Origin: Shigella phage Sfin-3
Length of the DNA stretch: 50,309 nt
Direction: 5' to 3' (one strand)
Sequence record: MN296515
In this document: positions 1-50,309 of the stretch, one piece after another
Layout of the letters: every line of letters starts with the position of its first letter
Position numbering within the stretch: position 1 is the first letter of the stretch
Translations under genes and position numbers: made by a program
Notes under the pieces: generated by a model
What the model was told of the DNA's origin: nothing
The model's input: only the letters and a program-made list of their open reading frames with translations
The model's database searches: none

Positions 1-161
1 GCGGCGATTCTTGGGTTGAGATTACCGCGACACCAAAAACCATCGAGGTGCACGACGATATCATCACGCTGCTATTGCATCACGGAGGATTCAAGCATAA
101 GACGGTATCAGGTGAAATCAGCATTGAGCGCGGAACGCTTGTCCGCTATGAGGTGAAATAA
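1..161 (+). CDS. hypothetical protein, C-terminal fragment (start lies upstream of window)
   Basis: Frame 3 open from window edge to TAA 159-161; stop overlaps next ATG (TAATG). Confidence 0.3.
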   Translation, partial: GDSWVEITATPKTIEVHDDIITLLLHHGGFKHKTVSGEISIERGTLVRYEVK

Positions 162-310
162 TGGCTGCATGGGTATTGATTATCTTGATGAGCACCGGGC
201 CGGATCACGTATACATGGAAAGTCAGCAAGCATGTAACAAGGCTCGGGAAGTAATTGCAGAAAACAAGCCGTTCGGATACGAAGTAAAAACAATGTGCGT
301 TAAACGATAG
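161..310 (+). CDS. hypothetical small protein (49 aa, hydrophobic N-terminus)
   Basis: ATG 161 overlaps upstream stop; TAG stop 308-310 is first triplet of promoter-module palindrome; below ORF-track size cutoff. Confidence 0.35.
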   Translation: MAAWVLIILMSTGPDHVYMESQQACNKAREVIAENKPFGYEVKTMCVKR

Positions 311-350
311 CAAGAATTGCTAAACCTTCCGCAAGGCCATTTGATATAGT
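308..350 (+). promoter_or_regulatory. composite promoter module (palindrome TAGCA-agaat-TGCTA, 22-nt spacer, -10 TATAGT)
   Basis: Palindrome 308-322; -10 345-350 inside hairpin 333-356; ATG 391. Confidence 0.55.
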
Positions 351-390
351 GGCCTTATTGAAGCACGGCAACCAATCAGAGGAATCAGCT

Positions 391-603
391 ATGGCTACAC
401 GACTCACGCAGTGGCAGATTTACGACAAGGCTTCACGCCTTCGTGAATCACTTCGAGGTCTGACACCGAACGATCGCATGGAAATCATCGGTCATGCATT
501 GCACGAACTAACGTCTCAGGACGTAATCTATCATTCGTGCGGCAATAAGTTATGGAACGTAACATTTGAGGTAAAGAAAGATGAGCAAGATTCACAAACT
601 TAA
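391..603 (+). CDS. hypothetical protein (70 aa)
   Basis: ATG 391 preceded by AACCAATCAGAGGA RBS and promoter module 308-350; track ORF 349 begins with GTG inside the promoter hairpin. Confidence 0.55.
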   Translation: MATRLTQWQIYDKASRLRESLRGLTPNDRMEIIGHALHELTSQDVIYHSCGNKLWNVTFEVKKDEQDSQT

Positions 604-868
604 GATCAATCCTGTACATTTCATTGGTGTAATGAACGGAACCAAAACGGCAGAGTTCCGCATTAATGACCGCAACTTCCAGCTTGGCGATATCCTGGAG
701 CTATGCGAGTTCGATCGTGACGAGTTTACCGGGTGGGAAGTTCACGCCAGGGTGTCCGATGTTACAGACGTGACGCCATACATCAATCGCGGGTATGACG
801 ATCAGGAATGCGACTTCACGCAATACGTGATGTTATCAATCAAACCTTACAGGAAGGTTAGACCATGA
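581..868 (+). CDS. ASCH/DUF3850-like protein
   Basis: 95 aa; N-terminal KLKINPVHF...G.KT.EFR.NDR.FQ.GD pattern resembles ASCH/PUA-like DUF3850 domains; RBS gaggtaaag. Confidence 0.55.
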   Translation: MSKIHKLKINPVHFIGVMNGTKTAEFRINDRNFQLGDILELCEFDRDEFTGWEVHARVSDVTDVTPYINRGYDDQECDFTQYVMLSIKPYRKVRP

Positions 869-1503
869 AATTTGAATGCGTATCAAGTGACGGAACGGGA
901 TTTAAGTGGGGAAAAATCTACGAAGGCGCTCGCGTCAATAACGACAGCTTCGTTGTCGTGGATGAGCACGGTAGCAATGTGAACATCATCCGTCGTCACG
1001 AATACCAAGAAATTTTCCTGCCGTATGGCGGTAGTTCAAAATATATCTTCCATCGAATCGTGGATGGTGTTAAATTTAACGACGTAATCGAAGCAATCAA
1101 CCAACTGCATAATAAAGAGGTAAAATTTATGAAATTTGAATGTATCAGTGATAACACCAAAAAATTTACTGTTGGCAAAATCTACGACGTTCCTACTGAG
1201 CACGCAAAGCACACTGTAGCGCTTACTGACGACACGGGCCGTCACCGCATTGCTACCGTAACGCATAATGGCGAAGGTCTGCGATGGAATAGCGGCAGCA
1301 CTAAGTTTGCAACGTTCGGCAAGAAGCGTAAGCGCACTTTCTGCGTTAAAGGCAAGGTTGCAGCAAACAAGATCCACAACGTCAAGCCGTCGGAAGTTGA
1401 CAGCAAGCCAGCACTTAAGTTTGAAGATAAGGCAGATTTGTCTGGTCTGGCTATCGCTCTTGTTCTCCTGGTTGCTTCGATTTCTCTGATGTTCATCATG
1501 TAA
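865..1503 (+). CDS. tail-anchored membrane protein with internal tandem repeat
   Basis: 212 aa; two ~65 aa repeats each starting MKFEC(V/I)S...GKIY; C-terminal hydrophobic helix LAIALVLLVASISLMFIM. Confidence 0.6.
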   Translation: MKFECVSSDGTGFKWGKIYEGARVNNDSFVVVDEHGSNVNIIRRHEYQEIFLPYGGSSKYIFHRIVDGVKFNDVIEAINQLHNKEVKFMKFECISDNTKKFTVGKIYDVPTEHAKHTVALTDDTGRHRIATVTHNGEGLRWNSGSTKFATFGKKRKRTFCVKGKVAANKIHNVKPSEVDSKPALKFEDKADLSGLAIALVLLVASISLMFIM

Positions 1504-1510
1504 TTTTAAC

Positions 1511-1544
1511 GGGGAATCGGCTCTGAACGGTTCCCCTTTATTTT
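1511..1544 (+). terminator. rho-independent terminator candidate
   Basis: Stem GGGGAA/TTCCCC (1511-1516 / 1531-1536) with 14-nt loop, then TTTATTTT. Confidence 0.4.
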
Positions 1545-1556
1545 GGAGAAAACACT

Positions 1557-1667
1557 ATGCCAGACTTTTCTAACTGGAATAACGAGCCGCCATCATTTCA
1601 GGAGTTGCTATTCTGCCTCTTGGTCCTGACATTATCTCTTAAGGGTGTTTTATGGCTACTATCATGA
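1557..1667 (+). CDS. hypothetical small hydrophobic peptide (36 aa)
   Basis: ATG 1557 with GGAGA RBS directly after hairpin 1511-1544; hydrophobic LLFCLLVLTLSL; overlaps next ORF. Confidence 0.3.
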   Translation: MPDFSNWNNEPPSFQELLFCLLVLTLSLKGVLWLLS

Positions 1668-1870
1668 CAGCAGAAGATGCAGCACGCGACGCAGTGGAAG
1701 GAATGCGCCCAAATACCTCCAGAATAGCACACTACTACAAATCTGAGGTGTCGGCAGTGCAATTGGTCAACGAAATTTTAAGGCTGCCACAAGTCGATTC
1801 AGCGCGCGTGGTGACGTGCTTAAAAAATTATTTTTGCATCACTATTAAAACGAATAGCACGAATTGCTAA
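1652..1870 (+). CDS. hypothetical protein (72 aa)
   Basis: Track ORF; weak AGGG RBS; TAA stop lies inside promoter-module palindrome 1855-1869. Confidence 0.35.
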   Translation: MATIMTAEDAARDAVEGMRPNTSRIAHYYKSEVSAVQLVNEILRLPQVDSARVVTCLKNYFCITIKTNSTNC

Positions 1871-1897
1871 AACCTATCAAGGGGAATGCGCTATGAT
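1855..1897 (+). promoter_or_regulatory. composite promoter module (TAGCA-cgaat-TGCTA, 22 nt, -10 TATGAT)
   Basis: Palindrome 1855-1869; -10 1892-1897 in hairpin 1881-1902; ATG 1928. Confidence 0.55.
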
Positions 1898-1927
1898 TCC
1901 CCTACACCAACAAACGAGGAAACGATA

Positions 1928-2374
1928 ATGAAACACTTAATCTGCATTGAAGCGCCTAACTATGAATACACTCTGCACGGCATTGGAATGTTCAAAGGCC
2001 ACTACATGACAGCAAGCATTTATGATGCGCATCGAGGCGATGGCGATCTAATGATTACTTCAAAAGAAGTTAATCCGTACATCATGCAGAATCTCGGGAA
2101 CAATGAGTATATGGCTTACGGATGCAACGCGGTGTACAAGCATATCAAGATCCGCAAGCGCGTAGTTCGCGCATTCAAGAAGATTGCAATTAAATACTGG
2201 AAGATGAGCAAGAAGGACGCCGGAACATGGGCGCGTAACGTTGCTGATTCATACTTCTATCGTAACGGTGAGTCGTGCTACTTTTTGATCGATGATATTC
2301 ATGACAATTACGGCGGCTCATTCAGTCAGGAAGAGTTTGATAGCTGGGCTGAATACGAGATCAGTTGCTGGTAA
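1928..2374 (+). CDS. hypothetical protein (148 aa)
   Basis: ATG 1928 with GAGGA RBS downstream of module 1855-1897; track ORF 1886 starts inside promoter hairpin. Confidence 0.6.
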   Translation: MKHLICIEAPNYEYTLHGIGMFKGHYMTASIYDAHRGDGDLMITSKEVNPYIMQNLGNNEYMAYGCNAVYKHIKIRKRVVRAFKKIAIKYWKMSKKDAGTWARNVADSYFYRNGESCYFLIDDIHDNYGGSFSQEEFDSWAEYEISCW

Positions 2375-2417
2375 TAGCACTAATTGCTAAAACTTGCTCA
2401 AGGGCATTTGATAGAAT
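2375..2417 (+). promoter_or_regulatory. composite promoter module (TAGCA-ctaat-TGCTA, 22 nt, -10 TAGAAT)
   Basis: Palindrome 2375-2389; -10 2412-2417 in hairpin 2401-2422; ATG 2458. Confidence 0.55.
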
Positions 2418-2457
2418 GCCCTTCGTTGAGTTAAGCAACCAATCATAGGAATAAATC

Positions 2458-2991
2458 ATGGATAAAATTACCATTTGGGGTCAAACTATCAACCTGTTTC
2501 TCGGCACGCGATGCGTGGCAATCTTTGACTTTGACGGAACGCTTAGTGATGGATCAAAGCGCCTTCACCTGTTGCCGACAAAGGATTTGCACTTAACTGA
2601 AAGCTGGTCTGAGTTTAACCGAGCGGCAATATTTGATAACCCAATCCAGAGCACGATTGAGGTTATGAACTCTATGTTTGCTGCCGGGTATCACGTAATA
2701 GTTTTAACCGGGCGAAGTGATGAGGTTCGTTACGCATCTGAGTTATGGCTTAAGCATCACGGTGCGAGATATGATTACTTAGTCATGCGACCGCACACAG
2801 ACAACAGGAAAGACACGGTGATGAAAGAAGAAGCGGTTCGAGCGATCGGTATTGAAAACATCCTGGCAGCTTGGGATGACTCACCGCAAATTATTCCATT
2901 ATTCCGGTCGCTTGGAATAACAACATATGCGGTAGTTGACTATGGCGATAACATTCACGATCATTTAAAATCGCACGGGGTAGAGAAATGA
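2458..2991 (+). CDS. HAD-family phosphatase, T4 Pnk 3'-phosphatase-domain-like
   Basis: 177 aa; IFDFDGTLSD (DxDGT motif), VIVLTGRSD, RKDTVMKEE align by eye to the C-terminal phosphatase domain of T4 polynucleotide kinase. Confidence 0.7.
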   Translation: MDKITIWGQTINLFLGTRCVAIFDFDGTLSDGSKRLHLLPTKDLHLTESWSEFNRAAIFDNPIQSTIEVMNSMFAAGYHVIVLTGRSDEVRYASELWLKHHGARYDYLVMRPHTDNRKDTVMKEEAVRAIGIENILAAWDDSPQIIPLFRSLGITTYAVVDYGDNIHDHLKSHGVEK

Positions 2992-3098
2992 ACCTATACG
3001 AATTTATTGCAGCACATCCGGTATTGACGGTTATCATCCTGCTAATCATCAATCACACCATCATCAATATGGCAAAATTATTTTTAGGGAGATACTAA
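2988..3098 (+). CDS. hypothetical small membrane peptide (36 aa)
   Basis: ATG overlaps upstream TGA (ATGA); hydrophobic core VLTVIILLIINHTII; not in ORF track. Confidence 0.3.
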   Translation: MNLYEFIAAHPVLTVIILLIINHTIINMAKLFLGRY

Positions 3099-3099
3099 T

Positions 3100-3672
3100 A
3101 TGAAAACAGCTATCATTTTAAACGGCGCTCCTGGAGCAGGCAAGGACACTATCGGATGCATCCTGGCTGACACTTACGATCATGTAGCTTTGCGCAGCTT
3201 CAAAGCACCAATGTTTGAGATTGCTCGGGCAATACTGGGTGAGGCTAACTACGAGTATTTCATGTTCTTGTATGAGGATCGTCGTTACAAAGAAGAGCCA
3301 GCGTCAATCCTGAACGGTAAAAGCCCTCGCCAGTTTATGATCTGGATTAGCGAGGAAGTCATCAAGCCACAGTTCGGAAATCGATTCTTCGGTATGCGAG
3401 CGGAAAGCAAGGTCAAAGAGTCATATTCTCTGTCAGTATTTACTGATGGTGGATTCAAAGATGAGGTATTGCAGATGATTGAAGGTGATATCCAGGTCAA
3501 GCTATGCCGAATCCACCGCAAAGGCTGCAACTTTGACAACGACAGTCGTGATTATATTTACCTGGAAGATATGATCGGGGTTAATGGTTATCAGGAGTGT
3601 GATTTTTTCTCTGTCGAAGGTCATCCAGAAATTACCGCTCAGCACATAGCCGCTACGTTCATCAACAAATAG
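3100..3672 (+). CDS. P-loop nucleotide kinase, dNMP kinase (T4 gp1)-like
   Basis: 190 aa; Walker A GAPGAGKDT and ILNGKSPRQ resemble T4 deoxynucleoside monophosphate kinase; TAG stop is first triplet of palindrome 3670-3684. Confidence 0.65.
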   Translation: MKTAIILNGAPGAGKDTIGCILADTYDHVALRSFKAPMFEIARAILGEANYEYFMFLYEDRRYKEEPASILNGKSPRQFMIWISEEVIKPQFGNRFFGMRAESKVKESYSLSVFTDGGFKDEVLQMIEGDIQVKLCRIHRKGCNFDNDSRDYIYLEDMIGVNGYQECDFFSVEGHPEITAQHIAATFINK

Positions 3673-3712
3673 CACGAATTGCTAAAACGTCGGTGGGGTG
3701 ATTTGATATAGT
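3670..3712 (+). promoter_or_regulatory. composite promoter module (TAGCA-cgaat-TGCTA, 22 nt, -10 TATAGT)
   Basis: Palindrome 3670-3684; -10 3707-3712; ATG 3745. Confidence 0.55.
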
Positions 3713-3744
3713 TACCTCATCGACAACGAAGAGAGAAAATCGAA

Positions 3745-3954
3745 ATGATGGTATCAACTGATAAGTTTTTCACTTGCACTAAAACTTCTGAAGTATTCGA
3801 ACTCGTTCATACTGATAACGGTGATTTCATGCATGACGGTTGCGACGTTTTCATTGAAGTGAAAGAAAGCGACTATGATGACGGAGTTTATTACAACCCG
3901 GCAGTGAACACTCAGTTTTTTACACCGATCGAAGATGAAGGAGAAGAGGCATGA
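3745..3954 (+). CDS. hypothetical protein (69 aa, acidic C-terminus)
   Basis: Track ORF; GAGAGA RBS; downstream of module 3670-3712. Confidence 0.55.
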   Translation: MMVSTDKFFTCTKTSEVFELVHTDNGDFMHDGCDVFIEVKESDYDDGVYYNPAVNTQFFTPIEDEGEEA

Positions 3955-4295
3955 TTACGATTAACCTATCAGAGAAGCAAGCTCGTGAAATCCTTGATGC
4001 GATCGGCGACCAATTGCACGTAAAAGGAGCAACTGCCGAGTTGCTCAACCAGATCGAAAAGCAACTTACTCCTGTTTCAACGAATCAAGCTGAGTTTGCA
4101 GCCTGGAAGAGCGAGCGCATCCTGCCAAATATCATCAAGGCATGGAAGCGCAAGCATAAAAAAGAAATCAATGTTGATGACTTATTTTCTGATGAATTAA
4201 GTCCTTCAAAGGTTGCTCAATATCAGTTGCGATACATGGAATCAGTTTGCAATCAGATCTTAAATGTCAACTTTTCATTCGGGAGTGGTAAATAA
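3951..4295 (+). CDS. hypothetical protein (114 aa)
   Basis: Track ORF; start overlaps upstream stop (ATGA). Confidence 0.55.
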   Translation: MITINLSEKQAREILDAIGDQLHVKGATAELLNQIEKQLTPVSTNQAEFAAWKSERILPNIIKAWKRKHKKEINVDDLFSDELSPSKVAQYQLRYMESVCNQILNVNFSFGSGK

Positions 4296-4525
4296 TGTTT
4301 GGTTTAAGTGAAGCGGAATGGAACGTGGTAAAGCGCGCGGCGAAGGAATTGAATAAATTTGTTAGCGGAATGAAGAAGGAAGATCGCAAAAACGAAAAGA
4401 TTATGATTGATGTGATCTCAACTCATCACAAAAAGGTTGAGCTACTCATCGACCGCTACAAGTTTGTATGGACCGCCGGATATATTGCAGGGCGCGTAGG
4501 TAACAAAGAGGGTGATTACGAATAA
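4295..4525 (+). CDS. hypothetical protein (76 aa)
   Basis: Track ORF; translationally coupled to neighbours. Confidence 0.5.
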   Translation: MFGLSEAEWNVVKRAAKELNKFVSGMKKEDRKNEKIMIDVISTHHKKVELLIDRYKFVWTAGYIAGRVGNKEGDYE

Positions 4526-4728
4526 TGGCTAACTTACCGAAGAAAGGCGATCAGGTTCGATGTGTTACATCACGCAATGGTGATGCTTTCTCAGCGGGAT
4601 GCTTGTATGACGTTGAAAAAGTAAGTAAAGCAAAGAGACTCGTATTTGTATACGGAGACGATGGAAATATTCATGAGATTGACTACCCGCAGGATATTAC
4701 TAAGGGCCAATTTGAAATTAATGATTGA
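4525..4728 (+). CDS. hypothetical protein (67 aa)
   Basis: Track ORF; start overlaps upstream stop. Confidence 0.5.
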   Translation: MANLPKKGDQVRCVTSRNGDAFSAGCLYDVEKVSKAKRLVFVYGDDGNIHEIDYPQDITKGQFEIND

Positions 4729-4754
4729 CCTGAATCTCTGAGCGGTGATAGTAT
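4725..4754 (+). promoter_or_regulatory. sigma70-like promoter candidate (TTGACC-18-TAGTAT)
   Basis: -35 4725-4730, -10 4749-4754; precedes 140-nt structured leader of gene 4893. Confidence 0.3.
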
Positions 4755-4892
4755 TAATCCCGTAGACAGACGAGGCGCAAATAAGCGCAACGCGTGAGAC
4801 GATTCTCACACTTCCAGCTAACAAGCTCGGTTGCATAGTGGTTAAGCAACGCCGCAGACCCGTAAGCGGCAACAATTCAAGAGGATTGCGTA

Positions 4893-5054
4893 ATGCAAAA
4901 TATCAAAAACGAATCAGTCAAAATCGAAATTAAAGTAACTCGCAACGGCAAAACAACTCTTTATAAAAAGCGGTTAAATCCTGGAGAGGCTGTTATTGGT
5001 CGCATCGATGGCGTTATGATTAAGGCGCAAGAAGATGAAGCGATTCAAAGTTAA
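4893..5054 (+). CDS. hypothetical small protein (53 aa)
   Basis: ATG 4893 with AAGAGGA RBS after 164-bp structured leader; below ORF-track cutoff. Confidence 0.45.
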   Translation: MQNIKNESVKIEIKVTRNGKTTLYKKRLNPGEAVIGRIDGVMIKAQEDEAIQS

Positions 5055-5220
5055 ATTGATCATTCGAAAGATGGGGATGTTTTGCCAATCATGCAAACAA
5101 TCTTTCGAGACTGAATTATCGGCAACCAGTCAGGCAGAAGCCATCGCGAAAGCAAAAAAACTTTCCGGCGCAAACCTTGACACTCACAAAATAAACATTG
5201 AATTAATTAAGGAGATCTAA
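5035..5220 (+). CDS. hypothetical small protein with CxxC
   Basis: Track ORF; overlaps previous ORF by 20 nt; alternative start MGMFCQSC possible. Confidence 0.4.
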   Translation: MKRFKVKLIIRKMGMFCQSCKQSFETELSATSQAEAIAKAKKLSGANLDTHKINIELIKEI

Positions 5221-5221
5221 C

Positions 5222-5449
5222 ATGGAAATTTTTTTATGGATTATCGCTGGTATCGTTATTTTTGGTGCTGGTTTATTTTCTGGCTTCGCACTTGTGGCGG
5301 CAGCAATTGCGATGGACGCGAAGGATAAAACTGGTGTATGGCTTACCTACTCACCAAAGACGGATCAATGGGAAATGACTGGCGATCTTGCTCACTGCTA
5401 CTCTAAAGCTCAGACCCACCCTAAAGGCATTAAACGACGATTATCGTGA
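5222..5449 (+). CDS. hypothetical membrane protein (75 aa)
   Basis: N-terminal hydrophobic helix IFLWIIAGIVIFGAGLFSGFALVAAAIA; followed by terminator 5460-5480. Confidence 0.5.
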   Translation: MEIFLWIIAGIVIFGAGLFSGFALVAAAIAMDAKDKTGVWLTYSPKTDQWEMTGDLAHCYSKAQTHPKGIKRRLS

Positions 5450-5459
5450 TAAATACTAA

Positions 5460-5480
5460 CCCGCTACGGCGGGTTTTTTT
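5460..5480 (+). terminator. rho-independent terminator
   Basis: CCCGC-tacg-GCGGG followed by T7; ends left early gene block. Confidence 0.65.
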
Positions 5481-5500
5481 ATGCCTGCAATATGGTAAAA

Positions 5501-5515
5501 TAGCACTAAATGTTA
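5501..5515 (+). promoter_or_regulatory. degenerate palindrome copy (TAGCA-ctaaa-TGTTA) without 22-nt-spaced -10
   Basis: Sits between terminator 5460-5480 and TerS start; only TATATT 11 nt downstream. Confidence 0.35.
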
Positions 5516-5533
5516 AACAAAGAGGGTATATTT

Positions 5534-6058
5534 ATGAGTGAACCTAAGAACGCTCCCGTAGTTCAGGGTGGTAATTTCAAAGAGCTATACAAGAAAAAGT
5601 TCGGCACTGTTCTTGCGAAGAATCGGGCCATGACGCCTGAGCAATTATTCGATCTATCAGTTAAGTATTTCGAATGGGCTGAGGACAATGCGATCAAGGC
5701 GTCTGAATCAGCCAGCTTTCAGGGTGGCGTGTACGAATCTCTTGTTCATAAGCCTCGGGTGTTCACCTGGACAGGGTATCGACTATTCATCGGTGCAAGT
5801 GAGGCAGCTATCATTAAGTGGAAGCGAGAAGAGGAATATAGCGAGGTTATGGAGTTCGTGGAATCTGTAATCAACGAGCAAAAATTCCAACTTGCCGCCA
5901 ACGGTGTTATTAACGCCTCCTTTATCGGCAAGGATCTCGGGATCGATAAGCCAGCCTCAATCAATATCGAAAACTCAGCAGCTTCAGCATCTACCTCTGT
6001 TGCCACCACTGAGGATGCAATGAAAGAGGCAGTGAACAGCATTCTTGACATGCTTTAA
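5534..6058 (+). CDS. putative terminase small subunit
   Basis: Position directly upstream of TerL; ATG 5534 with AGAGGG RBS (track ORF 5510 starts inside palindrome 5501-5515); assignment by synteny only. Confidence 0.45.
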   Translation: MSEPKNAPVVQGGNFKELYKKKFGTVLAKNRAMTPEQLFDLSVKYFEWAEDNAIKASESASFQGGVYESLVHKPRVFTWTGYRLFIGASEAAIIKWKREEEYSEVMEFVESVINEQKFQLAANGVINASFIGKDLGIDKPASINIENSAASASTSVATTEDAMKEAVNSILDML

Positions 6059-6097
6059 CGTTACGGGCGCGAAAGCGCCCATGAAGGAGATTTAATT

Positions 6098-7666
6098 ATG
6101 ATTCAATGGGAAGACCTCGACGCAACTCAGAAGTTAGCGATCAAGAAAATGAGTGAGGCGAATTTCGAAAAGATGATTAGGATCTGGTTCCAGCTTATGC
6201 AGGCTCAGCAGTTCCAGCCTAACTGGCATCACCTTTATTTATGTCACGAAGTTGAGGAAATAATTGCAGGTCGACGCGGGAACACTATCTTTAACGTCAC
6301 GCCAGGTTCGGGTAAAACCGAGGTGTTCTCAATTCACCTTCCTGTTTACGCAATGCTCAAGTGCAAGAAGGTACGAAACCTTAACGTTTCATTTGCAGAT
6401 AGCCTTGTAAAGCGTAACAGTAAGCGAGTTCGTGAGATTATCAGCAGCAAAGAGTTCCAAGAGTTGTGGCCTTGTAAGTTCGGCACATCGAAAGATGAAG
6501 AGATGCAAGTTCTTAACGAAGATGGCAAGGTCTGGTTCGAGCTAATATCCGCAGCAGCCGGAGGTCGAATCACAGGTTCGCGTGGTGGCTATATGATGCC
6601 GGGATTCTCCGGGATGGTAATGCTCGACGATATAGACAAGCCTGACGATATGTTCTCAAAGGTTAAGCGTGAGCGTACTCACATGCTATTGAAGAACACC
6701 ATACGATCCCGTCGTATGCACAACGAGACGCCGATTATCGCAATCCAGCAGCGACTGCACGCGCAGGATTCAACTTGGTTTATGATGAATGGAGGTATGG
6801 GTATTGAGTTTGACCAGATCTCGATCCCGGCACTGGTGACTGAAGAATACGGAAAGACACTTCCTGACTGGTTGCAGCCTTATTTCGAGCGCGACGTTTT
6901 GTCGTCTGAGTATGTAGAATTGGATGGTGTTAAGCATTATTCATTCTGGCCCAGCAAGGAGAGTGTTCACGACCTATTGGCTTTGCGCGAAGCGGACCAG
7001 TACACCTTTGATTCTCAGTACCAGCAGAAGCCGATCGCGCTTGGCGGCTCCGTGTTTAACTCGGAATGGTGGACTTATTACGGCAGCAGTCTTGACGCTA
7101 ACGAGCCAGATCCGGGCAAATATGATTACCGTTTCATCACTGCCGATACCGCTCAGAAGACAGGTGAACTAAACGACTACACGGTGTTTTGCTTATGGGG
7201 CAAGAAAAACGATAAGGTTTACTTTATCGACGGCATTCGCGGCAAGTGGGAAGCGCCTGATATGGAGAAACAATTTACCGCCTTCGTGAATCAGGCATGG
7301 AGGCACAATAAATCAATGGGTGTGCTTCGCAAAATCTACGTGGAAGATAAGGCGAGCGGGACGGGCTTGATTCAGAACTTAAGGAAAAAGACTCCGATCT
7401 CAATCACACCATTGCAGCGTAACAAAGATAAAGTTACCCGAGCTATGGATGCTCAGCCAGTAATTAAGGCCGGGCGCGTGGTTCTTCCAGAAGAGCACCC
7501 TATGCTTGCGGAAATCATCGCAGAACATAGCGCCTTCACTTATGATGATACTCACCCTCATGATGATATTGTCGATAACTTCATGGATGCGGCGAACATC
7601 GAATTGCTGACCATTGATGATCCTATCGAGAGAATGAAGCGACTCGCTGGGATGGTTAAGCGGTAA
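6098..7666 (+). CDS. terminase large subunit
   Basis: 522 aa; size and position before portal; ATPase then nuclease-like acidic motifs; GAAGGAGA RBS. Confidence 0.85.
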   Translation: MIQWEDLDATQKLAIKKMSEANFEKMIRIWFQLMQAQQFQPNWHHLYLCHEVEEIIAGRRGNTIFNVTPGSGKTEVFSIHLPVYAMLKCKKVRNLNVSFADSLVKRNSKRVREIISSKEFQELWPCKFGTSKDEEMQVLNEDGKVWFELISAAAGGRITGSRGGYMMPGFSGMVMLDDIDKPDDMFSKVKRERTHMLLKNTIRSRRMHNETPIIAIQQRLHAQDSTWFMMNGGMGIEFDQISIPALVTEEYGKTLPDWLQPYFERDVLSSEYVELDGVKHYSFWPSKESVHDLLALREADQYTFDSQYQQKPIALGGSVFNSEWWTYYGSSLDANEPDPGKYDYRFITADTAQKTGELNDYTVFCLWGKKNDKVYFIDGIRGKWEAPDMEKQFTAFVNQAWRHNKSMGVLRKIYVEDKASGTGLIQNLRKKTPISITPLQRNKDKVTRAMDAQPVIKAGRVVLPEEHPMLAEIIAEHSAFTYDDTHPHDDIVDNFMDAANIELLTIDDPIERMKRLAGMVKR

Positions 7667-7684
7667 TAAATGAGATATAATCAA

Positions 7685-7710
7685 GGCTGTCAATTGACGG
7701 CCTTTTTTAT
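7685..7710 (+). terminator. hairpin + T-tract between TerL and portal (attenuator candidate)
   Basis: GGCTGTCA-attg-ACGGCC stem (one G-U pair) followed by TTTTTTATT. Confidence 0.5.
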
Positions 7711-7720
7711 TGGAGGAAAC

Positions 7721-9004
7721 ATGAAAATTGTTAAGCATGATGGATATAACGATATCTTTAACGGCGGTGCGGACGGCTCACCTAAGCCATTCTTTATGTC
7801 CGACGCATCATATCACGTCGGCTCTTTCTACAACGATAACGCCACAGCAAAGAGGATTGTAGACGTAATACCTGAAGAAATGGTTACGGCTGGATTTAAA
7901 ATATCAGGCGTCAAGGATGAAAAAGAGTTCAAATCTCTGTGGGATAGTTACAAAATTGATCCTAGCTTGGTTGATGTTCTTTGCTGGGCGCGCCTATACG
8001 GTGGGGCGGCTATTGTAGCAATCATTAAAGACAACAGAATGCTAACCAGTCCAGTTAAACCTGGAGCTAAACTTGAAGGTGTGCGTGTTTACGATAGGTT
8101 CGCAATTACAATCGAAAAAAGAGTAACCAATGCGCGATCGCCTCGCTATGGTGAGCCTGAGATCTATAAGGTGTCGCCCGGTGACAATATTCAACCTTAC
8201 TTAATCCACCACACGAGAATTTTCATTGCTGATGGTGAGAGAGTTACCCCTCAGATGCGGAAGCAGAATCAGGGGTGGGGTGCTTCAGTTTTGAATAAGT
8301 CACTGATTGATGCAATCTGCGACTACGACTATTGCGAATCACTTGCGACTCAGATCCTGCGGCGTAAGCAACAGGCGGTATGGAAGGTCAAAGGTCTTGC
8401 CGAAATGTGCGATGATGACGATGCTCAGTATGCTGCGCGCCTGCGACTTGCTCAGGTTGATGACAACTCCGGAGTAGGCCGTGCGATCGGTATCGATGCT
8501 GAGACGGAAGAATACGATGTTCTAAACTCTGATATCAGCGGAGTGCCTGAGTTCTTATCGAGCAAGATGGATCGTATTGTTTCCCTTTCCGGGATTCATG
8601 AGATTATCATCAAAAATAAGAACGTAGGCGGCGTATCAGCGAGCCAAAATACAGCACTTGAGACTTTCTATAAGCTGGTAGATCGTAAGCGTGAGGAAGA
8701 TTACAGGCCTCTTCTTGAGTTCTTGCTGCCGTTCATTGTTGACGAGCAAGAGTGGTCGATCGAGTTCGAGCCTTTATCCGTTCCTAGCAAGAAAGAGGAA
8801 TCAGAGATCACGAAGAATAACGTTGAGTCGGTTACGAAAGCTATCACTGAGCAAATCATCGATCTGGAAGAAGCTCGCGACACGTTGCGATCTATTGCCC
8901 CTGAGTTCAAACTCAAGGATGGTAATAACATCAACATTCGCGAACCGGAAGAAACTACCGAACCGGAACCTGGATTAGGGGAGAAGTTAGAAGATGAAAA
9001 TTAA
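7721..9004 (+). CDS. portal protein
   Basis: 427 aa between TerL and head morphogenesis gene; ATG 7721 with GGAGGA RBS lies downstream of hairpin 7685-7710, so track start 7670 rejected. Confidence 0.75.
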   Translation: MKIVKHDGYNDIFNGGADGSPKPFFMSDASYHVGSFYNDNATAKRIVDVIPEEMVTAGFKISGVKDEKEFKSLWDSYKIDPSLVDVLCWARLYGGAAIVAIIKDNRMLTSPVKPGAKLEGVRVYDRFAITIEKRVTNARSPRYGEPEIYKVSPGDNIQPYLIHHTRIFIADGERVTPQMRKQNQGWGASVLNKSLIDAICDYDYCESLATQILRRKQQAVWKVKGLAEMCDDDDAQYAARLRLAQVDDNSGVGRAIGIDAETEEYDVLNSDISGVPEFLSSKMDRIVSLSGIHEIIIKNKNVGGVSASQNTALETFYKLVDRKREEDYRPLLEFLLPFIVDEQEWSIEFEPLSVPSKKEESEITKNNVESVTKAITEQIIDLEEARDTLRSIAPEFKLKDGNNINIREPEETTEPEPGLGEKLEDEN

Positions 9005-9755
9005 TGGCGTTGCTACTCAGTGGCGCTATCCTGAAATGAGCGAGCGCGCAATGTCGCGCTCCCTACAGGATATTGCAGCCAAACTAACTGAAAAAATGCG
9101 CGACGAATTAAAGCTGATGAAATTTGATGCTACCGACGAAGAGATAGATCAGGCAGAAAGGTCATTGCTTAATTACGTTGAATCACTCATCGCGCCGATT
9201 ATCGGTTCTCTATCATCCGTTGCGCTCACGATCTATAAATTCAACTCTAAGCAGTGGCTGCGCATCGCTCGCAATGCTGGAGGTAAGAAGAATAAAGCCG
9301 TGATGCTACTTGCCCTGATTGGTCCTACCGCTGCCGAAAGTTGGTACTCAGGACAATATAATCTGTGGCGATCGCAGGTGACTACTTCTATCAGGAAATT
9401 TGCCGCCAACATGGTTACTGATTTCACTGATAAACTTCGTGCGGCATCCGGTCAGGGTAAAAGCAAGGATTTTGTTGTTGAACTTGCTAAGGAGCGATTT
9501 GGTATTTACCGGAATTGGGCCAAAAATAGAGCATCGGGAATTGTCGGAACCTGGAACAGTAGGCTAATGCGGCAGCGCATAAAAGACGCTGGTGTCTCTT
9601 ATTATTTCTGGCGAGGGGTGATGGATTTACGCGAACGTGAAAAACATGTAAGATGGGAAGGTAAGCGTATAGCGGTAGATTCCGATCACGTATTCCCTGG
9701 TGAAGAATACAATTGCCGCTGTTGGGCTGTTCCAGACTTTTCCACAGGAGATTAA
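8994..9755 (+). CDS. head morphogenesis protein (Mu F / SPP1 gp7-like)
   Basis: 253 aa; C-terminal ...VFPGEEYNCRCWAVP typical of Mu-F-like minor head proteins; follows portal. Confidence 0.7.
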   Translation: MKINGVATQWRYPEMSERAMSRSLQDIAAKLTEKMRDELKLMKFDATDEEIDQAERSLLNYVESLIAPIIGSLSSVALTIYKFNSKQWLRIARNAGGKKNKAVMLLALIGPTAAESWYSGQYNLWRSQVTTSIRKFAANMVTDFTDKLRAASGQGKSKDFVVELAKERFGIYRNWAKNRASGIVGTWNSRLMRQRIKDAGVSYYFWRGVMDLREREKHVRWEGKRIAVDSDHVFPGEEYNCRCWAVPDFSTGD

Positions 9756-9757
9756 AA

Positions 9758-10870
9758 ATGAAGGCAAAGCAAAGATTCGATTCAGTAAAAATCAAGGCGC
9801 ACTTTGATGATAATGGTTTTTTGGTTGACCGCCCCATTGTGGCACGAATCGGCGCTCAGGTTTACAAGACTCCCCACGGCGATCGAGTTGAGTTCCGTCC
9901 GGCGTCCGAAGTTTTCAAGCAAGATTCCTTGCAAAGTTTTGCAGGCAAGCCGATCACAGTCGGTCACGTAACGGTAACCCCCCAAAATGCTAAGGACGTT
10001 GTTGTAGGATCGTGCGCTGGCGCTGGTATTGCTTCAGGTGTTGGAGTTGAAGTCCCTTTGAGCATTTACAGCGACTACGCGATCAGCAAGGCTAAAGCAA
10101 AAGAAGCTGGTGAATTATCTGTTGGCTACACGTCAGTAGATATTGATAAACCGGGATGGGGTTCAAATGAGACTGGAGAATATATCTTCGAAGAGGATAT
10201 GAAACAGGACGAAGAGCCGCCTGAAGGTTGGGTTAAATTCGATGCTGTACAGACTAATATCAAGGTCAACCATATTGCTCTGGTTTTTAAAGGTCGCGCG
10301 GGAATTGCCAAATTAAATCTTGATGCTGAGCAGGAATTCCCGTATGATAATAACGTTCAATTAACTAACGAGGACAAGCAAATGAAGAAAATTAAGATCG
10401 ACTCAGTTGATGTGGAAGTAACCGAAGATGTTGCGAACCATATCGAAAAATTAACCGCGCAGATTGCTACCATTCAGGGAAAAGCTGATGGCTTCGAAGC
10501 TGAGCGCGATGCGCTGAAGGTTAAGGTTGACTCTCTGCCTGAACTTGTGAAGGCCGAGGTAGAGAAGCAAAAAGCCGATGCCGCCGCACGCGCAGAAGTT
10601 ACCGCAGTAGCAGAAACCGCAGGCGTCAAACATGATGGTCTTGATATCAAAGACGTCAAGATTGCCGTAGTTAAAGCCATGCTTGATAAAGATGTTAGTG
10701 AAAAATCAGACGCATATATCGACGCTATGTTTGATGTTGCTAAAGATTCTGATATCATGGCTATTCAGCGTAAAGCAGTAAAAGGCGACTCTATCGAAGG
10801 CGGTAAGCCGGAAGAGAAAAACGACGCCGCGCCTGTTACGCCAAATTCACGTTTAAGCAAAGTAATGTAA
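9758..10870 (+). CDS. capsid scaffolding protein with N-terminal protease-like domain
   Basis: 370 aa; N-terminal globular domain then long Ala/Lys/Glu-rich coiled coil; located between head morphogenesis and capsid genes; ATG 9758 with ACAGGAG RBS. Confidence 0.5.
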   Translation: MKAKQRFDSVKIKAHFDDNGFLVDRPIVARIGAQVYKTPHGDRVEFRPASEVFKQDSLQSFAGKPITVGHVTVTPQNAKDVVVGSCAGAGIASGVGVEVPLSIYSDYAISKAKAKEAGELSVGYTSVDIDKPGWGSNETGEYIFEEDMKQDEEPPEGWVKFDAVQTNIKVNHIALVFKGRAGIAKLNLDAEQEFPYDNNVQLTNEDKQMKKIKIDSVDVEVTEDVANHIEKLTAQIATIQGKADGFEAERDALKVKVDSLPELVKAEVEKQKADAAARAEVTAVAETAGVKHDGLDIKDVKIAVVKAMLDKDVSEKSDAYIDAMFDVAKDSDIMAIQRKAVKGDSIEGGKPEEKNDAAPVTPNSRLSKVM

Positions 10871-10881
10871 GGGGAAATATC

Positions 10882-11358
10882 ATGGCACAAATTAATGCAT
10901 CTTATCAGCGAGATATGGCGATTGCGCTTCCGGGTATGGTTGCGGATACTTCAAAGTACAATATTGACGGCGCTTGTGTCGTTAATGAAGGTGATGTTCT
11001 TGTTGGTTCTGCCGTACAAGTTGTTCAAGCTCAGGCGGTTGATGGTCATAAGTTGGTTAAGGCTCTTACTACCGGAACAACTCCTTACGGCGTGGCAATC
11101 CGATCTCACTGGCAGACTGTTAACGCTCAAAATCAGATGATTTACGAAAATGGCGGCGCTATCAACGTGATGACTTCAGGCCGAGTATGGATGCTTTCCA
11201 AGTCCACCGAAGCACCAACTTTCGGCTCTGCCGTTAAACTTGATGTTGATGGTCAGGAAAAATCTGATGGCACGATCGAAACAGCCTGGACCTACGCTGG
11301 CGGTTGGACTAAATACAAAGATATTCAGCTTGTTGAGGTTCAGTTGCATCAACTGTAA
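10882..11358 (+). CDS. capsid-associated protein (decoration-like), paralog of next gene
   Basis: 158 aa; N-terminus ...TSKYNIDGACVVNEGDV.VGSAVQVV paralogous to the 11420 gene; followed by strong terminator. Confidence 0.45.
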   Translation: MAQINASYQRDMAIALPGMVADTSKYNIDGACVVNEGDVLVGSAVQVVQAQAVDGHKLVKALTTGTTPYGVAIRSHWQTVNAQNQMIYENGGAINVMTSGRVWMLSKSTEAPTFGSAVKLDVDGQEKSDGTIETAWTYAGGWTKYKDIQLVEVQLHQL

Positions 11359-11373
11359 TTAGCGTTTAATATG

Positions 11374-11405
11374 GGGACTATCCTTTTTTGGATAGTCCTT
11401 TTTTT
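11374..11405 (+). terminator. rho-independent terminator
   Basis: 9-bp stem GGACTATCC/GGATAGTCC with TTTTTT loop, then T8. Confidence 0.75.
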
Positions 11406-11419
11406 ATGGAGAAATCATT

Positions 11420-12187
11420 ATGGCTTACGAAAATTTAATGTTGCGCCCGGCGTGTCCGGGAAATCTTTCTGATACTTCAGCCTACAATATTGATGGCGCT
11501 TGTGTGGCTCAAGGTGACATTGAGTTCGGCGCGGCGGTTCAGGTTGTCGGCATCGTTGATGGCGTAAAAGTCGTCAAAGTACTTTCTGATGGCGGGACTC
11601 CTTACGGTATCGCTTTCCGTTCTCAATATGAACACCTGAGCGGTAAAATCTTAGACGGCGAAGTGTGCAACGTAGTTTCTCACGGTCGCATGTGGACGCT
11701 TACTTCTCTTGATGAGGCTCCCGACTTATTCTCAAAGTTGCAATTTGGATCTGGTGGCGTTGTTACTGGTGGATCTGGTTCCGCAGGTTGGACCTTCGCT
11801 GGTGGATTTGTTAAGCATGAAGACGGCTACATCATTGAGGTTCAGGTGAAACAAAATGCTTTCATCGTCCCACCGCCGCCGCCTCCAGTTGTTCTTGTTG
11901 AATCAGCTACGATCACTACCGACAAGGAAAGTCCTCAGCCGAACAATGTTACGATTCAGTGCGTAGCTAATGTTCTTCCTGTGAACGCTGATGATAAAAC
12001 TGGCAAGTGGTCAATTGACGCCACCAACATTGCTACTGTGGATCCTGACTCCGGTTTGGTTACTCCTGTAGGTGGAGAAGTCGTCGGTAATTTCAATATT
12101 ACCTGGACGGCTAATGATGCCAGCAAGACTAAGGCTACTATTGCTTATCGCGTCGAGGCAGTTCCAACTCCAGAAGATGAGGCATAA
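11420..12187 (+). CDS. capsid-associated protein with C-terminal Ig-like domain
   Basis: 255 aa; N-terminal half paralogous to 10882 gene; poly-Pro linker PPPPPP; C-terminal Big_2-like segment (VTPVGGEVVGNFNITWTA). Confidence 0.45.
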   Translation: MAYENLMLRPACPGNLSDTSAYNIDGACVAQGDIEFGAAVQVVGIVDGVKVVKVLSDGGTPYGIAFRSQYEHLSGKILDGEVCNVVSHGRMWTLTSLDEAPDLFSKLQFGSGGVVTGGSGSAGWTFAGGFVKHEDGYIIEVQVKQNAFIVPPPPPPVVLVESATITTDKESPQPNNVTIQCVANVLPVNADDKTGKWSIDATNIATVDPDSGLVTPVGGEVVGNFNITWTANDASKTKATIAYRVEAVPTPEDEA

Positions 12188-12208
12188 CACAAAAACACTT
12201 TGACGCTT

Positions 12209-12223
12209 TAACAAAAAGTGCTA
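12209..12223 (-). promoter_or_regulatory. orphan palindrome copy, antisense to late operon
   Basis: Minus-strand reading TAGCA-ctttt-TGTTA; no - strand gene downstream; adjacent to terminator 12232-12257. Confidence 0.35.
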
Positions 12224-12231
12224 TTATTGAA

Positions 12232-12257
12232 GCCGTGAACATAATCACGGCTTTTTT
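12232..12257 (+). terminator. rho-independent terminator
   Basis: 7-bp stem GCCGTGA/TCACGGC, loop acataa, then T6. Confidence 0.7.
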
Positions 12258-12278
12258 ATTAACTACGGAGAAGTAATC

Positions 12279-13238
12279 ATGACTACTAAAAAATTTGATG
12301 AAGCAGATAAAAGTAACGTTGAAATGTATCTGATCCAGGCTGGCGTAAAACAGGATGCAGCCGCAACAATGGGTATCTGGACCGCTCAGGAACTACACCG
12401 CATTAAAAGCCAGTCCTATGAAGAAGACTACCCGGTCGGCTCCGCTCTACGCGTATTCCCGGTTACAACCGATCTTTCTCCGACTGATAAGACGTTCGAA
12501 TACATGACCTTTGATAAGGTTGGCACGGCTCAGATTATCGCGGACTACACCGACGACCTGCCGCTTGTTGATGCCCTTGGTACTTCTGAGTTCGGTAAAG
12601 TGTTCCGTTTGGGTAACGCGTATCTGATCTCAATCGACGAAATCAAAGCGGGTCAGGCAACTGGTCGCCCACTGTCAACTCGTAAGGCAAGTGCGTGCCA
12701 GTTGGCTCATGATCAGCTTGTTAACCGCCTGGTGTTCAAAGGTTCCGCGCCGCACAAGATTGTGTCCGTGTTCAATCATCCGAACATCACCAAAATTACC
12801 TCCGGTAAGTGGATGGATGGCGCAACTCAGAAACCGGAAACGGCTGAAGCGGAATTGACTCAGGCGATCGAAACCATCGAGACGATTACTCGAGGCCAGC
12901 ACCGAGCTACCAACATTCTGATCCCGCCGTCCATGCGTAAGGTGCTGGCGATTCGTATGCCTGAGACTACCATGTCTTATCTGGACTATTTCAAGTCTCA
13001 GAACTCAGGTATCGAAATCGACTCTATCGCAGAGCTTGAGGATATTGACGGCGCAGGCACCAAAGGCGTACTGGTGTACGAAAAGAATCCGATGAACATG
13101 TCCATAGAGATCCCGGAAGCATTTAACATGCTGCCAGCACAACCGAAAGACTTGCACTTTAAAGTGCCTTGCACCTCTAAGTGTACTGGTCTTACAATTT
13201 ATCGCCCGATGACTATTGTCTTAATCACTGGCGTGTAA
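12279..13238 (+). CDS. major capsid protein (lambda gpE-like)
   Basis: 319 aa; position, size and flanking terminators typical of a highly expressed capsid gene; GGAGAAG RBS. Confidence 0.8.
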   Translation: MTTKKFDEADKSNVEMYLIQAGVKQDAAATMGIWTAQELHRIKSQSYEEDYPVGSALRVFPVTTDLSPTDKTFEYMTFDKVGTAQIIADYTDDLPLVDALGTSEFGKVFRLGNAYLISIDEIKAGQATGRPLSTRKASACQLAHDQLVNRLVFKGSAPHKIVSVFNHPNITKITSGKWMDGATQKPETAEAELTQAIETIETITRGQHRATNILIPPSMRKVLAIRMPETTMSYLDYFKSQNSGIEIDSIAELEDIDGAGTKGVLVYEKNPMNMSIEIPEAFNMLPAQPKDLHFKVPCTSKCTGLTIYRPMTIVLITGV

Positions 13239-13245
13239 TATTATA

Positions 13246-13273
13246 GGGGCTAACTTAGTTAGTCCCTTTTTTT
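13246..13273 (+). terminator. rho-independent terminator
   Basis: ~10-bp stem GGGGCTAACT/AGTTAGTCCC (one G-U) then T7; after major capsid gene. Confidence 0.7.
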
Positions 13274-13288
13274 ATTGGAGAAATCAAA

Positions 13289-13576
13289 ATGGCTAAAGAA
13301 AAAACTGTTGTTATCGTAAACGTTGGTGTAGCTCTTCAGATGTTCCGTCTTGAAGATGGTTCCTTTGCTAAAGTTCTTCCAGATGAAGAGGTCACGCTTC
13401 CGGCGTCCGTTCTTGATTTACCTGGTCTGCGTTGCTTAATTGCTCGCGAAGAAATCGAAGTTAAAGACGACAGTGCAACCAACCGCAAAATCCGCGCTGA
13501 AATGGCAAAGATCACTAAGCCAGATCCGTGGGATAGCAAAAGCGTTAAAGAGCTTGAGGACGGCGGCGAATATTAA
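13289..13576 (+). CDS. hypothetical structural protein (95 aa)
   Basis: Flanked by terminators 13246-13273 and 13583-13607; function unknown. Confidence 0.5.
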   Translation: MAKEKTVVIVNVGVALQMFRLEDGSFAKVLPDEEVTLPASVLDLPGLRCLIAREEIEVKDDSATNRKIRAEMAKITKPDPWDSKSVKELEDGGEY

Positions 13577-13582
13577 TCATCA

Positions 13583-13607
13583 AGGCGCTCATGTAGCGCC
13601 TTTTTTT
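13583..13607 (+). terminator. rho-independent terminator
   Basis: Stem GGCGCT/AGCGCC, loop catgt, then T7. Confidence 0.7.
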
Positions 13608-13620
13608 GTGGAGTTTGGTT

Positions 13621-14031
13621 ATGAATCAAGAAACTTTAATTTCAGTTGTTGAGCAAATGCGAAAGCTGGTCCCTGCACTTCGCAAAGTTCCAGATGAAAC
13701 TCTTTATGCATGGGTGGAAATGGCTGAGCTATTCGTATGCCAGAAGACCTTTAAAGACGCATACGTCAAAGCGCTCGCTCTTTATGCATTGCACCTTGCT
13801 TTCCTTGACGGGGCGCTAAAAGGTGAAGATGAGGATCTGGAATCGTACTCACGACGCGTTACGTCATTCTCCCTGAGCGGTGAATTTAGCCAGACTTTCG
13901 GAGAGGTTACGAAGAACCAGTCAGGAAACATGATGCTTTCGACGCCGTGGGGTAAGATGTTCGAGCAGCTTAAAGCGCGACGCCGTGGTAGATTCGCATT
14001 AATGACAGGACTCCGTGGAGGATGCCACTAA
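13621..14031 (+). CDS. putative head-tail connector protein
   Basis: Position between capsid and tail genes; ATG 13621 with GTGGAG RBS after terminator. Confidence 0.45.
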   Translation: MNQETLISVVEQMRKLVPALRKVPDETLYAWVEMAELFVCQKTFKDAYVKALALYALHLAFLDGALKGEDEDLESYSRRVTSFSLSGEFSQTFGEVTKNQSGNMMLSTPWGKMFEQLKARRRGRFALMTGLRGGCH

Positions 14032-14402
14032 TGAACTACTCACAGATTGAAAGAATGGCTCGCAAAGGCGTGGCTTTCTTCACCGATCCGTCAAGACCTA
14101 TGAGCCTGATAAAACAAGTTGAATACGGATATGATGAAAACGGATTCGAGATCCAACCGATGGAACAGGTTATTCCAATATCCGGCGCGACGCGAAGACC
14201 GAAAGCGCGTGAGATTGACGGAGAAACCATCCGCGCCTCAGATATTTTGGGGATCTTCAATAATGATCATGAAATAAACGAAGGTGACTATATAGATATT
14301 GATGGCATTCGTCATGTTGTCGTTGATGCTCGCCCGGTTCAGGCGTCACTGGAACCAGTCGCCTATCGTCCAGTATTGCGGAGGGTATCAGTCGGTGGCT
14401 AA
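14022..14402 (+). CDS. putative head-tail joining protein
   Basis: 126 aa; start overlaps upstream gene; synteny only. Confidence 0.45.
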   Translation: MPLMNYSQIERMARKGVAFFTDPSRPMSLIKQVEYGYDENGFEIQPMEQVIPISGATRRPKAREIDGETIRASDILGIFNNDHEINEGDYIDIDGIRHVVVDARPVQASLEPVAYRPVLRRVSVGG

Positions 14403-14838
14403 TTATCAGATTCGTAGATTTCAAGGCGAGATTGATGCGTGGATTAAGGCCGCTGAAAGCACGTTAGAACATGCCATTGAAATATTCGTAAGGGATGTTC
14501 ACGACGCTCTTGTTAGCCGATCCCCTGTTGATACAGGTCGATTCAAGGGTAACTGGCAGATAACTTTTAACGAAATCCCTAACCACGCATTAAACCGATA
14601 CGATAAAACTGGCGGTGTCGTCAGGGGTGAGGAACAGGCAAAAACTTATGGCATGTTCAGCCGTGGCGGCGCGATAACATCCGTTCACTTTTCAAACATG
14701 TTGATTTATGCAAACGCTCTTGAGTACGGTCATTCACAGCAAGCACCGAGCGGCGTTGTCGGCCTTGTGGCATTAAGGCTGAGATCATATATGGCTGACG
14801 CAATCAAGCAGGCAAGGAGACAGCAAAATGCACTATGA
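14395..14838 (+). CDS. putative tail completion protein (HK97 gp10-like)
   Basis: GTG 14395 with GGAGGG RBS chosen over upstream in-frame ATGs that lie deep inside previous gene; synteny. Confidence 0.4.
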   Translation: MANYQIRRFQGEIDAWIKAAESTLEHAIEIFVRDVHDALVSRSPVDTGRFKGNWQITFNEIPNHALNRYDKTGGVVRGEEQAKTYGMFSRGGAITSVHFSNMLIYANALEYGHSQQAPSGVVGLVALRLRSYMADAIKQARRQQNAL

Positions 14839-15226
14839 GTTATCAGCGGCGGCGCGAGCCGCTTTTCTATCAAAGTACAGAGACTTTCCTCACTACATGG
14901 AAAACAGAAATTTCATACCGCCGAAGGATGGCGGGATGTGGCTGAGGTTCAACTACATTGAAGGGGATACGCTTTATCTATCCATTGACAGAAAGTGTAA
15001 ATCTTACATCGCAATCGTTCAGATCGGAGTAGTGTTCCCTCCAGGATCCGGCGTTGACGAAGCAAGATTGAAAGCAAAAGAGATTGCTGATTTTTTCAAA
15101 GATGGTAAAATGCTTAACGTTGGTTATATTTTCGAGGGTGCAATCGTGCATCAAATTGTTAAACATGAAAGCGGGTGGATGATTCCGGTTCGCTTTACAG
15201 TACGAGTAGACACAAAGGAGACTTAA
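14828..15226 (+). CDS. putative tail terminator/neck protein
   Basis: 132 aa; immediately upstream of tail tube gene. Confidence 0.45.
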   Translation: MHYELSAAARAAFLSKYRDFPHYMENRNFIPPKDGGMWLRFNYIEGDTLYLSIDRKCKSYIAIVQIGVVFPPGSGVDEARLKAKEIADFFKDGKMLNVGYIFEGAIVHQIVKHESGWMIPVRFTVRVDTKET

Positions 15227-15228
15227 TT

Positions 15229-15897
15229 ATGCACTTACCAAATGGCGCGCAAATTTTCGTGGAAACCTCTCGCGGAGAAGAGATTGAGGCAACCGCTATT
15301 ACTAACGCAGAAAATCCTGTTGCTACAGTTGCATCTAAGGGCGACTTAGTAAAAGGCGATTACGTTATTGTAACTCAGTCAACCTGGGCCAAGATGGTCA
15401 GTCGAGTGCTAATTGTTACTGACGCTCAGGAAACAAGCATCACTCTCGCTGGGATTGACACCTCTGATACTCTTGTTTTCCCGGCTGGCGGTACGATGAG
15501 CTTTGCAAAAATTACTGGCTGGACTGAGATTCCTTGTGTACAGGAGATTGGTAAGGACGGCGGCGAGCAGCAGTATTATACTTATCAGTGCTTGTCCGAC
15601 GATAAAGAACAGCAGATCCCAACGTTTAAATCTGCGATCTCGCTAACTTACACATTCGCGCACGAATTTGATAACCCGATCTACCCTATTCTGCGTAAGC
15701 TGGATTCTTCTGGTCAGGTAACTGCGGTTCGGATGTATGTTCCAAAAGCGAACGAGATGCGCATGTGGGCTGGTATCTTGTCTTTTAACGACATTCCATC
15801 TACGCAAGTAAACGAAATGGAAACGGTACAACTCGCCGTATCACTGAAGGGTGATTTCACTTTCGTTTCATCCGCTCTGGCATCACCTGGTGCCTAA
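15229..15897 (+). CDS. major tail (tube) protein
   Basis: 222 aa; AAGGAG RBS; position before chaperone/tape-measure genes; followed by terminator. Confidence 0.6.
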   Translation: MHLPNGAQIFVETSRGEEIEATAITNAENPVATVASKGDLVKGDYVIVTQSTWAKMVSRVLIVTDAQETSITLAGIDTSDTLVFPAGGTMSFAKITGWTEIPCVQEIGKDGGEQQYYTYQCLSDDKEQQIPTFKSAISLTYTFAHEFDNPIYPILRKLDSSGQVTAVRMYVPKANEMRMWAGILSFNDIPSTQVNEMETVQLAVSLKGDFTFVSSALASPGA

Positions 15898-15909
15898 ATC
15901 ATATCCACA

Positions 15910-15934
15910 GGGGGCTTGCGCCCCCTTATTCATT
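15910..15934 (+). terminator. rho-independent terminator candidate
   Basis: GGGGGC-ttgc-GCCCCC followed by TTATTCATTT (interrupted T-tract); after tail tube gene. Confidence 0.5.
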
Positions 15935-15973
15935 TCTGTAAAATCATCGTATCAAGTTTGCACTATTCTCTTT

Positions 15974-15988
15974 TAACAAAAAGTGCCA
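15974..15988 (-). promoter_or_regulatory. orphan palindrome copy, antisense to late operon
   Basis: Minus-strand reading TGGCA-ctttt-TGTTA between tail tube and chaperone genes; 22 nt then TACGAT on minus strand. Confidence 0.35.
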
Positions 15989-16010
15989 TTAACCAATCAG
16001 GAGAAATATC

Positions 16011-16328
16011 ATGGCTAAATTTAATTTCGTTCTTGGTCAACTTCCAGACTTCAAACTTCCAGTCACCTTCACCATGCCTAACGGTGAAGATGCAACGATC
16101 ATTTTCACTGTACGCCACCTTTCCAGTAAAGAAGTTCAGGATATGTATGCCAACCAGGGAGAAATGAACGACAGCGAGTTCATTACCAAGATCGCGTCAG
16201 GATGGAACCTTGAAGAAGAATTTAACGAAGAAAATGCGCGAAAACTGGTTCAGTATTATCCTTCAGCAGCGTACAACCTGACAGCAACTTACATCAAGGC
16301 TCTCGCCGGACACCGCGCAAAAAACTAA
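16011..16328 (+). CDS. tail assembly chaperone (lambda gpG-like)
   Basis: 105 aa immediately upstream of tape measure; ends at slippery heptamer A-AAA-AAC. Confidence 0.7.
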   Translation: MAKFNFVLGQLPDFKLPVTFTMPNGEDATIIFTVRHLSSKEVQDMYANQGEMNDSEFITKIASGWNLEEEFNEENARKLVQYYPSAAYNLTATYIKALAGHRAKN

Positions 16329-16645
16329 AAAGGGCGGTCTATCTGTTATATCAGAAGCCGCCAACAGAGGAACAATTGCGATCGGTTGGTTTAAGTCTTT
16401 CCGACTATGAAGACGAGGAACCTGAAACGATAATTGGCGACGCTGAAATGGTGAAGGCTTGGAATGTTTTTACATCAATGCTCACTCAGTGGAGAAGTTC
16501 AGGCGCTGGCGCTTATGGTCTTGACTATAATGTTTTGCCTATGTTGTTTAAAATCTATAAAATAGAAGATGAAGAACTGGCATTGCAGGACGTTAGGATC
16601 ATGGAAGCGAAAGCGCTTGAAATGATTGCTAAGCAGAATAACTAA
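16011..16645 (+). CDS. tail assembly chaperone, -1 frameshift fusion product (lambda gpGT-like)
   Basis: -1 frame is open from slippery site 16319-16325 to TAA 16643-16645; frame phase of downstream ORF matches a -1 shift. Confidence 0.55.
16319..16325 (+). other. -1 programmed ribosomal frameshift slippery heptamer A-AAA-AAC
   Basis: Zero-frame codons GCA-AAA-AAC-TAA; -1 frame stays open for 107 codons to 16645. Confidence 0.6.
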
Positions 16646-16647
16646 GC

Positions 16648-16665
16648 CGCCGTCTGGCGTTTTTT
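16648..16665 (+). terminator. weak terminator candidate
   Basis: 4-bp stem CGCC/GGCG then T6, just upstream of tape measure gene. Confidence 0.3.
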
Positions 16666-16683
16666 GTATATAAGGGGGGTTAT

Positions 16684-19557
16684 ATGGTTGATAAGGTAGC
16701 AGGTCTATCGCTTGACGTTGATGTGTCGACAGTGCAGCGCGCCGTCAAGTCATTGAAAGAGTTTTCAAAAGCTAACGACCAAGCCGCTGACTCTATGGGG
16801 TCTTTAATCAATGAGGCCGAGGTTGCAAAACAGAAGGCTAAAGAACACGCTGAGCAACTTAAGCGCCAGCGCAAAGAGTACGAGGCTGTAGAAAAGGCAA
16901 TCGATCCTACAGTATCAAAAATGGAAAGGCTGAAGATTGCATCTCAGCAGCTTGATAAACTCTGGCAAAAGGGTGTTGTTCCAGATGAAACATTTTTCCG
17001 TTTGGGTGAAATGCTGGACATGCAAAATGCAAAACTTGCTCGCAGCCGAGCCATGCTTACTGAAGAGGGGCAGGCAGCATTGCAGGAAGCGAAAGCAAAA
17101 GAGCAGGCAGCAGCGAAAAACAAAGCGTTCATGGATTCCCTGAACAGTCAGGTTAACGCTATTGGCAAAACTCACGCAGAGTTAATGGAACTGAAAGCGG
17201 CTCAGCTTGGACTATCAAATGAAGCAGCGCCACTGATCGCAAAACTGAAAGAGCAGGGTCGAGCCATGAATGCCGCAGGTATTAGCGCGGGGCAATATAG
17301 GCAGGCAATGCGAATGCTTCCTGCACAGATTACCGACGTCGTTACATCTCTTGCGTCCGGTATGCCAGTTTGGATGGTTGCCATCCAGCAAGGCGGTCAA
17401 ATCAAGGACTCGTTCGGCGGGATCGGGAATACGTTTAAGGTATTGCTCAGCTATATTAATCCGGTCACAGTTGGTGTTGGTGTTCTTGTCGGCTCTTTAG
17501 GTCTTCTTGCGAAAGCTGGTTATGACTCTTACAAGTCAATAACTGATATGCAGAAGGCTCTTGTTGAGACTGGAGGTTATGCAGGAGTCACGGCTGAAGA
17601 ACTTGATTCTGTTGCTAAAAAGGTGTCTCAGACGAGCAATTCAACAATTTCAAGCATTCGTGAGATTGTTACTGAACTTGCCAGTACGGGGAAGTATACG
17701 CGAGAGCAGATTCAGAACATCACAAAGGCTACCGCTGAGTGGTCGACAGCAACCGGTAAATCAGCAAGTAAAATCATCGCTGAGTTCGATAAAATCGCAA
17801 GCGATCCTGTAAAGGGTCTGGCTAAACTTAACGAGCAATACAACTTTTTAGAAAAAGGGCAACTGACATATATCGATACGCTAAGCCGCACTAAGGGTGA
17901 AACAGAGGCAGTGTCTGAAGCCACGAAATTATTCGCCGATGTAATGGAAAAACGAATGAAGTCGATCGCTGATAATGCTACCCCTCTGGAAAAAATGTGG
18001 AACGATATTAAGCAGTGGGCCTCTGATGCGTGGGGGTGGGTTGGGGATCATACTCTCGGAGCATTAAACCTGATTATTGACGTAGTTCAGGGTACGGTAA
18101 TTCAGGTAAAAATGATTCTGGCGAAGGGTGATGAGTACATCTCAAACTTTATAGCCTCTGCAATTAAGGCTACGCAGTCTCTGCCTGGAATGAGTGATTT
18201 CGGCGCTGATGTACTGAAGGAGCAGGAGAACATCGTAAAAAGTTCTCGCGACAACTACGATCAGTTGGCTTCAGAGCTTGATGCCATCAACGCTCGTGTA
18301 GAAAAAGGCGAGATGGGATACATTGAAGCAATGAGGCAGCGTCGCACTCTTGAAAAGCAGTACAGCGAGGAAACTAAGGAAGCAATAAGGAAAGAAGCAG
18401 AAGAGATCGAGAAGCGAAACCGAGAACGAAATAAGCAGTCGAAAATTGTACGCTCACCGACAGAGCAATTCGACAAGGAGTTAATTTCACTCAAGGCTCA
18501 ACTTAAGGTATTGCAGGAGCACAAGGAGATCGGGCAAAAACTTTCCGCACAGAGAAAAGCGCTGTTTACGACCGAGGCAACGATTGCTGTTCTTCGTGAA
18601 GCCAGTTCTAAGCGTCAGTTGTCTGCGGAAGAAAAAGCGTTGCTGGCAAGTCAGGAGAGAGTTATTGAGCTTGCAAAACAGAAGGCCGAGATTGGCGATC
18701 AGATTGTTAAGCAACAACAGTTGAATGATCTTACCGATAAATCTCTGAAGTTTGTCAATGAGATGACGGCGGCGACAGAACAGCTTAACGCGTCACGCGG
18801 TCTTAGCACGCGCGAGATGGAACGACAAGCGGAACTGGCTAAAATAACCACTGATTACATCAACTCTGGAGGTAGTGAGGGAGACGAAAAACTCCAGAAC
18901 ATGATTAAGGCGCAAAATGATTACTATGCTGCGGAAGATGCCAAGCGCGCTGACTGGTTAGCTGGTGCTGAAAGCGCATTTGCAGATTACGGCGATTCTG
19001 CAATGGATATGTACGGCAACGTGTATGATATCGCGTCAAGTTCACTTAACGGAATGAGTGATATGATGACCCAATTCCTGACTACAGGTAAGGCAAACTT
19101 TGAGGACTTTGCGAAAAACATCATTAGCATGATTATAAAGATGATTGCTCAGATGGTAATCTTCAATACGATCTCAGGCATGATGGGCGGTAAGACGTGG
19201 AGCTTTGCTGGAGTGGCGTCGTCTGGTGCTTCTGCGGCATCACAGGCAACCCCTACGCCTGCCGCCTCCGGTTTTAGGTCTTTATCATCTGGCGTTGCTG
19301 TTACCTCGCTTGCTGCCGCAGCTGGTAGTGTGGCAACATCTGGATTTAACGCATCTAAAGCAGCGCCGAAGGCAGTAAACCAATCAGCAGGTGGGACGGT
19401 CGTTGACGTTAGGGGCATGGAGGTTAAAGTTGACAATGGTTCAGATCCGAGAGGAATTTCTCAGGGCGTAGAGATGATGTTCAAAAAAATGATTCGCGAG
19501 TCTTGTTCGCAGGGCGGTGAGGTTTACAATTACATTCAGGAGAAAACGGGAGGCTAA
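16684..19557 (+). CDS. tail tape measure protein
   Basis: 957 aa; coiled-coil-rich N-terminal two thirds, hydrophobic segment, Gly/Ala/Ser-rich C-terminus; classic position. Confidence 0.9.
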
Positions 19558-19559
19558 TA

Positions 19560-19913
19560 ATGGCGGCACTTGATACTTTCAGTTGGTGTACGCAGGTTCA
19601 AGGTGGCGGTGGCTCCCTTACCACTACCAACAATGACAGATCCATACAGTTTGGAAACGGCTACATGCAGCTTGCATCATCTGGATTTAACACCACTCGA
19701 CGCGAGTATTCGGTTGTCTACGCTGGGGAGGATTTCATGGCTGTTTACAACTTCTGCGATTCTCACCGCATTAAACCGTTCGCATGGACGCCGCCGGACG
19801 GAAAGATCGGGATATGGGTTGTTAAGCCTAACAGCCTGGGCGCGAAGCCAGTATCACGCGACGTGATGGAGATTAACGTCACGTTTATGGAGCAGTTTAC
19901 ATCTATGGATTAA
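19560..19913 (+). CDS. minor tail protein (lambda gpM-like)
   Basis: 117 aa directly after tape measure; synteny with lambda-like M-L-K-I-J module. Confidence 0.65.
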   Translation: MAALDTFSWCTQVQGGGGSLTTTNNDRSIQFGNGYMQLASSGFNTTRREYSVVYAGEDFMAVYNFCDSHRIKPFAWTPPDGKIGIWVVKPNSLGAKPVSRDVMEINVTFMEQFTSMD

Positions 19914-19929
19914 CGCCACATAACAAAAG

Positions 19930-19951
19930 CCCGCCTTGCGCGGGTTTTTTT
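19930..19951 (+). terminator. rho-independent terminator
   Basis: CCCGC-cttgc-GCGGG then T7; same hairpin sequence as 22108-22130. Confidence 0.65.
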
Positions 19952-19992
19952 GTAGCTGTAGAATGGTTGCAGGTAAACAAGAGGAAAAATCA

Positions 19993-20775
19993 ATGAGCGA
20001 AAACAAAAAACTTTATGATGAAGAAAGCGGAAGAAGCCTGTTTCACAACTGCCTACAATCACTATATCCGGGAGAGATAATCACTCTCATCGAAGTTGAT
20101 GGTAGTAAGTTCGGCGCTCAGGTGTACCGATTCCACGGTGAGAATATCCAGTACACTCCAGAAGAAATCATGCAGGCCCAGCAAACTGGAACGCTACCGC
20201 CGAAGGAAATTACATTCCGTGGCGAGAAATACGGGGCGCGACCTTTCGGTATATCCGGGATCTCATTTGACAGTTCAGGCAAGGCAACAAAACCGCAGTT
20301 GACGGTGGCGAACATTGATAGCAGAGTATCTGCAATGATTCGATCATATAACGGATTGATGCAAGCTAAGGTGACAATCTGGATCACTCAAAAGGACTTA
20401 ATTCAACCTGACGGCTCAATAGCTGACGGCGCTTACCGCAAACTGGTATACTATATCGAACGCCCGAGCTATGTCGATAAGAGCGTCGCCCGATTCGATC
20501 TCACGTCTCCGTATGATATGGATGGCATCATGATCCCGTCTCGACTAACGCAAAGCGTTTGCTATTGGGCGCAGCGGGGATGGTATAAAACCGGGAAAGG
20601 CTGCGGATACAACGGGCAAAACGGTTATTTTGACAAAGACAATAATCCGGTAGACGATCCTGCTTTGGATTTCTGCCCAGGTACGGTAACGGCCTGCCGC
20701 CTTCGATTCGGCGCAAACAATGAACTGGATTTTGGCGGCTGCGCGGTTGCTTCACTACAGAGGAAAAATCAATGA
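19993..20775 (+). CDS. minor tail protein (lambda gpL-like)
   Basis: ATG 19993 with GAGGAAAAA RBS; C-terminal Cys cluster (CGYNG...CPG...CRLRF...GGC) resembles gpL. Confidence 0.7.
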   Translation: MSENKKLYDEESGRSLFHNCLQSLYPGEIITLIEVDGSKFGAQVYRFHGENIQYTPEEIMQAQQTGTLPPKEITFRGEKYGARPFGISGISFDSSGKATKPQLTVANIDSRVSAMIRSYNGLMQAKVTIWITQKDLIQPDGSIADGAYRKLVYYIERPSYVDKSVARFDLTSPYDMDGIMIPSRLTQSVCYWAQRGWYKTGKGCGYNGQNGYFDKDNNPVDDPALDFCPGTVTACRLRFGANNELDFGGCAVASLQRKNQ

Positions 20776-21506
20776 TTAATGCAAAAATTAAACTTGAAAT
20801 CATGACTCACGCTCAAGAAGAATACCCCCGCGAATGCTGCGGGGTAGTTACCCAAAAAGGACGCGTGCAAAAATACCATCGCATTGATAACGTGCATCGC
20901 GATCCTGAGAATCATTTCATGATGGACGCAGTGCAATACGCATGTATTGAGGATGACGCAGACTCAACCACGATTGCGATCGTTCACAGCCACACAGGAG
21001 ACGGGGCTACAACTCTTCCCAGTGCGCACGATACATGCATGTGCAACGAGATGGAAGTTACATGGATTATTGTTAGCGTACCGGAAGGAGATATGCGATT
21101 TGTTAAGCCTGAGAAATTACCTCTGATTGGTCGACCGTGGTCGTTAGGATCATTTGACTGTTACGGGCTAGTAATGGCGTGGCACAAAGAGCACGGCGTA
21201 GAGTTACGCGATCGCCGATTGAATTTTGAATGGTGGAAACCTGAGTACGGAATTAATCTCTATCAGGATTATTACAAGCAAGATGGATTCGTTGAGATTC
21301 CAGATCAGAATAACCCATCATTCGGGGATATGGTAATCATGCAGATAGGGCAAAATGTTCCAGTATGGAACCACGCAGGGATTTACCTGGGTGATAATCA
21401 GATCTTGCATCACGCCTTTGGCAAACTTTCGCGACGTGATATCTATTCCGGCTGGTATCAGGATCATACTGTTTTAATTGTTCGCCATAAGGATCTTAAA
21501 TTATGA
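20772..21506 (+). CDS. tail assembly protein (lambda gpK-like, JAB/MPN + NlpC/P60)
   Basis: 244 aa; N-terminal ...CCGV...HSH..GD (MPN-like) and C-terminal Cys/His papain-like region. Confidence 0.7.
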   Translation: MINAKIKLEIMTHAQEEYPRECCGVVTQKGRVQKYHRIDNVHRDPENHFMMDAVQYACIEDDADSTTIAIVHSHTGDGATTLPSAHDTCMCNEMEVTWIIVSVPEGDMRFVKPEKLPLIGRPWSLGSFDCYGLVMAWHKEHGVELRDRRLNFEWWKPEYGINLYQDYYKQDGFVEIPDQNNPSFGDMVIMQIGQNVPVWNHAGIYLGDNQILHHAFGKLSRRDIYSGWYQDHTVLIVRHKDLKL

Positions 21507-22096
21507 ATGATGTAAAAGTAATCAAATTATCCGGTTCACTTGGAAGGCGCTTCGGCGTCTTTCACAGATTCGCCGTTGACTCTTACCCGGAAGCTATCCG
21601 GGCGCTATCCAGTCAGGTGGATGGATTCAAAGAATATATGCAAAGTGAGGTCGGATCACGTAGCAAGTTTGCAATATTTGTGGATGGCGTTAACGTTGGA
21701 CACCATGAAGAGGAAAAATTCAAGTGTGCCAAAGAGATAAGGATTGTCCCGATCCCGACTGGTTCTAAGTCAGGCGGTCTATTCCAGGTTGTATTGGGTG
21801 CGGCAATAATGGTTGCTGCGTTCTATACTGGCGGCGCATCTCTGGCGTTAATGGGAACAATGTCCTCGTCTCTGTTTATGATGGGCGGCGCTATGGTGCT
21901 GGGCGGCGTGATGCAGATGATTTCACCGCAGCCTGGAGGCGCAAATTTTGAGGTTCAGTCAAGCAAGAATAAACCTTCGTACGCGTTCGGTGGTGCTGTC
22001 AATACTACGGCGCGGGATACCCTCTCCCGGTCCCGTATGGATATCGCGCCGGAGGTGGCGCAACTTTCTCAGCAGGTTCTTATGCCGAGGATATGA
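21503..22096 (+). CDS. tail assembly protein (lambda gpI-like)
   Basis: 197 aa; C-terminal Gly/Ala/Met-rich hydrophobic segment typical of gpI; followed by terminator 22108-22130. Confidence 0.65.
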   Translation: MNDVKVIKLSGSLGRRFGVFHRFAVDSYPEAIRALSSQVDGFKEYMQSEVGSRSKFAIFVDGVNVGHHEEEKFKCAKEIRIVPIPTGSKSGGLFQVVLGAAIMVAAFYTGGASLALMGTMSSSLFMMGGAMVLGGVMQMISPQPGGANFEVQSSKNKPSYAFGGAVNTTARDTLSRSRMDIAPEVAQLSQQVLMPRI

Positions 22097-22107
22097 GTTA
22101 AAATTAA

Positions 22108-22130
22108 CCCGCCTTGCGCGGGTTTTTTTT
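22108..22130 (+). terminator. rho-independent terminator
   Basis: CCCGC-cttgc-GCGGG then T8; just before tail tip gene. Confidence 0.65.
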
Positions 22131-22178
22131 CGCCTGTATAATGAGTCCACCGATAAATAGCACAAAAAGGTAAACATC

Positions 22179-25100
22179 ATGATTCAAAAAGTGATAAGCG
22201 GATCTAAAGGTGGGTCACAGAAGCCTCATAACCCGGTTGAGATGGAGGACAATCTAATCTCAATCAACAAAATCAAGATCCTGTTAGCTGTATCTGATGG
22301 TGAAATTGACGAAACATTCAGCCTAAAGCAGTTGATGTTTAACTCAGTTCCGGTGCAAAACGAGGATGGATCGTTCAACTTCGAAGGGGTGAAGGCAGAG
22401 TTCAGGTCGGGGACGCAGACTCAGGAATATATCAAGGGAATGGAAGATAGCTCTAGTGAGGTAACTGTGAATCGTGAGGTTACTACCGATAATCCATACA
22501 CGATCTCAGTAACCAACAAAACGCTGTCGGCAATCCGTATCAAAATGTTCATGCCTCGCGGCGTACGAATTGAAAATAACGGTGATAAAAATGGCGTAAG
22601 AGTTGAGTATGAGGTGCAACAAGCTGTTGATGGCGGCTCGTTTGAGACGGTGCTCACCGATGTAATCGAAGGCAAAACAATGTCAGGTTACGATCGAAGC
22701 CGTCGCGTAAACCTTCCGAACTTCAACAATCAGGTAATATTCAGAGTTGTTCGAAAGACTCCAGACTCTAACGACTCTAACGTTGTTGATGCGATCCAGG
22801 TAAAGAGTTATGCCGAGGTGATTGATGCCAAATTCCGTTACCCTCTGACAGGTCTTCTTTTCGTCGAGTTCGACTCGAAGATGTTCCCAAACCAGTTACC
22901 TACGATCTCAATTCGTAAGCGCTGGAAGATTGTAAACGTTCCATCAAACTACGATCCGGAATCACGAACCTACAACGGCAATTGGGATGGGACTTTCAAG
23001 AAGGCGTGGACTAACAACCCGGCATGGGTTCTATACGACCTGATGATTAATCAGCGCTACGGGCTGGATCAGAAGGAGCTTGGAATCTCCGTCGATAAAT
23101 GGGCGCTCTATGAGGCGGCGCAATATTGCGACCAGATGGTTCCAGACGGGAAAGGTGGTACGGAGCCTCGCTACCTTTGCGACGTGATAATTCAGTCACA
23201 GACTGATGCGTACAAGGTGATTCGAGATATTTGCTCAATATTCCGTGGTATGAGCTTCTGGAATGGTGAAAGCATCTCGGTAATCATCGACAGACCGCGT
23301 GAGCCTGCGTACATCTTCACTAACGACAACGTTGTTAATGGTGACTTCTCCTATACGTTCGCAAGCGAAAAGAGTATGTACACGACGTGTAACGTGATGT
23401 TTGACGACGAGCAAAACATGTATCAGCAGGACGTTGAGCCAGTATTCGATCGTGAGGCTACTCTACGGTTCGGGAACAACGTAACGAGCATTACAGCGAT
23501 CGGCTGCACACGTCGAAGTGAGGCCAACCGACGCGGGAGATGGATTCTGAAAACTAACCTCCGCAGCACTACGGTAAACTTCGCTACCGGGCTTGAAGGT
23601 ATGATCCCGACAATAGGTGATGTTGTGGCAATAGCCGACAACTTCTGGTCAAGCAACTTGACTATGAACCTATCAGGGCGCTTGCTTGAAGTGTCTGGAA
23701 GCCAGATTTTCTTGCCGTTCCGTGTGGATGCGCGCGCAGGTGACTTTATTATCGTAAATAAGCCCGACGGCAAGCCCGTGAAGCGCACAATCTCAAGTGT
23801 TAGTGCGGATGGTAAGACTATAGAGGTTAACATTGGCTTTGGCTTTCCTGTGAAGCCTAACGCGGTATTCGCTATCGACCGCACCGACATTGCGCTACAA
23901 CAGTACGTCGTGACAAAAATCGATAAGGGCGATGATGACGAGGAATTTACCTACAAAATCACGGCGGTGGAGTACGATCCTAACAAGTACGACGAGATTG
24001 ATTACGGAGTTAACATCGACGACCGACCGACGAGCATCGTTGAACCAGATCAGATCCCTAGACCGGAAAACGTGCAAGTGTCCTCAGAGTCGAGAATCGT
24101 CCAGGGGATGAGCGTAGAAACGATGATTGTTAGCTGGGATAAAGTGCCGTACGCAGTTTTCTATGACGTACAGTGGAGAAAGGATAACGGCAACTGGCAA
24201 AACGTTCCGCAGACAGCAAACAAAGAGGTTTACGTTGAGGGTATTTACGCTGGCAACTATCAGGTTCGCGTTCGCTCCGTAGCTGGTTCCGGTACGACTT
24301 CAGGATGGTCAAATATCGTAGCTGCGACGCTGACGGGCAAACAAGGTGAGCCGGGTCGACCGATTAACCTCACAGCTACGGATGATGTTGTTTTTGGTAT
24401 CCGTACAAAATGGGGGTTCTCTGATGGTTCTGGAGATACGGCCTATACAGAGTTGCAACAGTCACCGGATGGAACGGTTGACAATGCGAGTTTACTCTCT
24501 CTGATCCCGTATCCGCAGCATGAGTATTATCATTCACCGATGCCGGGCGGGAATATTGTGTGGTATCGGGTAAGGACGGTTGATAGGATCGGTAACGTGT
24601 CTCAGTGGACTGATTTTGTCAGAGGTATGGCATCAACAAACGTTGACGATATCATCGGAGAGATTTCTGTCGATATAGAAAACTCGCCGGGCTACAAGTG
24701 GCTTGTTGATAACGCAACAGACAACGCGGCGCAGAACGCAGCTAACGCAGAGGCAGCAATAGAAAACGCGCTCGCCAATGACAAAGACGCGATCTACATG
24801 AAGAAGGAGAACGGAAAACGAAAAGCTGAGTACACGAAATCACTGAAACTTATTGCTGATGAGACGCAGGCACGAGTGACGGCGATCGAGCAATTGAAGG
24901 CAAGTTTTGGAGATCAGATTAGCGCAAGCAACAGCGAATTGCGTGAGGTTATCGCAACCGAGACTGAAGCACTATCGCGTGAGATTGATCAGCTTAAGGC
25001 TCAGATTGGTGACGATATTCAGGCAAGTTTGACTGATATCAGAGAGGCTATAGCAAACGAGGCTGAGGCGAGAACGCAAGCTGACTTGTCATTAAGCGCG

Positions 25101-25598
25101 AGGCTTGGGGATAATGAGGCGGCACTTTCTCAAAAACTTGATTCGTGGAGTAATGCGGATTCGACTGGTGCAATGTACGGCGTCAAGCTGGGTCTGAAGT
25201 ATAACGGCCAAGAATACAGTGCTGGTATGGCTATGTCTCTTATTGGTTCAGGTGCTGCGGTTAAGGCGCAAATTCTATTCGAGGCGTCACGATTTGCAAT
25301 CATGACAGGGATGAACGGTCAGACTCAGTATCCTTTCGTTGTTGAAGGTAATCAGGTGATTCTTAATAGCGCCATCATTAAGAACGGATTCATCACGAAT
25401 GCGATGATTGGAAACTTCATTCAGTCGAATAACTATGTCTTTAACCAGTCCGGATGGAGGCTTGACAAGGGTGGAACATTCGAAAACTACGGAAGTGACG
25501 GTGAGGGTGCAATGAAGCAAACTAATACCACAATATCTGTTAGGGATGCGAGTGGTCGCCTGAGGGTTCAGATTGGCAGGTTGACTGGTTCATGGTAA
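22179..25598 (+). CDS. tail tip / host specificity protein (lambda gpJ-like)
   Basis: 1139 aa; fibronectin-III-like repeats; C-terminal coiled coil and receptor-binding region; classic position. Confidence 0.85.
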   Translation: MIQKVISGSKGGSQKPHNPVEMEDNLISINKIKILLAVSDGEIDETFSLKQLMFNSVPVQNEDGSFNFEGVKAEFRSGTQTQEYIKGMEDSSSEVTVNREVTTDNPYTISVTNKTLSAIRIKMFMPRGVRIENNGDKNGVRVEYEVQQAVDGGSFETVLTDVIEGKTMSGYDRSRRVNLPNFNNQVIFRVVRKTPDSNDSNVVDAIQVKSYAEVIDAKFRYPLTGLLFVEFDSKMFPNQLPTISIRKRWKIVNVPSNYDPESRTYNGNWDGTFKKAWTNNPAWVLYDLMINQRYGLDQKELGISVDKWALYEAAQYCDQMVPDGKGGTEPRYLCDVIIQSQTDAYKVIRDICSIFRGMSFWNGESISVIIDRPREPAYIFTNDNVVNGDFSYTFASEKSMYTTCNVMFDDEQNMYQQDVEPVFDREATLRFGNNVTSITAIGCTRRSEANRRGRWILKTNLRSTTVNFATGLEGMIPTIGDVVAIADNFWSSNLTMNLSGRLLEVSGSQIFLPFRVDARAGDFIIVNKPDGKPVKRTISSVSADGKTIEVNIGFGFPVKPNAVFAIDRTDIALQQYVVTKIDKGDDDEEFTYKITAVEYDPNKYDEIDYGVNIDDRPTSIVEPDQIPRPENVQVSSESRIVQGMSVETMIVSWDKVPYAVFYDVQWRKDNGNWQNVPQTANKEVYVEGIYAGNYQVRVRSVAGSGTTSGWSNIVAATLTGKQGEPGRPINLTATDDVVFGIRTKWGFSDGSGDTAYTELQQSPDGTVDNASLLSLIPYPQHEYYHSPMPGGNIVWYRVRTVDRIGNVSQWTDFVRGMASTNVDDIIGEISVDIENSPGYKWLVDNATDNAAQNAANAEAAIENALANDKDAIYMKKENGKRKAEYTKSLKLIADETQARVTAIEQLKASFGDQISASNSELREVIATETEALSREIDQLKAQIGDDIQASLTDIREAIANEAEARTQADLSLSARLGDNEAALSQKLDSWSNADSTGAMYGVKLGLKYNGQEYSAGMAMSLIGSGAAVKAQILFEASRFAIMTGMNGQTQYPFVVEGNQVILNSAIIKNGFITNAMIGNFIQSNNYVFNQSGWRLDKGGTFENYGSDGEGAMKQTNTTISVRDASGRLRVQIGRLTGSW

Positions 25599-25604
25599 TA
25601 TCAA

Positions 25605-25630
25605 GGGCATCGAGAGATGCCCTTTTCTTT
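25605..25630 (+). terminator. rho-independent terminator
   Basis: 7-bp stem GGGCATC/GATGCCC, loop gaga, then TTTTCTTTT. Confidence 0.65.
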
Positions 25631-25643
25631 TGGAGGATTTATT

Positions 25644-25949
25644 ATGGCGTACGGTATATCAACTTGGGACGCAAATGGCGTTTATAATAACTATGGAATT
25701 AAGCCTGTTACGGTTGTTGGTTGGAACTTTTTGTCAGCAGGACAGAATTCAGCATCGTTCAGCTATCAAGTTCCTCCTGGTATGCATGTGAACTACGTTA
25801 TAAGCCTTGACGATGGCGCCATTAGTGGGCCTGGCAGGAAAATTATTGCTAGCGGTAATACGATAACAGTAACGCCAACAAACTCACCTGGGCCAAACGT
25901 GTACCCATCATCAAACTGCTACTTAATAGCATATCTGGAGAATGATTAA
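25644..25949 (+). CDS. hypothetical protein downstream of J, paralog of next gene
   Basis: ATG 25644 with GGAGGA RBS after terminator; N-terminus MAYGISTWDANG similar to MSYGAFIDVNGN of next gene. Confidence 0.45.
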   Translation: MAYGISTWDANGVYNNYGIKPVTVVGWNFLSAGQNSASFSYQVPPGMHVNYVISLDDGAISGPGRKIIASGNTITVTPTNSPGPNVYPSSNCYLIAYLEND

Positions 25950-26638
25950 TGTCATACGGTGCTTTTATAGATGTAAACGGAAACCCATTCATAACCCCGT
26001 TATCCACGCCATTCGCCTTATATGCGAGAGGGGAAATTCAATCAGTAAATGTTAGTGGTTCACAGGTTGCGGAGAGATATGTTCGGATACCTACAGGTGT
26101 TCCGGTTATAGCTTTTTGCAAAACAACAAACACGCAGCAGGGGACCGCGCTTTCAGCCTTTACTTTCAGAGACGGACCCAATGTTGGAACTGTTTACATA
26201 AGGGGGACAAATCCAGCAAACCAATCATACACGCTAACATACTACATATTTGCCATATTTGAGCAGTCACTACCGAGCTGGGGTATGGCAATATGGGATT
26301 CGTCAGGAAAGCTAGTGCTGACAAATGAGACAAAAGTCCTTAGTGATTTGGTTACAATTGGCACACCTGGATACGCTGGCGGTGGATTAAACATAGACAC
26401 AACACTCAGCGGAAGCTACGCAGTTGTCCCAACCATACTTGGCAACTATCAAATTGTTATCGGCACACTTCCAACTGGGCAACCCATAATAGGAAACTCA
26501 ACAGCAGGAAGTTCATGCAGGTACAACGGGAGCGCGACGAGAATAAATGCAGCAGCAACCACTGCGACGGGTCAGATAATGAACACCACTAACAATGGAA
26601 ATATCATAACAGCAATCAACACGTCAGCATACGACTAA
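25949..26638 (+). CDS. hypothetical protein downstream of J (Gly/Thr/Asn-rich)
   Basis: 229 aa; start overlaps upstream stop; followed by terminator. Confidence 0.5.
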   Translation: MSYGAFIDVNGNPFITPLSTPFALYARGEIQSVNVSGSQVAERYVRIPTGVPVIAFCKTTNTQQGTALSAFTFRDGPNVGTVYIRGTNPANQSYTLTYYIFAIFEQSLPSWGMAIWDSSGKLVLTNETKVLSDLVTIGTPGYAGGGLNIDTTLSGSYAVVPTILGNYQIVIGTLPTGQPIIGNSTAGSSCRYNGSATRINAAATTATGQIMNTTNNGNIITAINTSAYD

Positions 26639-26661
26639 GCCCCTTCCGGGGCTTTTCTTTT
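26639..26661 (+). terminator. rho-independent terminator at end of late operon
   Basis: GCCCC-ttcc-GGGGC then TTTTCTTTT; overlaps cor stop codon on the other strand. Confidence 0.6.
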
Positions 26662-26887
26662 ACATCGAGCAATCGTGAGACTTGAAGTTATTCTCTGATA
26701 CGTAATGGAATGAGAATGGATACCCAGCACGTAACAGCATCTCCTCTCCGCGCATCTTAGAGCCAAAAACGTAAACCGAGTACTCCGCGCCGCCTGATTC
26801 ATAAACTGCCGTACAAGTGCGCTCAGGCATTGATGAACAACCAGTCAGGATGAATGCCGCAGCAATAATGGTGATTAACTTTTTCAT
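26660..26887 (-). CDS. cor: Cor-like outer-membrane lipoprotein (FhuA-blocking superinfection exclusion)
   Basis: 75 aa; signal peptide plus lipobox LTGC; size, lipoprotein nature and position after tail genes match Cor of T1/phi80-type phages; own sigma70-like promoter. Confidence 0.65.
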   Translation of the reverse strand: MKKLITIIAAAFILTGCSSMPERTCTAVYESGGAEYSVYVFGSKMRGEEMLLRAGYPFSFHYVSENNFKSHDCSM

Positions 26888-26916
26888 TTGTATGTCCTCG
26901 TCGTTAGTGTGATTGC

Positions 26917-26945
26917 ATTGTATGTCGCATTTACTTTTATTGCAA
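26917..26945 (-). promoter_or_regulatory. sigma70-like promoter for cor (TTGCAA-17-TACAAT)
   Basis: Minus-strand -35 at 26940-26945 and -10 at 26917-26922; 30 nt upstream of cor ATG. Confidence 0.5.
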
Positions 26946-27353
26946 TAGAGCGATTACAATTTTTCGTGTAACAAGTGTCTATTTTTGTAACCGGAGCGGG
27001 TGTTACAAAATCCACCCCATACGACCGCAGAAGGATATGATAAAAACTCTATATAATATATATAGATAGATAATATTTAATTTTAGCTTTATATATATAA
27101 TTATTGTTGTGTAACAGTTGTCTATCGTGTAACTGGTGATTTGATTGATTCGTCAAATTTCTATCATATATGTTCAAAATTTAATCAATATGGATTCTAC
27201 TTGTAGCTATCTCTGTATTTCTAAGAAAAAGCGGTTACAAGTATTACACAGTAGACATCACATAAAAATAGACTTAAGTCATTGATTCCGTTAATGCTGG
27301 TTGTAACTTGAGCGATATAGACACGCTATTACACACCAATTACATGTATCCGA

Positions 27354-27381
27354 TTGACTAAACGCTGTTAATGGCTATAAT
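27354..27381 (+). promoter_or_regulatory. sigma70-like promoter for exonuclease/Erf/SSB operon (TTGACT-16-TATAAT)
   Basis: -35 27354-27359, -10 27376-27381; 32 nt upstream of ATG 27413. Confidence 0.55.
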
Positions 27382-27412
27382 GGATTCATCGTAAACGAGG
27401 GAGATAAACGAA

Positions 27413-28477
27413 ATGTTCCAGGTATTCACATCAAGTCAGCTTTCTAATGACGAGTATCATAGCAACGAAGGTTGGGCGGCAGAGTATGTAAGCGGTTCTA
27501 GCCTTGCAGAAATTTATCAGACTTGCCCGGCTAACTGGCGATTCAAGAAGAACGAGACTACTAAAGCGCTGGAGTTCGGCACTCAGTCGCACACTAACTT
27601 TGAGAGTCGAGATCTGTTTACTGCAACGTATGCGCGTTGTCCTGCTCCGTCAGAGTTTAAGGATCTGATTACTTCGCAGGCAGCACTGGCAGCAAAATTA
27701 AAATCTTTTGGCCTGAAAGGTACATCCGGTAAGCAGTACCCTGACCTCATCAAAATGATGGTTGATTGCGGTGAAGATCTCAATGTTCAATATCTTATTG
27801 AACTGATTGCTGAAGCTGAGGCGCGCGCTGAAGGAAAGCAACTGGTTGACGCTGATAAATATGATGCCTGTATGAAGATGAGGGCCATTCTTGAGCAAAA
27901 TCCCGATCATGAAGCGTGCATCAATAGCGAAACTGCGCAGCGTGAGATCTCAATTTTCGGTGAGATATCCGGCGTCAAGGTTAAGGTTCGACTTGACCAT
28001 TTGGACTACAAAGAGAATGTTCCAGGTCGTGTGCTGACTGGTTATGATGAGAATGGCGATCCGGTATTTGAAGACGTGATTTTTCCTGAAGCTCTGATTA
28101 TCACTGACTTCAAAACCACGATGAGCGCCAACCCGTTAGAGTTCCCGAGACTGGCATACAATCACGGGTATTATCTTAAAATGGCCTTACAGCATGACCT
28201 ATTGCGGCGTGCAATTCAGGCTGGAGCATTTGAAGGAAACTTCCCGGAAGATATTCCGATCGTAGTTCGATTGCTGGCACAGGAGAAAAAGGAACCTTAC
28301 ATTGCCCTTGCTTACCGCATGACTATGGAGCAAATCAGAATAGGTCGCAATCAGTATATTAGCGTGGTCCACACTTATAAGGCTTGCTCTGAGATGGACG
28401 TTTGGCCAGGATATGCTGGCGACGCAAGCGAGATCGAACTTGAAACGCCGTCATGGGTACGATATCAAAACAAGTAA
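27413..28477 (+). CDS. PD-(D/E)XK exonuclease (RecE/Cas4-like recombination nuclease)
   Basis: 354 aa; VRLDHL ... IITDFKTT (D...D/E-x-K core); first gene of exo/annealase/SSB operon. Confidence 0.55.
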   Translation: MFQVFTSSQLSNDEYHSNEGWAAEYVSGSSLAEIYQTCPANWRFKKNETTKALEFGTQSHTNFESRDLFTATYARCPAPSEFKDLITSQAALAAKLKSFGLKGTSGKQYPDLIKMMVDCGEDLNVQYLIELIAEAEARAEGKQLVDADKYDACMKMRAILEQNPDHEACINSETAQREISIFGEISGVKVKVRLDHLDYKENVPGRVLTGYDENGDPVFEDVIFPEALIITDFKTTMSANPLEFPRLAYNHGYYLKMALQHDLLRRAIQAGAFEGNFPEDIPIVVRLLAQEKKEPYIALAYRMTMEQIRIGRNQYISVVHTYKACSEMDVWPGYAGDASEIELETPSWVRYQNK

Positions 28478-28551
28478 ACGGCACAAATAGCTAAACAAAT
28501 AATTAATGAGGTGTTATAATGCACCTCATACACCAATCAGGAGAAGTTAAG

Positions 28552-29199
28552 ATGCAATTATCACCGGAAACAAACGAAATCCTCCCAGCACTGTTTAATG
28601 CTCGCAATAAATTCGCGAAGGCAAAGAAGGACGCTAAAAACAATCACCTGAAGAACTCATACGCAACTCTTGATGCGATGATGGCGGCAGTTAGCCCAGC
28701 GTTAACCGATAACGATATCATGATCCTGCAATCAATGCTGGATACCAGTACAGAAACGACTTTCCATCTTGAAACTATGCTGATTCACAAATCAGGGCAG
28801 TGGGCCAAATTCTTCATGATGATGCCGATTGCAAAACGCGATCCTCAAGGTGTAGGTTCCGCAATGACTTATGCTCGACGCTACTCTCTCGCTGCGGCGC
28901 TTGGTATTAGTCAGAGTGACGACGATGCGCAGCTTGCAGTGAAATCCGTCAAGGACTGGAAAAAAGAACTTGATGCGTGCGAAGATATCGAATCACTGAA
29001 GGATGTATGGGCCAGCGCCTACCGTCAGACTGACACGGCAAGCAAGTCAATCATTCAGGATCACTACAACGCACTTAAGGCTAAGTTTGAGATCGGTAAA
29101 GCTCGTGGTATTCGCCCGGCGCAACCGGAACAGAAAAAACAGGTTGAAGCAACTAGCGCGAAGCCTGTACAATCTCAATCAATCACCAACTTTGAATAA
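28552..29199 (+). CDS. single-strand annealing protein (Erf/Rad52-like)
   Basis: ATG 28552 with ACCAATCAGGAG RBS; position between exonuclease and SSB; call is by context. Confidence 0.5.
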   Translation: MQLSPETNEILPALFNARNKFAKAKKDAKNNHLKNSYATLDAMMAAVSPALTDNDIMILQSMLDTSTETTFHLETMLIHKSGQWAKFFMMMPIAKRDPQGVGSAMTYARRYSLAAALGISQSDDDAQLAVKSVKDWKKELDACEDIESLKDVWASAYRQTDTASKSIIQDHYNALKAKFEIGKARGIRPAQPEQKKQVEATSAKPVQSQSITNFE

Positions 29200-29245
29200 C
29201 AATACGGGCGGCTTCGGTCGCCCATAAATTTTAGGAGAGAAAATC

Positions 29246-29659
29246 ATGCATATTATTACTGGCGAGATCCGAAAAGAACCTAAGATTCTTGAACGTAACG
29301 GCGGGAATACTTATATAATCGAACTGGCAGAGAGCTACAAGCCTCGAGATGGAGATCGAGAATACACCAACTACACATTCTTTTTTAGCGACGGTGGAAA
29401 GCCTGGCCTTGCTGACTGGTATCGTGAAGCGTTCCAGGTTGGTCGCGTCGTATCAGTATCATGCGAGACGTTGAAGATCTCATCACGTGAACACAATGGA
29501 ACGGTTTACAATTCATTGCAGGCCGCTGACTTCCCGAAGTTGGTATTTAGTCAACGAGGACAAAGCAATCAACAACGATCACCGCAGCAACAACAGCGAA
29601 CACAATCACAACCACAGCCAAATCCTCAATCAACTTTCGATGATGATATCCCGTTCTAA
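29246..29659 (+). CDS. ssb: single-stranded DNA-binding protein
   Basis: 137 aa; OB-fold-like N-terminus, Gln/Pro-rich linker, canonical SSB C-terminal tail DDDIPF. Confidence 0.85.
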   Translation: MHIITGEIRKEPKILERNGGNTYIIELAESYKPRDGDREYTNYTFFFSDGGKPGLADWYREAFQVGRVVSVSCETLKISSREHNGTVYNSLQAADFPKLVFSQRGQSNQQRSPQQQQRTQSQPQPNPQSTFDDDIPF

Positions 29660-29660
29660 C

Positions 29661-29694
29661 AAAAATCCCCGCATTGCGGGGATTTTATCATTTG
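29661..29694. terminator. bidirectional terminator between convergent ssb and tail fibre genes
   Basis: TCCCCGC-att-GCGGGGA flanked by A5 upstream and T-rich downstream. Confidence 0.65.
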
Positions 29695-31472
29695 GACTTC
29701 AACATTTTTATCTCTTCTTGTAACTCTTCAACTTTCTTTATTGTATCCTGTAAAGCTCTCATAGTGTCAAGCAATAAAGGAGTTGTATCAAGCTCAAGCC
29801 TTTCAACTTTTGGCCCGTTTAGCTCGTGGCTCTCATACATCCTTCTCTTAACATATAGATTGTCGATCTCTTCTATCTCCTGAGCTATAACACCTCGCCT
29901 TACCCTTTCTTGCTCATCATCGTTAAAGATAAAGTTCCTAAATCTCATTGATTTTATGTTGTTGTATGCAATGCTTGATTCATCATCCTTTATGCTGTGC
30001 TTTATATTTCTGTCAGATGCCGGAATCTGTTGGAAACTTCCAGCCCCTTGCTGTCCAACGTAAGATATTTGCCCTGAAGCCATAAACCTGAAATGCATTT
30101 GCAAACCAATATTGCCTTCCCCATCCCTATCTTGAGCGCCTACTGATATTTGTGCCCTGGGCCATTCAGGATTGCCCGTAGTCATCATGCCAAAAGCTAC
30201 GCCGCCAACATACCCTTGACCCCTTGTATCACACGATCCAGAAATAAGTGATTGATAGTTTTCAGCGCCACTATCGGCGGTGTAAGCATTACCCTGGAAG
30301 CATGAAGCAGACCACATCTGGTTATAACCCATAGTTGTTTTCTGGCATAAAAACTGATTGGCTCTGAATCTATTATTAGTCTCGAAGTAGTTTGGTCCCT
30401 CATAAAATAATAAAGTCCCAGCATAACCATTATCGCTATGTTCTTTTCTGACGTAAATCCCTGGCGAGGATATTCCATCAGGTGACATAATCATCAATGA
30501 TGACAACATGGACTGACTACCCCAGTTAGAACCGTTCCATGAGTTCCTTCCTGCACCTATAGCCCCCGTGGTGTTAATAGTAAGAAAGTTAGCAGCATCA
30601 TTTTCACCTAACCCAATATTTTTTCTTGACTCTTTTTTATCCTCAAGACCAGCCAAGTTTCCATCCTTAGTTAAAAGATTTTCAGCATTGATGCTGTTAG
30701 CTGCGTCTTTAGCTTCTTGAGCACTTACCGCAGCAGCATCTTTTGAGCTTACCGCTTCGTCACGTGCTGCCTGAGCGTCGTTTTTTGCAGAGGTAGCCGT
30801 TTGTGCTGCCGTTTGAGCGTCATTAACGTAACCTGACAGATCGCCTTTCGCGTCATTAATTGCCTGAATCGCCGCCGCTTCTTCTGAGTCAATGTGAGTG
30901 ATGGATGAATTTTCTTTTTGCTGCACATCGGTTATAGCCTGATCCTTAGCCGCATTGATGCTACCGACAGCACCGTCAACAATCTGTTGCGTCTGATTCT
31001 TGATTGAGTTAGTTTCATCGCGTGCAGCGTTGGCTGCGTCACGCGCTAATTCAGCCTGATTTTGCGCAGCTTGAGAATCAGATTTCGCCTGATTCACATC
31101 AGCAACTATTTGCTCAAGTTTATTCATATCAAGCTGATTTATCAGATCTATAGCTGCCGCGATCTCAGTCTCTTTGCTTTGATAGTATCGAAGCGTCTCA
31201 GCAACGTTTTGAGCTAATCCGTTAACAGTCAACGAATCGTTAAGCAGGATCACATACTTACCGTCAGCGGCAGTCTGACCATCCGTAGAGATAGCCTTTA
31301 ATTCTGTATCACTAACGATATCGCTAATCACAGCCAGCTTAATTGGTTGCTCAAGGAACACGATAGTTGCACCTACGCGAATAAGAGCAAGCTGATCTTT
31401 CCATTTTGTATCGGTTCCGTGAACCGTTCCGTCTGCATCCATTGATGCAGTACCGCGTCTGTATAAAGCCAT
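29688..31472 (-). CDS. tail fibre protein with C-terminal intramolecular chaperone (peptidase S74-like) domain
   Basis: 594 aa; central Ala/Gln/Asp-rich coiled coil; C-terminal SDRNIK...RRGVIAQEIEEI...LDT pattern of auto-cleaving chaperone domains. Confidence 0.75.
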   Translation of the reverse strand: MALYRRGTASMDADGTVHGTDTKWKDQLALIRVGATIVFLEQPIKLAVISDIVSDTELKAISTDGQTAADGKYVILLNDSLTVNGLAQNVAETLRYYQSKETEIAAAIDLINQLDMNKLEQIVADVNQAKSDSQAAQNQAELARDAANAARDETNSIKNQTQQIVDGAVGSINAAKDQAITDVQQKENSSITHIDSEEAAAIQAINDAKGDLSGYVNDAQTAAQTATSAKNDAQAARDEAVSSKDAAAVSAQEAKDAANSINAENLLTKDGNLAGLEDKKESRKNIGLGENDAANFLTINTTGAIGAGRNSWNGSNWGSQSMLSSLMIMSPDGISSPGIYVRKEHSDNGYAGTLLFYEGPNYFETNNRFRANQFLCQKTTMGYNQMWSASCFQGNAYTADSGAENYQSLISGSCDTRGQGYVGGVAFGMMTTGNPEWPRAQISVGAQDRDGEGNIGLQMHFRFMASGQISYVGQQGAGSFQQIPASDRNIKHSIKDDESSIAYNNIKSMRFRNFIFNDDEQERVRRGVIAQEIEEIDNLYVKRRMYESHELNGPKVERLELDTTPLLLDTMRALQDTIKKVEELQEEIKMLKSK

Positions 31473-31493
31473 AGCGTAAACTCCTTAAGTAAA

Positions 31494-31508
31494 TAGCACG
31501 AATTGCTA
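31494..31508. promoter_or_regulatory. palindrome copy in operator position at tail-fibre promoter
   Basis: TAGCA-cgaat-TGCTA lies between the predicted TSS of the - strand sigma70-like promoter (31516-31544) and the tail-fibre RBS. Confidence 0.45.
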
Positions 31509-31515
31509 AACACAG

Positions 31516-31544
31516 ATTTTATCATTGTGCTATTGGTCTTGCAA
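31516..31544 (-). promoter_or_regulatory. sigma70-like promoter for tail fibre gene (TTGCAA-17-TAAAAT)
   Basis: Minus-strand -35 31539-31544, -10 31516-31521; palindrome 31494-31508 begins at predicted TSS. Confidence 0.5.
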
Positions 31545-31550
31545 CGGGCA

Positions 31551-31574
31551 ATAAAAAACCGCCCGAAGGCGGTT
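31551..31574 (-). terminator. minus-strand terminator after primase gene
   Basis: Minus-strand reading AACCGCC-ttcg-GGCGGTT followed by T6. Confidence 0.6.
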
Positions 31575-32508
31575 ATAGTAGGTCACTTGCTGAGAATAAC
31601 TTAGCTTGCATTCCTGAACGGTATCCTCCAGGATTCGGGATGATTATTTTTAATTGCCGGTCGTCAGCCATGTATAAAGTCTCCTTATCTGAAGGTTCGC
31701 ACGCCACTCTTACCTCGCGATCTCCTTTGTATCTGTACGCAACCATTTCGAGATTTTCAGGAGTGAAGCAGGCCCACACCTCTTGCTTTGTGTGAAATGC
31801 AATATGCTGAGCATCAATCCAATTAAGGCATAAGTAGATCGCTTTTTCAGTTTTACCAGTCACGGCAACCGAGCAACTTGTGTATTTCTTAGCGTAAAAT
31901 GACTCCCTTCCTTCCTCATCAATAATCAAAATATTGCAAAATTCATCATCAAGACCGTCCTCGTGTACAAGTTGACATGGTATGGTGTGAAATACGCTCT
32001 CGCCGCCATCCTCGCGACGTTTTACGCCAACGTCGAATGATTCGGTTGGTAGCGACTCAAACATGCTTAGAGGCGTGTTTACGCGCTTCTCTGTACGCTC
32101 CATGACTTTCATCACTGCCTCATGGTCTGCCATCATGACGTTTACGCCAGCTACCGGAGTGCGGCGCGCTTTCTTATTTGCCTTGACAATGTACTCCTGC
32201 GGAACTTTTCCGAGGAATCTCCCCAAGATGTTTATGCATTCGCTGTACGGCATACCAGTTAATTTCATCAACCAACCGATCCCGGAGTCATTGCCGCATG
32301 AGTTACAGATCGCACCGCCGTCTCCCGGAGTGTTTAGGTTGTCAGTCCAGCGAAAACGGTCTTTGCCGCCGCAGTTAGGGCAAGGCTGGTGCTTCTTGTT
32401 GAATACCTCGTTCGGTAATCCGCAGACGGACTGGAACGCATCGCGCCATAACCCCTTCATATACGGCAATACGTCCTCTTTCTGAAACATCATAAATTCT
32501 TCGTTCAC
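31573..32508 (-). CDS. DNA primase (zinc-ribbon + TOPRIM-like)
   Basis: 311 aa; CPNCGGKDRFRW...CNSCG zinc ribbon then acidic IIDEEG / EDGLDDEF motifs; GTG start 32508 with GGAG RBS (ATG 32493 alternative). Confidence 0.6.
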   Translation of the reverse strand: MNEEFMMFQKEDVLPYMKGLWRDAFQSVCGLPNEVFNKKHQPCPNCGGKDRFRWTDNLNTPGDGGAICNSCGNDSGIGWLMKLTGMPYSECINILGRFLGKVPQEYIVKANKKARRTPVAGVNVMMADHEAVMKVMERTEKRVNTPLSMFESLPTESFDVGVKRREDGGESVFHTIPCQLVHEDGLDDEFCNILIIDEEGRESFYAKKYTSCSVAVTGKTEKAIYLCLNWIDAQHIAFHTKQEVWACFTPENLEMVAYRYKGDREVRVACEPSDKETLYMADDRQLKIIIPNPGGYRSGMQAKLFSASDLL

Positions 32509-32521
32509 TTCCAGATCTCCA

Positions 32522-32559
32522 AATAAAAAACGCGTAGAAGGATGTTAACCCGCTACGCG
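32522..32559 (-). terminator. minus-strand terminator candidate after Cro-like gene
   Basis: 7-bp stem ACGCGTAG/CTACGCGT with 15-nt loop followed by T7 on minus strand. Confidence 0.45.
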
Positions 32560-32568
32560 TCGTTTGTT

Positions 32569-33021
32569 TTAACTAAAAATGCTATTGGTCGTTCCGATAT
32601 CTTCCTTCTTGACAACTCGCATAAACTTCTTGTTTTTGCAGCGCTTCTCAAGGCACTTGCCGTTCCCATCAAACTTCAGATCGAATCGCAGCCATGCGGC
32701 CCGAAATCCTTTGCAACCCTGTCGGCGATAAGCACGATGCGCCGCTTCAGCGCCTTGCCAGGAAATCATATTTCGATCCTTCCACCCTTGAACCGTCTGG
32801 TTGCTAACTTTCAGAGCCTTTGCGCAAGCCGCCGGACCACCATAATATTCAATAAGAGCATCCAATCGCGCTCTCAGTCCTGCGCGCGTTTCTTCTTTAT
32901 GGATATAAAATCCGCAGCGCTGGCGAGGCTTTTTATCTTTACCGCGTCGTGTTCCGTTGTTACCATTGATGTGACGTTTATCGATTTCACCAGTAGACTC
33001 TGCGATACGCTTCATATTCAT
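32569..33021 (-). CDS. Cro/YdaS-like HTH DNA-binding protein
   Basis: ATG 33021 with GGAGA RBS (track start 33093 would overlap the promoter); central ...ACAKALKVSNQTVQGW...RFDL resembles YdaS/Cro-type HTH; basic N-terminus. Confidence 0.5.
   Translation of the reverse strand: MNMKRIAESTGEIDKRHINGNNGTRRGKDKKPRQRCGFYIHKEETRAGLRARLDALIEYYGGPAACAKALKVSNQTVQGWKDRNMISWQGAEAAHRAYRRQGCKGFRAAWLRFDLKFDGNGKCLEKRCKNKKFMRVVKKEDIGTTNSIFS
32570..32584 (-). promoter_or_regulatory. degenerate palindrome copy (TAGCA-ttttt-AGTTA) at 3' end of Cro-like gene
   Basis: Encodes the C-terminal NSIFS* of the Cro-like protein; followed on minus strand by terminator 32522-32559. Confidence 0.3.
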
Positions 33022-33034
33022 ATTAATTCTCCTG

Positions 33035-33077
33035 TAGCACTTTTTGCTAAAAACGTTTACTGTATGCCGTGTATTAT
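33035..33077 (+). promoter_or_regulatory. composite promoter module for helicase operon (TAGCA-ctttt-TGCTA, 22 nt, -10 TATTAT)
   Basis: Palindrome 33035-33049; -10 33072-33077; GTG 33116; palindrome is also in the 5' leader of the divergent Cro-like gene. Confidence 0.55.
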
Positions 33078-33101
33078 ATCGTAAACGATACAACGATTCA
33101 A
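33073..33101 (-). promoter_or_regulatory. sigma70-like promoter for Cro-like gene (TTGAAT-17-TATAAT)
   Basis: Minus-strand -35 33096-33101, -10 33073-33078; its -10 overlaps the + strand -10 (33072-33077) of the helicase promoter. Confidence 0.55.
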
Positions 33102-33115
33102 AGGATTAAATAGCC

Positions 33116-35134
33116 GTGACAATTAACATCAAAAAGCAAATCGCATTACTTGGCGATGACTATATAAAACGCACTCAAGAACGATTCACTGTTGGTGAGG
33201 TCGTTCCGTATCCGTACCAGGTTGTTGCTTATGCTGAGATCGCAAAACGCCTATCAAATTATGAGCATCCATTCTTTGTTAAAGCGTCAGTATCGGCGGG
33301 TAAGACCATCATTTTTGCTATGGTTGCAAAGCAGTGTCAAAAAATGGGCTTGAAAATGCTTGTGCTGGCACGCCAGGGTGAGATTGTCGATCAGGATAGT
33401 GAAGAGATCGACAATTTCGGGGTGACTAACTCTATATTCTCAGCGTCACTTGGAATCAAGTCTTGCTACTTCCCGATCGTGGTAGGCTCTGAGGGTACTG
33501 TTGCAAATGGTTTAAATAATGAGCTAGCTGATTTTGTCCCTCACGTAATCGGGATAGATGAATGTCACCAGGTGGATTGGGAAGACCTTGCACAAGCCAT
33601 AGATGGCAAGGAAACGATGGAACAGATGCGGGAAGAGAAGGGAAAAATCATTATGAATGGGGAGGTTCCTCTGATTGGTAATGATGGGAAGCCTCTACTT
33701 GGAACTAAGCGAAGCCAATACACGATCGTAATCATGGAAATGATGCGCCGCTGCAAAGAAACTCACGGTCACGACCTCAGAATATTTGGTATGACTGGAT
33801 CTGAATTTCGTGGCGTAGTTCCTATTCTTGTTGAGAATCCAAAGGCGTTAGGCTTCTGGCGTGAGCGCGTTACTGATATAGACACCAACTACCTTATTGA
33901 GTTTGGCTCAGTTGTTCCTACTATATTCGGCTCGACGGACGGAGTTCACTACGATCTTGATAAATTTAAGGCATCAAGCGAGGATGGGGTACAGGACTTT
34001 ACAGAGAAAGATATGAAGGCAATGGAAGATGAGATCCTTCATGATAAATCTCTTACTCAGCGAATCATGCAAATGGTTGCTAAAAAGGCTGAAGAGCGTA
34101 ACGCAGTCCTGATTACATGCGCCGGGGTGCGTCACTGCAAAGAGGCGGCAGCGGCACTACCGCATGGAAGCACATATGCAATTATTACTGGCGACACAGA
34201 CACTAAAACGCGCAAGAAGATTCTTGATGATGTGAGGGCAGGGAAAATTAAATACACCTTTCAGGTCATGGCGCTAACTACTGGCGTTAACGTTCCAAAC
34301 TGGGATTTCAGTGTAATACTTCGCAAGATAGGATCTCTCACCTTGCTGATTCAGCTTTTGGGTAGGGGTATGCGACTTCTTAAATCATGGCAGGTTGCTG
34401 AAGGGATGGTTAAGCAAGACCATCTTGTATGGGATTTCGCAGGCACGATGGATGAGTTGGGGCAGCTTTATTTCGATCCTATACTTGAGCAGGCTCAGTT
34501 CCAGAAGCGATTTGAGAACGGAAAAGACCCGAAAAAGTGTCCGAAATGTGGTTGCGTAAATAGCTTCTACGCTCGCCGATGCGTTAACGTTATCGACGGT
34601 GAACGCTGTGATCATTTCTGGACTTCTCAGATTTGCGAGGACCAGGTTGATGAACGTACCGGGAAAATTCTTGTTAAAGGGTGCGGTGCCGAGAATGACG
34701 TTGTTGCCCGAGTCTGTCGCTGTTGCGATGTTTCTCTTGTTGATCCTAACCTTAAGTTATCCGGTAAGGCGTACACTAAGAATGACTGGTACGAGGTCAA
34801 GAATTTTGAAGTTACGTTAACCAAAAACCAAAAGGGTGTGATATACAAATACACACTTATTAACGACGATGGTGATGAGTTCAAGGCGTATGAAAAATTC
34901 TTCCCTGAGTCAGACTCTAAGATTTGCGGTACGCTATGGAAAACGAAAGGAGTATTGCCTCACGTATCAGATCCTAAAATGCGTCGCTACTTTATCGGAA
35001 TGAAGAACGCTATCAAGATCGTGCAATACGCTCATCATATAGCGCATCCGGTACGCGTTACTCATAGACGCAACCAGAAGAAAGAAGATATTATTTTACG
35101 CAAAGATTTTGGTATGGAGGATATCCCGGAATGA
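33116..35134 (+). CDS. SF2 DNA helicase (DExH box) with C-terminal zinc fingers
   Basis: 672 aa; Q-motif PYPYQ, Walker A SAGKT, DECH box; C-terminal CPKCGC...C...C clusters; GTG start after module 33035-33077. Confidence 0.8.
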   Translation: MTINIKKQIALLGDDYIKRTQERFTVGEVVPYPYQVVAYAEIAKRLSNYEHPFFVKASVSAGKTIIFAMVAKQCQKMGLKMLVLARQGEIVDQDSEEIDNFGVTNSIFSASLGIKSCYFPIVVGSEGTVANGLNNELADFVPHVIGIDECHQVDWEDLAQAIDGKETMEQMREEKGKIIMNGEVPLIGNDGKPLLGTKRSQYTIVIMEMMRRCKETHGHDLRIFGMTGSEFRGVVPILVENPKALGFWRERVTDIDTNYLIEFGSVVPTIFGSTDGVHYDLDKFKASSEDGVQDFTEKDMKAMEDEILHDKSLTQRIMQMVAKKAEERNAVLITCAGVRHCKEAAAALPHGSTYAIITGDTDTKTRKKILDDVRAGKIKYTFQVMALTTGVNVPNWDFSVILRKIGSLTLLIQLLGRGMRLLKSWQVAEGMVKQDHLVWDFAGTMDELGQLYFDPILEQAQFQKRFENGKDPKKCPKCGCVNSFYARRCVNVIDGERCDHFWTSQICEDQVDERTGKILVKGCGAENDVVARVCRCCDVSLVDPNLKLSGKAYTKNDWYEVKNFEVTLTKNQKGVIYKYTLINDDGDEFKAYEKFFPESDSKICGTLWKTKGVLPHVSDPKMRRYFIGMKNAIKIVQYAHHIAHPVRVTHRRNQKKEDIILRKDFGMEDIPE

Positions 35135-35547
35135 TTACAGATAAAGGCGATTACTTAGAGTTTTACGAGCGAGATCCTAGCGACACGCGAAAGGAGGACG
35201 CTCATCAAGTAGACTGCGTGTCCTGGTTGAAATACAATTTTCCTCAGCTTCTATTTTGGCACACAGTTAACGAAGGTGAAAAAACAATCACTTCGGCACT
35301 TAGGGATGAGCAGGCTGGATTACTTAAAGGCGTATCAGACTTTGTTATTCTGATTGGTATAAACTCACGTTACCCGTTCGCAGCTATCGAACTCAAGCGG
35401 GTTAATAAGTCCGGCAAAGGAAAGGCATCACCAGTCAGCGATAAGCAAAGGGAGTTTCTCAAAAAGGTTCGGGATCGCGGTGGATTCTCTGCCGTTGCAT
35501 ACGGATTTGAGCAATTCAAGCTGGCAATATACGATTTAACGAAATAG
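35131..35547 (+). CDS. VRR-NUC domain nuclease
   Basis: 138 aa; GVSDFVI...ELKRVNKSGKGKASPVSDKQREF pattern of VRR-NUC (PD-(D/E)XK) domains. Confidence 0.7.
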   Translation: MITDKGDYLEFYERDPSDTRKEDAHQVDCVSWLKYNFPQLLFWHTVNEGEKTITSALRDEQAGLLKGVSDFVILIGINSRYPFAAIELKRVNKSGKGKASPVSDKQREFLKKVRDRGGFSAVAYGFEQFKLAIYDLTK

Positions 35548-35587
35548 CACTTTTTGCTAAACATGCCGGAATGGATTCTGGCATTAT
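35545..35587 (+). promoter_or_regulatory. composite promoter module (TAGCA-ctttt-TGCTA, 22 nt, -10 CATTAT)
   Basis: Palindrome 35545-35559; -10 35582-35587; ATG 35615 (dam). Confidence 0.5.
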
Positions 35588-35614
35588 TATCTCACTGAAA
35601 CGAGAGGATTAAAA

Positions 35615-36328
35615 ATGAAAGACTTTAATGATATCGAAACCATTGATTTTGCTGAAACTGGTTGCTCATTTACTCGCGAAGCAATAGCATCAGGCGGTTA
35701 TTATCAGGCATTGAAAACGCCAACCTGCAAAGAGATTTCAGGACGTCGATACAAGGGAACCAATACACCTGACGCAGTTCGTGATTTATGGTCAACCCCA
35801 CGCGAGGTTATCGCATATCTTGAGGGGCGCTACGGAAAATACGATCTCGACGCTGCGGCAAGCGAAGAAAATAAAGTTTGCGAGAAGTTTTATTCTCAGG
35901 AAACAAACTGCTTAAAACGTTGGTGGGGTAAAAATAAGCACGTATGGTTAAATCCTCCTTACAGTCGACCTGATATATTCGTCAAGAAGGCGATCGAGCA
36001 AATGGAGCACAACAATCAGATTGATATTCTGTTGCCTGCCGATAATTCCACAGCGTGGTTTACTGAGGCGCGACAGAACGCGGCTGAAATCATCTGGATT
36101 GAAGCTGATTTGACTGAGGATATTGACGGCAATGAATACGCACGATCCGGTCGTCTGGCTTTCATATCAGGTGAAACTGGAAAAGCCGTAGACGGCAACA
36201 ACAAAGGTTCGGTTATTTTTATTATGCGCGAACTTAAAGAAGGTGAGACGCAACAGACTCACTACATCCCAATCACAAGCATTTGCCCTTCGGTGAAAAA
36301 CAAGCGCGCAAAAGTGAGGAAAGTATGA
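35615..36328 (+). CDS. dam: DNA N6-adenine methyltransferase (phage Dam family)
   Basis: 237 aa; ...WSTPREV...YDLDAAAS...WLNPPYS (NPPY catalytic motif) typical of phage N6A-methylase family. Confidence 0.8.
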   Translation: MKDFNDIETIDFAETGCSFTREAIASGGYYQALKTPTCKEISGRRYKGTNTPDAVRDLWSTPREVIAYLEGRYGKYDLDAAASEENKVCEKFYSQETNCLKRWWGKNKHVWLNPPYSRPDIFVKKAIEQMEHNNQIDILLPADNSTAWFTEARQNAAEIIWIEADLTEDIDGNEYARSGRLAFISGETGKAVDGNNKGSVIFIMRELKEGETQQTHYIPITSICPSVKNKRAKVRKV

Positions 36329-36576
36329 TGAACGATAAAATGATTCCGGTTAAGTTAACTGATCAAGGTTTATGGCTGCTTTATCGAGCTACCTGCTGCG
36401 AAATTATGGAGCGAAACGGATTGACTCAGGATGTTATTGGTTGCGATCTGTGGGAGTTCACTAGTTCTCTTGATATGTCTTTCGATGAGATAAAAAATGA
36501 ACACATAGAGAATTGGCCTTCAATCATACAGAAAGACGTGGAAGAACTTAAAGCTTATACAATCGTAAAGCACTAA
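36325..36576 (+). CDS. hypothetical protein (83 aa)
   Basis: ATG 36325 overlaps dam stop (ATGA), RBS GTGAGGAAAG; TAA stop inside palindrome 36568-36582. Confidence 0.55.
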   Translation: MMNDKMIPVKLTDQGLWLLYRATCCEIMERNGLTQDVIGCDLWEFTSSLDMSFDEIKNEHIENWPSIIQKDVEELKAYTIVKH

Positions 36577-36610
36577 TTGCTAAAACTACCCGGCGAAAGT
36601 CGGGTATAGT
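36568..36610 (+). promoter_or_regulatory. composite promoter module (AAGCA-ctaat-TGCTA, 22 nt, -10 TATAGT)
   Basis: Palindrome 36568-36582; hairpin 36588-36605; -10 36605-36610; ATG 36643. Confidence 0.55.
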
Positions 36611-36642
36611 TATTTCATCAAAACGAAATGAGGAATAAGAAG

Positions 36643-36852
36643 ATGGCACGCATTAACGCAAACTTTTTCAATATCGCTCAGCAGTCTGCAAAAATGGCTG
36701 TTCATATCACTGACAAGCAAGGCGGCAATTTTGATTGGGATATTGCTATGAACTTCCTTAAAATGGCTTACTATCGCTGCTCAGTCAAAGATGTTGAGTA
36801 TTTTATTGAAAGCGTGGAGAAATTAACCAATGTTGATAAAAAAACAAGGTAA
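36643..36852 (+). CDS. hypothetical protein (69 aa)
   Basis: ATG 36643 with GAGGAATAAGAAG RBS after module 36568-36610. Confidence 0.55.
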   Translation: MARINANFFNIAQQSAKMAVHITDKQGGNFDWDIAMNFLKMAYYRCSVKDVEYFIESVEKLTNVDKKTR

Positions 36853-37102
36853 ACGCGAGGTTTGGGAGCACGCGAAGGAGTGCGGGATCTCAGGTGATAT
36901 AGCACTAATAGCCAAATATTTCGATATAAAGGATGTTAGCATTATCTCAAATGGCAAGATTTCATTTATGGAAGATATGCCGAGAAAAATGCATAGAGTG
37001 CCAGCCACCCCATCACTTGAATTTTATCGTGAAGAAGGAAAGAGAATTGAGCGAGAACGAAAAACAGCAAAGAACAATAAGTCTTCCAGGATTAAACATT
37101 AA
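36830..37102 (+). CDS. hypothetical protein (90 aa)
   Basis: Track ORF; overlaps both neighbours; see finding on possible recoding/overlap. Confidence 0.4.
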   Translation: MLIKKQGKREVWEHAKECGISGDIALIAKYFDIKDVSIISNGKISFMEDMPRKMHRVPATPSLEFYREEGKRIERERKTAKNNKSSRIKH

Positions 37103-37334
37103 CGAAGACGATTACCAGACCATATGGATCGGAAAGAAGCAGGTTAAGAAAATACCTTTCTCTGATTGGTTGCCTCCTGACTTCGCAAACGTGCTGTGTA
37201 CCATAGGGATCGATCAGGAGTTGCATATAGGTTATTACTCACCTGGTAGAAACAGTATGATGCTTGAGGTTGACGGAAAGCTGGTTGAGTTTAAATCGTC
37301 AGATCTAGGATTCTGGTTAAAGGCTGTGGCATGA
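37047..37334 (+). CDS. hypothetical protein (putative, TTG start)
   Basis: Protein-like frame (…WIGKKQVKKIPFSDWLPPDF…) opens after GAAGGAAAGAGA RBS; start codon uncertain; overlaps previous ORF by 56 nt. Confidence 0.3.
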   Translation: MSENEKQQRTISLPGLNINEDDYQTIWIGKKQVKKIPFSDWLPPDFANVLCTIGIDQELHIGYYSPGRNSMMLEVDGKLVEFKSSDLGFWLKAVA

Positions 37335-37412
37335 ATCTTTATTTTGCTGTAGTATTAACACCGCTAATTTCATTTTCAGTAATGTATTTCATTATCATGT
37401 AAGGATTAAAAT

Positions 37413-38564
37413 ATGTCACAAGCTAAAATCACTACCGAGCAACTTATCGAAGAGCGCATGAGCGGCCTTACACTTCGCGAGATTGCGGAAAAGTACGGTA
37501 TGCACATCCGCACTGTTGAAGCTCGTCACGCAAAACTTGCAAAGGAAGGTCACTTCCACGGTAACGAGCATGTTGCTAAGAACGTACCGGAAGGATTCAT
37601 GGTAAAAGGCACATCAACGATGATTCGCGGCGATGGGACCGAGGTAGTGCGATGGGTTAAGACCGATCAGGACCGTGAGAAGATTGCGGCAATGATGGAA
37701 GCAGCGCGTATTGCATTCTGTGAAGACTTGCCGCGAGCAAAACCAACTGAGCTACTCACATCGCAAGGGCTTACAACCGCTATTGGCAAGCTGGCACTCT
37801 ACCCGGTGTTCGATCTTCACATTGGCGCGCTTGCTCACAAGCATGAATGCGGAGAGAACTACTCTACAGACGTAGCGGAAAAAGTGCTGAATGACTTCTT
37901 TAACTACGCGATCGATATTGCCCCGAACGCAGAGAAGGCTGTTCTGTTAATCGGCGGCGACTTCCTTCACTCAGACGGTCTTGATGCTGTTACCCCGGCA
38001 AGCGGTCACGTTCTGGATCAGGATTCACGATATGCGAAATTGGTGCATGTGGCTATTCGATCGGTGCGACGAGCTATCGACAAAATGCTGACTAAACACA
38101 AAGAGGTCGAAGTTCAGGTTATCGAAGGGAACCACGACCAGGCCGGAATGATTTGGCTACGCGCTGCAATGGCTGCATACTATGAGGACGAGCCGCGAGT
38201 ATTCGTTGACGTTAGTCCTATGATTCTGCATAAGACCCGCTGGGGAAATACCTTGTTGGGATACACTCACGGTCACACGATGAAAAAGGCAGACACGCGA
38301 CTTGCAGCGATGGCGGCAGACTTCCGTGCAGACTTCGGTGAAAGCAAATACGTGTATACTCACAGTGGACACTGGCACCATCAAACAATCACAGAACACT
38401 CGTTAGGTATTGATGAGGTTCACGGGCAGTTAGGCGCGAAAGATGCATACGCCGCGCGAGGCGGGTGGCGCTCATATCGCCAGGCGGCGGTAATCGTTTA
38501 CGATAAACAGTTTGGTGAAATCGGTCGATTCATCTATCGTCCAGAAATGACAGGATCGCACTAA
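37413..38564 (+). CDS. HTH domain fused to calcineurin-like metallophosphoesterase
   Basis: 383 aa; N-terminal LTLREIAEKYGMHIRTVE (sigma-region-4/LuxR-like HTH); then DLH, GDFLHSDG, GNHD, GHTM, GHWHH phosphoesterase motifs. Confidence 0.65.
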   Translation: MSQAKITTEQLIEERMSGLTLREIAEKYGMHIRTVEARHAKLAKEGHFHGNEHVAKNVPEGFMVKGTSTMIRGDGTEVVRWVKTDQDREKIAAMMEAARIAFCEDLPRAKPTELLTSQGLTTAIGKLALYPVFDLHIGALAHKHECGENYSTDVAEKVLNDFFNYAIDIAPNAEKAVLLIGGDFLHSDGLDAVTPASGHVLDQDSRYAKLVHVAIRSVRRAIDKMLTKHKEVEVQVIEGNHDQAGMIWLRAAMAAYYEDEPRVFVDVSPMILHKTRWGNTLLGYTHGHTMKKADTRLAAMAADFRADFGESKYVYTHSGHWHHQTITEHSLGIDEVHGQLGAKDAYAARGGWRSYRQAAVIVYDKQFGEIGRFIYRPEMTGSH

Positions 38565-38598
38565 TTGCTAAAAATACCCGAATGGACTCGGGTATAGT
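38556..38598 (+). promoter_or_regulatory. composite promoter module (TCGCA-ctaat-TGCTA, 22 nt, -10 TATAGT)
   Basis: Palindrome 38556-38570; hairpin 38575-38594; -10 38593-38598; ATG 38628. Confidence 0.55.
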
Positions 38599-38627
38599 AG
38601 ACACATAGAAAATAAAGAGGACATATC

Positions 38628-38804
38628 ATGAAACGAGTTAAGTGCATCCGAAATGATTCCAAAACGCTTCCATTCCGCGTAAATCAGATCTATAGTGTTG
38701 GTTATGATTTCGGAGGTGGATTGTTTGAGATTTACGATGGTAGAGGTTCAACAATCCAAGCTCCTCTGAACGGTCATTACCTGGAATTTATTGAGCTAGA
38801 TTAA
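38628..38804 (+). CDS. hypothetical small protein (58 aa)
   Basis: ATG 38628 with AAAGAGG RBS after module 38556-38598; followed by terminator 38827-38856; below ORF-track cutoff. Confidence 0.45.
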   Translation: MKRVKCIRNDSKTLPFRVNQIYSVGYDFGGGLFEIYDGRGSTIQAPLNGHYLEFIELD

Positions 38805-38826
38805 CAATATCATTCATAACCTTACG

Positions 38827-38856
38827 GGCTGGCATGGTTTACATGCTGGCCTTTTT
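38827..38856 (+). terminator. rho-independent terminator before lysis cassette
   Basis: 10-bp stem GGCUGGCAUG/CAUGCUGGCC (two G-U pairs), loop guuua, then T5. Confidence 0.55.
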
Positions 38857-38859
38857 GCG

Positions 38860-38888
38860 TTGTATCAAGTAAATTTGAAGGTTAAAAT
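38860..38888 (+). promoter_or_regulatory. sigma70-like promoter for lysis cassette (TTGTAT-17-TAAAAT)
   Basis: -35 38860-38865, -10 38883-38888; follows terminator 38827-38856; 35 nt upstream of holin ATG. Confidence 0.5.
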
Positions 38889-38922
38889 CAACTCACTTGT
38901 TCAAAAAATATATGGTGAGATT

Positions 38923-39138
38923 ATGAAAGAATTTTTAACAGCGGCTACGTCCAGCACGGGCGGCGCTTCACTGGTAGGGGCGGCGACAGGGCAACTTTAT
39001 ATTGCTGGCGCTACATTCATTTGCTTTCTGCTTTTTGGTGCATGGGGCGCATACTGGAAGTATCGTGATAGTAAGGCAATTCAGGAAGCGTTAAACGATG
39101 GCGATCTAAATAAGGCGCTTAAGATTAGGGGGAGATAA
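38923..39138 (+). CDS. holin (single TMD, possible pinholin)
   Basis: ATG 38923 with GGTGAG RBS downstream of promoter 38860-38888 (track start 38860 lies inside the promoter); one [22 protein letters not shown]; precedes endolysin. Confidence 0.6.
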
Positions 39139-39626
39139 TGAGTTTAAAAAATAACGTTATAGGCGCATCGATAGGGGCCGCTTTGACGTTGACGCCTACT
39201 CTACTGGAACGAATCGAAGGTATAGAGTACGAGGTGTATTACGATATCGCCGGAGTACCTACCGTATGCAGCGGAATAACCGGGCCGGACGTCATACCTG
39301 GTAAGAAATACACTAAGCGAGAATGCGATGCATTACTGATAAAACATATCGGCGTCGCTCAGCGATACGTTGACAAGAAGGTTAAGGTTGAAATTCCGGT
39401 AACGATGCGCGCCTCACTCTACAGCTTTACTTTCAACGTTGGTACTGGCGCATTCGGATCTTCTACAATGCTTAAGCTAATCAATCAGAGTAAGCACAAG
39501 GAGGCGTGCAATCAGTTATGGCGATGGGTATACTACTACAATCCAAAAACCAAAAAGCGCGAAGTGTCTAGAGGACTCAAGAACCGACGCGCTGAAGAAT
39601 ACGCGTATTGCGTTAAGGAATTATGA
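39138..39626 (+). CDS. SAR endolysin (T4-lysozyme-like muramidase, GH24-like)
   Basis: 162 aa; Gly/Ala-rich N-terminal signal-anchor [17 protein letters not shown]; catalytic E-x8-D-x5-T ([16 protein letters not shown]). Confidence 0.85.
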
Positions 39627-40027
39627 TGAAACTGAAGAAAACGTGCATTGCGATTGCGGTGGCTGTTGGCGTTATTTCTCTATCCGGTTGCTCGACGGCA
39701 TCTGCTCTGAGCGGTTTAATTGGATCTAAACCGGAAGTTACGGCGCAGATTGGAGAGGAGAACACAAAGCAATTAGCAGGAGTAACCGCAAAATCCGAAG
39801 ATAAGCGAGATGTTAAAGTTGAGAAGTCCAATGTAGGAAAGGTTGACTCTTCCGTGAAAAAATCAATTGAAGTGTCAACCATTAAGGCCAACACAGTTAA
39901 CGCTGAAAGCATCACAGTCACTAAGCCTGGTAATTGGTACGACGCAATAGTTGTATGCACTCTCGTTTTAATTGGTCTGTTGATGGTTTATTTTTCACTT
40001 CGTAAGGACGGAAAAAAGGAGGCCTAG
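39623..40027 (+). CDS. unimolecular spanin (lipoprotein with C-terminal TMD)
   Basis: 134 aa; signal peptide with lipobox LSGC and C-terminal [20 protein letters not shown]; architecture of T1 gp11-type u-spanin. Confidence 0.65.
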
Positions 40028-40041
40028 CCTCCTTTTCTTTT
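40012..40041. terminator. bidirectional terminator between convergent spanin gene and - strand early arm
   Basis: AGGAGG-cctag-CCTCCT flanked by A5 and T-rich runs; spanin stop codon lies in the loop. Confidence 0.6.
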
Positions 40042-40255
40042 ATGCGTCTTCCCACATATAACTCTCGTTTGTGAGTTTTGCGTATTCGCGAACCTCAATC
40101 TCGCAGGTTTCGCCGTACATCTCAGCGACCTTCTTCTCGTTCGCTACCGCCGTTTCTTCAGTCCATCCATCAGCATTGCTGTAAAGTGTAGGAATCTCAC
40201 TGCTAGTGCCGTTAGAGTGGTTGTAAACGCGAACTACTAAAAATTTGTTAGCCAT
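40040..40255 (-). CDS. hypothetical protein (71 aa)
   Basis: Track ORF; AAGGAAAAC RBS; module 40293-40335 upstream. Confidence 0.55.
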   Translation of the reverse strand: MANKFLVVRVYNHSNGTSSEIPTLYSNADGWTEETAVANEKKVAEMYGETCEIEVREYAKLTNESYMWEDA

Positions 40256-40292
40256 GATGTTTTCCTTCAGGTCGTTTCATTTCGATGAAACA

Positions 40293-40335
40293 AATATACC
40301 CGATACGAGATCGGGTGTTTTAACAAAAAGTGCTA
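40293..40335 (-). promoter_or_regulatory. composite promoter module, minus strand (TAGCA-ctttt-TGTTA, 22 nt, -10 TATATT)
   Basis: Palindrome 40321-40335; hairpin 40298-40316; -10 40293-40298; ATG 40255. Confidence 0.5.
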
Positions 40336-40444
40336 TTTGTACCTTTTCACATGAAGGAGCAACTCCCCATCCTGATTGCAAAGGTTGTGTTCGCTGTCAT
40401 TGTTGGCCCTCATTGAAGTAAGTAACAGGCTGAGTAACCCCTGT

Positions 40445-40852
40445 TCAAATTCTTCCTTTGTAAGCTGGAGTCTTGCGCACAATTCGACGTTCCGATCTAT
40501 CAATGTTTCTACGTTCGCCAAACAAATCCTCATCACTCATCTCTCCAATATGCATCATTTCCCATGTATACCGATTGTTGTAACCATCAATACACATCAG
40601 CTTCATCATTACCGGGCGCTTAATCTTTCCCTTGCACCAGTAAACACCATCCTTGCGATCCAAGTAACCCTCAGTTACGCAACGAGAGCAAAACTCCTTA
40701 GATAGCGCACTTGTAAATTCACGGTGAGTCATTCCAGCAGCCTTAGCAAATCGCTCACTTTCCTTGTGGGCGTATATAAATTTCGCTATGTGCTGTCGGG
40801 TGTATTTGTCGTAACCTTCGCAGAACCTGAACAGATCTAAAAGAAGCAGCAT
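40445..40852 (-). CDS. hypothetical protein (135 aa, Cys-rich), operon partner of P-loop ATPase
   Basis: Track ORF; start 4 nt after stop of upstream ATPase gene. Confidence 0.55.
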   Translation of the reverse strand: MLLLLDLFRFCEGYDKYTRQHIAKFIYAHKESERFAKAAGMTHREFTSALSKEFCSRCVTEGYLDRKDGVYWCKGKIKRPVMMKLMCIDGYNNRYTWEMMHIGEMSDEDLFGERRNIDRSERRIVRKTPAYKGRI

Positions 40853-40856
40853 ATCA

Positions 40857-42425
40857 TTAACCCATCAGTCTAGGATTGATGAAAACAATATCATCAATGC
40901 GGCAAGTGTAGTTCATCTCTTCGAGCGTGATCAGCAGGCTATCGATTCGCTCAGATACTTTCTGTTGACCGTTGAACGGAGTAACGTTCCGGCACTTTGC
41001 AACGATGCTATGAATAGGAGCGCGCCCTTTATTCTTCTTTGCGATCTCAGTGATAACATCAATCAGCTTACGAGATTCAGCCTCATCACCAGCATACCCG
41101 GCAGCGCTGGCAGACGACAGATAAGTCCTGGAAAGCTCATTGAAGATCATGATTGCTTCCTGCATTGTTTCAAGGTCAATCTCACGGTTGGAACGGTTCG
41201 GTGATTCACCCTCCCAATTCTTGATCGTGTGGAGAACTGAAGCAATACGCAAGGCGTGCTTATCGAACTTGCCGAGATGACCGCGTAGCATTGAGTGAGA
41301 GTATTTCCCACCTGCGGCGAAATCCGGTTCCATCGCCTGACGCGAAAGGTTTAATTCACGCATAGCATTACGGCTTACAGAAAGAACAACGTTTTCCTCC
41401 TTCATAATGTTGTGCACGAGTCGATAATATTTACTCACCAATCCTCGATCGACTTCCTTATACAGTGCATCACCATTTTCATCGCAAAGGATACGAGTGC
41501 CTAAAAGAGGTTCCTCACGAACAAGAAGGAAGCGCTCAGATACGCCGATTCCTCGTTGGCCTGCGTCCATGATACCCTTGATTGTTTCATCCTGCGCAAT
41601 AACGCAGATGGAACCGACCGGGCAAAGGGACAAGTTGTTATCCTGGTTGGAACGCGCTACCTCCATATGGTTTTTATCCCACGCCTTAAGGATAAGCTCA
41701 CTATTTGATTTCTTGTCTGAACCACCATAAGTCAGGCCGAGCAATGTATTGATTGCTGTCGCCTCATCAGAGATTACGGAGAAATGACCTTGAACAGCGG
41801 CTACCTTCGCAAGACCTTCAGGTGTAGGATCTGATACCGCGAAAACAATATCAGCCATCTTCTTGATCTTCTCTTCCAGTTTTTCCTTGTCCTCGTACAG
41901 CGCCGCCGTCGTGTTACCCTTCGGGTCGTTTTTAATTTCCTTCTCGACCTGACGTAGCTGACTGGTTAAACGGATACGTTCCTTTTTTCGCTCTTCATTC
42001 AGTCGCTGAATCTCTGCGCGCATAGGCGTAATCGCTGCGGAGTTAATCGCAGATTTACCTGTTGAAGGTGGCTGGCTGATTACCATGTAAAGAGCGGTAG
42101 GTTGTTCTTCTCCGTGATATTGCACCCAAAACTTCCCGAGCATCGCGGCTGAGATGCACCCAATGAAATGAGCGTACGCAGACGAAACAGGGAACTGTAC
42201 AGACTCGGCCTTTGCTTTTGCATATTCGAATACCAGGTTATCGCCACCTAACGAAATCAGAGGGAACTTATCGTTGCCGCTATTGATATCGATCGGATCT
42301 TGCCAAAATGAAACTGAGTCACCATAGCTGTTTTCACGAATTGCGATTGCCACCGGATTAACTCCAGTGCTATTGGCGATCTCAATAATCTGTTGGTAAT
42401 TCAGTTTTGGCTTAATATTAAACAT
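40857..42425 (-). CDS. P-loop NTPase (Walker A/B), putative replication/helicase-like ATPase
   Basis: ATG 42425 with AAGGAG RBS (track TTG 42488 is inside promoter hairpin); Walker A QPPSTGKSA, Walker B FSVISDEA; 522 aa. Confidence 0.6.
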   Translation of the reverse strand: MFNIKPKLNYQQIIEIANSTGVNPVAIAIRENSYGDSVSFWQDPIDINSGNDKFPLISLGGDNLVFEYAKAKAESVQFPVSSAYAHFIGCISAAMLGKFWVQYHGEEQPTALYMVISQPPSTGKSAINSAAITPMRAEIQRLNEERKKERIRLTSQLRQVEKEIKNDPKGNTTAALYEDKEKLEEKIKKMADIVFAVSDPTPEGLAKVAAVQGHFSVISDEATAINTLLGLTYGGSDKKSNSELILKAWDKNHMEVARSNQDNNLSLCPVGSICVIAQDETIKGIMDAGQRGIGVSERFLLVREEPLLGTRILCDENGDALYKEVDRGLVSKYYRLVHNIMKEENVVLSVSRNAMRELNLSRQAMEPDFAAGGKYSHSMLRGHLGKFDKHALRIASVLHTIKNWEGESPNRSNREIDLETMQEAIMIFNELSRTYLSSASAAGYAGDEAESRKLIDVITEIAKKNKGRAPIHSIVAKCRNVTPFNGQQKVSERIDSLLITLEEMNYTCRIDDIVFINPRLMG

Positions 42426-42454
42426 CACAATAAACTCCTTAGTTGACGGTGTAA

Positions 42455-42497
42455 ATGATACACCGCCAATGGTATACGCTTTTTGCAAAAAGTGCTA
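42455..42497 (-). promoter_or_regulatory. composite promoter module, minus strand (TAGCA-ctttt-TGCAA, 22 nt, -10 TATCAT)
   Basis: Palindrome 42483-42497; -10 42455-42460 inside hairpin 42448-42464; ATG 42425. Confidence 0.5.
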
Positions 42498-42501
42498 TTG
42501 G

Positions 42502-42918
42502 TTATAAGTATTTGGCCTCAAAGGTTGTGCCGTCTGCGATACTAAAACCAACCTCTTCGCGAAACAAGGTCCATCGACAACCATCTTCATCAAAGATGTA
42601 ACCAGCTACGCCACCGAGAGCGCGACCGCTTTCAACCTGGTAACGCTTGCCAACTTTGAATGATTTTTTCATTGGGTTGCGATGGTCAAGCCCGGTGCAC
42701 TTGAGCGTCTTTGTTTTCAACTCAGTGAACTTCGCGAAGAAGATTTCATCAGATCCGTGAATCTGTAATTCATCATGCTTTTCAAGTTTTAAATACTTGC
42801 CGCATTTTAACTTGATTTCACGAGTGCCATCATAGCGCTCACGACCCTTGTATAGGTTGTTTACTTCAAATCCTGTGATTTTATCTGTGTAAGTGCATTT
42901 CAGTTTGATGGATTTCAT
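42502..42918 (-). CDS. hypothetical protein (138 aa)
   Basis: Track ORF; AACCAATCAGGAG RBS; module 42955-42997 upstream. Confidence 0.55.
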   Translation of the reverse strand: MKSIKLKCTYTDKITGFEVNNLYKGRERYDGTREIKLKCGKYLKLEKHDELQIHGSDEIFFAKFTELKTKTLKCTGLDHRNPMKKSFKVGKRYQVESGRALGGVAGYIFDEDGCRWTLFREEVGFSIADGTTFEAKYL

Positions 42919-42954
42919 TTCGTTAACTCCTGATTGGTTATCTTGAATAAGGTC

Positions 42955-42997
42955 ACTTTATCAAATGACCTTACGGCAATATTAACAAATCGTGCTA
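42955..42997 (-). promoter_or_regulatory. composite promoter module, minus strand (TAGCA-cgatt-TGTTA, 22 nt, -10 TAAAGT)
   Basis: Palindrome 42983-42997; -10 42955-42960 inside hairpin 42950-42972; ATG 42918. Confidence 0.5.
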
Positions 42998-42998
42998 T

Positions 42999-43208
42999 TT
43001 ACCAGGGAATATAATCGTCGTCGTCTTCATTAATATCATCACTAGGTAATTCAAAGTTAGGATCGTATTCGCTTTCAGCATCCATATCCATATCGCCAAG
43101 AGCCTCATCAAGTGTTATTTCTTTATATGCAACCTTGATGCACCATTCGGCACTAAGTCCAGCATCAAGCGCTGCAAAATAACGGGTCCAAAAATTATCC
43201 TGCTCCAT
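42999..43208 (-). CDS. small acidic protein with SSB-C-terminus-like tail
   Basis: 69 aa; C-terminus ...INEDDDDYIPW resembles the SSB tip DDDIPF; GGAG RBS. Confidence 0.55.
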   Translation of the reverse strand: MEQDNFWTRYFAALDAGLSAEWCIKVAYKEITLDEALGDMDMDAESEYDPNFELPSDDINEDDDDYIPW

Positions 43209-43211
43209 TAA

Positions 43212-43436
43212 TTAACTCCATGAATTAATATAAATTGAGCTTGCTTCAAGCGTAGCACGAACATCGGCATCTGTTGCATTTACTAAGCGCGAGCCTGGCG
43301 TGCTGCCGATAACGTTATTACCGTTACGAGTCTTAGTTACCGTCATTGAAATAAAGCCGGAAGACTTATCCATTTTGATAACTACACGGCCTTTCGCGTT
43401 CAGGTGCTTGATGATATTCTCAACTTTAATGCTCAT
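43212..43436 (-). CDS. hypothetical protein (74 aa)
   Basis: Track ORF; module 43469-43512 upstream. Confidence 0.55.
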   Translation of the reverse strand: MSIKVENIIKHLNAKGRVVIKMDKSSGFISMTVTKTRNGNNVIGSTPGSRLVNATDADVRATLEASSIYINSWS

Positions 43437-43468
43437 TTTTAATTCCTTTGTTTGTTTGATGTGGGAGT

Positions 43469-43512
43469 AATATACCTTACTCCCTGATGATTGTCTTTAG
43501 CTATTCGTGCTA
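43469..43512 (-). promoter_or_regulatory. composite promoter module, minus strand (TAGCA-cgaat-AGCTA, 23 nt, -10 TATATT)
   Basis: Palindrome 43498-43512; -10 43469-43474 in hairpin 43463-43484; ATG 43436. Confidence 0.45.
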
Positions 43513-43656
43513 TCAGTACTCAGAAATTACTTTGCACTCTTTGATTGTGCCGCCTAGAACTACTTTCTGCATCATTGCTTTTTGTTGGCTATCGTAAACG
43601 CGAACATTTTTTACGCTGTTAAATTTGCCAGTATAGAAAGTGTGAATATAAATCAT
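43513..43656 (-). CDS. hypothetical small protein (47 aa)
   Basis: ATG overlaps upstream TGA; TGA stop abuts palindrome 43498-43512; below ORF-track cutoff. Confidence 0.3.
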   Translation of the reverse strand: MIYIHTFYTGKFNSVKNVRVYDSQQKAMMQKVVLGGTIKECKVISEY

Positions 43657-43973
43657 TTTTTACCGTCCCAAGTTTGATACGCCGTCACCAGGTTGATGCT
43701 ATGATCGAACTCATCAATGCTTAGCGATCCGATTCGAACCAATTCTTTTTCATGCTTGATATCAATCATCCTGCCATATGGATGACCTGGAACGTATTTG
43801 AACAGTCGCTTGCTGTCGGCAATGTCGGCATTGATCCCGTAGAATCTACCTACCGCCGCCTTCACGCGCTCCATGATATTTTTTTCGTGAATTGCCGCCG
43901 CGTTATTCAGTGCCGCAACCGTGCTTCCGTTAATCTTCGGTGACTTCGTTGTGATTTTGTAAGTGTGGTTCAT
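43653..43973 (-). CDS. hypothetical protein (106 aa)
   Basis: Track ORF. Confidence 0.55.
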   Translation of the reverse strand: MNHTYKITTKSPKINGSTVAALNNAAAIHEKNIMERVKAAVGRFYGINADIADSKRLFKYVPGHPYGRMIDIKHEKELVRIGSLSIDEFDHSINLVTAYQTWDGKK

Positions 43974-43990
43974 TACTCCCCCTTAACCAT

Positions 43991-44191
43991 TCAGGATAGC
44001 TTTCGCGCTTCATCAATGATAACAGGTTCGAGGCGCTCAAGTCGAACGCGGAACGTGTTCATAAATCCCTCGTTGTTCTTCAATAATTCGAAGGCATCCG
44101 TAGCTTCAATTGCGCTATTTCCCATGTAGGCAACTACTCTCTTTTGCGTCTTGCGTGAGATCGCAACCACGCGGTAGATATTATCACTCAT
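43991..44191 (-). CDS. hypothetical protein (66 aa)
   Basis: ATG 44191 with AAGGGGG RBS; overlaps stop of upstream gene. Confidence 0.5.
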   Translation of the reverse strand: MSDNIYRVVAISRKTQKRVVAYMGNSAIEATDAFELLKNNEGFMNTFRVRLERLEPVIIDEARKLS

Positions 44192-44555
44192 ACAATGCCC
44201 CCTTAACACGATCCGCAATGCAGGAGTTTACAGTGATTGAGTAGTTAGCCACGCCCCATAATGCAATATTGCCAAGCTCGGTACGCATTGATGGATTGTT
44301 AAGCTGGATTATTGTCTCTCCAGTATCATTATCAATAAAGCGAGACACGCCTAAATGGTCCACCACGCGGGTTACTCGGTTCACGCACTCCATTGCATCA
44401 CTTACACCGTAATAAGCGCTTAGAGCGGCTCTCACTGCCTTCTCTTGCTTGTTGTAAATCTTGCGAGCAATGTTCTCGATCGCTACGTTCTCTTTCTCGT
44501 CAGTCTGGATTGCTGTGCTTGCTGAGAAGTCAAGGTCTACGAATTGTTTAAACAT
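44184..44555 (-). CDS. hypothetical protein (123 aa)
   Basis: ATG 44555 with AGAGGG RBS (track start 44579 is TTG overlapping upstream gene). Confidence 0.5.
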   Translation of the reverse strand: MFKQFVDLDFSASTAIQTDEKENVAIENIARKIYNKQEKAVRAALSAYYGVSDAMECVNRVTRVVDHLGVSRFIDNDTGETIIQLNNPSMRTELGNIALWGVANYSITVNSCIADRVKGALYE

Positions 44556-44559
44556 GTAA

Positions 44560-44790
44560 TCACCCTCTAAAACTATCAATTGTATCGTTGATGTATTTCA
44601 CTTGCGCCTCTACGTCAGACGTGGCTATATACTGGAATGTATCGTAATCTTCCCAAAGGTCGACAAGCTCAACCTTTGTATGATGCTCTTTTAATCCACC
44701 CATGTGACCGTAATGTGTGCGGTAGACGATGAATCCCTCATCATTGGCGCGCTGGATTGCTTTCTTCAATCCGGGGTGTTTAATTGCCAT
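44560..44790 (-). CDS. hypothetical protein (76 aa)
   Basis: ATG 44790 with AACCAATCAGGAG RBS; track GTG start 44823 overlaps the -10 at 44822-44827. Confidence 0.55.
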   Translation of the reverse strand: MAIKHPGLKKAIQRANDEGFIVYRTHYGHMGGLKEHHTKVELVDLWEDYDTFQYIATSDVEAQVKYINDTIDSFRG

Positions 44791-44821
44791 CTTATCAATC
44801 TCCTGATTGGTTGGTGTGTTC

Positions 44822-44864
44822 ACTATACCCCGATTCCCTTCGAGGCGTTTAGCAAAAAGTGCTA
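44822..44864 (-). promoter_or_regulatory. composite promoter module, minus strand (TAGCA-ctttt-TGCTA, 22 nt, -10 TATAGT)
   Basis: Palindrome 44850-44864; -10 44822-44827; ATG 44790. Confidence 0.55.
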
Positions 44865-44865
44865 T

Positions 44866-45051
44866 TTAGAATTTTACATCTTCAACAAGCTCAACCATTT
44901 TGTAACCCAAGCGATAAGAGTCGCCGAACAACAACAGACCCATAAATTCATCGTTGGTTATTGACTCCTTGCCAACAGTTTTAAGCTCTCCGTTGTGAAT
45001 CACGGTATCGCCTATCTTGATCTCTGATTTATGAACTAATTTTGTTTTCAT
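44866..45051 (-). CDS. hypothetical protein (61 aa)
   Basis: Track ORF. Confidence 0.5.
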   Translation of the reverse strand: MKTKLVHKSEIKIGDTVIHNGELKTVGKESITNDEFMGLLLFGDSYRLGYKMVELVEDVKF

Positions 45052-45066
45052 TTTCTGACCCGTTAA

Positions 45067-45252
45067 TTAGAAGAAAGATACGTAGTTTGCAATACCTTTA
45101 GCGTCGTCGTTAGGCATTGCTTTGATAGCCAGGTCATAACCAGCCTCGACCTTCTGCTTTGCTGACTCTTCGTTGTATCCCCAAATAACCAGGATCTTAA
45201 CTACGTTTTCTTTGCTCAGGACTTTAAGGTCTTTAGTGATGCGAAGTGCCAT
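45067..45252 (-). CDS. hypothetical protein (61 aa)
   Basis: Track ORF; GAGGAAAAAC RBS; module 45287-45329 upstream. Confidence 0.5.
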   Translation of the reverse strand: MALRITKDLKVLSKENVVKILVIWGYNEESAKQKVEAGYDLAIKAMPNDDAKGIANYVSFF

Positions 45253-45286
45253 TTTTGTTTTTCCTCAATCTCGTTTCGATGAGGTA

Positions 45287-45329
45287 ATTATGCCAAATCA
45301 CACCGATCGAGTTTTAACAAAAAGTGCTA
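45287..45329 (-). promoter_or_regulatory. composite promoter module, minus strand (TAGCA-ctttt-TGTTA, 22 nt, -10 CATAAT)
   Basis: Palindrome 45315-45329; -10 45287-45292; ATG 45252. Confidence 0.5.
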
Positions 45330-46018
45330 TCCGCGATAGCTTTAAAAAATCCCCTGGGCGACAGGGATCGTATCAACTTAGTTTTGGCAGATTTGCCGCC
45401 CAGCTTGTTTTGCTGTGCAGAGTACCCGTCAGGCAGGTTTACAGGTTTTCTCTCGGGCATGACAAAATCGCCAGAGGTCCAAAGACAAGTTTTCTTCGGA
45501 TAAGCATCGCGCGGCGCAATATACATCGGGAACCAGGGATGTGAGTCATTCTCAGGAAGATAGCCGCCATACTCCCAGGGATTGAAGGAGTGATTTGGTT
45601 TTCTCCACGCAGACGACAGGACGCTCACCGGATTCTCAATGATGTAAGTCACGCCCAGGCTATCTCCAATGTTCGCAGCAATCCGGGCGGTGGCGACAGC
45701 TTTCTCCTGGAACAACGGATCACGTTCACGCTTGCTGGCAAAGTGGCGAGCACCACTAACAGCCAGGTCAGTGCACGGCGGGAAGGCTATAATGAAATCC
45801 GGCTTGCCATACACGCCAGCTATAGCATCACGCTCAAACGCTGCGTCAATGAACACGTTCACATACTCAATGTTCGGATGCTCCACTCGGGCATTGTACT
45901 TTGCATAATCCCCGTGATCGGCTCCGTCAAAGTTGAAGCACATCACCTTGTGACCTTGCTTAGCCAGTTCATGACCTGCAAGGCCGGAACCGTCGAATAG
46001 CGACCAAATCAACTTCAT
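45314..46018 (-). CDS. small DNA (cytosine-5)-methyltransferase-like protein
   Basis: 234 aa; motif I SLFDGSG, motif IV FPPC (catalytic Cys), motif VI ENP in canonical order; shorter than typical C5-MTases. Confidence 0.55.
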   Translation of the reverse strand: MKLIWSLFDGSGLAGHELAKQGHKVMCFNFDGADHGDYAKYNARVEHPNIEYVNVFIDAAFERDAIAGVYGKPDFIIAFPPCTDLAVSGARHFASKRERDPLFQEKAVATARIAANIGDSLGVTYIIENPVSVLSSAWRKPNHSFNPWEYGGYLPENDSHPWFPMYIAPRDAYPKKTCLWTSGDFVMPERKPVNLPDGYSAQQNKLGGKSAKTKLIRSLSPRGFFKAIADSTFC

Positions 46019-46158
46019 TTTGCGATCTCCTTTTTGTAGTGATTCAGCTTGTCGATGATTGACTTCGACTTGTTGGCTAGCGCCATGTCAGAGAACAGAG
46101 CCACGCGATAGATGTGTTCGTAACGATTAATGGCCGCGTTGATGTTTGCAATATTCAT
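46015..46158 (-). CDS. hypothetical small protein (47 aa)
   Basis: ATG 46158 with CAACCAATCAGAGGA RBS; track GTG start 46197 would overlap the -10; stop overlaps next ATG. Confidence 0.45.
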   Translation of the reverse strand: MNIANINAAINRYEHIYRVALFSDMALANKSKSIIDKLNHYKKEIAK

Positions 46159-46188
46159 GTCGATTCCTCTGATTGGTTGATGTGATGA

Positions 46189-46233
46189 ATCATACACTGC
46201 CAGCCTGACCAGGTCGTTAGCAAAAAATGCTAT
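46189..46233 (-). promoter_or_regulatory. composite promoter module, minus strand (perfect TAGCA-ttttt-TGCTA, 24 nt, -10 TATGAT)
   Basis: Palindrome 46219-46233; -10 46189-46194; ATG 46158. Confidence 0.5.
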
Positions 46234-46433
46234 TCCAATAGTTGCTCATTATTCCACCAGTAATGGAATATCTGGAATAATTGCGATCCCGATTGATCTC
46301 GAATGATGAAATGTGATTGTTGCATGATGTGCAACTGTTGATGTGATTGTTGCTTGGAATGCAATGATTGTGAGAGGGAGGATTTAGTGTTACCCGGTTC
46401 GCCTGGTAGTCATCTCCATTTTTAGCAAAACGT

Positions 46434-46448
46434 GCTATCGATTACACT
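46434..46448 (-). promoter_or_regulatory. palindrome copy (TAGCA-cgttt-TGCTA) without evident -10
   Basis: Minus-strand orientation in intergenic region B; no TATAAT-like hexamer at 22-24 nt. Confidence 0.35.
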
Positions 46449-46754
46449 TTAACTTGTCACGACTGTAATATTTGTCTAGAATCGCACTTGTGACAAAATT
46501 ACGCACTGTGACGCATAACAATAGACATGTAGATATATGTATATATATAATATATATAGTGTTTTTTTATTTATATATATAGATAATCATATTGTAATGG
46601 TTGTGTATAGCCGTCTTACATTGTCTAGCGTACTGTTGGCATATTTCTATCTGCATGTTTATATATACAGTACTTTTTTGAGAGCCATATATTTCTATAT
46701 GGACCCTAGACAGCTAGACAAATGTTACACAGCTTAAAATTGGCTCGCAGGCAT

Positions 46755-46783
46755 TGACAGCCCTACATTGCGCCGTCACAATG
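46755..46783 (+). promoter_or_regulatory. weak sigma70-like promoter candidate (TTGACA-17-CACAAT)
   Basis: -35 46755-46760 perfect, -10 46778-46783 poor; in AT-rich region B upstream of gene 46842. Confidence 0.3.
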
Positions 46784-46841
46784 GCAATTGTTGACATGTT
46801 ATGACAACATTTACACATCAATAGACAAATAAGGATGAATT

Positions 46842-47357
46842 ATGAGCAATACCAATCAGGAATTAAAAATCACCGATATGATTCGACTAACCTGCGATGC
46901 AATGTACCGCGACAAAGGCATGACCGAGTTCTCTTTCGTGGCTGATGATATGGCCATCGAGGCCGCGCGATTCTACTTCCGTGGCCAGGAGGTAAGCGAT
47001 GCCGATCTTGAATCTGCCGCTGCCGGATGGGTGGACCAGAACCAGGGGGAGGTAGAGAAGAGATTCAAGTCCGCTTTCATTACTCCGATCATTACCCGGC
47101 ACTTTTGCAAGTACGGCAAGGTGGCAAAGGTGAAGGTAGGCCGGAATGACGCGGCAATCACAATGATAACCGTTATCGTTACAGACGAAGAGGTTCCAGT
47201 GAAGAAACGCCGTAGCCGGAAAAAAGTTAGCCTGGCCGACTGCCTGGATTCGTTTGATGTTGATGTTAGCAAGCTATCCGATAGCGAGTTAATGGTTCGT
47301 GATGTGAATGAGATCGTGCGCCAGATGAAAGCGCATATTGAAAAGTGTGGACTGTAA
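46842..47357 (+). CDS. hypothetical protein (171 aa)
   Basis: Track ORF; first gene after AT-rich region B; AAGGATGAA RBS. Confidence 0.6.
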   Translation: MSNTNQELKITDMIRLTCDAMYRDKGMTEFSFVADDMAIEAARFYFRGQEVSDADLESAAAGWVDQNQGEVEKRFKSAFITPIITRHFCKYGKVAKVKVGRNDAAITMITVIVTDEEVPVKKRRSRKKVSLADCLDSFDVDVSKLSDSELMVRDVNEIVRQMKAHIEKCGL

Positions 47358-47372
47358 CGCTGATAGGTGAAA

Positions 47373-47415
47373 TAGCACTTTTTGTTAAAGCTCGGTCGAG
47401 CGGATCGGGTATTAT
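47373..47415 (+). promoter_or_regulatory. composite promoter module (TAGCA-ctttt-TGTTA, 22 nt, -10 TATTAT)
   Basis: Palindrome 47373-47387; -10 47410-47415; ATG 47448. Confidence 0.55.
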
Positions 47416-47447
47416 CTTTTCATCGACACGATACAGAGGAAACGAAG

Positions 47448-47642
47448 ATGGAAACGCAAATTGACGTAGTGGTTGTTCAGCGGGACTCAACTCATGAAAA
47501 GGGTCTTTTCAAGAAAGGAACCGAAATCACGATCGACCTTGAGGATATGGTTGCGTATCACTCGGGCCTTACCTGGAACGTGGTGCGCGTAGGGAGCGAC
47601 TACAAACTCAAAGGCTTTAACACTTACTTTGCGGAGGCTTAA
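47448..47642 (+). CDS. hypothetical protein (64 aa)
   Basis: ATG 47448 with CAGAGGAAACGAAG RBS after module 47373-47415. Confidence 0.5.
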   Translation: METQIDVVVVQRDSTHEKGLFKKGTEITIDLEDMVAYHSGLTWNVVRVGSDYKLKGFNTYFAEA

Positions 47643-47644
47643 TC

Positions 47645-48115
47645 ATGGCGACAATTACCGTATTTCTTGCTAAAGATGAACTTGACGATGAAATGTCATT
47701 CTTCGCATTCGAGCACAAAACCGGATCGCACTGGCACACTTACAGCCATTACACGGTTATCTCAATCGAAGCGTACGACGGCGAACTGCTCACTGATAAA
47801 CTGAGTAATTTCATTGAAGCCGTTAAAGCTAGCGGCGGCTGCGAGTGGAAGGAAGATCACGAAGTTATGCGAATGCTTGAGATGGTCAATCCGGTTCGAC
47901 TTGAGTCTTTCGAGCTTGATTCTGACGTGAGCATTAAGGTGAGAAAGCCGGGTGAGTTGTTGCCGGGGATGCGTGTGCTGACTGGTTACTCAGGTCGTAA
48001 AGTGTGGCGAACCATATCGAAGATTCGCCAGCGTTCGGCAACATGCTATAGCGTATTCTTTGATGACGGCTGGAATGAGGTTGCTGGTAGTAACGTGAAG
48101 TATCTTACCAAATAG
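47645..48115 (+). CDS. hypothetical protein (156 aa)
   Basis: Track ORF; TAG stop is first triplet of palindrome 48113-48127. Confidence 0.55.
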   Translation: MATITVFLAKDELDDEMSFFAFEHKTGSHWHTYSHYTVISIEAYDGELLTDKLSNFIEAVKASGGCEWKEDHEVMRMLEMVNPVRLESFELDSDVSIKVRKPGELLPGMRVLTGYSGRKVWRTISKIRQRSATCYSVFFDDGWNEVAGSNVKYLTK

Positions 48116-48155
48116 CACGAATTGTTAAAACAGGATCGGGGTATCTTGCTATAGT
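48113..48155 (+). promoter_or_regulatory. composite promoter module (TAGCA-cgaat-TGTTA, 22 nt, -10 TATAGT)
   Basis: Palindrome 48113-48127; -10 48150-48155 inside hairpin 48138-48161; ATG 48194. Confidence 0.55.
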
Positions 48156-48193
48156 TACCCCATCAAAACGAGATACCAATCAGAGGATTCACC

Positions 48194-48424
48194 ATGTCAA
48201 TCGTCAAGAACCAACAAGCCATCGACTCAACCAGCCACAACCGCTTTGCTATTTTCATCACATCTATAGGTCGCCGATTTGCAGTTAAGGCCGCGCCTGG
48301 TGGATACAAAACATACATGGAGGATAACGGGAAATGGGTGTGGTGCGAAAACCTAGCCAACTTCCTGGTATGGAACGCAGACCTGCAAGGATTCGATGAT
48401 ATCAGCACTTTAATTGAGGAGTAA
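48194..48424 (+). CDS. hypothetical protein (76 aa)
   Basis: Track ORF; ACCAATCAGAGGA RBS; module 48113-48155 upstream. Confidence 0.5.
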   Translation: MSIVKNQQAIDSTSHNRFAIFITSIGRRFAVKAAPGGYKTYMEDNGKWVWCENLANFLVWNADLQGFDDISTLIEE

Positions 48425-48430
48425 ATAATA

Positions 48431-48658
48431 ATGCCACGTTACAGTAACCTAACCAAACTAGTCCGCGTCAACGGGCATATGATCCCGGCTAAATCTACTC
48501 ACTGCGCGAAAGGCGCAAAGCACGGATTATATTTCAAGTGGCGCGGTCAATGGAACTTCACGGCGGTGAGCAATTTTTACATGCGAGTTCCAGGTGATGA
48601 CCCGCAATCGGTAGTAGAAAACTCAATAGGTGACAACAAGATCGAGGTGCTAAAATGA
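48431..48658 (+). CDS. hypothetical protein (75 aa)
   Basis: Track ORF. Confidence 0.5.
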   Translation: MPRYSNLTKLVRVNGHMIPAKSTHCAKGAKHGLYFKWRGQWNFTAVSNFYMRVPGDDPQSVVENSIGDNKIEVLK

Positions 48659-48765
48659 ACTTCAATACAATAGCTCTATGGTCTGCCGTCTGGTTCTTCT
48701 GCATGGGTCACGTTATGGTCGGCATCGTGGTAATGCTTCCCCTGTGTGCGGGGGCGTTCGAATGA
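48655..48765 (+). CDS. hypothetical small membrane peptide (36 aa)
   Basis: ATG overlaps upstream TGA; hydrophobic ALWSAVWFFCMGHVMVGIVVMLPL; below ORF-track cutoff. Confidence 0.35.
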   Translation: MNFNTIALWSAVWFFCMGHVMVGIVVMLPLCAGAFE

Positions 48766-48935
48766 TGCGAATATTGATTTGCATGATGGCGGCTGTCGCC
48801 CTGGCTATCCTGGTAGTGTCCGGCTGCGGCGAGGTCAAAGAGCGATGCCATGAAACCGGGAGCCAGGCTACTACTTTCGTGATGGTTGGCAATGTTTTGC
48901 TACCAATCACATCAAATGAGATCACTTGCGAATAG
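48762..48935 (+). CDS. putative small lipoprotein (57 aa)
   Basis: ATG 48762 overlaps upstream stop (ATGATG); signal peptide with lipobox VVSGC; track ORF 48678 has a longer unsupported N-terminus. Confidence 0.45.
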   Translation: MMRILICMMAAVALAILVVSGCGEVKERCHETGSQATTFVMVGNVLLPITSNEITCE

Positions 48936-48944
48936 GATTTAACA

Positions 48945-49136
48945 ATGGCTGATTTTATGCACCAAATGATTGCAGTATTCAAAGGTAGTGAGGACCAGGA
49001 AGTGAAAGAGTGCTTTACCGTTGACAAGCCTTATAGTGCGTCGCTAACCAGCTTCGGTAACGTCTCATTGCTTGATGATAATGGCGACCCCTGGGTATTC
49101 GACGAAGATACTGATTGCTTCGAAATTAAAGAATAG
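48945..49136 (+). CDS. hypothetical protein (63 aa)
   Basis: Track ORF; TAG stop is first triplet of palindrome 49134-49148. Confidence 0.5.
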   Translation: MADFMHQMIAVFKGSEDQEVKECFTVDKPYSASLTSFGNVSLLDDNGDPWVFDEDTDCFEIKE

Positions 49137-49176
49137 CACTTTTTGTTAAAACTCAATTCCGGGGTTGCGATATAGT
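49134..49176 (+). promoter_or_regulatory. composite promoter module (TAGCA-ctttt-TGTTA, 22 nt, -10 TATAGT)
   Basis: Palindrome 49134-49148; -10 49171-49176 inside hairpin 49161-49182; ATG 49207. Confidence 0.55.
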
Positions 49177-49206
49177 AACCCCATCGATAACGAACGAGGA
49201 TTTATC

Positions 49207-49413
49207 ATGAAACTGCGGTGCATTGAATCAAATCAAATTAACTACTCAGAAGGCTTCGAATATGTCGCTCAAATCGATAGCTTTACAAACAAAAGCGGAG
49301 AGGTTATTGATGTGGTTCATGGAGTGTATACGTGGTTCTACTTTGACAAGAAAGCGCTAACAGCAACTAAGCACAATGGCGATGTGGTGGCTAAATTTAA
49401 ACGTGAACAATGA
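49207..49413 (+). CDS. hypothetical protein (68 aa)
   Basis: ATG 49207 with GAGGA RBS after module 49134-49176. Confidence 0.5.
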   Translation: MKLRCIESNQINYSEGFEYVAQIDSFTNKSGEVIDVVHGVYTWFYFDKKALTATKHNGDVVAKFKREQ

Positions 49414-49424
49414 GGATTGAAATC

Positions 49425-49913
49425 ATGAAAATTAAATTACTTTGCACTGGCGGTTACAAGGGCTTTACTCGCGACCTGGAATCTGACCCTATTATCGTTG
49501 ACGCCGTGAAGTGCGATGATAGCACGGGCGGCTACCGCGTAAAGGTCGATGACCTGGTTAAAGCTGGCGTGTACGATCTCGATTACGGCCTATCGGTTAG
49601 TCCAGTATTTGGCCCGGCTGACTTCAACGAGAATGACGGAACGATGTTCTTTTTTGAATGGGAAGTTCAGGCAAACATCAAGCCGCGAAAGGTTCGGCTT
49701 CTAAACAATGGCGGGTATCCTATGCGCCCTGGTTATGAGAATCGCACGTTCCCGGTTATTGTTGACTTTGAGGAAATTACCAGCACCCTGGCTTACGTTG
49801 GCAATGAACAACTCAATGCTGTAGGTTTTTGGGGTGGGATGAATAAAGAGTCACTTTGCTTCTTCCATCGCGACTCCGAACCGTTCTCTATTGAGTGCGA
49901 GCTAGTCTACTAA
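49425..49913 (+). CDS. hypothetical protein (162 aa)
   Basis: ATG 49425 with TGAGGATTGAAATC RBS (49410 alternative). Confidence 0.55.
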   Translation: MKIKLLCTGGYKGFTRDLESDPIIVDAVKCDDSTGGYRVKVDDLVKAGVYDLDYGLSVSPVFGPADFNENDGTMFFFEWEVQANIKPRKVRLLNNGGYPMRPGYENRTFPVIVDFEEITSTLAYVGNEQLNAVGFWGGMNKESLCFFHRDSEPFSIECELVY

Positions 49914-49954
49914 GCACGAATTGTTAAAAGTGGATTCGTCCTGACTGGTACAAT
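49912..49954 (+). promoter_or_regulatory. composite promoter module (AAGCA-cgaat-TGTTA, 22 nt, -10 TACAAT)
   Basis: Palindrome 49912-49926; -10 49949-49954; ATG 49985. Confidence 0.5.
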
Positions 49955-49984
49955 CCCCACATCGACCACTAAGAGGAAATCATT

Positions 49985-50309
49985 ATGTTGAAATTAAACG
50001 AGATTAAATTCCCTGTAGTTTTTAACACTATTAGCTGCGGTAAAATAACCTGCCATAGCAAAGAACGCGCGACAGACTCGTCACTTAATGAGTGTCACCC
50101 GTCGATTGTTTGCAATCTTATTGATTTGCACAACAAGCATAACCCCAACAATATTTCATCTCTTCCTTATTATGTTGAGTATGTTAGTTCTGGCTGGAAG
50201 ACTGGTCGAGCCATCTTTCACGCGGCAAAGCCAGAAATCAAGCCGATGCTACAATGCACTCAAATCGAGAACATGCCACTTAGCGCAACGCTAAAAGGTG
50301 TCCAGATTA
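49985..50309 (+). CDS. hypothetical protein, N-terminal fragment (runs off window end)
   Basis: ATG 49985 with AAGAGGAAA RBS after module 49912-49954; frame open to window end; track ORF 50088-50294 in another frame judged spurious. Confidence 0.45.
   Translation, partial: MLKLNEIKFPVVFNTISCGKITCHSKERATDSSLNECHPSIVCNLIDLHNKHNPNNISSLPYYVEYVSSGWKTGRAIFHAAKPEIKPMLQCTQIENMPLSATLKGVQI

What the first reader, a model, noticed from the sequence alone, without database searches (positions are those of the whole stretch)
42999..43208. Small acidic early protein ending in an SSB C-terminal-tip-like motif (DDDDYIPW)
The 69-aa protein is strongly acidic and ends ...INEDDDDYIPW. The phage's own SSB (29246-29659) ends with the canonical bacterial SSB tip DDDIPF, which is the docking peptide for many genome-maintenance proteins. 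A small protein with a near-identical acidic-Ile-Pro-aromatic C-terminus could act as a decoy or adaptor for SSB-interacting host enzymes such as ExoI, RecQ, RecO, PriA or Pol III chi, for example to protect phage DNA ends or redirect host repair. Its compact acidic nature also fits a DNA-mimic inhibitor.
Basis: partly seen in the sequence, partly recalled or inferred. Interest (0 to 1): 0.6.

Follow-up and report, generated by a model that had tools for sequence, protein, structure and literature searches.

The report
Small phage protein with SSB-like tip
A 69-residue, very acidic protein of a T1-like phage ends in a strictly conserved Ile-Pro-Trp peptide that looks like the docking tip of single-strand DNA-binding protein, so it may plug into the enzymes that normally read that tip, but no partner has been shown.

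Summary
ORF 42999..43208 (minus strand) encodes a 69-aa protein (pI 4.05, net charge -18) ending DDDDYIPW. The phage SSB (29246..29659) ends FDDDIPF. These are the only two of 320 six-frame ORFs in the genome that end [ILMVF]-P-[FW].

The window is a T1-like phage (Tunavirus, Drexlerviridae). The protein belongs to an uncharacterised family (PHROG 9085/9323) found in all sampled Drexlerviridae subfamilies, upstream of the DUF3987 helicase. Members have a ~35-residue helical head, a conserved ALGxMDMDxES patch, a replaceable middle (acidic coil or four-Cys knuckle) and a hydrophobic-Pro-aromatic end. 178 of 180 sequences keep that end, and synonymous codons vary under it. The YIPW tip is the only fully invariant block in 64 Tunavirus sequences.

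IPW is a natural SSB tip: 31 of 102 distinct viral proteins ending DDDIPW are Pfam SSBs.

The best reading is a non-DNA-binding protein that docks through an SSB-type tip and acts as a competitor or adaptor. This is inference, and no partner was tested. Caveats: most family members have no acidic run before the tip, and some clades carry one extra residue after the Phe. The DNA-mimic idea is not supported. No description of this protein was found in the literature.

The parts
42999..43208 (-). Whole CDS: a 69-aa acidic protein of PHROG 9085, including the stop codon at 42999..43001
   Evidence: 62 near-orthologues of 67-99% identity
43095..43208 (-). Residues 1-38: small helical head domain (helices 6-15, 20-27, 33-36). 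It is shared with all Drexlerviridae members and, embedded in larger proteins, with Ackermannviridae
   Evidence: AF2 pLDDT about 68-78 for the head. Invariant R9, G17, L18, V26, A27, L37, G38. Head-only homologues
43068..43094 (-). Residues 39-47: DMDMDAESE, the acidic patch of the conserved (A)LGxMDMDxES motif. It is the best conserved sequence signature of the family
   Evidence: The motif was chosen automatically as the most conserved stretch for locus finding
43014..43067 (-). Residues 48-65: variable acidic linker with no predicted secondary structure. In other genera it is replaced by a C.C...C..C knuckle
   Evidence: 0 of 18 columns invariant. pLDDT 53-60 and no secondary structure. 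Knuckle present in 115 of 180 members
43002..43013 (-). Residues 66-69: Y-I-P-W, the C-terminal tip
   Evidence: 4 of 4 columns invariant in 64 sequences. Synonymous codon variation at Tyr and Pro. Family-wide hydrophobic-Pro-aromatic end
43216..43219 (-). Shine-Dalgarno GGAG, 7 nt upstream of the ATG. The upstream gene (43212..43436) stops 3 nt before the ATG, so the two genes are probably co-transcribed and translationally coupled
   Evidence: read from the sequence
29246..29659 (+). Comparator: the phage's own SSB. Its last six residues, DDDIPF, are encoded at 29639..29656. It lies in an exonuclease-ERF-SSB module
   Evidence: ERF; PHROG 44 SSB
40857..42488 (-). Context: DUF3987 'DNA helicase' two genes downstream in the same leftward gene string. 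This neighbourhood is conserved in every Drexlerviridae genus examined
   Evidence: Synteny

Best explanation
The gene encodes a small protein that very probably does not bind DNA, with two parts. The first part is a ~35-residue helical head followed by a conserved acidic ALGxMDMDxES patch. The second part is a flexible acidic tail that presents a C-terminal Tyr-Ile-Pro-Trp peptide. The proposal is that the tip inserts into the same kind of hydrophobic pocket with a basic rim that reads the SSB C-terminal tip (acidic-Ile-Pro-Phe-COOH). That pocket could be on a host genome-maintenance enzyme or on a phage replication or recombination protein. The head would supply a second contact or oligomerisation. 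The most likely net effect is competition with SSB tails, both host and phage, for one or more of their clients during phage DNA replication and recombination. An example would be keeping 3' ssDNA ends away from ExoI-type nucleases. What is shown: the architecture, the strong protein-level selection on the tip, the fact that IPW is a natural SSB tip, and the conserved position in the replication gene string. What is inferred: that the pocket is an SSB-tip pocket, which protein carries it, and that the effect is inhibitory.
For: 1. Only the SSB and this protein end in [ILMVF]-P-[FW] among 320 ORFs of the genome. 2. 178 of 180 family members end in hydrophobic-Pro-Phe/Trp, although the preceding 20-30 residues are replaced wholesale. 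Further lineages end FDDGIPF, DYDDFIPW, GDEIPW, FDQLPF and NNHLPF. FDDGIPF matches the SSB's FDDDIPF at 6 of 7 positions. 3. YIPW is invariant in 64 Tunavirus-type sequences, while 0 of 18 linker columns are invariant. Tip codons vary synonymously. 4. In AF2 models the head is helical and residues 40-69 have no secondary structure, which matches the head/linker/tip layout of SSB tails. 5. DDDIPW-stop is common in viral contigs. Of 102 distinct carriers, 31 are Pfam SSB, and most of the rest fall in other SSB PHROGs. So a terminal Trp is an accepted SSB tip. 6. The same kind of tip occurs on non-SSB replication proteins: a DnaB/Toprim primase-helicase and a dNMP-kinase-like protein of phage ETEP102 ending ADDIPW. 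7. Published precedents exist: the T7 gp4 and gp2.5 tails (PMC12339929), the HK620 SSB tail acting on Sak4 (PMC5928155), and the Bas52 SSB-like protein ending FDDDIPF, whose authors suggest it may compete with SbcB/ExoI (bioRxiv 10.64898/2026.04.29.721553). 8. The gene lies in a conserved position upstream of the DUF3987 helicase in Tunavirus, Tempevirinae, Braunvirinae, Webervirus, Kyungwonvirus and Hicfunavirus.
Against: No interaction was tested, and none could be tested with these tools. 115 of 180 members have a Cys4 knuckle and a mean net charge of +0.4 in the eight residues before the tip, so they lack the acidic run that defines SSB tails. Webervirus members end IPFW and many Braunvirinae members end LPFI. 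There the Phe carboxylate is not free, yet a free carboxylate is, as I recall the structural literature, needed for canonical SSB-tip recognition. Tips are fixed differently in lineages that infect the same host (IPW, FPF, IPF, LPFI), while the phages' own SSBs all keep DIPF (FDDDIPF in four genomes, FDSDIPF in IME253). That pattern fits co-evolution with a phage-encoded partner better than a conserved host pocket. In the window protein a Tyr replaces the Asp at position -3. The head domain also occurs without any tip in Ackermannviridae proteins, so it has a function of its own. Relatives with the same helicase, primase and SSB set (VLCpiS13a, pIS4-A, XCL1123) lack the gene in the flanks examined (up to 7 kb each side; the pIS4-A record ends 0.4 kb upstream of its helicase).
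Confidence: 0.42

Rival explanations
1. Bridging adaptor rather than inhibitor. The head binds one protein, for example the neighbouring DUF3987 helicase or another phage replication protein. The SSB-like tip recruits a second protein that normally reads SSB tips, such as Pol III chi-psi, DnaG, PriA or the phage ERF. This would couple host enzymes to the phage replisome.
For: The architecture is bipartite, and the head domain exists independently in other proteins. The gene holds a conserved position in the replication gene string and is present in every Drexlerviridae subfamily sampled. Ackermannviridae head-domain proteins lie next to the phage's own DNA polymerase gene and lack the tip. Tips also occur as apparent address tags on a primase-helicase and a dNMP-kinase-like protein. 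T7 gp4 uses such a tail to hold its polymerase.
Against: Related phages with the same helicase, primase and SSB genes lack the protein in the flanks examined. Alleles with frameshifts or a broken tip occur in deposited genomes: vB_SsoS_008, DELF2, L045 and L081. So it is probably not an indispensable replisome part. No partner is known.
Confidence: 0.22
2. The hydrophobic-Pro-aromatic end docks into a pocket unrelated to SSB-tip readers, most likely on a lineage-specific phage protein. On this view the likeness to DDDIPF in the Tunavirus branch is convergent or incidental.
For: Most family members have no acidic run before the tip. Variants with one extra residue (IPFW, LPFI) exist. Tip identity is lineage-specific, whereas host and phage SSB tips are constant.
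Against: Several independent lineages converge on sequences very close to the real SSB tail: FDDGIPF, DYDDFIPW, FDFDQLPF and DDDDYIPW. In viral contigs an acidic IPW end is overwhelmingly a mark of ssDNA-binding proteins.
Confidence: 0.25
3. DNA or ssDNA mimic. The acidic surface imitates the phosphate backbone and blocks a DNA-binding protein, as Ocr, ArdA, Ugi or T7 gp5.9 do. Alternatively the acidic tail occupies the ssDNA groove of an SSB.
For: The charge is extreme: net -18, with 15 D/E and no K/R in residues 35-69. SSB tails are reported to bind weakly to SSB's own DNA-binding site (discussed in PMC5928155).
Against: The acidic half is predicted to be unstructured, not a rigid DNA-shaped scaffold. 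The acidic linker is the least conserved part and in most of the family it is replaced by a near-neutral Cys knuckle. There is no Pfam, PDB-sequence or Foldseek match to any known mimic. This reading does not explain the invariant tip.
Confidence: 0.06

Closest known systems
C-terminal tip of bacterial SSB (E. coli ...MDFDDDIPF), the docking peptide for the SSB interactome
   Same: It has an extreme C-terminal hydrophobic-Pro-aromatic peptide, preceded in the Tunavirus branch by an Asp/Glu run and a disordered linker. IPW itself is used by many natural viral SSBs. The phage's own SSB carries FDDDIPF.
   Different: There is no OB fold and no plausible DNA binding (net charge -18). Oligomeric state is not known. 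A Tyr sits at position -3 and the last residue is Trp. Most relatives replace the acidic run with a Cys4 knuckle, and some add one residue after the Phe.
Acidic C-terminal tails of T7 gp2.5 (SSB) and gp4 (helicase-primase). PDB entry 6P7E contains a DTDF peptide that mimics the gp4 tail, and this was used to place the gp2.5 tail on T7 DNA polymerase (PMC12339929)
   Same: It shows that a non-SSB phage replication protein can carry an SSB-like acidic tail that ends in an aromatic residue. That both tails use the same polymerase site is inferred from the modelling described in that paper and from my own knowledge.
   Different: The T7 tails sit on large enzymes that bind DNA, and their end is Asp-Phe, without Pro. 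Here the carrier is a 69-aa protein with no recognisable enzymatic or DNA-binding domain.
Bas52_0087, a phage SSB-like protein ending FDDDIPF that is required to trigger DRT10. [quoted passage not shown]
   Same: It is a phage-encoded carrier of an SSB-type tip, proposed to act on host ssDNA-processing enzymes.
   Different: Bas52_0087 is a large protein with two OB folds, and it is presumably a genuine ssDNA binder. It is not homologous to the family described here.
Phage HK620 SSB tail (NDYPPF) acting on the phage annealase Sak4 (PMC5928155)
   Same: It shows that phage recombination proteins read SSB-type tips. The ERF protein encoded next to the SSB in this window is therefore a plausible client or competitor target.
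   Different: In HK620 the tip is on a true SSB. No separate small tip-bearing protein is involved.
PHROG 9085 / 9323 (Drexlerviridae) and PHROG 4823 (Ackermannviridae), all annotated 'unknown function'
   Same: The window protein is a full-length member of PHROG 9085 (E = 2e-45). Its head matches PHROG 9323 and PHROG 4823.
   Different: PHROG 4823 proteins are about 185 aa, have the head in the middle, and end ...WLDSRL without the tip.

Membership tests
PHROG 9085 (Drexlerviridae small acidic protein, function unknown) | Full-length match to the family profile | tested here: met
   E = 2.2e-45 over residues 1-69 of 69 profile positions
Bacterial/phage SSB family (Pfam PF00436, PHROG 44) | OB-fold ssDNA-binding domain | tested here: not met
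   There is no Pfam SSB hit. AF2 gives three short helices and no strands. Net charge is -18. The genome's real SSB is at 29246..29659.
SSB-Ct-type docking motif (acidic run, hydrophobic, Pro, aromatic-COOH) | Aromatic residue at the extreme C-terminus with Pro at -1 and a hydrophobic residue at -2 | tested here: met
   The protein ends ...Y-I-P-W-stop. These columns are invariant in 64 orthologues. Trp is a natural alternative to Phe in 31 Pfam-SSB proteins. The feature is not met in the Webervirus (IPFW) and some Braunvirinae (LPFI) relatives.
SSB-Ct-type docking motif (acidic run, hydrophobic, Pro, aromatic-COOH) | Run of acidic residues directly upstream of the tip | tested here: met
   The window protein has EDDDD before YIPW, and the acidic branch has a mean net charge of -4.4 in the eight residues before the tip. 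The feature is not met by the 115 knuckle-type relatives, whose mean charge is +0.4.
SSB-Ct-type docking motif (acidic run, hydrophobic, Pro, aromatic-COOH) | Presented on an intrinsically disordered linker | tested here: inconclusive
   AF2 predicts no secondary structure and pLDDT 53-60 for residues 40-69. This is a prediction only.
SSB-Ct-type docking motif (acidic run, hydrophobic, Pro, aromatic-COOH) | Binds the SSB-tip pocket of a client protein and competes with SSB-Ct peptide | not testable with these tools
   This needs binding assays or complex prediction. Only single-chain prediction was available.
DNA-mimic inhibitors (Ocr, ArdA, Ugi, gp5.9 type) | Rigid fold that displays acidic side chains with DNA-like geometry, or homology to a known mimic | tested here: not met
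   The acidic half is predicted to be unstructured. There is no Pfam, PDB-sequence or Foldseek match.
Zinc-knuckle subgroup of the same family (C.C-x(4-8)-C..C before the tip) | Four Cys in knuckle spacing | tested here: not met
   The window protein has a single Cys (C23) and no knuckle. 115 of 180 relatives have the knuckle.

The most novel reading that the evidence does not exclude
This family would be the first known viral 'SSB-tip decoy': a tiny protein that does not bind DNA, conserved across Drexlerviridae. It would use a free SSB-type C-terminal peptide, plus a second contact from its head, to switch off or re-route selected members of the host SSB interactome, such as ExoI or RecJ-type nucleases, RecQ or PriA. 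Alternatively it could blind a defence system that reads SSB tips. Either way it would protect the phage's ERF/exonuclease recombination-dependent replication.
Probability: 0.3. Interest if true: 0.8.

Novelty: new variant of a known kind. Interest (0 to 1): 0.58.

Why it matters
The SSB C-terminal tip is the central address label of bacterial genome maintenance. About twenty enzymes read it, and it is being pursued as an antibiotic target. If a virus has evolved a small free-standing carrier of that label, it would be a natural inhibitor or re-router of the SSB hub. It would also explain one of the conserved 'hypothetical' genes of T1-like phages, and it would give a compact tool of about 70 residues (or just its tail) for probing or blocking SSB-client interactions. 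The survey here also shows two broader points. Trp-ended tips are common in viral SSBs. SSB-type tips also turn up on other phage replication proteins, including a primase-helicase and a dNMP-kinase-like protein. Together these suggest that the tip is a more general currency in phage replication than is usually assumed.

Tried and rejected
- Pfam gave only sub-threshold noise for the protein (SbcC_Walker_B at E = 0.033, SgrT at E = 0.12).
- A PDB sequence search with the family profile found one designed repeat protein at E = 0.68, which is meaningless.
- Foldseek against the PDB had its best hit at E = 5.6, so nothing.
- Foldseek against BFVD found only family members and Ackermannviridae head-domain proteins, all uncharacterised.
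- The phmmer hit to P0190 turned out to be eukaryotic CCDC53 (WASH subunit) repeats. This is a generic helical-hairpin likeness boosted by six repeats, and I rejected it as uninformative.
- Pfam on the larger head-containing proteins gave nothing.
- The promoter and terminator scan around the gene was at shuffle background (21 promoter-like sites found against 18.8 expected), so 'early' timing could not be checked.
- Eight literature searches found no paper containing the tail sequence and no description of a small non-OB phage protein with an SSB tip.
- I considered a beta-clamp-binding motif (QL[SD]LF type), the FtsZ C-terminal peptide (DIPxFL) and OMP-like YxF ends. From memory of their consensus sequences they do not fit: there is no Gln, the spacing is wrong, and there is no signal peptide. 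These were not formally tested.
- I looked for covariation of the family's tip with the phage's own SSB tip. There is none: the SSBs end FDDDIPF in all four genomes compared.

Full report
**What is there.** The window is essentially a complete T1-like phage genome (Tunavirus, Drexlerviridae). A 1.6-kb stretch around the finding is 98.8% identical to Escherichia phage XJA18, and T1 itself carries the gene.

The ORF lies at 42999..43208 on the minus strand and encodes 69 aa ending ...INEDDDDYIPW. It has 21 D/E and 3 K/R, with pI 4.05. Residues 35-69 hold 15 acidic and no basic residues.

A GGAG Shine-Dalgarno lies 7 nt upstream of the ATG, and the upstream gene stops 3 nt before it. The gene is therefore part of a tightly packed leftward gene string. 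That string continues into a 138-aa protein of unknown function and the DUF3987 'DNA helicase' at 40857..42488.

The phage SSB (29246..29659, PHROG 44) ends FDDDIPF and follows an exonuclease and an ERF recombinase.

**Is the motif more than chance?** Of 320 six-frame ORFs of at least 40 aa in the genome, only the SSB and this protein end in [ILMVF]-P-[FW]. Across four Drexlerviridae genome sequences (three whole, ETEP102 bases 1-44800; about 1,300 ORFs), only two proteins outside SSBs and this family have such an end.

The homologues settle the question.
- All 62 full-length close orthologues end YIPW or CIPW, although the preceding acidic stretch varies.
- In 64 Tunavirus-type sequences the four tip columns are all invariant. 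This compares with 0 of 18 linker columns and 5 of 38 head columns.
- The Tyr and Pro codons vary synonymously (TAT/TAC; CCC/CCT/CCG). In the sister group ending CFPF, all four codons show both synonymous forms.

Selection is therefore acting on the peptide, not on the DNA.

**The family.** Profile searches gave 180 proteins, of which 178 end in hydrophobic-Pro-Phe/Trp: FPF 103, IPW 63, IPF 9, and LPF, MPF and IPFW once each. The two exceptions are a frameshifted annotation and one FPL.

All members share these parts:
- a head of about 35 residues, with R9, G17, L18, V26, A27, L37 and G38 invariant;
- an ALGxMDMDxES patch;
- a middle that is replaceable;
- the hydrophobic-Pro-aromatic end.

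In Tunavirus the middle is an acidic coil. In 115 of 180 members it is a C.C-x(4-8)-C..C knuckle placed directly before the tip, with about neutral charge.

The 50%-identity representatives add further ends: KFDDGIPF, DYDDFIPW, WGDEIPW, FMGIPF, FDFDQLPF, NNHLPF and SVEPF.

A strongly diverged branch in Braunvirinae is syntenic and has the same architecture. An example is IME253 gp19 (58 aa), which scores only E = 0.086 against the family HMM. This branch ends CxxC-IPF (12 sequences) or CxEC-LPF-I (29 sequences).

The gene lies upstream of the DUF3987 helicase, often next to a DNA methylase. This holds in Tunavirus, Tlsvirus, Warwickvirus, Hanrivervirus, Webervirus, Kyungwonvirus, Hicfunavirus, Rtpvirus and Veterinaerplatzvirus.

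More distant phages with the same helicase, primase and SSB set lack it in the flanks examined: Klebsiella VLCpiS13a, Aeromonas pIS4-A and Pseudoalteromonas XCL1123. The flanks were up to 7 kb on each side, but the pIS4-A record ends 0.4 kb upstream of its helicase.

Ackermannviridae proteins of about 185 aa contain the head in their middle, sit beside the phage DNA polymerase gene, and have no tip.

Every database label for the family is 'hypothetical' or 'unknown function', apart from evidently transferred mislabels such as 'cytosine DNA methylase'.

**Structure.** AF2 with a 52-sequence alignment gives a mean pLDDT of 65. The model has helices at 6-15, 20-27 and 33-36 with pLDDT of about 70-78. 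Residues 40-69 have no secondary structure and pLDDT 53-60. A knuckle-type member gives the same head and a moderately confident knuckle with pLDDT of about 72. Nothing in the PDB resembles the model. The layout of folded head, flexible linker and terminal peptide is that of an SSB tail mounted on a different body.

Of 102 distinct proteins, 31 are Pfam SSB, and single examples are gp32-like and Enc34-like ssDNA binders. By PHROG, most of the remainder also fall in SSB families. A terminal Trp is therefore a natural alternative to Phe.

The same tip also sits on a DnaB/Toprim primase-helicase. In phage ETEP102 a dNMP-kinase-like protein ends ADDIPW, although its orthologues, including the window's 3100..3672, do not. 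Tips are thus occasionally placed on non-SSB replication proteins.

**Mechanism.** The best-supported reading has three elements.
- The C-terminal peptide is a docking motif of the SSB-tip type.
- The head provides a second contact or oligomerisation.
- The protein competes with, or substitutes for, SSB tails at one or more clients during replication and recombination.

Published precedents make this plausible.
- PDB entry 6P7E contains a DTDF peptide that mimics the T7 gp4 tail. That peptide served as the template for placing the gp2.5 tail on T7 DNA polymerase (PMC12339929).
- The HK620 SSB tail is needed for the annealase Sak4 (PMC5928155).
- A Bas52 SSB-like protein ending FDDDIPF is suggested by its authors to interfere with ExoI (bioRxiv 10.64898/2026.04.29.721553).

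A phage that relies on an exonuclease/ERF annealing pathway would gain from keeping ExoI- or RecJ-type nucleases off 3' tails. This last step is inference from general knowledge of the RecE/RecF pathways, not a result obtained here.

**Caveats.**
- Most of the family lacks the acidic run before the tip.
- The IPFW and LPFI variants bury the Phe carboxylate that, as I recall the structural literature, canonical readers need.
- Tips are fixed differently in lineages that infect the same host, while the phages' own SSBs all keep DIPF (FDDDIPF in four genomes, FDSDIPF in IME253). This hints at a phage-encoded partner.
- The head works without a tip elsewhere.
- Broken alleles exist in deposited genomes, so the gene is probably not strictly essential.

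An adaptor role, or a pocket unrelated to SSB readers, therefore remains a serious rival. The DNA-mimic idea is the weakest. The acidic stretch is the least conserved part, it is predicted to be unstructured, and in most relatives it is replaced by a neutral knuckle.

**Novelty.** No paper in the library contains the tail sequence, and none describes a small non-OB phage protein with an SSB tip. I class it as a new variant of a known kind: an SSB-type docking peptide on a new, minimal carrier. Interest is moderate to high because the hypothesis is sharp and cheap to test, but at present it rests on sequence logic alone.

Noticed in passing
L083 4945..5562 (Escherichia phage ETEP102, ETEP102_14); orthologue in the window at 3100..3672 (+): A 205-aa dNMP-kinase-like protein of ETEP102 ends ...DEWADDIPW, an acidic SSB-type tip. 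Its orthologues in the window, LL5 and CS01 lack the tip. This looks like a sporadically acquired tag on a nucleotide-metabolism enzyme.
   Followed up: partly
L082 20853..21122 minus (Cronobacter phage CS01, CS01_026): An 89-aa hypothetical protein ends ...WEYVEELPF, another acidic Leu-Pro-Phe end on a non-SSB protein. Its weak LL5 relative does not share that end.
   Followed up: partly
L172 2798..4561 minus (IMG/VR contig) and other loci L085-L204: A 587-aa DnaB/Toprim primase-helicase ends ...DDDIPW. Several unknown-function PHROGs (25370, 862, 6599) and DUF6511 proteins also end DDDIPW. L194 ends ...IPFDDDIPW, a doubled tip, and L203 is a 52-aa ORF ending FPFDDDIPW.
   Followed up: partly
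L020 812..1108 (= Shigella phage vB_SsoS_008, P0063); L032 3001..3087 and P0064 (phage DELF2); L081; L045: Some deposited genomes carry disrupted alleles of the family. One is a fusion to the upstream gene with truncation after MDMD, one is a frameshift that splits the gene, one is a truncation, and one has a Pro-to-Gln change in the tip (CFQF). These are either sequencing errors or viable natural knock-outs.
   Followed up: no
window 42949..42972: A 7-bp inverted repeat, AAGGTCA-(10 nt)-TGACCTT, lies in the 80-nt gap between this gene and the next one downstream (42502..42918). One related record annotates a terminator and a promoter in this area instead of a CDS. It was not picked up by the terminator scan.
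   Followed up: no
L011 2240..2797, L012 2240..2797, L010 2225..2800 (Ackermannviridae): Proteins of about 185 aa in Kuttervirus- and Taipeivirus-like phages contain the same head and ALGDMD(M/C)(D/E)AEA patch in their middle. They are annotated 'membrane protein' and lie beside and divergent from the DNA polymerase gene. Their function is unknown.
   Followed up: partly
L005 2501..2725 and other records (JLBYU10, XY3, GH-K1, BUCT705, Pseudomonas phage Motto): Several GenBank records label members of this family 'putative cytosine DNA methylase'. This looks like a label carried over from the neighbouring methylase gene. A 74-aa protein cannot be a methyltransferase.
   Followed up: no

Follow-up and report, generated by a model that had tools for sequence, protein, structure and literature searches.

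A very probable orphan C5-cytosine DNA methyltransferase of the compact PHROG 757 family in Shigella phage Sfin-3

The window analyzed here, a stretch of 50,309 nucleotides, is the complete genome of Shigella phage Sfin-3 (sequence record MN296515). The gene of interest is an ORF of its minus strand, 45314-46018, taken from the ORF list and confirmed by direct reading, that starts with an ATG at 46018-46016 and encodes 234 residues (Table 1). By exact-sequence look-up, the product corresponds to QGF19766.1 / YP_009902301.1 of Sfin-3, and this protein is named hypothetical in GenBank, "DNA methyltransferase" in RefSeq, and "C-5 cytosine-specific DNA methylase" in UniProt. The family profile phrog_757, "DNA methyltransferase," matches this protein over its full length (residues 1-231, E 2.5e-84). 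When 5.8 billion proteins were searched from word seeds, 6,547 homologues reached E<=1e-3 (lowest E 3.6e-153), and several motif residues are invariant in an alignment of 30 sequences; on both grounds, a chance ORF is excluded. Two plus-strand ORFs of the same region, 45590-46000 and 45173-45544, are regarded as spurious because the opposite strand carries a coding frame that is strongly conserved.

Table 1. Positions in the window of the methyltransferase gene, its motifs, and the neighboring features discussed in the text.
Feature	Coordinates	Strand	Remarks
Very probable C5-cytosine DNA methyltransferase CDS, 234 aa	45314..46018	-	PHROG 757; exact Sfin-3 protein match; C5-methyltransferase fold (model)
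Motif I, FDGSG, residues 8-12	45983..45997	-	Putative SAM-binding loop after strand 1
Motif IV, FPPCTDLAVSG, residues 79-89	45752..45784	-	Codon of the putative catalytic Cys82, TGC, 45773-45775
Motif VI, ENP, residues 128-130 (GAG AAT CCG)	45629..45637	-	Glu128, predicted N3-protonating residue
Lys175-Lys176	45491..45496	-	Equivalents of predicted substrate-binding residues in K42 Dcm
"GYSxQ" loop, residues 182-210, ~29 aa	45389..45475	-	Only segment at the topological position of the target-recognition domain (TRD)
Shine-Dalgarno AAGGAG	46027..46032	-	8 nt 5' of the methyltransferase ATG, within the upstream ORF
Small upstream ORF	46015..46158	-	47 aa from ATG 46158; 60 aa from GTG 46197
Phage Dam-type N6-adenine DNA methyltransferase, 237 aa	35615..36328	+	PF05869, PHROG 111

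The methyltransferase is the second gene of a leftward operon that departs from a divergent intergenic region (about 46.2-46.8 kb). The initial annotation had proposed translational coupling to the 47-aa ORF that precedes it, and the junction agrees with this proposal, the methyltransferase ATG overlapping the TGA of the upstream ORF (46017-46015) in an ATGA. The same 4-nt overlap is also annotated in phages SA12KD and Sfin-1 (CDS35/36). The upstream ORF has no Pfam or PHROG match, and tblastn detects it in no more than 8 close relatives, where the match begins at residue 12 or 16. Moreover, KarlJaspers has a different gene at this place, separated from the methyltransferase by 9 nt, and in LeonhardEuler no gene is annotated upstream of the methyltransferase. 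Therefore, the small ORF is not a conserved partner, and its candidacy as an obligatory partner or recognition subunit was rejected. Other Drexlerviridae carry unrelated small genes at this position.

Promoter-like hexamers at 46.45-46.78 kb are no commoner than in shuffled sequence, so it is from its position only that the gene would probably be expressed early. Two terminator-like hairpins with T-runs after them can be drawn within the final codons of the methyltransferase (45326-45367, minus strand). An intrinsic terminator within the 3' end of the gene was considered and discarded, the hairpins folding no better than shuffles (z -0.83). Directly downstream, the 61-aa ORF 45067-45252 (minus strand) corresponds to a conserved phage protein (DUF7421, E 4e-41; phrog_7717).

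The window also contains a second methyltransferase gene, which had been assigned to the Dam family of N6-adenine enzymes from its sequence. The profile searches lead to the same assignment, with 233.6 bits for PF05869 against a cut-off of 28.1 (E 1.4e-69) and an E of 4.6e-85 for PHROG 111, and the translated sequence contains an NPPY motif. A 138-aa ORF, 35131-35547 (plus strand), lies just upstream of this Dam gene. The gene table of the Sfin-1 paper lists the Dam-adjacent ORF as a VRR-NUC domain protein (pfam08774), an entry that places a nuclease-like gene and the adenine methyltransferase side by side.

The C5-methyltransferase-like gene is already known, being annotated, an ordinary component of T1-like phages, a member of a very large family, and one with a characterized orthologue. 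The DNA of positions 44000-47500 is 85-96% identical to that of about 70 T1-like phages (Tunavirus, Drexlerviridae). By tblastn, the methyltransferase is present in 1,526 of 50,697 phage records, mostly phages of Escherichia, Klebsiella, Salmonella, and Shigella, and besides Drexlerviridae the carriers include siphoviruses of 45 kb and myoviruses of 135-165 kb. When 1.84 billion 50%-identity representatives were searched exhaustively with a profile, 1,925 matched, 857 of them at E<=1e-10. In the BASEL phage LeonhardEuler, the orthologue is annotated as "Dcm-like C5 cytosine methyltransferase" and occupies an equivalent place in the genome, on the minus strand and adjoining a divergent intergenic region, where it leads a series of small genes extending as far as a helicase.

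The protein had been described as unusually small. This is correct if it is compared with textbook enzymes such as the E. coli Dcm of 472 aa, but not within its own family, where the retrieved sequences have a median length of 234 aa and nearly all of the best 120 of the 6,547 homologues measure 225-260 aa. Its 234 residues are small for a textbook C5 methyltransferase and typical for PHROG 757. A few distant members of the family are fusions (P0260, 563 aa; P0256, 414 aa; P0259, 401 aa), and one of 50 scanned members, presumably P0260, has a D12-class N6-adenine methyltransferase domain (PF02086, E 2.5e-48). The same fold also occurs in uncultured phages (BFVD A0A6J5SE15 and A0A6J5NPY6), there within helicase-containing proteins of 1,100-1,400 aa.

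With the Pfam model of C5 methyltransferases, the Sfin-3 protein scores below the gathering cut-off (PF00145, 12.1 bits against 22, E 0.13), and only 2 of 50 diverse members of the family reach E<0.01 with this model. A search of the protein in NCBIfam gave no match, nor did PDB sequences match either the protein (phmmer) or a 30-sequence profile (hmmsearch). Because the PF00145 sequence model stays below its cut-off, membership of the C5-methyltransferase superfamily (PF00145 / COG0270) rests on the fold and the motifs. An AlphaFold2 model built from the 30-sequence alignment A1 (mean pLDDT 88.4, pTM 0.87) has the class I SAM-dependent methyltransferase fold and is closest to solved C5 methyltransferases. 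All 50 matches listed in a Foldseek comparison of this model with the PDB are catalytic domains of DNMT3A or DNMT3B (E from 1.5e-7, probability 1.0), and the structure comparison scores are 13.6 for DNMT3B, 11.9 for 3g7u, and 11.4 for HhaI. This predicted structure is decisive for the identity as a C5 methyltransferase.

The motifs point in the same direction. C5-methyltransferase motifs I, IV, and VI had been recognized in canonical order in the 234-aa protein, and they are found there as FDGSG (8-12), PPC (80-82), and ENP (128-130). In the model, the glycine loop, which has the FxGxG form of motif I, is preceded by a strand at residues 3-7. Motif IV is present with P81-C82, and its third residue is Thr where the canonical PCQ has Gln; motif VI is present with E128-N129-P130, where Pro replaces the Val of ENV. 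DNMT3A has PCN-D and not the bacterial PCQ, and the PCTD of the phage protein, which is closer to the PCN of DNMT3 than to PCQ, fits DNMT3 as the closest structure. The residues invariant in alignment A1 are G10, S11, G12, P80, C82, T83, E128, N129, P130, and K175, and K176 is at least 90% conserved. In a broader set of 50 members with 29-55% identity to the query, N129 and P130 remain invariant and P80, C82, E128, and K175 are conserved in at least 90%. The family signature is PPCTD together with (I/L/V)ENP, PPCTD and IENP being the commonest forms among the representatives. Neither the QxRxR of motif VIII nor the GN of motif X is recognizable in the protein sequence, and candidates for the late motifs VIII, IX, and X are the conserved R139, R170/D171, R217, and R222-G223.

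It had also been pointed out that such a protein leaves little room for a target-recognition domain, and the AlphaFold2 model bears this out. The last core strand spans residues 177-181 and the C-terminal helices residues 211-217 and 222-230, leaving between them the ~29 residues 182-210, which are mostly loop and where the confidence of the model is lowest (pLDDT 65-68 for residues 201-220). Rather than a domain, this segment of the model may represent a minimal element for recognition. Across the family, the loop exists in two discrete versions, GYSxQ(H/Y)xK, the version of Sfin-3, and (D/N)xNPGWxK, the version of K42/KarlJaspers, the only enzyme tested. With strict patterns, 173 anchored homologues divide into 110 of the first version, 13 of the second, and 50 others, many of which are NPGW-like; the locus compared with that of Sfin-3 is L005:10091-10798 (minus strand). 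The version of the loop is independent of the overall identity, since a homologue with 67% identity (P0010) has the NPGW form and one with 63% (P0005) the GYS form. Because the loop does not follow overall identity, its distribution among these sequences suggests module exchange and possibly different targets.

Experimental data on the family come from phage K42. Wang et al. (bioRxiv 10.1101/2023.08.16.553469; Cell Rep 2024;43:114857) obtained four mutants of the Drexlerviridae phage K42 that escape the retron Ec86, and all four carry changes in a 711-bp gene named dcm. When expressed, this gene was toxic to retron-carrying cells only, and LC-MS detected high 5mC on the msDNA with the wild-type K42 Dcm, the product matching a 5mC standard. 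On the other hand, with the C82A/E128A/K175A/K176A mutant enzyme, there was no high msDNA 5mC and the effect was lost. In the same work, a dcm gene was present in 34 of 35 Ec86-sensitive phages, and K42 was described as 95% identical to the BASEL phage KarlJaspers (Bas06). Later papers take the methylation of msDNA by the phage Dcm, and the activation of retron Eco1 by this enzyme, as established.

A comparison of the Sfin-3 protein with the product of the KarlJaspers gene bas06_0055 (711 bp) shows 55% identity over 229 residues (E 2e-87). Both proteins have nearly the same length (234 and 236 aa), with C82, E128, K175, and K176 at identical positions; the genes occupy the same genomic position, and both genomes also have a Dam gene. 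They differ in genus, Sfin-3 being a Tunavirus and KarlJaspers/K42 a Hanrivervirus, and in the upstream neighbor described above. The recognition loop is not the same either, being GYSAQQNK in Sfin-3 and DKDNPGWAK in KarlJaspers. Altogether, the fold, the motifs, and the orthology to the K42/KarlJaspers Dcm support the core reading of the initial annotation, a C5-cytosine methyltransferase.

The catalytic domains of mammalian DNMT3A and DNMT3B share 12-18% identity with the phage protein, and they are domains of ~280 aa within large multidomain proteins that form DNMT3L-assisted tetramers and act on CpG. With respect to M.HhaI, M.HaeIII, and the enzymes of PF00145 / COG0270, the Sfin-3 protein is ~100 residues shorter and has PCT where those enzymes have PCQ and ENP where they have ENV; unlike the bacterial type II C5 methyltransferases, it has no restriction partner, and its motifs VIII and X are not recognizable. 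As for E. coli K-12 Dcm (EcoKDcm), twice as long, only the order of motifs I-IV-VI, seen by hhalign, and the name used in phage annotations are common to both, and the recognition domain of Dcm has no counterpart in the Sfin-3 enzyme. The similarity to this enzyme is not significant, with a best BLASTP E of 9 and an hhalign probability of 1.7% that covers motifs I-VI only, and on these values a derivation from the host Dcm was rejected. Since there is no detectable similarity, the name "Dcm-like" is uninformative regarding specificity.

Based on these results, the gene very probably encodes a stand-alone (orphan) SAM-dependent DNA C5-cytosine methyltransferase of the compact PHROG 757 type, the "Dcm-like" enzyme of Drexlerviridae. 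For the Sfin-3 enzyme itself, we infer the activity, the target, the timing, and the anti-restriction role. By analogy with solved C5 methyltransferases, SAM would be bound at the FDGSG loop and the target cytosine would be flipped out of the DNA. Cys82 of the PPCTD loop would then attack C6, with Glu128 of ENP protonating N3, and the methyl group would be transferred to C5. The contacts with DNA would involve Lys175/Lys176 and the loop of residues 182-210, in place of the usual recognition domain of 80-150 aa. Early expression would lead to the methylation of replicating phage DNA, host DNA, and retron msDNA. What the phage would probably gain is protection from 5mC-sensitive restriction enzymes. 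Such an anti-restriction benefit is plausible; for the BASEL phages, it was reported that the restriction systems under test act strongly on most Drexlerviridae and that there is no simple link between methyltransferase content and restriction resistance. The cost, demonstrated in the orthologue, would be abortive infection, set off when retron Ec86/Eco1 senses the methylation.

The sole live alternative concerns the specificity of this enzyme and not its identity. In Wang et al. (bioRxiv 10.1101/2023.08.16.553469), the CCWGG target was taken by analogy with the host Dcm, and its sole support comes from msDNA mutants. An active C5 DNA methyltransferase that recognizes something other than CCWGG, with a shorter or more degenerate motif, and in which the target of the GYSxQ version may differ from that of the DNPGW version, is a possibility to be taken seriously, although it is not the favored one. 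The absence of detectable homology to E. coli Dcm argues for it, as do the two discrete loop versions, unlinked to overall identity, in a segment of so few residues. In addition, the phage enzyme does what the host Dcm does not: the same preprint reports low msDNA 5mC in MG1655 without the phage enzyme, and this strain is dcm+, with the dcm gene present. The low methylation of msDNA in a dcm+ strain implies that the phage enzyme differs from the host Dcm either in its target site or in its access to msDNA. Against a non-CCWGG target stands the finding that each of three CCTGG mutations in the msDNA stem (3/3) abolished the defense against K42 (bioRxiv 10.1101/2023.08.16.553469).

The composition of the phage DNA bears on the same question. 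The window contains 94 CCWGG sites for 98 expected, an observed/expected ratio of 0.96, and this lack of avoidance, which speaks against a different target, is compatible with CCWGG being protected. As a means of inferring the target, site avoidance was abandoned as uninformative, given this ratio of 0.96 in a single genome. The under-represented tetranucleotides of the whole window, with expectations from a maximal-order Markov model, are CTAG (observed/expected 0.42), GGCC (0.56), and GTAC (0.70), from one genome and thus too little to interpret; GATC has a ratio of 0.80, and neither GATC nor CCWGG is strongly avoided.

Regarding how degenerate the motif could be, cleavage by MluI (ACGCGT) is blocked by 5mC at CpG. 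The DNA of Sfin-1, a close relative with a 705-bp homologue (COG0270), is fully cut by MluI and BglII (Sfin-1 paper). Because MluI cuts Sfin-1 DNA, CpG-wide methylation is unlikely, and the complete cutting likewise speaks against near-random cytosine methylation, which is also unlikely. In the literature, no directly measured 5mC motif was found for Drexlerviridae, Tunavirus, or Webervirus. A broader and more doubtful proposal is that PHROG 757 comprises the smallest natural active DNA C5 methyltransferases (~230 aa with a ~29-residue loop), in which the two loops encode different, non-CCWGG targets. If true, the published CCWGG assignment would not be applicable to Sfin-3, and the family would represent a compact scaffold with swappable specificity. 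The target sequence, and the way in which so small an enzyme recognizes DNA, make up a modest question.

The remaining alternatives deny that the protein is an active DNA C5 methyltransferase. A methyltransferase-like protein without catalytic activity, binding DNA or SAM to serve as a decoy or regulator, is very unlikely. The score below the Pfam threshold, the lack of recognizable motifs VIII and X, and the tiny recognition domain would agree with a dead enzyme; however, thousands of homologues show no or almost no variation at Cys82, Glu128, Asn129, and the glycine loop, and the effect of the orthologue requires the catalytic residues (bioRxiv 10.1101/2023.08.16.553469). A DNMT2-like RNA (tRNA) m5C methyltransferase, or an enzyme acting mainly on single-stranded nucleic acid, is highly improbable, given that DNA enzymes score higher in the structure comparison, that the methylated part of the msDNA is the double-stranded DNA stem (bioRxiv 10.1101/2023.08.16.553469), and that in one family member a DNA N6-adenine methyltransferase is part of the same protein. 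Finally, the transfer of some group that is not methyl, as in 8yf3 (carboxymethyl from carboxy-SAM would be one case), or a first step of cytosine hypermodification, is extremely unlikely in view of the match between the K42 orthologue product and the 5mC standard in LC-MS (bioRxiv 10.1101/2023.08.16.553469), the normal cutting of Sfin-1 DNA by both restriction enzymes, and the absence of cmoA-like or other modification genes among the neighboring ORFs that were searched, all of them encoding small uncharacterized proteins.

The phenotype on record for this family is one that harms the phage, the activation of retron Eco1/Ec86, which by orthology would extend to Sfin-3. Sfin-3 is a therapeutic-candidate phage, and by the same analogy, its enzyme would predict sensitivity to hosts that carry retron Eco1/Ec86. 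Moreover, with both methyltransferases, the DNA of Sfin-3 is expected to carry 6mA and 5mC, which would affect its sequencing, cloning, and restriction analysis.

Follow-up and report, generated by a model that had tools for sequence, protein, structure and literature searches.

Shigella phage Sfin-3, whose DNA was analysed here as a single window of 50,309 bp, has a complete T1-like genome (Tunavirus) that carries, at positions 46440-46841, a genuine second copy of the AT-rich, repeat-flanked module located upstream of its recombination genes. It is quite possible that this segment and the first copy (region A, 26888-27412) represent one origin-type cis module present twice and conserved across the T1 family (Drexlerviridae). 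The original prediction had assigned the design of region A to a 644-bp stretch as a whole (region B, 46198-46841). This assignment holds for 46440-46841 but not for the left ~240 bp, which are another kind of sequence. The features of both regions are listed in Table 1.

Table 1. Sequence features of regions A and B and genes of candidate trans-acting factors in the Sfin-3 genome.
Feature	Position	Strand	Remarks
A left arm: composite GTGTAACA-AG-TGTCTAT, then inverted repeat TTGTAAC-N10-GTTACAA	26966..27008	+	
A TA core, ending in composite GTGTAACA-GT-TGTCTAT	27034..27125	+	paralog of 46516-46608
A right arm: TGTCTA-CTG-TGTAATA-CT-TGTAAC and TGTGTAATA-GCG-TGTCTAT	27234..27335	-	inverted relative to the left-arm sites
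Promoter-like match TTGACT-16-TATAAT (11/12)	27354..27381	+	precedes the exonuclease VIII / Erf / SSB operon
135-aa protein, candidate factor	40445..40852	-	gene immediately after the helicase gene; putative link to A and B
543-aa DUF3987 protein, candidate factor	40857..42488	-	putative link to A and B
Leftward promoter	46189..46233	-	serves the minus-strand gene with ATG at 46158; outside the A-like module
20-nt repeat box ATAGCATTTTTTGCTAACGA	46214-46233	-	followed by a 19-bp spacer and the -10-like hexamer TATGAT (46189-46194)
Two 24-nt direct repeats (ATGTGATTGTTGC...), 30 nt apart	46311..46364	+	surround the equivalent of T1 position 1
Second 20-nt promoter-type repeat ATAGCACGTTTTGCTAAAAA	46419..46438	-	points left; kept in all Tunavirus sequences aligned
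Left-arm composite site TGTAATA-TT-TGTCTAG (= TGTAAT-att-TGTCTAG)	46464-46479	+	
TA core 1	46516..46608	+	two (TA)n runs ~22 nt apart, then TGTAATGGTTGTGTATAG; aligns with A 27050-27125
Site TTACA-T-TGTCTAG	46616..46628	+	type II phages (T1 group) carry TGTTAATCG instead
TA core 2	46654..46702	+	near-palindrome CATGTTTATATATACAGTAC at 46654-46673; repeat ATATTTCTAT(C/A)TG twice
Right arm TGTGTAACA-TT-TGTCTAG-C-TGTCTAG	46706..46731	-	composite site and tandem TGTCTAG
Promoter-like match TTGACA-17-CACAAT	46754..46782	+	faces the plus-strand operon starting at 46842
Site TGTCTAT-TGA-TGTGTAAA	46810..46827	-	directly precedes the ribosome-binding site of the 46842 gene

Repeats and AT-Rich Cores Shared by Regions A and B

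The strongest common element of the two regions is the 15-nt composite TGTAAYANNTGTCTA (TGTAAYA-NN-TGTCTA). A search of the window allowing at most one mismatch gave four exact matches, two in A, two in B and none elsewhere, where 0.07 are expected; a count of at least four was reached in 0 of 100 shuffles. The two copies of B form a 16-nt inverted repeat around 234 bp of AT-rich DNA (46464-46479 and 46714-46729, 94% complementary). All four motif pairs announced for B by the original prediction are present, including the minus-strand pair GTGTAACA-tt-TGTCTAG at 46714-46730, but they had been placed 1-3 nt away from their actual positions. The claim that A and B carry the same iterons is right for TGTCTA, which is enriched in both (four copies in A, six in B, eight in the other 49 kb; its complement TAGACA is found six times in B against 0.41 expected). 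It fails for TGTAAC, abundant only in A (seven copies versus one in B; GTTACA seven in A versus 0.5 expected), and for the B-specific TGTCTAG, with four of its five window copies in B. A scan of the whole window for further clustered rare heptamers or iteron-like clusters in AT-rich DNA identified none outside A and B.

The predicted (TA)n core of B is indeed there, and it is the duplex-stability minimum of the whole window. The least stable 80-nt segments are 46516-46595 in B (z = 5.7) and 27034-27113 in A (z = 5.6), the next one having a z of 3.4, and all six runs of at least four TA units in the 50-kb window belong to A or B. TA core 2 of region B ranks as the fourth-lowest 40-nt segment. 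The two regions are also the two global stability minima of the T1 and TLS genomes (z about 5-6; next 3.4-3.6 across genomes). The string common to A and B is not the 18-mer TATATATAATATATATAG originally proposed, which occurs in B only, but the 16-mer TATATAATATATATAG, found at 27050 and 46544 and nowhere else in the window. Alignment of 26888-27412 with 46198-46841, the comparison called for by the original prediction, gave a similarity above that of shuffled AT-rich sequence: the best local alignment (A 27050-27125 with B 46534-46608) scores 50, against 23.3 ± 2.8 for dinucleotide shuffles (z 9.4) and 26.9 ± 5.3, with a maximum of 50, for shuffles keeping the local composition (z 4.3). No Rfam match at the gathering threshold was obtained anywhere in the window, and GC skew tracks the direction of transcription, with no independent origin signal.

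A Packaging Terminus outside the Paralogous Module

The left part of region B (46189-46440) is a separate entity composed of a leftward promoter, a packaging terminus and a second 20-nt promoter-type repeat. Most other copies of the box, whether in the window or in the T1 and TLS genomes, are likewise followed at 18/19 bp by a hexamer, and the promoters built in this way are marbox-like; the second repeat (46419..46438) has no -10-like hexamer at a distance of 18-19 bp. The annotated 2800-bp terminal repeat of T1 begins at position 1 of the T1 record, and this point corresponds to window position 46319; several T1-like records begin at 46319-46388. The pac of T1-like phages has been located in this untranslated region (PMC7718038). 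Because the T1 terminus maps there, the left part qualifies by homology as the packaging (pac) terminus region and the paralogous module does not: 46319 is 120-200 bp away from the A-like module of B, which is not part of pac. No genome terminus was found in region A when record starts and the annotated T1 terminal repeat were checked.

Conservation of the Pair across the Drexlerviridae

The A-B pair is co-linear and in plus orientation in the ten genomes compared (10/10), which include TLS and a third lineage, named X here. The z of the A-B alignment is 4.3 in Sfin-3, 6.2-7.5 in three other Tunavirus phages and 7.5-15.6 in a group formed by TLS and four phages like it. For lineage X it reaches 16.8 in an alignment of about 310 columns. 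Paralogs (A versus B) score higher than orthologs in TLS and lineage X. Both copies carry heptamers peculiar to their lineage, namely GTGAACA/TGGAACA for TLS and TGTAATC plus TGTCTAA for lineage X. The same-orientation pairing and these lineage-specific repeats bear out a paralogy of A and B that goes beyond AT-richness. Since all ten T1-family genomes carry it, the pair is the best candidate yet for the replication origins of the family.

Within each region conservation is uneven. The central 160 bp of A are nearly invariant and flanked by variable DNA, and the arms of TTGTAAC-N10-GTTACAA are invariant in 14 phages around a variable spacer. TA core 1 of B is nearly invariant in both region-B types of Tunavirus, and the near-palindrome CATGTTTATATATACAGTAC of TA core 2 is unchanged in 10 of the 11 Tunavirus sequences aligned. 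The T1 record AY216660 annotates a promoter equivalent to 27354..27381, and that of phage SA12KD has one at the place homologous to 46754..46782.

Block Exchange of the Region B Heptamers

The repeats of region B exist in two types. CTAGACA of Sfin-3 is replaced as a block, at the same positions, by GATTAAC in T1, JMPW2, ISF002 and ADB-2; the right arm of these type II phages consists of three tandem CGATTAACA units. Region A is unchanged across the exchange, the DUF3987 helicase is 99% identical and the two small proteins encoded next to it are 94-98% identical, so that neither the helicase nor the small proteins co-vary with the heptamers. A change in B that leaves A as it is implies that not all B repeats are read by whatever reads A. 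Since helicase, small proteins and region A stay the same, the exchanged sites have more the look of operators, recognised by a regulator whose gene is part of the exchanged block. The neighbouring promoter and the 5' end portion of the gene downstream are exchanged along with the heptamers, as is usual for regulator-operator modules. The product of this gene (46842-47357) was considered as the type-specific binder because its N-terminal part differs between the types; it has no recognisable DNA-binding domain and linkage suffices to account for the difference, so this candidate was set aside. Its T1 homolog gave only weak, sub-threshold hits to DUF7174 and AcrF2.

Candidate Trans-Acting Proteins

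The 543-aa protein belongs to the DUF3987 family, classed as superfamily 6 replicative helicases with a C-terminal winged helix (PMC4889955; PMC11724360). A winged helix is also predicted for the N-terminal 75 residues of the 135-aa protein, the model having good confidence only at residues 1-75. Foldseek searches with this protein returned only generic winged-helix matches, all weak (E > 0.1), none of which pointed to an origin-binding domain in particular, be it of the P4-alpha type or another. Sequence searches of the helicase and its two flanking small proteins against solved structures found no match; NCBIfam had none for the helicase or the small proteins and Pfam had none for the small proteins. 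The second small protein beside the helicase has 138 aa (42502-42918), and the C-terminal domain of the helicase comprises residues 459-543 or so. The phage also encodes a primase, an SSB and a C2-like regulator.

Origin Function and Alternative Explanations

Several traits expected of replication origins can be read in the DNA: an AT-rich unwinding element, specific repeats flanking it, and two dispersed copies of the same design. No replication origin was found in T1-like phages (PMC7718038), and a 2024 study of TLS reports no iterons in its genome (PMC11447400). A limited literature search found no mapping of transcription starts or origins in the T1 family. Inspection by eye against consensus sequences revealed no convincing match to sites of the host factors IHF, DnaA, CRP, OmpR, TyrR or PhoB.

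If regions A and B do act as origins, each copy would comprise short, lineage-specific arrays of protein-binding repeats (in Sfin-3 the composite TGTAAYA-NN-TGTCTA and single heptamers) around a (TA)n DNA-unwinding element, directly upstream of, and co-oriented with, a sigma-70-type promoter. A phage winged-helix protein, either the C-terminal domain of the DUF3987 helicase or the adjacent 135-aa protein or both, would bind the repeats. The (TA)n core would then melt, aided by negative supercoiling from the flanking promoters, and phage helicase and primase could load there together with host Pol III. One copy would fire theta replication and the other would serve as a second origin or as a protein-bound fork barrier, by analogy with SPP1 oriL/oriR. 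A stalled fork might be processed by exonuclease VIII, Erf and SSB, encoded immediately downstream of A, and by a Holliday-junction resolvase, leading to the switch to the concatemers required by headful packaging. The suggestion that one binding protein is common to A and B, with one origin and one origin-like site, fits the pairing in ten genomes and the exclusive composite site.

The same modules could be the control regions of immediate-early operons, devoid of origin function, with heptamers and composites acting as operators for phage regulators and the AT tract as upstream or bent DNA or as extra promoters. We hold this, the chief alternative to an origin function, for possible, if somewhat unlikely. 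Thirteen promoter-like matches of at least 10/12 are found in the genome; four of them are in A or B, among them both 11/12 matches, and these four all face the downstream plus-strand operons with which the modules are co-oriented. The left-arm composite of B fills the spacer of one such match (TTGTCA-17-TAGAAT, 46454-46482), TGTCTA sites flank the 46754-46782 match on both sides, and the joint exchange of heptamers, promoter and gene start described above is what operators would be expected to show. The most deeply conserved feature is however the pair of (TA)n runs, which lies 150-300 bp upstream of the operon promoters and is unneeded for promoter control. The A-B alignment of lineage X does not extend to the exonuclease VIII promoter but ends about 100 bp before it, which leaves the promoter outside the duplicated unit there, and in TLS the right-arm repeats are next to the second TA run, with about 100 bp between them and the -35 hexamer. 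Both arrangements count against operators. A further promoter-like match inside TA core 1 (TAGACA-18-TATAAT, 46522-46551, 11/12) has no counterpart at the equivalent place in A. The possibility that TGTCTA sites are themselves -35 hexamers (TAGACA resembling TTGACA) was examined: it suits 46522-46551 and, weakly, two sites of A, and was rejected as most copies lack a properly spaced -10. Coordinated transcriptional control of both operons, the exo/Erf/SSB operon and the right-arm genes, as originally proposed, is plausible given that A and B hold the two sequences of the genome closest to the sigma-70 consensus.

We give little credence to a structural or recombinational role, in which the modules would be cruciform or fragile sites seeding recombination-dependent replication, or accessory packaging sites beside pac. 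Region B adjoins the packaging terminus (46319), its two TA runs are 93% complementary over 15 nt, and A is directly upstream of the recombination operon. Yet folding of the single-stranded TA cores, which led us to discard a cruciform or hairpin role, gave hairpins no more stable than those of shuffled sequence (z = -1.2 for B, +0.6 for A). Record starts and the T1 repeat indicate a single terminus region, in B and none in A, and the ordered arrays of specific heptamers would be left unexplained. That the modules are AT-rich spacers devoid of specific function, kept similar through gene conversion, the phage being highly recombinogenic, with motif matches as by-products, deserves hardly any credence. 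Gene conversion alone would make paralogs more alike than orthologs, and low-complexity (TA)n raises alignment scores, as seen in the drop of z from 9.4 to 4.3 with the local-composition null. Against it are the preservation of architecture, position and orientation across subfamilies whose repeats have diverged, cores far more conserved than their flanks, invariant half-sites around a variable intervening spacer, and a composite site exclusive to A and B (0.07 expected).

Returning to an origin function, a more specific proposal can be made with reserve, as it is rather doubtful: A and B would be the system of origins used by the T1 family, and concerted evolution would maintain their likeness in all genomes of the Drexlerviridae. 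Theta replication would start from one copy, and the copy directly ahead of the exonuclease / Erf / SSB operon would be a protein-bound fork trap that triggers the switch to recombination-dependent synthesis of concatemers, a strategy like that of SPP1 carried out by unrelated proteins (superfamily 6 DUF3987 helicase, stand-alone winged-helix proteins).

The conserved pair offers two precise targets, of about 300 bp each and with a defined 15-nt site, for locating the start of DNA synthesis, and it bears on the switch to headful-packaging concatemers and on the control of two sigma-70-driven operons. A likeness to SPP1, if true, would mean a convergent replication strategy based on different proteins; should the sites be operators, the early-gene switch of the T1 family would be identified. 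T1, one of the seven classical T phages, is a notorious laboratory and fermentation contaminant. Under either interpretation the sites are candidate targets for phage-resistant production strains (decoy sites, CRISPR targets).

Comparison with Known Systems

The Bacillus phage SPP1 is, like the T1-like phages, a virulent pac-type siphovirus, and its genome is of similar size. Its two origins, oriL and oriR, are both bound by gp38, and one of them is situated between late genes, in a long intergenic stretch. A 5'-3' exonuclease has been proposed to bring about the SPP1 concatemer switch together with an annealing recombinase, an SSB and a Holliday-junction resolvase (PMC6316719, PMC3485210). 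Proteins of these four kinds are all encoded by T1-like phages, and the genes of three directly follow region A. Neither the sequences nor the proteins of the two systems are homologous. SPP1 depends on gp38, a loader and a DnaB-type helicase, whereas the helicase of T1-like phages is a DUF3987 protein (superfamily 6) and none of their proteins is recognised as an initiator. SPP1 oriL is inside gene 38, while the two T1-family copies occupy intergenic DNA ahead of promoters. For SPP1, protein binding and activity as an origin were demonstrated; the T1-family modules are candidates.

The early promoters of T7 (A1-A3) and T5 share with the modules their tandem, strong host-type promoter matches in AT-rich DNA, located near a genome end and facing small early genes. 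To our knowledge, these promoter clusters are not duplicated elsewhere in their genomes together with specific repeat arrays and paired (TA)n runs.

Satellite phage P4 carries ori and crr several kb apart, and the short repeat common to both is recognised by the alpha helicase through its C-terminal winged helix. This repeat, TGTTCACC, resembles the TLS repeats (the reverse complement of GTGAACA is TGTTCAC) and more loosely TGTTACAC of Sfin-3. P4 alpha is a fused primase and superfamily 3 helicase, unlike Sfin-3, which has a primase apart from its helicase and a helicase of another family. We know of no (TA)n core pair in P4. Replication of P4 depends on alpha and its cognate site (PMC6092414). 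The origin design of PICI / SaPI elements matches the inverted composite sites flanking the AT core of B. It differs in being a single origin beside pri-rep, whereas in Sfin-3 the two copies are separated by 19 kb and the helicase gene is several kb away from them.

Position of Regions A and B in the Genome

Megablast identified 64 T1-like phage records matching both regions at 80–99% identity, and whole-window blastn found co-linearity with T1 (AY216660; 83–93% identity), interrupted by a small number of indels, one block that did not align and one stretch where identity falls to ~71%. The window is therefore the whole genome of a Tunavirus, its record being opened ~3.5 kb rightward of the point where that of T1 begins. 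Inside region A, a putative gene of 46 codons with a TTG start (27145–27285, plus strand) matches CPTT1_049, which the re-annotation of T1 had added, and overlaps a strongly conserved stretch (27140–27198). Region B adjoins a 1.6-kb segment (44556–46175) that T1 lacks and that includes a DNA methyltransferase (45314–46018; PHROG 757); T1 has instead an HNH endonuclease at a different spot of the same arm.

Features of regions A and B and marbox matches in the window ((−), minus strand; (+), plus strand)
Feature	Position	Remarks
Region A	26888–27412	gap between cor (−) and exonuclease VIII/Erf/SSB operon (+); T1 29851–30377
Composite sites of A	26966–26982, 27109–27125	flank the TA core of A on either side
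Inverted sites of A	27234–27335	followed by TTGACT-16-TATAAT at 27354
Region B	46198–46841	T1 counterpart is the record junction (48675–48836 joined to 1–538)
Leftward promoter	46214–46233, 46189–46194	20-nt repeat box, 19-bp spacer, TATGAT; ahead of minus-strand ATG at 46158
Inverted repeat	46231–46282	TATTCCA...TGGAATA
Two 24-nt direct repeats	46311–46364	ATGTGATTGTTGC...; 30 nt apart, surround 46319
Second repeat box	46419–46438	without −10 hexamer
Left composite site	46464–46479	
TA core 1	46516–46608	two TA runs ~22 nt apart, then TGTAATGGTTGTGTATAG
TTACAtTGTCTAG	46616–46628	
TA core 2	46654–46702	
Right arm	46706–46731	(−) TGTGTAACAttTGTCTAGcTGTCTAG
Promoter-like match	46754–46782	TTGACA-17-CACAAT
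TGTCTATtgaTGTGTAAA	46810–46827	(−)
Downstream gene of B	starts 46842	
Marbox matches	310, 1857, 2377, 3672, 5503, 12207(−), 15972(−), 31496, 33037, 35547, 36570, 38558, 40319(−), 42481(−), 44848(−), 45313(−), 46421(−), 47375, 48115, 49136, 49914	

AT-Rich Cores and Repeats Common to the Two Regions

The least stable 80-nt segments of the whole genome, as computed from nearest-neighbour energies, are 46516–46595 (z 5.7) and 27034–27113 (z 5.6), the next one reaching 3.4. The window has six (TA)≥4 runs, every one of them inside A or B. Local alignment of A 27050–27125 with B 46534–46608 scores 50, with z 9.4 relative to dinucleotide shuffling and 4.3 when the shuffling preserves local composition. 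The similarity is thus above that expected for AT-rich DNA, as the original prediction of paralogy held, and is inflated, but not explained, by low complexity. An 18-mer believed to be common to both regions was found in B only; the string they truly have in common is the 16-mer TATATAATATATATAG, present at 27050 and 46544 only. The motif pairs predicted for B are all there, 1–3 nt away from the positions proposed, and B repeats the design of A only in 46440–46841; the left part of the interval holds four other things.

The hexamer TGTCTA has 18 copies on both strands, 10 of them within the 1.17 kb of A plus B, and four of the five copies of TGTCTAG are in B. TGTAAC has 28 copies, seven in A and just one in B. 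Under a first-order model of each region, GTTACA occurs seven times in A (0.5 expected), while TAGACA and CTAGACA occur six and four times in B (0.41 and 0.06 expected). The cleanest element common to A and B is the composite TGTAAYANNTGTCTA. A search allowing at most one mismatch gave four exact matches (26967(+), 27110(+), 46464(+), 46715(−)) and none elsewhere, with 0.07 expected. The two sites of B form a 16-nt inverted repeat, 94% complementary, that encloses 234 bp of AT-rich DNA. Region A has in addition the inverted repeat TTGTAAC-N10-GTTACAA; among 14 phages its arms do not vary, in contrast to its spacer.

The segment 46654–46673 (CATGTTTATATATACAGTAC), invariant in 10 of 11 aligned Tunavirus region B sequences, is similar to a LexA box, except for a single mismatch in CTGT. 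The equivalent place in region B of a third lineage (IMG/VR contig 2974594196) is occupied by CTGT-N8-ACAG without mismatch (TCTGTGTATATATACAGTG). This likeness could be due to chance in palindromic TA-rich DNA.

A/B Pairs in Other Genomes

The comparative evidence is the main new result. In TLS, a phage of a different subfamily, the equivalents of A (28707–29165) and B (record junction) are again the two stability minima; they align co-linearly over ~140 columns (score 63, z 7.5) and have their own common repeats (GTGAACA, TGGAACA, AGAACAA). The third lineage, whose helicase is 80% identical, gives an A/B alignment of ~310 columns (score 96, z 16.8) that takes in non-repetitive strings such as GCGCTAACT and TACATCTTATACA. 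The pairs of seven further genomes have z values of 6.2–15.6, and their orientation is always that of the downstream operon. In both TLS and the third lineage, A is closer to B of the same genome than to A of another lineage, a pattern of concerted evolution. All 45 family-wide loci upstream of exonuclease VIII are AT-rich (33–38% GC) with TA runs of 5–10 nt, and in nearly all of them some heptamers occur three or more times. Among Tunavirus genomes the flanks vary, whereas the TA cores hardly do.

Two Types of Tunavirus Region B

In type I (the window, Shfl1, JMPW1, IME18, pSf-2 and others) there are three to four copies of CTAGACA. In type II (T1, JMPW2, ISF002, ADB-2) the corresponding positions hold five to six copies of GATTAAC, among them three tandem CGATTAACA units in place of the CTAGACAgCTAGACA of the window. 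Part of the swap lies within 46678–47054, a block without nucleotide-level alignment to T1 that includes the promoter and first 70 codons of the downstream gene. The SsoS_008 lineage (one phage) has elements of both types. Both versions of the site beside the ribosome-binding site (within 46616–46827) are found together in one phage.

Across the types, region A keeps four TGTCTA and six or seven TGTAAC (T1 itself excepted), the helicase is 99% identical and two neighbouring small proteins are 94–98% identical; in ISF002 and ADB-2, both of type II, the left site of B is still a composite of the A type (TGTAACAGTTGTCTA). A common A/B site thus exists in the majority of phages of either type, the left site of T1 itself being different, and part of the repeat array of B is probably read by something whose exchange leaves A unaffected. 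Both left-arm sites of A and the left site of B (29940–29946, 30083–30089 and 150–156 in T1) read TGTATAT or CGTATAT in T1, against TGTCTAT or TGTCTAG in the 13 remaining Tunavirus sequences; A and B of this single phage show the same C-to-A change in parallel.

Left Part of Region B and Marbox-Like Promoters

T1 position 1 matches 46319, several other T1-like records begin at 46319–46388, and T1 record MK213796 has its 2800-bp terminal repeat annotated at 1–2800. The packaging terminus of T1-like phages in general was placed in the corresponding region (PMC7718038). The segment 46311–46364 is, by homology, the packaging-terminus region, its direct repeats being a candidate recognition sequence for packaging initiation. 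GTTGATGTGAT recurs at 46176. The stretch from the leftward promoter to the terminus repeats contains conserved inverted repeats (TATTCCAATA/TAATGGAATA and TTATTCCA/TGGAATAA) that look like an operator.

A 21-nt direct repeat of TLS and T1 (aaATAGCACnnnTTGnTAAAA) was reported as a repeat with no function assigned (PMC11447400). It fits perfectly the E. coli marbox consensus for MarA/SoxS/Rob (gcannwwntgnnaaa; PMC12052159), to which the window has 21 exact matches where 0.95 would be expected. Region B has one perfect match (46421–46435), and the box of its leftward promoter is related but departs from the consensus. In most copies of the window, T1 and TLS the repeat lies exactly 18 bp upstream of a −10-like hexamer that is often enclosed by an inverted repeat. 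With this spacing the centre of the box, in forward orientation, comes to lie near −40, the class II activator position (defined in PMC12052159). Activity of such promoters may require host Rob, MarA or SoxS, or a mimic from the phage; a literature search found no paper mentioning both "marbox" and "Drexlerviridae". Sigma-70-like matches of at least 10 of 12 number only 13 on both strands of the 50 kb, in agreement with the great scarcity of canonical promoters that the authors of the TLS paper reported.

Possible Functions of the A/B Pair

Two proteins are candidate trans factors. ORF 40857–42488 (−) encodes a DUF3987 protein (Pfam E 9e-42; PHROG "DNA helicase"). Proteins of this kind are classed as MCM-related superfamily 6 helicases with a C-terminal winged helix, predicted to be replicative helicases of phages (PMC4889955), and one member was shown to be an oligomeric 5′–3′ helicase working with a primase (PMC11724360). 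The product of the next ORF (40445–40852) is modelled as a winged helix with good confidence over residues 1–75, its structural matches all being generic and weak. Identities of the two proteins to their counterparts are 99/94% within Tunavirus, 80/70% in the third lineage and 59/50% in TLS; they diverge roughly in step with the repeats, as expected from phylogeny alone, which proves nothing.

We tentatively favour an origin-type function for the pair, at slightly below an even chance and with every functional step inferred, because a strong unwinding element has arrays of specific short repeats on both sides and there is a second copy elsewhere with the same repeats. Judged by sequence, the module has the hallmarks of a phage or satellite origin. 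The main rival, that A and B are control regions of early operons, seems less probable. It draws on the presence in A or B of four of the 13 best sigma-70 matches, two of these four being the window's only ones at 11 of 12, on some repeat sites in operator positions and on the type swap, which acts like a regulator/operator module. However, the deepest conservation is that of the paired TA runs, 150–300 bp from the operon promoters, and the A/B alignment of the third lineage ends ~100 bp upstream of the exonuclease VIII promoter; both favour more than promoter control. The two readings are compatible: in viruses, origins and regulated promoters are often found at the same place.

For T1-like phages, published work states that an origin was not found (PMC7718038), and iterons were reported absent from the whole TLS genome in 2024 (PMC11447400). 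We found no description of the A/B pair in the literature, although the original T1 genome paper possibly mentions it. The closest described case is SPP1. There, a fork that stalls at the second origin is proposed to make replication switch to concatemers, by means of an exonuclease, an annealing recombinase, an SSB and a resolvase (PMC6316719, PMC3485210). T1-like phages have genes for each of these four kinds of protein; three of the genes lie directly downstream of region A.

Follow-up and report, generated by a model that had tools for sequence, protein, structure and literature searches.

A conserved repeat cluster at the left end of T1-type phage genomes: a candidate pac-proximal control region

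The window analysed here is the whole 50,309-nucleotide sequence of Shigella phage Sfin-3 (MN296515), a T1-like coliphage of the genus Tunavirus (Drexlerviridae). The repeat cluster described below sits in a gene-free gap of about 680 bp that separates two divergent gene blocks. For the start of the minus-strand block there are two candidates, 46197 and the likelier ATG at 46158, which is preceded by GAGGA; the plus-strand block begins at 46842. All relatives inspected have the same layout, with a gap of about 600-780 bp between blocks of small genes pointing apart. Over 1.1 kb around the cluster, 63 phage records match at 80-99% identity. Nearly all of these are Escherichia or Shigella T1-like phages, and CLB_P3 and LeonhardEuler are the nearest relatives over this stretch. 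The gene for the small terminase subunit is about 9 kb downstream of the cluster. The features of the locus, and that gene, are:

46189-46194, minus strand: -10-like hexamer TATGAT of the leftward promoter of the minus-strand block
46217-46233, minus strand: T1-type 21-nt repeat element, TAGCA-N5-TGCTA, overlapping the first TATTCCA
46231-46279, no strand assigned: four heptamer half-sites, TATTCCA at 46231-46237 and 46250-46256, TGGAATA at 46264-46270 and 46273-46279
46291-46370, plus strand: four GATTG/TGATTG repeats, at 46291, 46315, 46345 and 46366
46311-46334 and 46341-46364, plus strand: 24-nt direct repeat ATGTGATTGTTGC-N6-TGCAA, two copies with 83% identity, 30 bp apart
46320-46334, no strand assigned: palindrome 1, TTGCATGATGTGCAA; T1 base 1 aligns one base to its left
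46350-46364, no strand assigned: palindrome 2 (imperfect), TTGCTTGGAATGCAA
46373-46385, plus strand: purine-rich block (A)GAGGGAGGATTT, resembling a ribosome-binding site; local GC skew 0.56
46390-46407, no strand assigned: hairpin-forming inverted repeat TACCCGG-TTCG-CCTGGTA, perfect in T1
46422-46438, minus strand (leftward): second, "orphan" repeat element, without a -10-like hexamer
5534-6055: small terminase subunit, Pfam match GP3_package (P22 gp3-type)

The cluster is real, non-coding and conserved. In eight Tunavirus genomes, variable columns make up 9 of the 68 in motif cores and 28 of the 72 in spacers (Fisher p = 0.001). The initial annotation of this DNA, made from the sequence alone, had proposed that the repeats are protein-binding sites. 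They do look like such sites: they are clustered, they are palindromic or on the same strand, and their cores are conserved more than the spacers. It had also seen no convincing open reading frame here, and the relatives bear this out. A 44-aa minus-strand ORF is interrupted by stop codons in most of them, including 8 of 8 other Tunavirinae, and is open in K62PH164C2 alone. A second frame is open in most Tunavirus phages, is broken in pSf-2 and Lg3, and has no start codon.

Other kinds of element were sought at the same place. Rfam gave only sub-threshold matches (U7 and GlmY, E about 3), and folding of the strand compared with shuffled sequence gave no significant fold (z = -1.66). A scan of the cluster for consensus promoters and terminators found none. 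Sigma-70 promoters with -35 and -10 hexamers spaced 16-18 nt apart are absent from 46237-46440, the nearest being at 46454-46482, 46522-46551 and 46754-46782; promoters built by hand (TTGCAT...GATTGT and TTGATG...TGCAATGAT) were dropped for poor hexamers or spacing. By eye, none of the DnaA box, IHF, ARG box and CRP look-alikes in the cluster fits, and GTTGCATG may resemble the CytR octamer. A scan of IMG/VR with the 14-mer GATGTGATTGTTGC returned 120 loci, none of them related by BLAST, and was uninformative because a 14-mer is too short for that collection. Candidate binding proteins were sought by presence and absence across T1, Kp1513, TLS and SU57. This pointed to a DUF7274 protein (48431-48658) for TATTCCA, and to a DUF7244 protein (38628-38804) and a 133-aa protein (36933-37334) for the palindromes; none of the three has a recognisable DNA-binding domain.

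The cluster is bracketed by two copies of the repeat element, 205 bp apart, both leftward and both matching the consensus. The initial annotation had placed the promoter module correctly at 46189-46233; its orphan palindrome, put at 46434-46448, is in fact at 46423-46437. The element at 46217-46233 is near-invariant across three genera. There are ten copies of TAGCA-N5-TGCTA in the window (at 308, 1855, 2375, 3670, 31494, 33035, 35545, 44850, 46218 and 46423) and 13 further copies with one mismatch. One copy (35545) precedes dam, and another (33035) separates pir from the helicase gene. In six of the copies that we read, a -10-like hexamer (TATAGT, TATGAT or TAGAAT) follows TTGCTA by 22-23 nt. 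This spacing puts the centre of the repeat palindrome near -42, the position of an activator that overlaps the -35 region. The leftward promoter beside the cluster has the geometry of the other copies: TATGAT, in a column conserved in a 15-phage alignment, is 23 nt downstream of TTGCTA in the 46218 element.

The paper on Rtp reportedly proposed the Pir homologue Rtp52 as the protein that binds these inverted repeats. The Pir homologue in the window (32572-33021) has a weak match to P22_Cro, and an Orf65 homologue is encoded at 1886-2371. Pir of T1 is an activator at the hol and dam promoters and a repressor at its own, and Orf65 represses pir (PMC6737242). The 21-nt direct repeat itself is known from TLS, T1, Rtp and Rogue1; its consensus is aaATAGCACnnnTTGnTAAAA, which the 46217-46233 element matches, and its function is listed as an open question (PMC11447400). 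At 46181-46196, across the -10 of the leftward promoter, lies TGTGA-N6-ATACA, a partial match to the CRP consensus; in T1, several promoters are reported to be repressed by cAMP-CRP (PMC6737242).

The left half of the cluster is built from one inverted motif. Four ATTCCA/TGGAAT hexamers had been described in nested inverted order at 46243-46284. The four are present and nested in order, but they span 46231-46279 and are not concentric. ATTCCA is at 46232 and 46251, TGGAAT at 46264 and 46273, and there is a fifth TGGAAT at 46355. The real unit is the heptamer TATTCCA/TGGAATA, with two rightward copies followed by two leftward ones. The outer pair is centred on 46255 and the inner pair on 46260, and the array contains a 21-bp palindrome, TATTCCA-N7-TGGAATA. 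In 300 simulations (first-order Markov, whole window), none reached five ATTCCA/TGGAAT in 130 bp and none reached four heptamers in 50 bp. The array is unique in the genome. A lone inverted pair, TATTCCA-N14-TGGAATA, occurs at 2892-2919 inside the polynucleotide-kinase gene; it is absent from the homologous position in T1 and is probably due to chance.

In the 15-phage alignment, the block TAGCA-N5-TGCTATTCC...ATTATTCCA...TGGAATA..TGGAATA is nearly invariant in Tunavirus, Badaguanvirus and Webervirus, with single-base changes in the heptamers of a few sequences, and the DNA around it is no longer alignable between these genera. In TLS (Tempevirinae) the promoter element is retained, with two copies of TAGACCGATTGGTCTA standing where the heptamers would be. 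SU57 and Rtp (Braunvirinae) have neither the TATTCCA array nor the TLS-type palindromes. Since the first TATTCCA overlaps the promoter repeat element, the array lies about 50-97 bp upstream of the leftward promoter. Because the left half is fused to that promoter and is replaced by other palindromes in TLS, we read it as a lineage-specific, operator-like array for a predicted dimeric protein that would control the leftward promoter or access to pac, and not as a shared terminase signal. The TLS sequence is of interest in its own right. At 49779-49811 (L140 880-912) there are two overlapping copies of the perfect 16-bp palindrome, exactly at the position of the TATTCCA array in T1-like and Webervirus phages, and this exchange of one motif for another at a single position suggests that a lineage-specific DNA-binding protein may have been swapped.

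The right half holds other repeats. Four GATTG copies had been listed and four are present, those at 46315, 46345 and 46366 exactly where they had been placed and the first at 46291 rather than 46293; a fifth GATTG is at 46171. The helical-phase spacing that had been supposed holds in part. The intervals are 24, 30 and 21 bp, of which two are near whole helical turns and the other is not. Four GATTG in 80 bp were reached in 7 of 300 simulations, and three TGATTG in 60 bp in 4 of 300. When the 200 bp to the right of the promoter element are compared in nine Drexlerviridae, no other 5-mer is enriched as widely as TGATT (41 observed, about 9 expected), which is strongly biased to the plus strand in most of the nine, which belong to several genera. 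The GATC sites at 46285 and 46295 are not conserved and read GATT in most relatives.

Palindrome 1 is correctly placed in the initial annotation at 46320-46334, and palindrome 2 had been overlooked. Both are of the type TTGCW-N5-WGCAA, they are 30 bp apart, and each is enclosed in one copy of the 24-nt direct repeat. None of the 300 simulations reached two TTGCW-N5-WGCAA within 50 bp. In T1 the motif is found only at this locus, in two copies; the window has one extra copy, inside the helicase gene. Such confinement to the locus is more in keeping with a cis site present once than with an operator of a regulon. As had been pointed out, palindrome 1 shares the 5-N5-5 spacing of the regulon element and has a different half-site (TTGCW versus TAGCA). 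The likeness to the T1-like 21-nt repeat, and thus to the inverted repeat assigned to Rtp52 (Pir), consists of the core GCA-N5-TGC. The cluster palindromes differ from that repeat in having no -10 hexamer 22-23 nt downstream and no genome-wide spread, and both fail a search for the fuller consensus ATAGCAC-N3-TTGCTAAAA with a -10 at 22-23 nt. Given the shared geometry and core, it is plausible that a helix-turn-helix dimer related or identical to the one that binds the regulon element reads the cluster palindromes.

The right half is also shared more widely. Units of the form ATTGTTGC...TGCAATGAT are homologous in IME347, SU57, Rtp and ESCO41, and these units together with the TTGCW-N5-WGCAA palindromes are common to those four phages and Tunavirus. 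The form TTGCT-N5-TGCAA, that of palindrome 2, is also present in SU57, Rtp and IME347. BLAST matches to the right half reach Rogue1-like phages, at the level of BLAST and not of motifs. TLS and Kp1513 are without the TTGCW palindromes. The two halves differ in their distribution, the left being specific to certain lineages and the right more widely shared; the initial annotation had noticed neither this division nor the fusion of the first ATTCCA to a leftward promoter element.

To the right of the repeats, GTGAG- or GGAGG-rich blocks occupy the relative position of the purine-rich block in TLS, SU57, Rtp, IME347, K62PH164C2 and BHUENT9. As a separate observation, the stretch 46375-46425 contains a strong look-alike of a ribosome-binding site, GAGGGAGGA, followed by a GTG at 46387 and a 12-codon frame (MLPGSPGSHLHF) that ends at the TAG of the second repeat element and overlaps the TTCG-loop hairpin. 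The peptide is identical in T1, and other genera have a comparable purine block and a start codon at the position of this frame. It could be a leader peptide, a remnant or a coincidence.

The right half is also where genome ends have been placed. The initial annotation treated the cluster merely as a regulatory array of early genes; it overlooked that this is where T1-type genomes have their physical left end. In the T1 reference, base 1 corresponds to 46319, the nucleotide just left of palindrome 1, and the annotated 2800-bp terminal repeat_region begins with it. The first base of Rtp is the A of AGCAATATTGCT, which falls within the palindrome TTGCACGTAT|AGCAA. Columns counted by hand in a MAFFT alignment separate this start from that of T1 by about 6 nt. 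For both ESCO41 and XT34, the record opens with the first T of TTGCAGCTATTGCAA. Measured rightwards from the leftward repeat element, base 1 of TLS lies at 117 bp, among successive TGATT(G/T) repeats, and the end of SU57 at 165 bp. The starts of Shfl1 and S2_02 align to about 46373-46374 and that of SH2 to 46387, and the termini of IME167 and Henu5_2 align to 46407. Extrapolated match coordinates put the end of IME347 near 46402 and the start of GH-K3 near 46367. Altogether, the deposited ends of T1, Rtp, ESCO41/XT34, TLS, SU57, SH2, Shfl1, IME167 and Henu5_2 are inside the cluster or within about 90 bp of it.

This evidence is strong in number and partly of uncertain quality. The ends are spread over about 90 bp, and two of them flank the hairpin, which could instead cause assembly breaks. 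Several later records copy the T1 start, KanT1 by its own statement, and base 1 of T1 and of Rtp may have been either measured or chosen. The ends of TLS and SU57 are independent of the T1 convention. The TLS pac site was restriction-mapped from a submolar pac fragment and then refined by analogy to P22, with AGATTT assigned (PMC11447400). The end of SU57 was picked from a PhageTerm candidate and an abrupt step in read coverage, and the authors state that the pac site "was not identified" (PMC7718038).

We propose that the cluster is a cis-acting region at the physical left end of the T1-type genome, where headful packaging starts (pac), and we think this has about an even chance of being right. 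The same middling confidence applies to what we consider the best joint reading, in which the right half is the packaging-initiation region and the left half is the lineage-specific operator-like array. We assign pac to the right half because it is single-copy, conserved across subfamilies, built from repeats and coincident with assigned ends. Uniqueness, as expected for a pac site, is seen in both halves, in that the TATTCCA array occurs once and the TTGCW palindromes of T1 are confined to the locus. In the late phase of infection, the small subunit of terminase would assemble on the right half, contacting the same-strand TGATTG repeats and the two TTGCW-N5-WGCAA palindromes. The large terminase subunit would then make the first cut in or just to the right of the array, within about 46319-46407. 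DNA would be packaged rightwards into the early-gene block, and with this cut a terminally redundant, partly permuted series would begin at a sharply defined first end. We infer both the pairing of protein with repeats and the identity of the deposited ends with genuine terminase cuts.

Classical work on T1 agrees with this location. MacHattie and Gill, in 1977, and Ramsay and Ritchie, in 1983, are said to have found that T1 packages by the headful mechanism from a unique pac site at its left end, and a T1 pac fragment reportedly directs packaging or transduction of a plasmid (Liebeschuetz and Ritchie, in 1986). At P1 pac, SPP1 pac and lambda cosB, the cut is as a rule flanked by arrays of short repeats. 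The comparison with T1 pac is the closest: genus and locus are shared, T1 base 1 and the start of its terminal repeat fall inside the cluster, and the T1 junction sequence keeps every motif. P1 pac has seven TGATCA/G hexamers in two groups that flank the cleavage region. The likeness to it is that short repeats are grouped on both sides of a cut, away from a strict terminase-gene context. In contrast to our cluster, whose GATC sites are not conserved, the P1 elements are Dam-methylation sites that time cleavage, and P1 has other repeat sequences and a terminase of another family than the window phage. SPP1 pac is organized as pacL-pacC-pacR, and lambda cosB as R3-R2-R1 with an IHF site. These resemble the cluster in having several small-terminase boxes beside, but separate from, the cleavage site, in intergenic DNA that contains promoters. 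They have no sequence similarity to it, however, and they adjoin the terminase genes, whereas the cluster is about 9 kb away. P22 and Sf6 share with the window phage the small-terminase family, GP3_package, and headful packaging. P22 pac differs in being a single asymmetric 22-bp site inside the small-terminase gene, and the cluster has only a weak TATCTG resemblance to it, which is not conserved in Webervirus.

Some observations do not favor a packaging signal. Ring-shaped small terminases are expected to read same-strand repeats and not palindromes. Co-variation of the motifs with the small terminase was not seen in whole-protein identity to T1, a coarse measure that could hide conserved contact residues: the identity is about 50% in Webervirus, which keeps TATTCCA, about 54% in TLS-like phages, which lack it, and about 50% in Rtp-like phages, which keep the TTGCW palindromes. 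T1 packages lambda from a pac-like site, located imprecisely between P and Q. We found no TTGCW-N5-WGCAA and no TGATT cluster in lambda, and the best short matches are at chance level; the comparison, made with this imprecision in where the lambda site lies, is uninformative. Wietzorrek et al. had earlier proposed five ATATA repeats as the T1 pac signal, as reported at second hand in a later paper; these would lie some 200 bp farther right than the cluster, within the AT-rich core.

The main rival to pac is that the motifs are operators of the early promoters that diverge here. A dimeric regulator of phage or host origin would bind the TATTCCA array, which covers about -50 to -97 relative to the predicted leftward start near 46182, and the TTGCW palindromes would be variant sites for Pir/Rtp52, a Cro-like protein that probably binds TAGCA-N5-TGCTA. 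Packaging ends would then fall here merely because this is the largest gene-free gap. We regard this as possible but rather unlikely for the cluster as a whole; it is compatible with pac and may well be right for the left half alone. There, the first TATTCCA is fused to a repeat element, the array is just upstream of a promoter with a conserved -10, and TLS has at the matching position two perfect 16-bp palindromes of a kind typical of operators. The two leftward elements on either side, the GCA-N5-TGC core and spacing that the palindromes share with them, and the existence in T1 of two regulators, Pir and Orf65 (PMC6737242), the first with a weakly P22_Cro-like homologue in the window, also fit. 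However, the other promoters of the genome show no TATTCCA clusters and no TTGCW palindromes, and the cluster contains no consensus promoter. TLS and Kp1513 keep Pir (52-58% identity) and the repeat elements, yet are without the TTGCW palindromes. Operators would also leave unexplained why ends assigned by several laboratories fall at the palindromes. Those ends likewise count against an origin of replication, in which the TGATTG and 24-nt repeats would be iterons for an initiator (perhaps the phage primase or helicase) beside an AT-rich unwinding region at 46520-46700. For an origin one can cite same-strand repeats at irregular spacing of about 20-30 bp, the AT-rich core (21-33% GC), which lies some 150 bp farther right between the arms of a 16-nt inverted repeat, and a site where transcription diverges and the GC skew changes sign; moreover, the TLS and SU57 papers both report finding no origin. 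But the change in skew coincides with the change in gene orientation, which explains it fully, so that skew does not discriminate. Typical iterons are 17-22 bp in three or more copies, whereas here the repeat core is just 5-6 bp and the longer unit has two copies; the AT-rich core has separate flanking repeats of its own; and among the window genes no initiator is adjacent or assignable. We consider an origin quite improbable.

At the other extreme, the cluster could be neutral, low-complexity intergenic DNA, with local duplications that have no function and are kept by close kinship. The region is AT- and GT-rich, and the density of four GATTG is only modestly unusual in the simulations. Against this are the heptamer array and the palindrome pair, never matched in 300 simulations, the conservation of motif cores over spacers, the persistence of the TATTCCA array between genera whose surrounding intergenic DNA cannot be aligned, and that of the palindrome units between subfamilies. 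We find neutrality very hard to credit. The cluster looks functional and is best described as a pac-proximal control region of a T1-type phage.

A bolder form of the packaging proposal can be put forward, although we think it unlikely. Terminase might cut at or beside TTGCW-N5-WGCAA palindromes amid TGATTG repeats, as a composite signal of much of the Drexlerviridae. This signal would be bracketed by the two promoter/regulator elements and guarded in some genera by the four TATTCCA heptamers, and the start of packaging would be gated by Pir/Rtp52 or by leftward transcription through pac. Its scope is the Tunavirinae, Braunvirinae and Nouzillyvirus, which we read, and the Rogunavirinae by BLAST only; TLS and Webervirus are diverged and TGATT-rich. 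If such gating exists, it would be a timing switch that couples packaging to transcription, with a logic comparable to Dam control of P1 pac.

T1, a classic phage, is known both as a generalized transducer and as a notorious contaminant of laboratories, and the sequence at which its packaging starts lacks a motif-level definition in the accessible literature. The locus is known from classical mapping. We found no motif-level description of the determinants of T1 pac in that literature, and the composite architecture is therefore, as far as we can tell, an addition and not a repeat. The conserved architecture offers a rational base 1 for the many Drexlerviridae genomes deposited with arbitrary starts, and a site to aim at when transduction and packaging vectors based on T1 are built or disabled. 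It also provides a defined DNA substrate for a small terminase of the P22 gp3 type whose site is 9 kb from its gene. Even if the operators or the origin were the true explanation, the cluster would still mark the main control point of two early gene blocks.

Several observations concern the surroundings of the cluster. The AT-rich core at 46520-46700 has many TATATA runs, and the 16-nt inverted repeat around it (46464-46479/46714-46729) is 94% complementary. The core looks like a DNA-unwinding element and, to the extent that the later paper describes them, corresponds to the "ATATA repeats" once proposed for T1. In the rightward early block, the product of the second gene (47382-47639) is 86 aa long and strongly matches Gp54 in Pfam, "phage antiviral trigger protein" (E = 1e-35). 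On the other side, a Dcm-like cytosine methyltransferase gene (45314-46018, minus strand) adjoins the intergenic region. It is without a counterpart in T1; homologous genes are found in TLS (63% identity) and Klebsiella phage 1513 (42%), a distribution that points to a possible exchange of modules at the right genome arm.

Follow-up and report, generated by a model that had tools for sequence, protein, structure and literature searches.

The two short overlapping open reading frames at 48655..48935 of Shigella phage Sfin-3, a T1-like phage of the genus Tunavirus, are both protein-coding, and the sequence of the second product places it as the predicted lipid-anchored Tunavirus form of a small phage protein family that includes SPP1 ORF53 and peptides of Herelleviridae. 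We are highly confident that both are real genes with the architecture set out below, a 36-residue membrane peptide followed by a 57-residue prolipoprotein. Neither gene is new, as both were annotated in phage T1 in 2004 (orf73 = CPTT1_005 and orf72 = CPTT1_006), appear in phage LeonhardEuler as Bas13_0062 and Bas13_0063, and belong to PHROG 25570 and 8628, respectively. We are inclined to see the pair as an envelope-directed accessory effector, and the best explanation overall, to which we would give slightly better than even chances, is a translationally coupled accessory gene pair that acts through a hairpin tethered in the cell envelope.

The window analyzed here is the whole 50,309-nucleotide stretch of Sfin-3 DNA (sequence record MN296515). 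The genes and elements on which the argument draws are as follows.

48110..48164, plus strand: intergenic repeat 5′ of the five-gene unit, repeat families D1 and D3
48431..48658, plus strand: upstream 75-residue gene (Pfam DUF7274, phrog_6080; dN/dS 0.154)
48644..48649, plus strand: Shine-Dalgarno-like GAGGTG, 5 nt before ATG 48655, read from the sequence
48655..48765, plus strand: gene for a hydrophobic single-span membrane peptide of 36 residues (T1 orf73, phrog_25570), product MNFNTIALWSAVWFFCMGHVMVGIVVMLPLCAGAFE
48762..48935, plus strand: gene for a predicted prolipoprotein of 57 residues (T1 orf72, phrog_8628), product MMRILICMMAAVALAILVVSGC joined to GEVKERCHETGSQATTFVMVGNVLLPITSNEITCE
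48762..48824, plus strand: predicted signal peptide, residues 1-21, MMRILICMMAAVALAILVVSG; residues 2-22 are helical in the AF2 model
48813..48827, plus strand: lipobox V18-V-S-G-C22 of the 57-residue protein, PS51257 pattern
48825..48932, plus strand: predicted mature lipopeptide C22-E57, 36 residues, Gly at +2, with cleavage before Cys22
48852..48929, plus strand: beta-hairpin in the AF2 model, residues 31-42 and 45-56, with Cys29 and Cys56 at its base
48945..49136, plus strand: downstream 63-residue gene, last of the five-gene unit (phrog_11551)
49131..49185, plus strand: intergenic repeat closing the five-gene unit, repeat families D1 and D3

The junctions between these genes are as the initial annotation described them. 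The TGA of the 75-residue ORF and ATG 48655 overlap as ATGA, and the TGA of the 36-residue ORF (48763-48765) overlaps in the same way with ATG 48762, the first ATG of the ATGATG that opens the 57-residue ORF. The GAGG core preceding the 36-residue ORF is present across all aligned loci. The repeat at 48110..48164 has the form AATAGCAC-N5-TTGTTAAAAC, followed by a GGGGT/ACCCC hairpin enclosing TGcTATAGT, and the SA32RD and SA12KD records label equivalent sites as rho-independent terminators. A promoter and terminator scan gave site counts no higher than in shuffled sequence, with none adjoining the pair, and neither strand of 46500..50309 had a match in Rfam. The location of the pair in the right arm, claimed earlier, is accurate within the window; on the T1 map, however, the same genes lie at the left end (1992..2272).

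The lipoprotein signal of the 57-residue protein was assessed against PROSITE rule PS51257, which combines a Lys or Arg in the first 7 residues, an uncharged hydrophobic h-region, and then the lipobox [LIVMFWSTAG](2)-[LIVMFYSTAGCQ]-[AGS]-C with its Cys at position 15-35. The protein conforms throughout, with Arg3, an uncharged stretch from residue 4 to 21 (top 19-residue hydropathy window 2.75), and V18-V19-S20-G21-C22, bearing out the signal peptide and lipobox first read at this site. The bare lipobox pattern occurs at 21 six-frame ORF starts in the window, or about 16 places when nested starts are counted once, and is therefore weak evidence by itself. Family support exists at just three of these places, namely the 57-residue ORF and the two envelope proteins already known to be encoded by the phage, as the initial annotation had noted: a unimolecular spanin (u-spanin; 39626..40027) and Cor (26887..26660, minus strand).

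Selection provides a further line of evidence. Our comparison set comprised 30 sequences (the window and 29 fetched loci), of which 27 intact Tunavirus loci formed the coding test set. A rule-conforming lipobox is found in 24 of these 27, despite synonymous codon variation at S20 (TCC/TCA), G21 (GGC/GGA/GGT), and C22 (TGC/TGT), which argues that selection acts on the motif itself. The lipobox is thus both present and under selection, and a UniRef entry already gives this protein the name "Lipoprotein". Judged by its sequence, the product is likely to be a true lipoprotein in Tunavirus.

It could instead be that the lipobox is unused or unneeded, and that the product is a signal-anchored, N-in/C-out single-pass protein of the cytoplasmic membrane, acting at the periplasmic face of that membrane, perhaps via helix-helix contact with the 36-residue peptide. 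We consider this unlikely, although several observations are consistent with it. All deeper relatives (P0021, P0029, SPP1 gp53, the Tsarbombavirus peptide, and P0024) have helix anchors, and the helix ILICMMAAVA is conserved even where there is no lipobox, with P0021 and P0029 retaining ILICMMAAVAI in the absence of the lipobox cysteine. The Cys within the helix is nearly invariant across the whole family, the dN/dS of the signal peptide (0.107) is not above that of the mature part (0.162), and the divergent locus L046 combines the 36-residue peptide with a partner that has no lipobox. Moreover, three full-length natural variants break the lipobox (DELF2 C22F, SH6 G21V, and ISF001 V19E, the last in a protein with several odd charged substitutions), and IME18 has Asp at +2, an inner-membrane retention signal, which together suggest that the lipid anchor or outer-membrane sorting may be non-essential. 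These lipobox-breaking variants are, however, single records that could be sequencing errors or decaying copies, and they must be set against the 24 conforming loci. A canonical n-h-lipobox sequence is also normally processed in E. coli, which further counts against an unused motif.

Apart from its anchor, the protein is defined by its C-terminal domain. It matches phrog_8628 at E 6.6e-29 (residues 1-57 on profile positions 6-65 of 66), and the same profile matches SPP1 gp53 (4.6e-29), the Tsarbombavirus peptide (1.1e-33), P0021 (8.8e-17), and P0024 (4.2e-11). A profile of the Tunavirus-clade mature domain alone reached P0024 at E 6.8e-4 among 1.84 billion proteins, a tblastn search with P0024 recovered SPP1-type and BCP78-type proteins (2e-4 to 9e-4), and hhalign of the Tunavirus-clade against the Bacillus-phage alignment gave a probability of 95.4% (E 2e-8, residues 31-57). 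At the level of sequence, these comparisons establish the relationship of the 57-residue protein to hairpin proteins of Gram-positive phages. The architecture common to phrog_8628, an N-terminal hydrophobic anchor and a C-terminal hairpin with the motif C...T...T...G...P-I-T...C, is found in the window protein, and in a 25-sequence alignment T32, T37, G43, P48, and C56 are invariant and C29, I49, and T50 nearly so. Two independent AF2 models, of the window protein (pLDDT 72) and an SPP1-type homolog (pLDDT 84), both predict a helix followed by a long beta-hairpin. The hairpin as a whole is near-invariant among Tunavirus genomes, its variable patch having KERCHE and RDSCHK alleles, and its tip, TTFVMVGNVLLPIT, is hydrophobic and likewise nearly invariant. 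The models suggest that the defining domain of phrog_8628 is a two-cysteine beta-hairpin located outside the cytoplasm, in which a Cys29-Cys56 disulfide is plausible; in the window model, which is of moderate confidence, the register of Cys29 and Cys56 is off by two residues.

Searches in other collections add little to this family. A sequence profile search of the PDB produced nothing beyond noise on the hydrophobic helix, Foldseek found no PDB match below E 2.6 and, in BFVD, members of the same family only, and scans of both products against Pfam, NCBIfam, and PADLOC found nothing significant (the best was an LptM signal-sequence model at E 0.14). No copies were found outside phages among 5,426 E. 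coli genomes, plasmids, and GTDB representative genomes, and a search of IMG/VR for remote relatives yielded none beyond the known genomes. The first helix of P0024, a homolog with two transmembrane segments, was considered as a fused version of the 36-residue peptide on the strength of a common 'TIAL', an idea that was dropped because BLASTP produced no alignment between the two.

The initial annotation read the 57-residue product as a second receptor-masking exclusion lipoprotein of the Cor/Llp/Rtp45 kind, which from the inner leaflet of the outer membrane would block FhuA or another receptor from the periplasm, with the 36-residue peptide as a helper. The product is indeed small and, with Gly at +2, predicted to be an outer-membrane lipoprotein, the gene has repeatedly been lost in nature, as is usual for competition genes, and the lipobox is a Tunavirus-specific gain under selection, which fits a newly acquired outer-membrane target. 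In addition, its size (about 4 kDa when mature) is near that of known exclusion lipoproteins of small siphophages, Rtp45 being about 6 kDa (PMC12685063; PMC9586334). Nevertheless, the Cor family, phrog_1119, is absent among the matches to E 1, and BLASTP against the window Cor gave no alignment; by sequence, the protein has no relationship to Cor. The two genes are also about 22 kb apart. Cor lies in the tail region (26660..26887), and the 57-residue gene at 48762 sits among small uncharacterized genes, away from the receptor-binding protein locus and thus not in the location typical of Cor, beside receptor-binding or tail-tip genes.

The hairpin is also common to Bacillus phages and to relatives anchored in the cytoplasmic membrane, and these proteins are unable to reach an outer-membrane receptor. 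Gram-positive bacteria lack both an outer membrane and FhuA, and the occurrence of homologs in phages that infect them counts against FhuA masking being the core role of the family. A hairpin that crosses the Gram divide on interchangeable helix and lipid anchors leaves fewer plausible targets and speaks against simple FhuA masking. The near-invariance of the hairpin among Tunavirus genomes and the persistence of the lipobox-breaking and +2 Asp variants as intact ORFs also tell against receptor masking, which we now regard as improbable.

The 36-residue product is as hydrophobic as first described, with a GRAVY of 1.46, no Lys or Arg, and a top 19-residue hydropathy window of 2.18. It matches phrog_25570 at E 2.7e-26 (residues 1-36 on profile positions 1-36 of 36), and by tblastn is seen solely in Tunavirus, in 54 records. 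The T1 record notes one transmembrane segment for orf73. The substitution L29P is unique to the window copy. Across the 27 intact loci, dN/dS is 0.055 for the 36-residue ORF, the lowest value and thus the strongest purifying selection within the five-gene unit, and 0.14 for the 57-residue ORF. Third codon positions hold most of the variable sites, the numbers at positions 1/2/3 being 11/6/26 and 17/16/38, respectively. Of the 30 compared sequences, which diverge by up to about 20% in nucleotides, 27 have the ORFs intact, and the shorter ORF is 36 residues long in all but one of the 30 (40 in vB_SsoS_008). At two loci (L006 and L018) the start of the 57-residue ORF reads ATGATT, with the second ATG gone and the first kept.

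The ORF lister gives the lipoprotein gene solely as an 85-residue ORF (48678..48935), a mis-start to which the initial annotation had drawn attention. In that frame, dN/dS is about 3 across the 36-residue region, which rules out the 85-residue reading and makes ATG 48762 the real start. Antisense ORFs at 48713..49027 and 48558..48704 (minus strand) were ruled out by codon-position pattern and dN/dS.

The two genes, first described as a pair, are not always found together. A divergent locus, L042, encodes the hairpin protein without the peptide gene, the DUF7274 75-residue gene there lying directly 5′ of the hairpin gene, and in L010 a deletion has removed the 57-residue hairpin gene together with the 63-residue gene and left the peptide gene in place. 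EF3-1 carries a 4-nt frameshift, vB_SsoS_008 a decayed copy, three homologs (P0019, P0020, and P0022) are frameshifted, and P0030 is a deletion chimera. Such natural deletions and frameshifts show that the genes are dispensable in nature. At the same time, the ATGA junction is kept in every Tunavirus locus in which both genes are intact, and in the more divergent L046. ATGA overlaps are frequent among the small genes of this arm, so that coupling is weak evidence for the two products acting together.

This raises the question of whether the 36-residue ORF encodes an independent membrane-active peptide that merely neighbors the lipoprotein gene, for example, a depolarizing or type-I-toxin-like peptide, a holin/antiholin modulator, or a regulator of host membrane proteins like the small membrane proteins of E. 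coli. The extreme hydrophobicity and lack of basic residues would suit such a role, as would the strong purifying selection on this ORF, the separate fates of the two genes in L010 and L042, and the presence of other 36-residue membrane ORFs in the arm (1557..1667 and 2988..3098). The conserved junction is, however, difficult to square with mere proximity, the lysis cassette (holin, endolysin, and u-spanin) sits elsewhere in the genome, and no described family resembles the peptide, so that we think this reading has a rather small chance of being correct. Finally, the possibility that one or both ORFs are chance frames or coupling-only spacers with no functional product, which might be raised from their shortness, the roughly 16 chance lipobox places, and the absence of the 36-residue ORF from many GenBank records, was already disfavored and is scarcely credible given a dN/dS far under 1 for precisely these frames, against about 3 for their competitor, the intactness of the ORFs at such divergence, and the retention of peptide sequence motifs by divergent homologs.

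Returning to the coupled pair with a tethered hairpin, the following mechanism may be envisaged. The single-span 36-residue peptide would stay in the cytoplasmic membrane, and the 57-residue prolipoprotein would be exported by Sec, lipidated at Cys22 by Lgt, cleaved by LspA, and N-acylated by Lnt. The resulting 36-residue lipopeptide would be built around a beta-hairpin with two strands of 12 residues each, probably held together by the Cys29-Cys56 disulfide. Under the E. coli sorting rule, a lipopeptide with Gly at +2 is expected to be moved to the outer membrane, in its inner leaflet. In SPP1 ORF53, the Herelleviridae peptides, and the closest non-Tunavirus relatives, the hairpin would instead be tethered by a transmembrane helix at the outer face of the cytoplasmic membrane, suggesting that the Tunavirus lineage swapped a helix anchor for a lipid anchor. 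Such a relocation of the domain, out of the cytoplasmic membrane and into the outer one, fits poorly with a single conserved target. We would guess that the hairpin tip binds an extracytoplasmic envelope component, possibly by strand addition, and thereby alters the envelope of the infected cell early in infection, with the two proteins perhaps cooperating. Early expression of the pair is suggested by its position and by analogy with SPP1, in which ORFs 46-53 have been described as an early, dispensable set controlled by promoter PE1, with membrane insertion predicted for ORF53 (PMC6316719).

The phenotype, again as a guess, would be a dispensable competition-type function, either inhibiting a host envelope machine or providing exclusion or protection at some stage that does not involve masking of FhuA. 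Superinfection exclusion at a non-receptor envelope step, or an envelope-modulating role, is possible, and exclusion of other phages specifically strikes us as doubtful. Exclusion, control of lysis, and host takeover are roles that often emerge for small envelope proteins of this type.

It is tempting to speculate further that the phrog_8628 hairpin is a pan-phage extracytoplasmic effector, used against Gram-positive and Gram-negative hosts alike, that docks onto a conserved envelope machine by beta-strand addition through its invariant hydrophobic strand-turn-strand. The switch from helix to lipid would then have moved the hairpin to the inner face of the outer membrane, with the 36-residue membrane partner recruited along the way. 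We regard this as a long shot. In a more specific form of the idea, strand 1 (Q-V-T-T-F-V-M-V-G) has a likeness to the TonB boxes of TonB-dependent transporters (e.g., D-T-I-T-V-T-A in FhuA), and the lipopeptide could sequester the C-terminal domain of TonB, shutting off all TonB-dependent entry of phages and colicins after T1 infection; the Gram-positive homologs speak against this as the ancestral role.

The overall significance of these results is small. T1 belongs to the classical phages, and many small genes of this arm are still uncharacterized. The T1, LeonhardEuler, and PHROG entries all read 'hypothetical protein' or 'unknown function', and our literature searches found no function reported for T1 orf72/73, SPP1 ORF53, or the Bas13 genes. 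In practical terms, the 36-residue ORF is real yet omitted from most of the annotated genome records examined (it is called in 4 of 17), and the lipoprotein gene should be started at ATG 48762. Were a phenotype to emerge, the family would supply a natural envelope-component binder of very small size (about 35 residues).

The gene pairs of T1 and LeonhardEuler have the same lengths, the same order after the DUF7274 gene, and the same ATGA overlaps as in Sfin-3. The LeonhardEuler 57-residue protein is 100% identical and its 36-residue peptide 97.2% identical to those of Sfin-3, and the corresponding values for T1 are 89.5% and 83.3%. The sole difference in design is the unique Leu29-to-Pro in the Sfin-3 peptide. 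In its working principle only, the pair also resembles Imm and Sp of T4, a membrane protein and a membrane-tethered periplasmic protein that jointly give superinfection immunity, in that both systems would pair two small, early, non-essential envelope proteins of a virulent phage, one embedded in the inner membrane and the other facing the periplasm; the T4 proteins are, however, larger and genomically unlinked.

Two-component spanins of the Rz/Rz1 type are likewise encoded by two genes that overlap, one specifying an inner-membrane protein and the other a small lipoprotein of the outer membrane. That reading was rejected: the pair lies outside the lysis cassette, the 36-residue peptide has no soluble domain or periplasmic coiled coil, the mature lipopeptide is not proline-rich as an o-spanin (it has one Pro), and a unimolecular spanin (phrog_1804) is already encoded at 39626..40027. 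A holin reading of the pair was ruled out on location and architecture.

Cor (T1, phi80), Llp (T5), and Rtp45 (Rtp) are also small phage lipoproteins, with a predicted or demonstrated location at the periplasmic face of the outer membrane, and Llp has paired cysteines in its mature part, as does the 57-residue protein. These exclusion proteins are, however, about 6-7 kDa and encoded beside the receptor-binding protein gene, whereas the 57-residue product is a single hairpin of about 4 kDa when mature, is not so placed, has no sequence relationship to them, and has homologs of its hairpin domain in Gram-positive phages. Among those homologs, SPP1 ORF53 (68 residues) and the Tsarbombavirus 'secreted or membrane anchored peptide' (71 residues) share the C-terminal two-cysteine hairpin, the AF2 architecture, and the PHROG, and they too are small, have an N-terminal hydrophobic anchor, lie among small early genes, and are dispensable (PMC6316719). 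They differ in serving Gram-positive hosts, in having a transmembrane helix anchor with no lipobox, and in carrying a 7-residue insertion (GG-x3-G-T-G) before the first strand that is absent from the Tunavirus form. Their loci have different adjacent membrane genes and no homolog of the 36-residue peptide, the Tsarbombavirus gene instead overlapping a downstream 'putative holin' with two transmembrane segments.

The stretch is a T1-like phage genome (genus Tunavirus). Around the two small genes considered here, identity is 96.5% with Escherichia phage LeonhardEuler (Bas13) and 86.5% with T1. Three features of this region are central:

48431..48658, plus strand: 75-aa upstream gene, Pfam DUF7274; its TGA overlaps ATG 48655
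48655..48765, plus strand: 36-aa ORF, protein MNFNTIALWSAVWFFCMGHVMVGIVVMLPLCAGAFE; its TGA overlaps ATG 48762
48762..48935, plus strand: 57-aa ORF, protein MMRILICMMAAVALAILVVSGCGEVKERCHETGSQATTFVMVGNVLLPITSNEITCE

Reading of the sequence together with the ORF list confirmed the gene structure proposed in the initial annotation, with a hydrophobic 36-aa ORF whose ATG overlaps the upstream stop codon and a 57-aa ORF whose ATG overlaps the TGA of the first. The mis-start suspected for the lipoprotein gene was also borne out, as the mechanical ORF list gives it solely as an 85-aa ORF from 48678. The 36-aa peptide has a GRAVY of 1.46 and no basic residues; the DUF7274 product is basic in character and has two conserved cysteines. 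Many small genes in this arm overlap by ATGA, among them the DUF7274 and peptide genes, and coupling alone therefore says little about a common function of peptide and lipoprotein.

Comparison of 30 distinct sequences, comprising the window and 29 other loci from GenBank records, IMG/VR contigs and metagenome assemblies, indicates that both ORFs are under purifying selection as proteins. Of the 30, 29 carry the peptide ORF at 36 codons and 27 have an intact 57-aa ORF. Across those 27 loci, variable sites at codon positions 1, 2 and 3 number 11/6/26 in the peptide ORF and 17/16/38 in the lipoprotein ORF, with a mean dN/dS of 0.055 and 0.14, respectively (0.154 for the upstream gene). Third-position bias and low dN/dS in exactly these two frames dispose of chance ORFs, and the 85-aa extension was rejected as coding because dN/dS across the peptide region rises to about 3 in its frame. 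ATG 48762 is retained in two loci that have lost the second ATG (ATGATT). Codon 29 of the peptide ORF (48739-48741) is CCC (Pro) in the window and CTC (Leu) in 29/29 other loci; the substitution, which may be genuine or an error of sequencing, puts a proline towards the end of the transmembrane helix.

Both genes had been catalogued before. In the T1 reference record, which cites the 2004 genome paper, the peptide is CPTT1_005 (orf73, 36 aa; 'single transmembrane domain predicted N-in and C-out') and the lipoprotein is CPTT1_006 (orf72, 57 aa); their LeonhardEuler names are bas13_0062 and bas13_0063. They belong only to phrog_25570 (peptide) and phrog_8628 (lipoprotein), both annotated as unknown function, and the Shfl1 orthologue of the latter is titled 'Lipoprotein' in its UniRef entry. 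The 57-aa gene is called in 14 of 17 annotated records and the 36-aa gene in just four; the peptide gene is thus commonly missed, yet not new. Within the phage collection, both are limited to Tunavirus (53-54 records), and no copies were detected in 5,426 E. coli genomes, plasmids or GTDB representatives, such that the genes are restricted to phage genomes.

The signal peptide and lipobox claimed for the 57-aa product held up, as it matches the PROSITE PS51257 lipoprotein rule with Cys22 as the predicted lipidated residue. A bare lipobox pattern is not rare (21 matches among six-frame ORF starts of the window, at about 16 separate places), and family support exists at just three of these places, namely the lipoprotein gene and the unimolecular spanin and Cor genes that the phage was already said to carry. 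The lipobox itself is under selection, since its codons vary synonymously (S20, TCC 18 / TCA 9; G21, GGC 16 / GGA 6 / GGT 4; C22, TGC 21 / TGT 5). A signal-anchored inner-membrane form stays a live rival to a simple outer-membrane lipoprotein, because three natural variants of full length carry a broken lipobox (C22F in DELF2, G21V in SH6, V19E in ISF001), the IME18 protein has Asp at +2 (G23D; variant sites align to window 48813-48830), and conservation of the signal-peptide helix equals that of the mature part (dN/dS 0.107 vs 0.162), with a cysteine within the helix nearly invariant across the whole family. The ISF001 copy carries several further charged substitutions in helix and hairpin, as if decaying or poorly sequenced.

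The wider family bears on the anchor. Only 22 relatives were found among 5.8 billion proteins; in one of them, P0021 (58 aa), the N-terminal helix and C-terminal domain are retained and the lipobox cysteine is missing. A mature-domain profile run against 1.84 billion representatives gave one further credible relative (P0024, E 6.8e-4; 99 aa, two transmembrane helices), encoded by a high-GC element that bears an integrase. P0024 in turn matches gene 53 of Bacillus phage SPP1 and, in Tsarbombavirus and BCP78-type Bacillus myophages, a conserved peptide (E 2e-4 to 9e-4). Full-length matches to phrog_8628 include SPP1 gp53 (4.6e-29), the Tsarbombavirus peptide (1.1e-33), P0024 (4.2e-11) and P0021 (8.8e-17), and profile-profile alignment of the Tunavirus clade with the Bacillus-phage proteins gave a probability of 95.4% (E 2e-8) over the last 27 residues. 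The common core is C29...T32...T37...G43...P48-I-T50...C56. AlphaFold2 models of the window lipoprotein (helix 2-22, strands 31-42 and 45-56, pLDDT 72) and of the SPP1-type protein (helix 3-33, strands 37-50 and 56-67, pLDDT 84) both place one long beta-hairpin after an N-terminal membrane helix, and the two conserved cysteines lie at the base of the hairpin; neither model resembles solved structures or viral models beyond the family. The family thus comprises hairpins tethered to the membrane, probably stapled by a disulfide, and lying outside the cytoplasm. Its ancestral anchor was a helix, and the lipobox was gained in the Tunavirus lineage.

The peptide and lipoprotein, described initially as a pair, do not form a fixed unit. 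In L042, a more distant T1-like phage, the DUF7274 gene is followed directly by a helix-anchored hairpin gene and the 36-aa ORF is absent, and in the IMG/VR contig 3300045988_004116 the 57-aa gene and the 63-aa gene downstream of it are deleted between two GAAT(G/A) sites and the peptide gene is kept. This deletion, aligned to window 48760-49135, joins GAATGATG (end of the 36-aa ORF) to GAATAGCAC (end of the 63-aa ORF), and the peptide gene now terminates in TAG. On another contig, L046, the hairpin gene (P0029) is helix-anchored and follows, through an ATGA junction, a diverged 36-aa ORF (MNFNILAFWAAMWFFVVGHVLVGAIVLILLCAGAFE), so the peptide joined before the lipobox arose. Further natural lesions include a 4-nt insertion in EF3-1, a decayed copy in vB_SsoS_008, and frameshifts in P0019, P0020 and P0022. 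P0030 (103 aa, on a 49,985-base contig) is a natural chimera that starts with the N-terminal ~37 residues of the lipoprotein precursor and ends with the C-terminal ~65 residues, tail anchor included, of a 212-aa protein (window 865..1503); the join lies at a common T(K/T)F(A/V) stretch and implies deletion of everything between the two genes. These natural deletions, frameshifts and decayed copies show that the genes are dispensable for plaque formation, in agreement with the published description of SPP1 ORFs 46-53 as early genes that can be dispensed with, among them ORF53, a predicted membrane-inserted protein (PMC6316719).

Small membrane ORFs and intergenic repeats also occur elsewhere in the window:

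1557..1667, plus strand: second 36-aa membrane ORF, MPDFSNWNNEPPSFQELLFCLLVLTLSLKGVLWLLS; overlaps the start of a 72-aa gene (1652..1870, plus strand, phrog_11330)
2988..3098, plus strand: third 36-aa ORF, with hydrophobic core, MNLYEFIAAHPVLTVIILLIINHTIINMAKLFLGRY; its ATG overlaps the upstream stop codon
47370-47398, 48110-48164, 49131-49185 and 49910-49963, plus strand: intergenic repeat, starting from the stop codon of the gene before it
44848, 45313, 46216 and 46421: reverse-oriented repeat core, palindromic TAGCA-N5-TGCTA, further left in the window

The ORF at 1557..1667 and its neighbor are the counterparts of T1 CPTT1_011/012, the one at 2988..3098 lies between a 177-aa gene (2458..2991) and a 190-aa gene (3100..3672), and neither of the two 36-aa ORFs matched a PHROG at E up to 0.001. 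Outside Tunavirus, the hairpin gene of Bacillus phage 0524phi7-1 (Tsarbombavirus; 1399..1614) overlaps a two-TM 'putative holin' (1611..1859) by ATGA, and the high-GC element encodes its two-TM hairpin protein at 5001..5300 and a 33-aa membrane ORF two genes downstream (5749..5850). This may be a recurrent association of the hairpin gene with extra membrane segments, or just a consequence of how densely small membrane genes are packed in the early regions of phages. The repeat comprises AATAGCAC-N5-TTGTTAAAAC and then a GGGGT/ACCCC hairpin around an extended-minus-10-like TGcTATAGT; some GenBank records mark its sites as rho-independent terminators, though no T-run follows, and it could be a promoter, terminator or operator.

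Position, flanking intergenic repeats and the SPP1 analogy suggest early expression within a five-gene unit (48194..49136). From established lipoprotein biology, the lipoprotein would be exported by Sec, processed at Cys22 by Lgt/LspA/Lnt and, as residue +2 is Gly and not Asp, transferred to the outer membrane by Lol, with a putative periplasmic Cys29-Cys56 disulfide. It is tempting to speculate that the tip of the hairpin, hydrophobic and nearly invariant (TTFVMVGNVLLPIT), binds some component of the envelope, and perhaps the envelope of the infected cell is thereby changed in an accessory, competition-type manner. Of the earlier interpretation, the structural part, coding genes and a lipobox, is supported; the functional part is conjectural and in some respects disfavoured. 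A Cor-like mask is unlikely, as the lipoprotein has no similarity to Cor, its gene, unlike those of Cor, Llp and Rtp45 (PMC12685063), is not beside receptor-binding genes, and the hairpin is common to phages of hosts that lack an outer membrane.

Nothing in the pair would surprise a specialist; the hairpin family, which is cross-phylum and has interchangeable anchors, is a tidy lead for work on T1 or SPP1 early genes. Among known systems, the small exclusion lipoproteins of siphophages and, for peptide plus lipoprotein, the T4 Imm/Sp pair are the nearest analogies, in working principle only.
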